DNA of 64,000 nucleotides, taken from assembly GCF_009914755.1 (NCBI RefSeq), contig NC_060940.1; one strand, given 5' to 3'. This document shows, in pieces, positions 1-64,000 of the stretch (within the stretch, counting starts at the first letter, position 1; every line of letters starts with the position of its first letter). Under the pieces are notes generated by a model. That model ran no database searches and had not been told where the DNA came from. It saw nothing but the letters and a program-made list of their open reading frames with translations. The translations under genes were made by a program, and so were the position numbers. The stretch is from the human T2T-CHM13v2.0 reference genome, Homo sapiens.

Positions 1-27
1 AACAACTACCTGCAATTCACTATGTTA

Positions 28-373
<346 letters not shown>

Positions 374-458
374 CTAGACGCATTAAAGCTGCAATGGTTA
401 AAGGGGTTATTTCTGGCAAAAAGTACTAGGAAAGGGGAACTAGGTGGAGTTGGGGTAG

Positions 459-748
<290 letters not shown>

Positions 749-789
749 TCTAAAGTCTATGTGATATTTGAATGAGAAAGCAGGCTCAA

Positions 790-1910
<1,121 letters not shown>

Positions 1911-2244
1911 CAGACACAAAACAAAGTGTAAATCCTCAGTCAATGTAGAGTGAAAGAGAGGTGAGGGGCAGCTGCGGACAGCACCCTTCCAAATGTCACC
2001 GAATATCTGCAAACAAAGCCAAAATATACCTGGGTAAATCAACAAAGTGGAGGCAGAAATCTGTCTGGATTGTTTGGTAAGTTGTATTAAGACAGAAGAG
2101 GCCATGGAAACTCACTGAACTTGGTATTTACATGTATACAATCTCAGTCTTTTCATCCCTTGATCCTATTGAAAGAAAACAAATACCTGTCTGCTAGTTT
2201 TAGTGAAACTGTCCCTACACAGTTAAGCAACTGATTCTTAATAA

Positions 2245-2740
<496 letters not shown>

Positions 2741-3796
2741 TCCAGTTCATTTCTTAATCAAGAGACATACTGATTAACCCAACTGACTTTCCAGCATGTA
2801 CACTGTATATCTGTATTCATAGACACATTTCTCTTTTCTTCCTCTTAATAAAAATGTAGCTCTCAAAGATATCCTGAAAATAGTGCTCAGGCTTGCAACA
2901 TTACAGCTTTAATGAGCCAAGAACTCTATTTTTTCCCTATTACACAGAACAATAATTCTCAACAGCTTAAATTTTCAAAGCACTTCACAGGCATTTAATT
3001 AATCCTCTCCATTGCCAGAGAGAAGGAAACTGATATTCATAGCATCTCATCCTGACATCCTTTAATTTGGCAAGACTTCTGCTGGCTTTGAAAAACAGTG
3101 TCTGAACCACTGAGGTTATTTGGGCCACCGTTGCTTAATCGGGCCTTCTTACCTAATGAAACCTGGTCATCAAAGCAGTTTAAATTGCCATCTCATCAGC
3201 GCTTTACACGGGGCAGGGGGAGCTGCTTTGAGCCTGGAAGAGAAATGACAGTGATTCCCTCAGAGAAATGACAAAGCTCATCTGTGCGGAGCCTGTGAGA
3301 TGAAGCTTGTGATTAAGGCCTATTGCCAATTGCATCAGAGCCTGATTCACTCGGTGTAACTGGGGCACGATGTGTATCGCGAGGCCCTTCTCAGAACCCT
3401 GCTCTCCTGAGGCCCGGAGAGAATCAGCAGTTGAATTTCACTGTGTTCTTTGCTGAGCCTCTCCTGTGTGTGGGAAGCTCTAAGAAGCCCTACTTTTCTC
3501 TCTTTTCAGACCTGCTTCCTGCGGAAGGCATAACTAAGACAGACTAGTCATGCCACCTCAATCACCAAACAGGATTCTCCTCCAGCTGTGCCCCAGAGGC
3601 ACAGCCTTTCCCTTCACTGCCTCCCAACACCCCCATCCAGACCTACTCCATTTGTTTTTTATTTTGGTGGGGGGTGGGGGACAATACTTCATTCCGTTAA
3701 CTAGAACGAGTAACGCACCAGACCCATTCCATTTACTGCAATTTCAACTAGCCAATCTCTTCCCACTTCATTATGTCAGTTACACAGTGGCCGGAG

Positions 3797-3804
3797 TGAC
3801 GTCA
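3797..3804. promoter_or_regulatory. Perfect palindromic CRE motif TGACGTCA in non-repeat DNA
   Basis: motif seen directly; function not shown. Confidence 0.3.
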
Positions 3805-3944
3805 TACCCTGTGTTCAATTCCAAGAAACAACCTCGAGAGATGCTTCCTGAGTGCTTGCTATATGCCAGGCACTGAGGGATCCTGAGTGAAGGCCCCACA
3901 CCTCAAGAAGCTTGGTTTGAAGTAAGATAAATAGCAAAAAATAA

Positions 3945-4735
<791 letters not shown>

Positions 4736-5049
4736 CAGGATATGCTTTTAATGAGCACAACGGGAGGGTGTATTCTAGACAGAGGAACTAGGCAATGTGC
4801 AGGGTCTGTGTTTGGGGAAATGGAAGCCCGCTTTCACTGGGGCCTGGAGGAGACACTGCTGGACAGCTAGGTTGAACCAGACTGTAGGGTTTTATGCACA
4901 GTAAACATTTATGACTGCATTGCTCAACTTGGTTATTGTTGAGCCACTGTTAGACTATTCTATTGGCCCACAAATCATTTGTACTCTCCTTTACTTCATA
5001 TTATTCTTAGCTATTGTTCTGTTTAAATTAAAAGAACACTCTATAGAGC

Positions 5050-5897
<848 letters not shown>

Positions 5898-5942
5898 GAC
5901 ATAGAGTAAATATATTAGCATATACATTTGTATGTCATGTCA

Positions 5943-6407
<465 letters not shown>

Positions 6408-6744
6408 CTACAATATAGTCATGGCTTAATGTGAACAAGGATAAATATTTTGTATGCATTATCTAATTCCATCCTCAAGACACTTGATTGGAGAATTATC
6501 CCTGACAGAGGTTCACAGAGTTGGCACAACTTGCCCAGAGTCACACGAGACAGGAAGATCACTTGAGGCCCAGAGTTTGAAACCAACCTGGGCGCATCCA
6601 GGATTTTGTCTCAGGTCTTGGGATTTCAAGCCTCTTGCAGGTTAAATATTAAACTACCGTAATCTCACATACTGTGAGATCTGGAGTGCCAAAATGGAAA
6701 AGTTCATTCCTCTGTTCCCAGGAAGAGCCACTGAAAGTTTTTGA

Positions 6745-7148
<404 letters not shown>

Positions 7149-7508
7149 CCTAGGACACATTTGGATTAGTGAAGCTGTGGTGGTAGTAAAATCCAGAGGG
7201 CTTGTTGGTGGAATGGTTGTCTGAGGTGAGGAAGAGGGAAGGGTCAGAGCGCCCATGGTTCTGAATCTCAGAAATGGTAGGAAATGGTGGGTGGATTGGG
7301 GAGGGGGTTAAGTTTAGACACGGAATGCTGAGTGGTCTCTGGGATATCTAGATGGAGAAGTGCAGCAGACAAGATAAAATTTGGAAATGGAATTTGAGAA
7401 AATACTATGCTTTGGGGTATCATGTTCCTACAGGGGATGGTTAAAATCACAGGAGCCAATGAGATTCTCAAGGACAAGGCTGTGTAGTGAAAGGAAAGGG
7501 AAGGGCAG

Positions 7509-8030
<522 letters not shown>

Positions 8031-8505
8031 AAAAATAAAATCCACAGCCTTCCCAGAGTTCCACCCAGCAGCCCAGAGAGCAGAGGCCGACCCTGAGCCC
8101 TGCTCCTGAGCTACTTTTCTTCCCAGCCCTCCTCTGCCTTGCCATGTCTCATACATCAAAGGGACTTGCATGTGTCCATGTGGACACTGAAGCCCAGTGT
8201 CCCAGCTCAGGCCTCACCTGTTCCCGCACAGACACCCATTGATGTGTTTCCCCTCAGGCCTGGGGGTGCTCATCTGAGGCCTGTTCACCCTCTGGAGGAC
8301 AGAACGAGAGAGGAGGCACATGTGGGCCATGAGTGCAGGACCAGGGCCATTGAGCAGCTCACTGATGTTAGAAGAGGCCTCCATAGGGGCACCTCTCCTT
8401 GGGTCCTTAGACTCCTGACTCCTTAGGGGCCCCACCAGGGTGGGCCTAGAGCCAGTCTAGGGTGGAGTATTAGTTTCCCATTGCTGCCGAAACAAATGAC
8501 CACAA

Positions 8506-9283
<778 letters not shown>

Positions 9284-9624
9284 CAAATGACCACAGATTT
9301 AGTGGCTTTAAACAACACAAATGTATTGTCTTACAGCTGTATAGGTCAGAAGTCTGGTGTGGGTCTCATGGGACTAAGATCAAGGTGTTAGCAGACCATG
9401 CTCCTTTCTGGAGGTTCTCGGGGAGAATCTGTTTCTGTGCTCATTCAAGTTTTTGGCAGAATTCAGTTTTTTGCAGTTGTAGGACTGAGGCCCAGTTTGC
9501 CTGCTGGCTGTCCATGGAGGGCCTGTTCTGAGCTCCTAGAGGCCACTGCACTTGGTTGACAGAGCCTGCCTGTCTCCATTTTCAAAGCCAACCACGGAGG
9601 GTGATTCCCCCTCACACTTCTTGG

Positions 9625-10361
9625 TTTTTTTTTCAGACAGAGTCCCACTCTGTCGCCCAGGCTAGAGTACAGTGGCGCAATCTCTGCTCAGTGCAACCTC
9701 CGCCTCCCGGGTTCAAGCGATCAAGTGATTCTCTCGTCTCAGCCTCCTGAGTAGCTGGGACTACAGGCGCCCACCATCATGCCTGGCTAATTTTTGTATT
9801 TGTATTTTTATTTTTATTTTTATTTTTATTTTTTTTTACTTTTTATTGATCATTATTGGGTGTTTCTCGCAGAGGGGGATTTGGCAGGGTCATAGGACAA
9901 TAGTGGAGGGAAGGTCAGCAGATAAACAAGTGAACAAAGGTCTCTGGTTTTCCTAGGCAGAGGACCCTGGGGCCTTCCCCAGTGTTTGTGTCCCTGGGTA
10001 CTTGAGATTAGGGAGTGGTGATGACTCTTAACGAGCATGCTGCCTTCAAGCATCTGTTTAACAAAGCACATCTTGCACTGCCCTTGATCCATTTAACCGT
10101 GAGTGGACACAGCACATGTTTCAGAGAGCACCGGGTTGGAGGTAAGGTCATAGATCAACAGCATCCCAAGGCAGAAGAATTTTTCTTAGTACAGAACAAA
10201 ATGGAGTCTCCTATGTCTACTTCTTTAATTTTTGTATTTTTAGTAGAGACGGGGTTTTACCATGTTGGTCAAGCTGGTCTCGAACTCCTGACCTCAGGTG
10301 ACCTGCCCGCCTAGGCCTCCCAAAGTGTTGGGATTACAGGCGTGAGTTACTGCGCCTGGCC
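9625..10361 (-). mobile_element. Alu split at its A-rich linker by an SVA
   Basis: right arm 9625-9801, left arm 10226-10361. Confidence 0.9.
9802..10225 (-). mobile_element. 5'-truncated SVA (3' SINE-R portion only)
   Basis: TTTATTGATCATT..GGGTGTTTCTCGCAGAGGGGGATTTGGCAGGGTCATAGGACAATAGTGGAGGG SINE-R sequence; patterned T-rich tail; 14 bp TSD TAATTTTTGTATTT at 9788-9801 and 10226-10239. Confidence 0.95.
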
Positions 10362-10709
10362 TGCCTCACACTTCTAATCTTTCTCCTTTTTCATCTCTCT
10401 CATCTCTATAGCTCATCTACTTCTCTACCTACTTCTTTTTCCCTTTTAAGGACTCAAAAGATTAGATGGGCTCATCCAGAAAATTCAGGAGAACTTTCCC
10501 ATTTCAGGGTCAGCTCAGCAGCAACTTGATGTCATCTGCAACCTTAATACCCCTTTGGCAGGTAAGGTAACAGGTTCCAGGGATTTAGATGTGTATGTTT
10601 TTGGCGGGGGTTGGGGGGGCATTCTGCCTTCCACAGGTGGCAATCCTGAGGAACAGCCTCTCTGAGAAGATGATCGATAGCTGAACATTGCAAAGGAGCA
10701 AACCATGAG

Positions 10710-11358
10710 CCATGCCGCCCAGTATAGGTGCCACTAGCCCCCGTGACTATTTAAATAAATTAGACTTGGCCTGGCAAGGTGGCTCATGCCTGTAATCCCA
10801 GCACTTTGGGAGGCCGAGGCAGGCGGATCACCTGAGGTCGGGAGTTTGAGAACAGCCTGATCAACATGGAGAAACACCGTCTCTACTAAAAATACAAAAT
10901 TAGCCGGGCGTGGTGGCGCATGCCTGTAATCCCAGGCAGGAGAATCGCTTGAACCTGGGAGGCAGAGGTTGCGGTGAGCCGAGATCTCGCCATTGCACTC
11001 CAGCCTGGGCAACAAAAATAAATAAATAAATGAGACTTAAATACAGTGGGTTGCAGTGGCTTGTGCCCATAATCCCAGAACTTTGGGAGGTTGAGGCAGG
11101 AAGATCGCTTGAGCCCAGGAGTTCTAGACTAGCCTGGGCAACATAACAAGACCCTGTCTCAAAACAACAAGAACAACAACAAAAAAACTCAAAAGCAAAA
11201 ATGAATAAATAAATACAATTAAAAATTCATTCCATTCCTCAGTCACACTAGCCACATTTCAAAGGTTCAATCCCCACATTTAACTAGTGGTTACTGTACT
11301 GGACAATGCAGGTTAATAGAACATTTCCATCATCCCAGAAGGTTCTACTGAATGGAGT
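10710..11358 (+). mobile_element. hAT MER3-like element interrupted by Alus (10768-11030; ~11045-11200)
   Basis: CCTCAGTCACACTAGCCACATTTCAA...ATAGAACATTTCCATCATC..AGAAGGTTCTA. Confidence 0.75.
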
Positions 11359-11625
11359 TTGATTCAGAGGAGATGAGTTCCAGGCAGAGGAAGGGGCACA
11401 TGCAAAGTTTTGATCCCATTGACACCATCCTACTAGGGTGTGGAAGGACATAACACACACCAGGAGCACAAGCCTGGCAGATCTGTATTCCAAACCCATC
11501 ACAGAATCATAAGTTAACCATCGACTATAAGTATCAGAAAATGACCTCACAGACCCTGGGCCACCCCATGCCCTAGATGCAAACCCCAGTTCAAGATAGC
11601 TTGGATGCACCCCAAGCTCTCCTAA

Positions 11626-12315
<690 letters not shown>

Positions 12316-13049
12316 CTCATTTCTTTCAAGAGCCAATCTAAAGAGTACACTTTCAGAAAATCTCAGGTTGGTTTTTTTTTTTTTGCAAGAGAACTTATGC
12401 TAATTTCCCCTTTACTTTTATTTTCTTATTTTGTTTTTGTTTTAATCCACTCATCTACACACTGATCCCCTTTATTTTTAGATATGCACAAGGGATACAG
12501 TTGGGCCAGCATCCCCTCATTTTTATTCTTTGTTAAAGGTCTCCCTGTCTTGTCTCCATAACTAAATTGCACAGCAACTGTGACTTCTCCGTGTTTGGTT
12601 TCCCCACAGCAGATGGCAAAGGTTATTGAGAAGTTTTTACTGAAGAAAGGTATAAAGTAGGTATGGTGGAGAATAGAAGGAGATAGGACAATTCCAAAGT
12701 CATAAAGGTCATTCCAGACTGATTGGTGATGTGCAAAATGTCTCTGTTTTGTTTGTGATGTGGCTGGGATGAAAGAGGTTTTTTTTTTTTTGTGACCAGG
12801 GCTGGGCAGGGACAACTTCCTGTCTAGCACCTTCACACATACCTTCAGAGACCATTTCCTCCATCTTCCTTTTGTCCTGGGGAGCTCCCTTAGAATATGT
12901 GTCCACTTCTTGTCACTTTGAGTTGATGCTTTATAGACTCCTTGAAGGAAAGTTATAGGATGAAAATAGAAATAGAGCATCAGGGATCATTGTGTTGGGG
13001 ATATCTTTAAGACATTCTAGAGTTTTAAAAGGTTCCATTTTGTAGATAA

Positions 13050-13363
<314 letters not shown>

Positions 13364-13631
13364 GATGATCCTCTCTTTCTTGCTGGCTGAATATGCCAAC
13401 CAAGGTGATTTTCTAAACACAAAGAGAAAAAATGCTGGGTTCCCCTGCCCGGGTTACCTGTTTCTTTCTCTAGTTATTAATGGTGCAAGCTTCTGTTCAT
13501 CCTCACCTGATAGAATACAATGTAGTGGAAAAGCACAGGATATTTACATGAAAATAGATTTGGGGTGTTCAGTCCCCTGCAAGATGCTTGGTCCAAGAGA
13601 ATGAGTTATTCACGTAGTAAATAACTAAGCC

Positions 13632-14655
<1,024 letters not shown>

Positions 14656-15174
14656 AGAGAGAGAGAGAGAAAGACACAAGGCAGGACATTATGCACCTGG
14701 CATCCTTCAAAACCTTGTTACAGCAATAGCGGTGGGCAAGCATAGATGTCCTGACACTGAGGGCCTCAAAGTCAACATAAGGATGTGCATTTGGGAAGCC
14801 CAGGTAGTGAAAGGAAAAGGCAAATAAATCCTGTCCCCTCCTGCTCCCTGGCCAGGTCCACACAAAAGAGTCCATTAAACTAATTGGTGACAAAACTCCC
14901 AGCAGGGTTAGGTTTCTCCAACTTTCCCTAGAGGAGGATCTCAGATGGCCTCCTTCTGGCTCAGGGGAGCCAGGTCACAGTGACCCCTGGGGATGGGGGC
15001 CAGACCATGGCCTGGGAGCTGGAAAACAGCTCAGGCAAGTCATGCACCTTCTTTCTGAGTTTCCCCATCTGGGAACTGAAGGTCTTGGCCTAGAAACTCC
15101 TTTCAGCTCTAATTCTGTGTGTTTACACAAACTTTACAAAACAAAACAAAAAAACAAAAGCTCGCTCTAGGAAA

Positions 15175-15410
15175 ACTGTTAACATTTATTAGATATCTAC
15201 TACCATGTGCCAGCCACTTCACACTAACTCGTTGAATCCTCACAATCTAGGTATACTGGTATACAGGTATACTGTTTGCCCATTTTATAAATGAGGAAAT
15301 AAGGTTCAGGAAATGCAACCAAAGTCATTACAAATAGGCAGTCATGTAGTTGGCCTTCACACTGAGGTCTGTCTGGGTCCGAAGTTCATTTCTTTCCACC
15401 ACTCAGCCTC
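15175..15410 (-). mobile_element. MIR
   Basis: CCCATTTTATAAATGAGGAAAT AAGG MIR core; AATCCTCACAA. Confidence 0.7.
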
Positions 15411-15486
15411 CCTATCTCCTTTATTTCTTTACCACTTTCAATTACAAGTCACTGACTCTGTCAAACATGCTAGGAAGGACAGTTGA

Positions 15487-19428
<3,942 letters not shown>

Positions 19429-20137
19429 TAACTATCCAATATGCAGCAACAAATCAGAAGCAGGCCAAGGTTCATGGCATACACACTTGAGCAATCCTCA
19501 GAGAGAGGCTGCCAGAAGCCACATGCATTCTACCCCCTCAGCGTTCCTCTCATCCGCCCTTCCTCATCAGCGAGGTGGCTTCCTTGGGGTCTTTCAGAGC
19601 TCAAGCGTGGGTGACATCCAGGAAGTGGGCTCTGCCCTTGAGCTCCCAGTGCAGGCCAGGAGCCTCCCTTCTCTAGTCCTGCCCCTTCCTTGGCACTCAC
19701 ACAAGGATTTTGTGACCTCCCTCTGCACCTCCTGAACACTAATTACAGGTGTGTGTCTACACACATGACTACCTCAGAAGCTACAGGACAGCCTCTGTGC
19801 ACAGAATTCCTTAGGTAAGGGCGAGGGCACAATTGCACAAGCCTTGCCTCGGCCAAGTTTTCCACTAAAAACAAATTGTTACTTGGCAGCCAAAGCAATT
19901 AGGCCCAGTTCAGGAAATTATCTACCCCCGAATAGAGCACCAAAACAGTCTGGGACCACCAGCCTTCCCCACCGTCTTCACATGTGGTTCAATAGAACTG
20001 AGCAATGCATGTATTTGTTCACAACAATTTATGCAAGAGTTGGATTCAGGAATAAGCAGCTCAAAAATGTATTTATGGCTAACAAAATTAGATGGTTAGA
20101 GAAAGATGGGTGGTAGATGTGATGTTCTCAGAGTTAG

Positions 20138-21478
<1,341 letters not shown>

Positions 21479-21527
21479 ACTGAAGTGTCTTGCTTGGGCA
21501 CTAGGTAGATGCCATTTGTGATGATGG

Positions 21528-21872
21528 TGCAATGGACTGCATGTTTGCATCCACCCCCCAAAATTCCCAATATGATGGTAATAGGAGGTGGGGCCTTTGA
21601 GAGGTAATTAGGTCGTGAGGGTGGATCCCCCCACGAATGAGATTAGTGTCATAAAAGAGACTCCAGAGAGCTCCCTTCAGCCCTCTTCCCACCTTGTGAG
21701 GACACGATGAGAAGTCGGCAGTCTGCAACCTGGATGAAGGACTTCACCAGAATCCTACATGCTTGGACCCTGATCTCAGACTTCTAGCCCCCAGAACTGT
21801 GAGAAATATATTGCTGCTGTTTATAAGCCACCCAGTCTAAGGTACTTAGCCATAATAGCCCAAACTAAGACA
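21528..21872 (+). mobile_element. MaLR solo LTR (MLT1A-like)
   Basis: TGCAATGGACTG..GGAGGTGGGGCCTTTGAGAGGTAATTAGG..CCAGAACTGTGAGAAAT..AAACTAAGACA. Confidence 0.85.
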
Positions 21873-22194
21873 GATATAAAGACTGGGGAGAAGGGTGGAG
21901 GGTGTGCTCAGGATGAATTAGGAAAAATCCATCGTTAAGCCTGGAATGCTTACAGGAAACTTAAAATATGCCTGGGGCAAGCCTAGAGAACAATTTAGGA
22001 ACACTCATGCTTGCCCAGGACCAGACACTGTATTATCCACCTCAAAACTCTGTGTCCTGCGTTTTCCTTTTAGATAGAAAACAAAACCAAAACCCCCCAA
22101 AATCCTTTGTGGTTCCCTTTTGCCTAAGCATGGGTTTTAACCTGGATGTGCCCCTGAATCACATTTGAGCTCTCTGGATGCATATCACTTCTTA

Positions 22195-25184
<2,990 letters not shown>

Positions 25185-25386
25185 TAGAATTTTAAATGAG
25201 ACAGTGTAGGTGAAACTGCTTAGAATAGTGCCTGGCTCATGGTAAGCACAAAATAAGTCTTCGTTGTTTTTTCTTCAAGTTTTATTAAACTTGAACTGAC
25301 GTGAAAGTCTAGGGTTGGGGGCACGAGGTGAAACTAGAAGGCAAAGCTGAAGAGGGAAGCACAGGGCGGTTCTTGAAGGGCCTTCT

Positions 25387-26892
25387 TTTTTTTTTTCAAA
25401 GAACAAAAATGTGATTGGGGTTATTTATTAGAAGAGCTCGCCAATTCATTTCATTTTTTTTTTTTTTAGTATTTATTGATCATTCTTGGGTGTTTCTCGG
25501 AGAGGGAGATTTGGCAGGGTCATAGGACAATAGTGGAGGGAAGGTCAGCAGATAAACATGAGAACAAGGGCCTCTGGTTTTCCTAGGCAGAGGACCCTGC
25601 GGCCTTCCGCAGCGTTTGTGTCCCTGGGTACTTGAGATTAGGGAGTGGTGATGACTCTTAACGAGCATGCTACCTTCAAGCATCTGTTTAACAAAGCACA
25701 TCTTGCACCGCCCTTAATCCATTTAACCAGGAGTGGACACAGCACATGTTTCAGAGAGCACGGGGTTGGGGGTGAGGTTATAGATTTAACAGCATCCCAA
25801 GGCAGAAGAATTTTTCTTAGTACAGAACAAAATGGAGTCTCCTATGTCTACTTCTTTCTACACAGACACAGTAACAATCTGATCTCTCTTTCTTTTCCCC
25901 ACATTTCTCCCTTTTCTATTCGACAAAACCGCCATCGTCATCATGGCCCGTTCTCAATGAGCTGTTGGGTACACCTCCCAAAAGGGGTGGCGGCCGGGCA
26001 GAGGGGCCCCTCACTTCCCAGACGGGGCGGCTGCCGGGGGGAGGGGCTCCTCACTTCTCAGGGCGGCCGGGCAGAGACGCTCCTTACCTCCCAGACGGGG
26101 TGGCGGTCTGGCAGAGACACTCCTCAGTTCCCAGACGGGGTCGCAGCCGGGCAGAGGCACTCCTCACATCCCAGACAGGGCCGCGGGGCAGAGGCGCTCC
26201 CCACATCTCAGACGACGGGCGACCGGGCAGAGACGCTCCTCACTTCCCAGACGGGATGGCGGCCGGGAAGAGGCGATCCTCACTTCCCAGACTGGGCGGC
26301 CGGGCAGAGGGGCTCCTCACATCCCAGACGATGGGCGGCCAGGCAGAGACGCTCCTCACTTCCCAGACGGGGTGGCGGCCGGGCAGAGGCTGCAATCTCG
26401 GCGCTTTGGGAGGCCAAGGCAGGCGGCTGGGAGGTGGAGGTTGTAGCTAGCCGAGATCACGCCACTGCACTCCAGCCTGGGCAACATTGAGCACTGAGTG
26501 AGCGAGACTCCGCCTGCAATCCCGGCACCTCAGGAGGCCGAGGCGGGCAGATCACTCGCGGTCAGGAGCTGGAGACCAGCCCGGCCAACACGGCAAAACT
26601 CGGTCTCCACCAAAAAATACAAAAACCAGTCAGGCGTGGCGGCACGCGCCTGCAATCCCAGGCACTGGGCAGGCTGAGGCAGGAGAATCAGGCAGGGAGG
26701 CTGCAGTGAGCCGAGATGGCGGCAGTACAGTCCACCTTGGGCTCGGCATCAGAGGGAGACCGTGGAAAGTGGGAGACAGAGACGGGGAGGGAGAGGGAAA
26801 CGGGGAGGGAGAGGGAGACGGGGAGGGAGAGGGAGACGGGGAGGGAGAGGGAGACGGGGAGGGAGAGGGAGAGAGGGAGAGAGGGAGAGGGC
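25387..26892 (-). mobile_element. Full-length SVA (older subfamily, SVA_A/B-like) with 3' transduction
   Basis: minus strand order: CCCTCT-type repeats (26751-26891), Alu-like domain (~26390-26750), GC-rich VNTR (~25980-26390), SINE-R (~25468-25975), poly-A, extra 57 bp, second poly-A; TSD AGGGCCTTCT at 25377-25386 and 26893-26902. Confidence 0.96.
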
Positions 26893-27577
26893 AGGGCCTT
26901 CTAATTCATGGTAAGAGGTTGGGACTTTTCTCCTGCAGGGGAATAAATCAATTTCAGGGAACCAAAGAGAAACTAGGAGTGAGGAAAGGCCCATGAAAGT
27001 CCTTGTTGAAAGAGCAAGCTCTTGGTGGTAAGTGTTCACCAAGTGCCTATGGTAGACAGACAGGTACAGGCTGGGAGACCTGAGCTTGAATAACTGCTCT
27101 GCCAAGGCAGGTGGGGACAAGTGGCATCACTTCTCTGGGCCTGCACCCTCAACTGAGATGGATTTTTTTCGGGGACTGAATGAGAGGGGGAAAGCCAGAT
27201 GCCTCCTTTCTGCGGTACCCAGCAGAAAGCATGGGTTTGATGTTGGCTGGTGCCTGTGCCCTCAGTCCACACATACATCTTGAGTGTAACAGCTTCAGAA
27301 TTCTTATTCTACTGCCTTCTCAGCCCTCTTTTTTACTGATATCTGGTGATTATGCAGGATGAACCTCCCCACATTCACCTACCCTAGTTAGAACCATGTT
27401 CTGGAGGCTGGACTCCCAACTGCAACTCCGTGTAGCCTGAGCTCTGTCCGGTCGGTGAGTGGTCTGTACATCTCCAGCATCTTACCCCAAACATAGTGAT
27501 TCTAACTTGATTCAGTGAAATATGCCAATTAGCACTTGTCTGGGAGAAAAGAGGTTCAAATCAAACAAGTTATGCTG

Positions 27578-28120
27578 GAGTGTGAGACCAGTCTGGGCAA
27601 TGCTGCAAGACCCTGTCTCTACAAAAAAATAGAAAAACTTAGCAAGGTATGGTGTTGCACAGCTGTATTCCCAGCTGTTTGGGAGGCTTAGTTGAAAGGA
27701 TCACTTGTGCTGCAGGAGTTAGAGGCTACAGTGAGCTAAAAAAGAATCTAGTTTGAGTCAGTTCAAGTGAGATCCCTGTCTCAAAAATAAATAAATAAAA
27801 TAAAATAGGCCGGGTGCGGTGGCTCAAGCCTGTAATCCCAGCACTTTGGGAGGCCGAGGTGGGTGGCTCACCTTAGGTCAGGATTTTGAGACCAGCATGT
27901 TGATGCTGAAACCCTGCCTCTACTAAAAATACAAAAATTAGCCAGGAGTGGTGCTGGGTACCTATAATAATCTCAGCTACTTGGGATGCTGAGGCAGGAC
28001 AATTGCTTGAACCCGGGAGGCAAAGTTTGCAGTGAGCCGAGATCATGCCACTTCACTCCAGCCTGGGCAAAAGAGCGAAACTCTGTCTCATAAAAAAATA
28101 AATAAATAAAAATAAAATAA
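27578..28120 (+). mobile_element. Two Alus (27578-27805 partial; 27808-28120)
   Basis: Alu consensus. Confidence 0.88.
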
Positions 28121-28429
28121 AGCCAGAAACAATAAATCTATGATTTTTTGCTAGTCATAGTACTACCATTTTTACTTATGAGTTAAGTAATCCTGAAATA
28201 GTAATCGTGTTTTATTAGTTCATCTTCAGTGTCCGGGAAATAGTTAATTGAGTGGAGTAACACAGACATTTATTGAGGTCCTTCTCTGTGCCAGACCTTG
28301 GTCTATCCACTGAGGATACAAAGATAAGCAGGACTCAGAGAGTCAGTCTCAGTTACTGGAGTACAAGGTCTGTAGGGGAAGAGGACAAATTATTATATTT
28401 TATACTAAATACTAGAGTAGAGGTTATGA

Positions 28430-29142
<713 letters not shown>

Positions 29143-29248
29143 ACATAGATGACCATGAGAATCACCTCCCTTGGAGTTGTACAGCAGGAGGGCCCTGTCT
29201 GGAGGTGATCTTAGACAGGCTTCACTCAGAAGTTTCTGTCTGAGCTAG

Positions 29249-30182
<934 letters not shown>

Positions 30183-30239
30183 CTAAATAAGCAGGCACAG
30201 GGGAGTTAGAGAGAATTCAAAAGTAAACTGGAAAAAAAG

Positions 30240-31462
30240 GTCAACATCCTTAGCCATTAGGAATTATAACCACATAAGATACCACTTGACATCCACTGCA
30301 ATGGCTATACTGAAAAAGATAATAAAAAGTGTCGGCAAGGATGTGGAGAAATTGGAACCCTCACCACTGCTGGTGAGAATGGGAAATGGTGCAGCTGCTT
30401 TGGGAAACAGTCTGACAGTTCCTCAAAGAAAGCTGCCATATGACCCAGCAATTACACTCCTGAGCATATACCAAGAAAACTGAAAATATATGTTCACGTG
30501 AAAACTTGAGCACGAATATTCATGGAAGCATTCATATGGCTATTCATAATAGTCATGAAGTAGTAATGACCTAAATGTCCACCAACCGATGCATGGAGAA
30601 ATAAAATGTGGTCTATTTATACAATGGAATATTACTTATCAACAAAAAAGAATAGCTGGGCCTGGTGGCTCATGCCTGTAATCCCAGCACTTTGGGAGGC
30701 TGAGGCGGGTGGATCACTTGAGGTCAGGAATTCGAGACCAGCCTGGCCAACATGGTGAAACCCTGTCTCTACTAAACATACAAAAATTAGCCGGGTGTGG
30801 TGGCATGCGCCTGTAGTCCCAGCTACTAGGGAGGCTGAGGCAGGAGATCACTTGAACCCTGGAGGCAGAGGTTGCAGTGAGCCGTGATCACGCCACTGCA
30901 CTCCAGACTGGGTTACAGAGAGAGATTCCATCTCAAAAAAAAAAAAAAGAAAGAAAGAAAAACATAAAACAAAAGAACAAAAAACAAGAATATATCCTGC
31001 AACATAAATGAACCTTGAAAACATGATAGGCCAGGTACAGTAGCTCACAGCTGTAATCTCGGCACTTTGGAGGGCATAGGTAGGAGGACTGAGACCAGCC
31101 TGGGCAACACAGGGGGACTCTGTCTCTATAAAACAAAACAAAACAAACAAAAAAAACCCCATTATGCTAACGAAAGAAGCCAGTCACAGAAGACCAAAGA
31201 TATGATTCCATTTGTGGGAAATGTCCAGAATAAACAAATCTATATAAAGATAAGTGGTTTCCCAGGGCTGGGGAAGTGGGTGGGGTAATGAAGGATGATT
31301 GCCAAAGGTTATACAGTTTTTTGGGGGGTTAAATAAAATGTCCTAAAATTGGTTGTGTTGATGGTTGCACACCTGTGGAAGAAACGAAAAATGATTGAAT
31401 TGTACATTTTAAATGTGTGAAATGTATAATATGTGAATTATATCTCAATAAAGCTATTTTAA
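30240..31462 (+). mobile_element. Old L1 (L1MB/ME-like) ORF2 end and 3' UTR, interrupted by Alus (30655-30960, 31029-31157)
   Basis: GGCAAGGATGTGGAGAAATTGGAACCCTC, CCATATGACCCAGCAATT, ...TATCTCAATAAAGCT. Confidence 0.85.
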
Positions 31463-31473
31463 AAGATTACATG

Positions 31474-31767
31474 AGGCTGGGCATGGTGGCTCATGCCTGT
31501 AATCCCATCACTTTGGGAGGCCGAGGCGGGCAGATCACGAGGTCAGGAGTTCAAGACCAGCCTGACCAACATGGTGAAACCCCTTCTCTACTAAAAATAC
31601 AAAAATTAGCCTAGCATGGTGGCGTGCATCTGTAATTCCAGCTACTCAGGAGGTTGAGGCAGGAGAATCACTTGAACCCGGGAGGCGGAGGTTACCGTGA
31701 GCTGAGATCACGCCACTGTACTCCAGCCTGGGTGACAGAGCAAGACTCCATCTCAAAAAAAAAAAAG
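31474..31767 (+). mobile_element. Alu (AluSg-like)
   Basis: GATCACGAGGTCAGGAG diagnostic. Confidence 0.9.
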
Positions 31768-32139
31768 TTACATGAATGCAACTCAAGAAGCGTAATTATC
31801 TCTCTGCATCTCTAAATAAATGATCTGTCAAATGCAATTTAAACCACTCATCGTTGGTTTTAAAATACATGCAGTTTTTGTAATTTAGATTTCTGCATTT
31901 TGTTTAATTTAATGCAATGCATATGTGTTCATCTTAGCAATGATATTCCAAAATTCACTCATAAAAAAACTAGAACATTGTAGCCAATAGGGAATTATAC
32001 ATGCAGCAGATCAGATTCAGACTGTGTGGACCTTGCTCTGACTTAGTCCTCACATCTAGTCAGCCAGCCATGCAGACCTTTTCATTTTATTCTGTGTATG
32101 TGGGCTTTGAGGGGGGCGGGAATGGAGGGAGTATTATAC

Positions 32140-33465
<1,326 letters not shown>

Positions 33466-33974
33466 TAACAGCATAGTAGTATTACTTTAGATATTTGATA
33501 GAAATAGATTTCAGAGTCTGTTGACTCCAGTTGTCATATGGTGAATTTCTTTCAGTCTAGGGTACTCAGCCACGCAAATAACCACACTTTTAGATATGGA
33601 TACACACATGGCGAAAGACTGCTTGACTACATAATGCACGAATGCAGCTCTCATTTTTAACCGGAGATAAGCACCTAATAGCATTATGATGCCTTAAAGG
33701 GGAACCTTGCCATGCAGTCATCAACCTGTACCTTTTAATTACAACTCATGACAATTACAATGTGGTATTTCCCCTTCCAAATCAAGATGAGAGAGGGTAC
33801 AGATAACCATGTCCCTTTTTCTTTCTTCTTACATGCTTGTTTGTTTTTGACAAAGGAAACAAACAGAACTAATGATGTAGTAATTTCAGCAGGCCTGGCT
33901 CCCACGTTTGGGGAATTTGGTGCAGCCCTGTACCAGTAGTCCTGAGAATTTTCACTCAGCATTCTCATTGCTTT

Positions 33975-34725
<751 letters not shown>

Positions 34726-35324
34726 CACCTCATCACTCTTTTTTTCCTTTAACACCTACAAAGCTTCCGGACCTCATGTCTCCTATGCAGGAGAGGCAGG
34801 ACGTGTAGATGTCCTACAAAATAACCGTGGTGGAAGTGGCAAGTCAATTATCTTTCTAATACAGAAAATATTTAGAAAGCCACATATTTACACTGAATAT
34901 GGGCTAAAACAGCATTTGTATTTTCTTTGACAAAGCTCATATTTAATGAAGTATGTTTATGTTGCTCTGAGAACCTAAGTTCATTTTCATCAATTATTTG
35001 TTTGGGTCTCTATCAAAGTGGACAATATGAAAGGTGTCTGCCTAGCCCAGAAACCATTGTTCCTCCTAGGAAACTGCCCCCACAATGTCCTCTCCCACCT
35101 TGGTGGCTCCCTGGAAGCCACATTTGTACCTCATGATCCCACTCCCTGGTCAGGACCCAGCCTGGCCAACCAATTCTGTCCTGAGAATCTGTCTTTGAGA
35201 CTGAGAAATGACGTGTTCATTACTGCAGGGGACCATGGGACTGCCTCATCCTGCCATTTGATTTGAATTAAGTAGACTTCATTCCCTGCCTTGAGATCCA
35301 TGTAAGAGATCCCTGTATTTATCT

Positions 35325-35845
35325 GTTTTCTTGAAACAGGGTCTTGCTCTGTTGCCCAAGCTGGAGCACAGTGGTGCGATCTCGGCTCACTGCAACTTCT
35401 GCCTCCTGGGCACAAGTTATTCTCCTGCCTTGGCCTTCTGAGTAGCTGGGATTACAAGCATGCACCACTGTGCCTGGCTACCCTGTATTTTTTAGTAAAA
35501 AGTTCTTATTTTCAAGTGTATCTGGGTTCATTTTGTACCAGTATGATTTTTTTTTTTTTTTTTTTTTGAGACAGGGTCTCACTCTGTCACCCAGGCTGGA
35601 GTGCAGGTCTGTCACTGTAGCCTTGAACTCCCAGGCTCAAGCCATCCTCCCAACCAACCTCAGCCTCCTGAGCAGCTGGGACTACAGCCACATGCCACCA
35701 CGCCTGGCTAATTTTTGTATTATTTATAGAGATGGGGTTTTATCATGCTGCCCAGGCTGATCTCAAACTCCTGAGCTCAAGTGCTCCTCCTTCCTTGTCC
35801 TCCCTAACTGCTGGGATTACAAGTGTGAGCCACTGTGCCCAGCCT
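35325..35845 (-). mobile_element. Alu right-arm monomer (35325-35480, TSD CCCTGTATTT) and Alu (35546-35845)
   Basis: Alu consensus. Confidence 0.85.
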
Positions 35846-35903
35846 GATATTTTGAAATAATGTGTATGTTCCCATACTGGTGGGCTGGCTTCTCTCCCTG
35901 CAG

Positions 35904-36054
35904 GTACCCCATCTGCAACCAGAGTTGAGCTGTGAAACTGCAGTCAGAGAGGAGGGTATGGCTTAGTGCAAATGTGGAAGTCTCAGTCATACAGAAGAAA
36001 ATGAAAAGCCTGTTCTTTCCTCTTCACAGGATTGTGAGAAGCAGGGATCTTGAG
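35904..36054 (+). ncRNA. Candidate exon of an unidentified (probably non-coding) transcript
   Basis: acceptor CTTCTCTCCCTGCAG|G, donor GAG|GTAGGT; internal alternative acceptor TTCTTTCCTCTTCACAG|G at 36029. Confidence 0.45.
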
Positions 36055-36983
36055 GTAGGTGAGATGGTTGGGCCCTTCATGTTTGTTTCTCTTTGGGGCT
36101 CTGCCTAGGTGAGAAGGGGATTCAGGCTCACCCAGCTGGGAGCAATGGAGCCTGAAGACATGAAGGCTCATGATTTGCTTCCCTGGACACTGTCTGGGGG
36201 AGGCTGCCAGCCCTGGGAGGCCTATCCTGTGGTTTGGCAACATTTTTAACAAGAGACTGAAGAGAACGTGGTGTCAAACACAGCTACAAAAATGAGTCTA
36301 GGGCAGAACCCCTTGGCTCTTCAAGGTGTGGCATTCAGGGACCTGGAGGTTTCCCCAGGTCCCAGCAAGGAGATGCAGAGAGCCTGAGAGAGCCTGTGGA
36401 CCCTCAGAGGCCTGGCTGGGTGCTGAGGCCTCTATGGCCCAGAGCACGGATGGTGCCAGACGTACACTCACACTTCAGCATCGCCAGTCCCAGGGGCAGG
36501 GGCAGGGAGATGCTCAGCTTCAGAGACCAATGCACGTCCATAGGACCCTACCTAGATGGGAATGACCCTTCTGTCATCTCCAGGACTCAGTGACCCTCTG
36601 TACCAAGGCACCATCCTGGGGAAGAGAAGGGGTGGGCCTTAAAGTAGCTGAGAAATCATTGCCCTGGGCTCCTGTTTGCCAGACACAGACACAGATGGAG
36701 CAGACGCAGCTCTCCTTTCTCACCCTCACCTCTCTGCAATGTAAAGAGCTCATCGGACACTGAAAAACTAAAGAAGCCATGTTCGCTTTGCATTCTGGGT
36801 GTTCTGTGAACTCCAATTTAGACCAGACTATACTAAAAGCTCCAGAATCCAAAACCAACAGACATTGTTCTCAGGGGCCAGAAAAGTTAATCCAAAAGAT
36901 ACCAATGACTCCCTTGTTTCTCCTGCCTATCCTGCCTCCCTCCACCTCTCCCTCTCTCCTGTCTTTCCCTCATTCCTCAGTAG

Positions 36984-37099
36984 GTCTCAAATGCCCTATT
37001 GGAGGTCAGGCTCTGGAGATTCCAAGATGACCACACAATCCCTCCTCCGTGGAATTCACAGTTCTGAGACAAGACAGAGACCAAGCAGCTCCAAGCCGG
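36984..37099 (+). ncRNA. Candidate exon of the same transcript
   Basis: ~70 nt polypyrimidine tract ending CCTCAGTAG|G (NAGNAG), donor CGG|GTAATT. Confidence 0.45.
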
Positions 37100-37354
37100 G
37101 TAATTAACACCAACACTGAGGTGTCCACGGGGGCTCTGGGAGCAGAGAGGGGAGCCTCTTCTCTCTGCTTGGGCAGGTGTGAGGGCAAGCGTGTGAGTTT
37201 CACAAGAATGTGTGTACCTCTTGTATAGATGTGGGTGTCTGTGGTAGATGCAAACAGTTACCTACCCCTAAACGATTCTTTCCCTTCTTTTTTCCTAATG
37301 GAACCAGATTTTGTTTGAGGCTGCCTGTGTGCCATCTTAAGGGCTGATGCATGA

Positions 37355-37872
<518 letters not shown>

Positions 37873-38430
37873 ATTAAAAAGTTTTAGAGCAGGAATGGAA
37901 GGAAGTAAAGTACACTTGGAAGAGGGCCAAGTGGGTGACTTGAGAGATCAAATGCACTGTTTTGACCTTTGACTTGGGGTTTTATATGTTGGCATGTTTC
38001 TGGGGGTGTTGGTTCCCTTCTCCCTGATTCTTCCCTTGGGGTGGGCTGTCCGCAGCTGCAGTGGCCTGCCAGCACTTGGGAAAGGAGCATGCACAGTGTG
38101 TTTCCTGGAGCTGTGCACATGCTCACTTGAGACGTCTTCCCTTACCAATTGCGTGTTCCTATAAGGAACCAGTTAAACTCTAATTTTGCCTCTTAGTGTG
38201 CCTGTGTGAGCCCACTCACCCAGCTTCTGAGATCTTATTAGGAAGCTAATCACCAGCTTCAGGGTTTTTCTATCTGTTGGGAGACTACCTTTGCCTGGTG
38301 CTGGCTGTGACCAGTAATGATCTCTGTGAGACAGTGTAACAACTGCCTGACCATCACCTGACAGATGCCTGCCAGTCATGGCGGGAGATGGCCTCTTCTG
38401 CCTGCTCATGTCTAGCTACCTACTGTAACA
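37873..38430 (-). mobile_element. ERV1 solo LTR (MER50-like), 3'-truncated
   Basis: minus strand start TGTTACAGTAGGTAGCTAGACATGAGCAGG; GTAAAGTACACTTGGAAGAGGGCC motif. Confidence 0.75.
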
Positions 38431-38745
38431 GTTCTATTTACGAAACCAGTTCCATTTATGAAAATTCATCAAGCTGTTCTCATGATATGTGCATTTTTCT
38501 TTATGTTGTACTATAAGTGTAGCTGAGAAAAGAAGTATGGGAAGTGGAGGAAAAAGTGTGAAGAAAATGCTAATGGGTTCTGTCTTACAAAGTGAGGAGT
38601 GAAGAGAGTTTGTCAGGTTGATGGAGAAGATATAAAATCCGGAATATGTAAATGAACAATAGTAACCAATAGATGAAGTAAAAGTAATACTAGAAGTGTC
38701 AAACATGGAGGAAACTAGGGAGGTAAAGTGAGCGTTAAATTCTCA

Positions 38746-39672
<927 letters not shown>

Positions 39673-40205
39673 TTATTACCTTGTGCATCTATTATTTTAA
39701 TAATACAGACCTTAAAAACAATGCAATTGACCAGGATGGAAGGAAACTAAAAAAAATAAAAATAAAAATAATACAAGACAATAAACAAGCACTACATTGT
39801 ATGATATAGTCAAGCAGTGCTGAGAAGGGCCTTCTGATGTTTTGAGGCCAGAGCACCTCTTTGCCCTGGCTACCAAACCATGTCACCAAGACCCACAGAA
39901 TGTCTAAAAGACCTTTTGGCTTTGAAATGTTTCTAGGACACAGGCTATAACCCACATTTTCCCTTAAACTATATTCCTAAAGTAGGCAATGGTATTTCTA
40001 AATCTCAGTTTTTCAGTACCATGGGGGAAGCACCAACAACTTTCAATGGTGCTAGGAGAGTCTTAAAGATGTCCCAACAGAATTATTTTTAATATATTTT
40101 ATGATTTAAACAGTTTATACTCATCAGCATTTGTAGACATTATGAGGCAAGGGGAATACAGAGGAGTATAGGAACCTGCATAAAATTTGATAAACAGTAG
40201 GATGT

Positions 40206-41003
<798 letters not shown>

Positions 41004-41872
41004 AGAGGTTTGCCATGGAATTAACAGAAGTCACCTTAAATTCAGGTCTTTTTCACACCTTGGACAAAACACACAGCTGAAGCAGGATGTCAGCTCACAA
41101 ATGTTCATTTACTTCACTCCACAAAAATATACACTAGGCTGAGTCCTGGAGATTCAGCGCACACCTTCAAGGACCCTTTAGGAGAGTAGACAGATTTTGT
41201 GAATTAAAATGGCAATTAATAGGGCCTTCTCCCTATTAAATGTATTCATAACATTTTGCACCCAATTTAGGAGGCTCCTGGGCCACCCCTAAAGCCCATC
41301 CTTGGAAGGATTCATGAACTTTTTGCTCTAAGAGTCTAAGAACTTAGGACCACCGTGTTTCTTATCACTTCCATGGATCCTAGGGCAAGGGTGCTTCTTG
41401 GGAAGCCAGCAGCCAGGAGACTCCTCTTGCAAGAAGATCCTGGAACATCTCTTCTGTTCACAGAGATATTCCAAGTGGAACCAAAGACAAGTCGAGCACC
41501 TTTGTTTACAGCTGAAGAAACTGGAAACCCAGAAAGGGGAAGTTTCACACAAGGTCTACTTCCTCATCCACTTAGAGATCACAATAACAATAGTCACAAT
41601 TGCTGCCTCAATGGAGTGCAGGGGAGTGGCAGTCACTCAAAGATCCTTCCAACACTCTGGCCTGGGCTTGATCATCCCTGTTCTCCAGAGTCAGAGAGGA
41701 CGAGTGGCTTGTCAGGTCACACAGCAGGAAGTAGCCCAGCTTGGCACAGAACTCAGTTCTGTGGAACTTCAAAGCAGGATGCCAACAGTTAAGAGGGCTA
41801 TAAAGGTGGCAGAGACACTGTCTTTGCCCTCATGAAGCTGGTAATCTTATTGGCTCTGGGGATGGGGCATTA

Positions 41873-42618
<746 letters not shown>

Positions 42619-43214
42619 TAAGAGGCAGCTGTGCTGAGTCTTTCTGCCTTGGTGGGGAGGTGAGAACTGCGCAGGGGGACAGGGAGCCTCTGCGGGGGTG
42701 GGAGGTCCTCTAATCAGCCTGCCATCAGTTATTGATCAGACCCCCGGGTCAGAACTTCTCCCTGGCCACGAGGCCTGGTTGACCTCTCCAGCCCGATCTG
42801 TTTCTCCACGGTCCTCCTTACCCCACTACCAATCCACATTTGCACCTGCCTGAACAGATACGCAGTTGCCGCCTTCCTTGCGTTGTCCACACAGCTCCCC
42901 TGCCTGGAAGGCCCTGGCCGTCCTGATCGCCGGGCAGTGAGTTCCTGTCCTTCCTTCACAGGCTGCTCACGCTCCAGTTCTGCGAGGCCCTCCCTGACCT
43001 CCAGCCTAACTTTGAGCCCTGCTGTTTTCAATGCCTCTGTTTCTGTCATTTCACTTGTCTTTCTCCTTCTTAGGGAGCCATATTCTTTCCTATGTCCCTG
43101 TCCTTTGCATGAGGCATAGTGTCCAGGACACACTCAAAAATACCAAAAAATGAAGGCACGCTCCTTCCCTTCTCTCCCTCTACACCCGGGCCTCATTTAA
43201 TTATGCACAGACTC

Positions 43215-43340
43215 TGGGAGTTGGCAAGTATTCACTTCAATTCCTCACTTTACAGATGAGGAAACCAAGACCCAGAGAGAGGAAGTGACTTCCCCAAGGT
43301 CACAGGCTGTTGATAGAGTCCAGACTGAACCCAGGTTTCT
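43215..43340 (-). mobile_element. MIR
   Basis: CACTTTACAGATGAGGAAACC..GTGACTTCCCCAAGGTCACA. Confidence 0.75.
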
Positions 43341-44419
43341 TTCCTCCCTGTCTTGCACCCTATTCCCTTCCCCATGCCTCTCAGAGTAGCCTTTCTCTTG
43401 GGGAAATGATGATTTTATTTAGCCACAAGGACCCTGTGATTGGATTAGGTTGTCCTCAAGACAACAGAGGGGGCCTCCAAGAAAGACATCTTTAATGGTG
43501 GAGGAGGAAGGAAGTGTAGAATAAGAATTGCTACAAACTTTGGTTTCCTCCTGTGTAAAACTGGGAGCCTGACCCCTGTCCTGCAGCAGTGTTCTGAGGA
43601 TATGTGTTGATGTAAGAGCCGAGGTTCTCATTCATGAAAAGCTTATATCACATGCTTCTCTTGCTGGCGGAATATCGCTTCTTCAGTCAAGAGCTTTTAT
43701 AATCTGGCCCAAATTACCTTTCCAGACTCATCTTATCCTATTCTAGCCCAACAGCTCACACTCCAGCCACATCTGGCTCCTCCCCTGTCCTAACCATTTC
43801 CTACCCTTTCCTCCTCTGTACCTATTTCCTCAGCCTGGACTAGCCTTTCCTCTCAATCCAACTATTGCATCCCCGGTCCATTTCTGGGTCCAGTTCAAAG
43901 ACCACCTCCTCTGAGAAGTCTTCCCTGATAGCCCTCCTTTCTGTGTCTCTGACGGTTTGCTCACTCTTCTCCTTAGGCATGGCTTGGTCATTTCCATTTG
44001 GATAAATGTTCCTCTTCCTTTTACCCTGTGGGTTTCTTGAGAGCAGAGATCCTGTGCTGTCAATATCTGTGTTTCCTGCAGCTCTTAGGCAGCTCTAGTA
44101 CAGAGCAGTTGCCCCATCCTGTCTGTGGTAAGCAAGAAATAAAGGCTTCCTGGGACAGAGTCAATGTGAAGAAAGATAACACCAGGCAGAGCCTTCAGGT
44201 GAAGCAGGAACATGGCTTCCAAGAACACTAATCATTGGTTTTGCAGAGCAAACCCCTAGCTGGCTCCTTTGTGTGCCTATTTTGGCCCAACTTTCACGTC
44301 AGCACGTTTCCACCATCCCCAAGCTGGAACTTCCCTCTGCCTCTCCGTGACTGACCCTTGCCTCACCAGATGTTTATTTTGCCTCCCAGGCTGAGGAGTT
44401 TAGACACTGCTCTTGCAAT

Positions 44420-44603
44420 AGGGGCCCCAGGCAGCTGTGTGACCTTGGCATGTTACTTTGCATCTCTGAGCCTTGGTGCACCTCCTCTGCAAAACAGCAA
44501 TTTAAAATAGCACCTGACTCCTGGGTTGCTGTGTTAATTAGATGAGCCAAGACATGGGAGGTGCCTAGCCCAGTGCCTGACACGAAGTAAATACTCAATT
44601 AAA
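44420..44603 (+). mobile_element. MIR
   Basis: GCTGTGTGACCTTGG..CTCTGAGCCT..CAGTGCCTGACAC. Confidence 0.7.
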
Positions 44604-44849
44604 GATGGAAAAAACAAAAATAAACTCACTTAGTATGTGTTTCCCTCTGTGTTGCCAAAACCTGTTCCTGGACCCTTGCCACCCATCTTGCTGTTTGGCG
44701 AGTCTTGCTTGGGGCAGTTTCCAGCTGCCCCCTGCCGGGAGCACCCCTGATGGAAACCTGGGACCCAGGAAGGAGGAGGTGCTGACACGACTGTGAATCC
44801 ACGGTCACCAAGCTGCCCCTTGCCCAGACTGTGGGTAAAACCTACATAA

Positions 44850-45986
<1,137 letters not shown>

Positions 45987-46867
45987 TAATCAAGTCAGGA
46001 ATTGCCGAGAGGAGGGAGAAGGGGAGGTGCAGGGCCAAGGCTGGGACTATTAACACATTTGGATTTTTGGAGGAATAGTTTATTACTCCTCCTCCTCCAG
46101 CTCCTTCTATATTCAAGGGTTTTCAAGCGGGAAAAGTTGAGGTCTTGGCCTTGGGTGACTTTCATAGCCACATGACCTTAGCAATGGATTGGTTGATGCA
46201 GAACTTCTCATTGATGACTTTGTAAACCCTTGGTTAGCTCACTGCTGTCTTGCTGCTTCTCTGTGTCAGAATTAAGAAACTACTCTAGGTCTTTCAACAG
46301 TGGGAGTTTAACACAAGGAATTGCTTACATAGATAATGGAAGGATGAAAGGCTGAACGGGATAGTGAGGAACACAGCTTAGCACCAGCAGGAAGCTTCTT
46401 ACTCCAAGGTTGAGGAGATGAAGCCCAGAAGCCAGTGTTGGTGGCAGCAGCTAGAACCATGGCAGGGCTGCCCGTGAGAGCTCGCCCCATGGAGGTGAGG
46501 GTTGTCTGGCAGGAGTCAGAGCCACAGAAGGGCTTGGAACCATAGATGATACACAGCCACTGTGGAAGATGCAGAGCAAGAGGGGGGAAATGGTTGATCC
46601 CCACATCTCACCCTACCGTACTCTGGTCTTGTACCATTTTCTCCCAACACACAAAGCTATGGAGAGCCACTTGACAAGGGAGCCTGGGAAACACAGCTTC
46701 CTGCAATATAGAGCAGAACATTGGAAAGGCAGGGAATAAGCTGGGAGCAAACAGTGGGCCATCTGTGTAACACAAGGCTGCTGGATGAAATGGCTGGGAA
46801 GTAAGAAAGCACTGCAGAGAGGAGCTGAGGGGGCCATGGCAGGCTGGATCCCATTGAAAGCCTTACA

Positions 46868-48270
<1,403 letters not shown>

Positions 48271-48301
48271 ATTATTTTTAATTTATATATATATATAATT
48301 A

Positions 48302-50870
<2,569 letters not shown>

Positions 50871-51769
50871 ATTTCTTTCTTTTCTTTCTCTTTTTTTTTT
50901 TTTTTAAAGCAAATATCCCTGGAAAAGAGGAAGAATGAAGAAAAAAAAGGGTATTGAGGAAGCTGGCAAAGAAAGAGCTTTCCCCAGCCTCCCTTTGAGG
51001 CAAGGTGGGGAGCAAGAAGAGTGCTTGGTGACAGAGGTGAGCTCCAAGAGACACTTCAGAGGACAGAATGGGCTCTGGAAGCCCCCAAGGGTACTTGGCC
51101 AGGAGCCTTTCCTCTCAGCCTTGGTCTTTCGGCCTCCAGGTCTCTCTCAGTCTCCCAACTTTGTCTCTGACTCTTTCTGATGGGGGATCACGCTGAGCCA
51201 AGGTGAGATGCTGACATAAAGTCCACACGGGAGCCTGCTCTGAGAGTCCCCTCAATGTTGACTTAGTATGAAGTCAGCTTGTCCAAACATCACCATGGAC
51301 AGTACTTCATTAGATTAAATGGCTTCTTTTTGCAAAGAAGAACCTGTACTAATATTTGCTTTGCATCTTGTAAAATCATATGGAAATAGGATAATGATGT
51401 TGAAAATAGAAAAAGAGTGAATTCCCAGAGAGAGTGTGGCTGAGATAGCTGTACTTTTCCAAGCAGCCCCTCCTCCCCCGTCCGCAGTCTCTCACTCTGA
51501 GCAGCCCCAGCCTCAGCCAAAGGTGACTGTCAGGCTCTGGAGTTTATTCAGATTCTCACATGGAGAGTTTTTTAAATTTAGACTCAAACCACCTTTCCCT
51601 TGGTGGGTCAGGGGTCTGTTTTTGTTGTTGTTTAAAAATTTGCTAAGAAATTCAAGAAAAGGGAGTAAACAGTTGTATGATTGTAAAAAAAATCTATCAC
51701 CAGTAAATGTTAATGAAAACAATTCTTTTTTCTTTTCTTTTTCTGTTTTCTTTTCTTCTTGTCTACTTT

Positions 51770-52110
<341 letters not shown>

Positions 52111-52897
52111 TGATTCACTAATTTGTCAAACATTTGCAGAGTCCTATGCACTGCATTCCCTGCACTATGACAGACACCAGGGTTGTACTAATTCATGTTT
52201 GCATCCATTTGTTTTTCAACAAATATTATTGAGTTCTTTCTGTGAGCCAAGCACTGAGTGAGGCTTCGAAGGGCAGGAAGGAATGTGAAATAGCTTAAGT
52301 TCCCTTACAATTTTGCCTTACAGGAGGCAATGAAGGATTCATCTATTCAATTGCTCCTTCCTGTATTAACTGACTCTACGTTTACTCCTGAACATCCACT
52401 ACTGGGCACTAAGATGCGGGGTGAGTGTAGCCCTGTCCTTTCGGAGTTCAAGGCTGGACACACCCCAGAATCCCTTCCCAACTCTGTCGCCATTAAGTCA
52501 CTCAACCAGACATCCACTAGACAGAATGAGGGGCACACATAAATATGAAACAATGGCCAGCTGACCAGTGAGGTGTCAGTGGCTGGCCCAGGCTCTGGAC
52601 CAGGGGACCTCAGGGAAGGCCAGCACCCTTCTTGGTGTCAGCCAGTACTTCCCCTTTGCTCACCTTCATTGTGTTTGCAATGTTATTTAGCAGCAGTGGC
52701 AGTGTGTCTTGTTCAGATCAGTGTCTGGCACATAGTAGGTGCCCAGAAATACTTGTGGCCTGACTTCAGCCAGCTTCCCAGAGCAACTGAGTTTCTGGAG
52801 GAGGAGGCCTTTGGGGCGGGATTTTGGGGGAAGACCAGGGGGCCTTGGTGTGCTGGCATGCAGAGGCACCAATATTTAGAAAAGTGTCACCCACATA

Positions 52898-53996
<1,099 letters not shown>

Positions 53997-54742
53997 GTGC
54001 CACGTATGTAATAAATGCTCCAAAGAAACATTAGAGGTGACGTTGATGATGGTGAGGTGATTAGTCATGAGTGACCAAGAAGCCAAAGGCAGAGGCTGGA
54101 GCCAGTTCCTGCGGATGCGTCCAACTCTGGAATCCTTGGAGATGTTTCTTTTTTCTTTCCTTTTTTTCCTTTTTTTGAGAGAGGGTCACCCAGGCTGGAG
54201 TGCAGTGGCACAATCACAGCTCATTGTAGCCTCAAGCTCTCTGAGGGATGTTTTTGAAATCCATGGATAATGATGTTTCTCTGCCTCTCCCTTGTCAGAG
54301 AAGCCTGGGGCCCAGGAGCTGGCAGGTCCCTATACCCCCTCCTGGAAGTCCACACTGCAGGCTTGTCCAGGAGCTTGCCTGGGTGGGACTTCGCTGGGCT
54401 AGGCACAGCAGGCCTCCCAGTCAGACTCCAGGGGACCAGAGCTGAAGAATCAGCCCCCACCAGCACACTCCCAGTTCCTCCTCTGCTGTTGGACACGGCT
54501 CTCAAGTTACTTCCCTGTGTGTGTGGTGGGGGAGTGAAGGGGACTCTATTTATCCTTCAAGCAACATGAAGGAAGAGGCTCATTGTTTTGCAGGATGACA
54601 GAGGAATTGCTTGCTCTGCTATTTATAGTTTGAAATGTTATCATTTTGCCTTGTTTTCGTGGCCTGAAGTCCCCAGCGCTTCCTGTCTAGCAGTCCTCAT
54701 TCTCTCCCTTTGCACAGTCTGCCTTTAGTTTAAAATCTTGGG

Positions 54743-56589
<1,847 letters not shown>

Positions 56590-58496
56590 CTAAAGATGGG
56601 GGGTGCATAATGAAGAAAACCAGCACCCTTCCCCAGGTGGGGGAATACAGATGTTGATGGGTCCTGAGTGGGGATCCTTGACCCTCGTGCCTTGTCTAAG
56701 CTTCAGATGGGAGGCAAAACATCCATCCAGACTGTGGAGCCGATGACCAGAGAGCACCCAGTACCATTTAATGGGAAAGGCCCTGGGCAGGCACCAGACA
56801 CAGAGAAAGAGGAATGAGCTGGAGCCAAGGAGGCCTCCCCAGTGAAACGCTGCCAGGCGCCCAACACCAGCAGAGACTCTAGACCTGGGGCACGGAGGAG
56901 CAGGTGTCCCAGCAGCAAGCTGTGAGGACAGGTGGGACCCCAGGCCTTGATCGCAAGCCCTCGATGACTTCCTCGATAGCAAGCCCTGAGGAAAGGGGCA
57001 GGCCCCCAACATTGCCTGAGATGACATTTCTGCCACCTAGCATAACAGGGGCTCAGAATAAAATTGAGTTATAAAAAAAAAAGTAAGTCCCATTTTACTC
57101 TAATGAGGCATCCTTTAAAGACCCCAAGTGTGCAGCCTGGAGCTTGGCTTGCTGCATCGTGTGGAAACAGTATACACCGTTCTCCTTATGGGGCACGGGC
57201 AGCACCACTCAGCAAACCTGTTGCTTTTGTGCCTTCATGAAAGTCTTTCAGGAGTAGTCTACACAGCAGGTCTCTCATCACTCTGGGGAGCCCAGTGGCT
57301 CAGAAGCCCCCTGTAGTCCGGGGAAGTCCTGCTAAAGTACATCCAGCACAAACAAGCTTCCAAGCACAAACAAGCTTCCAACTCACCCACCTCCCTGTGT
57401 TCAGCTTGGAATAGCAAATACCAAAAAGTAAACATTTGAAACTGATGGCCTCAATGTACAGTCTGGAGTTCATGGGTCTAAGTTTCCCACTGGCGTTCCC
57501 CTCAAGGTCCACCATTACCTGGGCTCCACTGCCTGCTAGGCTTCATGACCCCTCTCCAGGGAGGCAGCATCCCAAACACAGCTGGGCGGGCATGTCCTTC
57601 CTTCCTCTGGCCCCATCCTTCACCATCCCACTGCATGCCATCCACACTGCCCGGTAAGCAGCCCTGGGGACCTCAAGACTTCACTCAAACACCACCTCCT
57701 TTGTGAAGTTTTCCCAGGTAGTGCTAACCACACCCTTCTTCTGTGACCTCACCGTGACAGGTACAGATGGCTACCGGTGCCCTGGCACTGCCTTGGGAAT
57801 GAGTGTGTTTTAATGTCTTTGTCTTCCACTGCAAGACTTTTGGGGTTCAGGATAAGAGAGAGAGAACAGGGGGCATCAAAGAGGGTTGCTAACTACTTTG
57901 CTATGTAAAAGGATGTTTGTGAAACAATACCCCAGCTCCTCTACCTACCATCACCATTATTTCATAAAAGCATGGTCATATTAATACAAAAAATAATAGG
58001 AAAATCATGGCCTCAGAATGAAGGATGCTCCTTCACAGAAAGAAGTCTTTACAGCTTCCACATTTATACACACACGTGTTGGCCCAGGTTTCTCATTTGC
58101 CCTCAAGTCACAGAGTGGTCCTAGAATATAAGCTCTGCGGGGTGCCTGGGGGCCTGTGAGATCACAGCTCTGGCCATTGGGGATCCCTGGCAACAAGAAC
58201 CTGAGGGATGCCCCTCTGATGCTGCCTGAGGCGCTCCCCATCTGGTCCCAGTGTGGGATGGTGAGTGAGACTGGGGGCCATGGGTGCCGATGATGTCGCT
58301 GGGAAACTCCCAATTTGTGTGTCGATTTAAGCTTAACAAGGGTGGTTCTCAGCTGGTGAATCCCATTTGGTTGAGAAGCCTCAGACTAAAGAGGTTCATA
58401 GGCAGGGCTTACTGGATTTGACACAGCTTCCGCAGCCCAACACAAGGTCTGTGTAGGAGGAACTCTCCTGAACCCCACTCCACAACCAGGGAGGAG

Positions 58497-59342
<846 letters not shown>

Positions 59343-59360
59343 TTAAAATAATATGCTTTT

Positions 59361-59500
59361 AAAAGACTACATATTGGGTACAGTGTATACCACTCAGGTG
59401 ATGGGTGCACCAAAATCTCAGAAATCACCACTAAAGAACTTATCTATGTAACCAAAAACCACCTGTACCTCAGAAACTATTGAAATAAAAATTTAAAAAT
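59361..59500 (+). mobile_element. L1PB-like 3' terminal fragment
   Basis: TATTGGGTACAGTGTA..GGTGATGGGTGCACCAAAATCTCAGAAATCACCACTAAAGAACTTATC..GAAATAAAAA. Confidence 0.85.
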
Positions 59501-59628
59501 AGATATGTATGCTTTTAAATATGTAAATGCCTTGGCCCAACTACACTAGTAGAATTAATAAAATAGGTGCTTGCAGTTCTGTATAGAATCATCATAAACA
59601 TGTGTGTTATTTAGTAATGTGATGTTTT

Positions 59629-59769
59629 AGTTTTTCATTTTTTAATTGACAATTATATATATATTGATTGTGTATGTGTTGTTTTGAAATAGGTATACAT
59701 TACATATTTCAAACATAATCACTAATCAAGTGAATTGACATATTAACCTCACATGCTTTTCATTTTTGT
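59629..59769 (-). mobile_element. L1MA-like 3' terminal fragment with 15 bp TSD
   Basis: T-rich tail then TTTAATTGACAA; TSD GTAATGTGATGTTTT at 59614-59628 and 59770-59784. Confidence 0.7.
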
Positions 59770-60656
59770 GTAATGTGATGTTTTGGTGAGTCAAATACCA
59801 TGAGCTATGTTGCCACTAGTGGTTTGATATTCTGAAATCTCTTGGTAAAGTACTGAGCCAAACAGAACGTATCTTTTCTTGATTTACATAGGAATTGCAA
59901 TACTAGAAAATGCAGTATAGGTTAAAACTGAAAAAATACTTGGTGTTTATATGTACACATATACACTGTATGTAAAATGGATTATTAAAGAGAGAATTAT
60001 TCATGGGTTTAAACTACAAGGCTGTTTGCAGAAGCAGTAGAAAGCCTGGCCATGACAAACCAAAATCGGCCCCTCTCCCACCCAGACCTCCCAGTGAGAA
60101 CCACTGATGTGGGCTGCAGAGGCACAGAAAGAAAGTGATCCACCCAAGGCCACGCAACTTGTCAGCTCCCACGCCTGGACTGGGCCTGTGACTTCTGACC
60201 CCAACTCAGGGCTCCCACCTGCACCAGGACATTTCAGACACTGCTGTTTGGAGGTCAAGGCTCCCTAGAGGTCCCTTTAGGGTGACCGCAGAAGCCCAGG
60301 GAAGCATCATGCCCTTTTAACCAGAGCCATTCCATGTTTATATATTTTGTTTTAAAAAATGTGTAAAATAATTGCTAATAATTTGGGGGCATTTGCCATG
60401 TACCAGACACCTCTGGAGATATTACACTGAGTTTCCACAACCACCCTGTGGGGCAAGCTTTAGGAGCCCTTTTTACAGATAAGGAAATGGAGGCTGAGGG
60501 GCCTAAGGCCACATAGCCCCAAGTCTCTCTGATCTGAGTCTGAGCCCCTTCCATTCTGCAGGCTGTCTCCCCACACCCTGTTTAGAGGTTGGGCTTCCTT
60601 GTCAGTTTTATTTGAAAAAAAAAAAAAGCTATTGGAATGGGAAAAGATGTTTGTGA

Positions 60657-64000
<3,344 letters not shown>

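What the first reader, a model, noticed from the sequence alone, without database searches (positions are those of the whole stretch)
25377..25467. SVA carries a 57 bp 3' transduction that barcodes its source element
Seen in sequence: the TSD AGGGCCTTCT (25377-25386, 26893-26902) encloses the SVA and its poly-A (T run 25454-25467), plus an extra non-SVA segment 25397-25453 and a second poly-A (25386-25396). On the element strand the segment reads TGAAATGAATTGGCGAGCTCTTCTAATAAATAACCCCAATCACATTTTTGTTCTTTG. It has its own AATAAA (25424-25429), 27 nt before the second tail. The target site reads TT/AGAA, a typical L1 endonuclease site. Established knowledge: SVA and L1 read through weak poly-A signals and mobilise 3' flanking DNA. 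Inference: the segment is the flank of a parental SVA elsewhere in the genome.
Basis: partly seen in the sequence, partly recalled or inferred. Interest (0 to 1): 0.7.

Follow-up and report, generated by a model that had tools for sequence, protein, structure and literature searches.

The report
Old SVA tagged by vanished parent
A jumping-gene copy on human chromosome 16 carries a 57-base piece of chromosome 6, which likely marks where its parent copy once sat before that parent was lost; this is an ordinary, well-described kind of event.

Summary
A full-length minus-strand SVA (25468-26892) is followed by A14, a 57-bp non-SVA tag with its own AATAAA 27 nt before a second tail (A10-11), all inside an exact 10-bp target-site duplication. 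The tag matches one other place in CHM13, chr6:158,509,783-158,509,839, at 56/57. It is therefore imported DNA, and the alternative 7-bp TSD is refuted. Homology starts exactly at TTT|AAATA, an L1-endonuclease-type site, so the parent most likely sat there and was lost. A published table lists what is very likely this element as SVA_B with a chimpanzee orthologue, so the event is probably older than the human-chimp split. Empty donors are usual here: 5 of 5 donors traced for 4 close relatives also lack an SVA, and SVA-free transduction origins are in print (PMC12593883). Verdict: a real, textbook SVA 3' transduction that barcodes a source locus, not a surviving source element. Low interest.

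The parts
26893..26902 (-). 5' copy of the 10-bp target-site duplication (AGAAGGCCCT on the element strand); first-strand nick site reads TTCT/AA on +
   Evidence: EN consensus 5'-YYYY/RR-3' per PMC4859970 passage
26892..26892 (-). single extra G before the first hexamer, likely copied from the RNA cap (marks a full-length insertion)
   Evidence: the same feature is attributed to capping in PMC6139936 Fig. 5 legend; inference for this copy
26771..26891 (-). SVA hexamer (CCCTCT-type) repeat region
   Evidence: (TRF periods 12 and 18)
26387..26747 (-). SVA Alu-like domain
   Evidence: Levy 2017 Data S1 sub-coordinates mapped with one offset; 69-85% matches to Alus
25972..26390 (-). short VNTR, about 11 units of about 40 bp
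25468..25964 (-). SINE-R, with the element's own AATAAA at 25472-25477
   Evidence: 96.2-97.3% identity to the 29 nearest fetched copies
25454..25467 (-). first poly-A (A14), inferred to be the parent's genomic tail; 25454-25458 align with the donor's AAATA (4/5)
25397..25453 (-). 57-bp transduced tag, 56/57 identical to G000:C6:158,509,783-158,509,839 (+)
25424..25429 (-). AATAAA within the tag, 27 nt before the second tail; also present at the chr6 donor
25387..25396 (-). second poly-A (A10; A11 with the first base of the TSD); the donor has only AAA here, so most of it is untemplated
25377..25386 (-). 3' copy of the 10-bp target-site duplication

Best explanation
This is a full-length SVA retrotransposon carrying 57 bases copied from chromosome 6, most likely a 3' transduction from a parent SVA that once sat at that chromosome 6 site and has since been lost. 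Shown: the anatomy, the unique chr6 match, the empty donor and the TTT|AAATA start. Inferred steps: (1) an SVA inserted at the TTT|AAATA endonuclease site at C6:158,509,777/8, with the start of the tag as its 3' TSD; (2) RNA polymerase II read through the SVA's own AATAAA and A-tail and used the AATAAA in the flank, cleaving at TTTG|AAA and adding a new tail; (3) L1 ORF2p nicked TTCT/AA on chr16 and copied the whole capped RNA, giving the 10-bp TSD and the 5' G; (4) the chr16 daughter became fixed, probably before the human-chimp split, while the parent allele never fixed and was lost by drift, selection or lineage sorting.
For: Two A-tracts plus a polyadenylation signal inside one TSD, the anatomy described for 3' transductions (PMC4859970 passages). 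Unique donor at 56/57. Donor homology ends 27-30 nt after AATAAA, where the donor has only AAA. Donor homology begins at TTT|AAATA; TT precedes only 10-14% of A3 run starts locally. No SVA within 7.8 kb upstream or 6.2 kb downstream of the donor. Levy 2017 lists hg19 chr16:48450093-48451548(-) as SVA_B with a panTro3 orthologue, and its sub-coordinates fit this element. Nearest fetched copies are 2.7-3.8% diverged. Control: 5 of 5 donors traced for 4 relatives are also SVA-free and 4 of 5 start after TT. Published lists show no SVA in the intervals that should hold the donor in hg19 and panTro3, and none on the + strand in gorGor3.
Against: The parent was not seen in any genome, so steps 1, 2 and 4 are inferred. 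No sibling carries the tag. The junction is imperfect: donor AAATA against daughter AAAAA needs one extra change. The chimp orthologue call is a liftover of the SINE region only and says nothing about the tag; gorGor3 was scored absent. The cross-species donor check rests on draft assemblies and recalled hg19 gene positions. Whether a cellular transcript ends at the chr6 AATAAA could not be checked.
Confidence: 0.8

Rival explanations
1. Same transduction, but the parent SVA still exists at the chr6 site as a rare human allele or in another great ape, and CHM13 simply carries the empty allele.
For: One haploid genome was examined directly. PMC12593883 (section 10) says unexplained origins may be lost or at low frequency.
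Against: The element is SVA_B with a chimp orthologue, too old for a likely human polymorphism. Levy's hg19, panTro3 and gorGor3 lists show no suitable SVA in the expected interval (draft assemblies, approximate conversion).
Confidence: 0.07
2. Template switch or RNA chimera: reverse transcription began on the poly-A of a cellular RNA ending at the chr6 AATAAA, copied about 60 nt, then jumped at the A-run onto an unrelated SVA RNA's tail. No SVA was ever on chr6.
For: The donor is empty. It lies about 98 kb downstream of the last ARID1B-family domain, on the same strand, so read-through RNA is possible. An A-run at the junction is expected under this model too.
Against: It does not predict the TT before the A-run, seen here and in 4 of 5 control donors against a 10-14% background (post hoc). 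One control has two tags in series, each SVA-free, which serial transduction explains simply. No annotation of a transcript end at the donor was available.
Confidence: 0.07
3. The parent was fixed and was later removed precisely by recombination between its two TSD copies, restoring an empty-looking site.
For: Precise loss leaves the same single-copy site as a never-filled allele. PMC6139936 names precise deletion as a less likely route.
Against: It is rare, and would have to have happened at all 6 donors examined and in several ape lineages.
Confidence: 0.05
4. The 57 bp are local chr16 flank, the true TSD is the 7-mer AATTCAT, or the tag and the SVA arrived in two separate insertions.
For: AATTCAT occurs at 25443-25449 and 26903-26909; chance about 0.4% within the tag.
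Against: The chr6 match runs straight through the 7-mer. That TSD would leave 10 unexplained nt at the 5' end and 4 at the 3' end. A nested second insertion would need its own TSD at the SVA 5' end, where there is only one G.
Confidence: 0.01

Closest known systems
SVA-mediated 3' transduction (Xing et al. 2006, not held here, recalled only; PMC4859970, PMC9311842, PMC12593883, passages read)
   Same: Full-length SVA, two A-tracts, downstream AATAAA, one enclosing TSD at an L1 endonuclease site, interchromosomal donor. The 57-bp length is near the 71-bp median for high-confidence polymorphic SVA transductions (PMC9311842 Table 3).
   Different: Nothing in mechanism. It is an old, probably fixed SVA_B rather than a polymorphic SVA_D-F1, and no parent or sibling survives in CHM13.
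Transductions with an SVA-free origin (lost source elements; PMC12593883 sections 9-10, PMC6139936 sections 5 and 7)
   Same: The origin can be mapped but the source SVA is absent, and loss from the population is inferred.
   Different: In young polymorphic SVAs a source was found for 84% of transduction-carrying insertions; among the old copies examined here, 0 of 6 donors had one.
SVA_B subfamily (Levy et al. 2017, PMC5640379 Data S1; age 11.56 Myr quoted in PMC4432496)
   Same: The record that maps onto this element is labelled SVA_B by RepeatMasker and by three community assignments.
   Different: The subfamily label was taken from the table; diagnostic positions were not scored here.
Orphan 3' transduction
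   Same: Non-repeat DNA moved by L1 machinery with a poly-A tail and TSD.
   Different: Here the SVA body is present in the daughter and it is the parent that is missing.

Membership tests
SVA retrotransposon | hexamer, Alu-like, VNTR, SINE-R, poly-A in order | tested here: met
SVA_B subfamily | subfamily-diagnostic substitutions in SINE-R | not tested
   label read from Levy 2017 Data S1 for the record whose coordinates fit this element; not scored against a consensus here
L1-mediated (TPRT) insertion | TSD of 4-20 bp abutting both ends | tested here: met
   10 bp, exact
L1-mediated (TPRT) insertion | nick at 5'-YYYY/RR-3' | tested here: met
   TTCT/AA (consensus)
3' transduction | non-element DNA between two A-tracts inside the TSD | tested here: met
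3' transduction | polyadenylation signal 10-40 nt before the second tail, which is untemplated | tested here: met
   AATAAA 27 nt upstream; the donor has only AAA
3' transduction | the extra DNA maps to another locus | tested here: met
   C6:158,509,783-839, 56/57
3' transduction | parent element directly upstream of the donor (needed to name a source element; often absent for old events) | tested here: not met
   no SVA in 14 kb around the donor in CHM13
3' transduction | tag begins at the parent's insertion site / 3' TSD | tested here: inconclusive
   begins at TTT|AAATA, an EN-type site, but without a filled allele the TSD cannot be seen
3' transduction | tag absent from the pre-insertion chr16 site in outgroups | not testable with these tools
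   no ape genomes are held (no relatives)
transduction family (several siblings sharing a tag) | other SVAs with the same tag | tested here: not met
   only chr16 and chr6 match; a third 23-mer hit with 2 mismatches on C13 does not extend

The most novel reading that the evidence does not exclude
This tag is one entry in a hidden map of extinct source elements: nearly all old (SVA_B-age) transductions point to empty endonuclease sites (6 of 6 donors here). The early SVA burst would then have been driven by many short-lived parents that never fixed, rather than by one long-lived master copy. Tracing every tag across T2T ape genomes could count those ghost parents and test whether active SVAs were purged by selection.
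Probability: 0.45. Interest if true: 0.4.

Novelty: new member of a known kind. Interest (0 to 1): 0.2.

Why it matters
On its own, little: 57 non-coding bases were duplicated, with no exon or known function. It does give the exact base on chr6 where an otherwise invisible active SVA probably sat millions of years ago. With the five control donors it bears on a published disagreement over one master SVA (PMC5640379) versus many sources (PMC6139936, section title and passages): five related old copies trace to six different, now empty, loci. It also warns that pipelines needing a parent element in the reference would miss such events.

Tried and rejected
Alternative 7-bp TSD: rejected. Reverse direction (chr16 to chr6): rejected, because the chr6 copy has no tail or TSD and runs on into unique DNA on both sides. 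Sibling search: an 81-nt DNA search, a 23-mer with 2 mismatches and a 981-nt donor search gave none; these searches skip very common words, so a very short sibling tag could be missed. C13 23-mer hit: does not extend, chance. Spliced link to a distant upstream SVA: unlikely, since the junction has no AG acceptor and abuts the poly-A; only 7.8 kb upstream was read directly, so an SVA further upstream in CHM13 is excluded only through the hg19 list. A naive longest-match TSD finder picked the wrong 10-mer for this element and gave no clear TSD for several relatives; those were not traced. Xing 2006, Hancks 2010, Szak 2003 and the journal version of Hoyt 2022 were not held, so whether this locus is in their lists is open; the Hoyt preprint supplements were not seen. 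Literature searches for this locus or for lost SVA sources gave 0 relevant papers.

Full report
1. Observation. The minus strand of 25377-26902 reads: TSD AGAAGGCCCT, one G, hexamer repeats (26771-26891), Alu-like domain, a short VNTR of about 11 x 40 bp (25972-26390), SINE-R ending in AATAAATACT, A14, the 57-bp segment, A10, and the TSD again. The TSD is exact and not extendable; chance is about 8e-7 at a fixed place and about 1e-4 with slack. The 10-mer also occurs twice elsewhere in the window, so its value lies in abutting both junctions. The nick site is TTCT/AA, matching the 5'-YYYY/RR-3' rule given in PMC4859970 (passages).

2. The donor. An 81-nt search of the whole genome gave 2 of 2 scored candidates: the window itself and C6:158,509,778-158,509,842, 63/65, E=3.9e-22. 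The 57-bp core is 56/57 identical. The mismatch is G on chr16 against A on chr6 at a CG, which I read as likely CpG decay on chr6 (inference). At the 3' end homology stops at TTTG|AAA, 27-30 nt after AATAAA; the donor goes on with GCAGC, so the second tail is untemplated. At the 5' end homology starts at GGTATTT|AAATA. A 981-nt donor search found only the same two places. A 23-mer with up to 2 mismatches found 3 places, and the third (C13) does not extend. So there are no siblings at this sensitivity.

3. The donor is empty. BLAST of the whole insertion against C6:158,502,000-158,516,000 found only ordinary Alu matches (69-85%) and the tag; no hexamer, VNTR or SINE-R. The site lies between a BAF250_C exon at C6:158,410,487-158,411,254 (+) and DUF1358 exons at C6:158,560,757-158,564,802 (-), which I take to be ARID1B and TMEM242 (names recalled). 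In Levy et al. 2017 (PMC5640379; I saw main-text passages and parts 1, 23, 24, 26 and three searches of Data S1), hg19 has no SVA between chr6:156,992,316 and 158,548,299. panTro3 has none between 158,495,525 and 159,936,219, anchored by shared elements at +1.34 to +1.42 Mb. gorGor3 has no plus-strand SVA between 156,365,652 and 158,812,111, and one minus-strand element at 158,585,554 (offset about +0.78 Mb, my inference from matching elements). Placing the donor inside these intervals uses recalled hg19 gene positions (about 157.6-157.7 Mb) and draft assemblies with gaps, so this is supporting evidence, not proof.

4. Subfamily and age. Data S1 lists hg19 chr16:48450093-48451548(-) as SVA_B, with an orthologue at panTro3 chr16:47384577-47386226 and none called in gorGor3 or ponAbe2. 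With the SINE-R end set at 25468, its Alu-like domain maps to 26387-26747, meeting the VNTR edge found here (26390); the 5' end differs by 14 nt. I infer it is this element. Orthology there is a liftover of the SINE region. SVA_B is dated to 11.56 Myr in PMC4432496 (passage). The 29 nearest fetched copies (of 1866 candidates, 40 scored, 30 fetched including self) are 96.2-97.3% identical over the SINE-R query, in keeping with an old insertion.

5. Control: is an empty donor surprising? Among those 29 relatives, 4 were picked out as carrying 3' transductions: three by a distant TSD (L019, L030, L040) and one by eye (L041). Several others had no clear TSD call and were not traced. Their donors are C14:64,608,637, C5:57,016,423, C3:136,268,800 and, for the two serial tags of L041, C1:110,201,314 and C23:147,998,985 (a second C23 paralogue was not checked). 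All 5 lack SVA VNTR/SINE-R sequence in the 1.5-2 kb read upstream. Four of 5 start after TT (TTT|AAA three times, ATT|AAG once) and one after TC. Locally TT precedes 10-14% of A3 run starts; 4 or more of 5 has probability 0.0005-0.0015 under that rate. This test is post hoc, two donors start with only AA, one start is an Alu tail, and in one the daughter's TTT may belong to the SVA tail. The subfamilies of the controls were not looked up. The pattern still says that for SVAs of this age an empty, endonuclease-like donor is usual.

6. Mechanism. Shown: anatomy, unique donor, empty donor, junction sequences. From established knowledge: SVA and L1 transcripts skip a weak AATAAA and use a downstream one, giving two A-tracts and carrying the source's 3' TSD (PMC4859970; PMC9311842 passages); an untemplated 5' G is attributed to capping (PMC6139936 section 7). 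Inferred: a parent SVA inserted at TTT|AAATA on chr6, was read through to the flank's AATAAA, and its RNA was copied into chr16; the daughter fixed and the parent did not (0.8). Rivals: parent still segregating (0.07), template switch from a cellular RNA (0.07), precise excision (0.05), local flank or alternative TSD (0.01). Against my reading: no parent seen, no sibling, one unexplained T/A difference at the junction, and no ape sequence examined directly.

7. What is known. 3' transduction by SVA is common: 127 3'-only plus 32 both-end cases among 543 non-reference SVAs (PMC12593883 passages), 748 of 7554 insertions (PMC10681720 passages), and 55 top-confidence SVA 3' events in CHM13 (bioRxiv 10.1101/2021.07.12.451456 passages; supplements not seen). 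SVA-free origins are described: sources were found for 84% of young transductions and the rest were taken as lost or rare (PMC12593883 section 10), and lost source elements are inferred in PMC6139936. I found no paper naming this locus, but Xing 2006, the survey most likely to list it, was not held.

8. Verdict. Real and correctly described; an ordinary member of a known class. The title should read 'barcodes its source locus', since the source element is gone. Interest 0.2. The one lead worth more is the wider pattern of 6 of 6 empty donors among old copies, which could be turned into a census of extinct source elements with T2T ape genomes.

Noticed in passing
L040:2051-2485 (G000:C18:48,019,974-48,020,408) and L045 (G000:C3:136,268,800-136,269,383): A related SVA carries a spliced 3' transduction: a 150-nt GT-AG intron (C3:136,268,915-136,269,064) is removed exactly in the daughter. 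The donor has no SVA and starts in an Alu tail.
   Followed up: partly
L041:2049-2315 (G000:C17:77,534,078 onward): A 5'-truncated SVA with two serial 3' transductions: about 56 bp from C1:110,201,259-314, then about 200 bp from C23:147,998,985 (or its paralogue at 147,935,804), each with its own A-tract; both checked donors are SVA-free.
   Followed up: partly
L019 (C18:3,205,987-3,206,557) and L030 (C16:82,555,023-82,555,738): Two more old SVAs with 570-720-bp 3' transductions from C14:64,608,637 and C5:57,016,423; both donors are empty at TTT|AAAAA sites.
   Followed up: yes
window 25476-26263: The RefSeq enhancer given in the hub's annotation lies wholly on this SVA's SINE-R and VNTR, inside an intron of LOC124907778 and about 29 kb upstream of SIAH1.
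   Followed up: no
window 25237-25246 and 26906-26915; 39826-39835 and 41221-41230: Other exact 10-mer repeats near or equal to the TSD that do not abut the junctions; taken as chance.
   Followed up: yes
L010 (G000:C12:62,981,238-62,981,540): An intronless DUF1358 (TMEM242-like) match with one stop codon, likely a processed pseudogene.
   Followed up: no
L045:1185-1515: An Alu with a clear TSD immediately upstream of the C3 donor start (the 14-nt motif after the A-run occurs twice, 314 nt apart).
   Followed up: no
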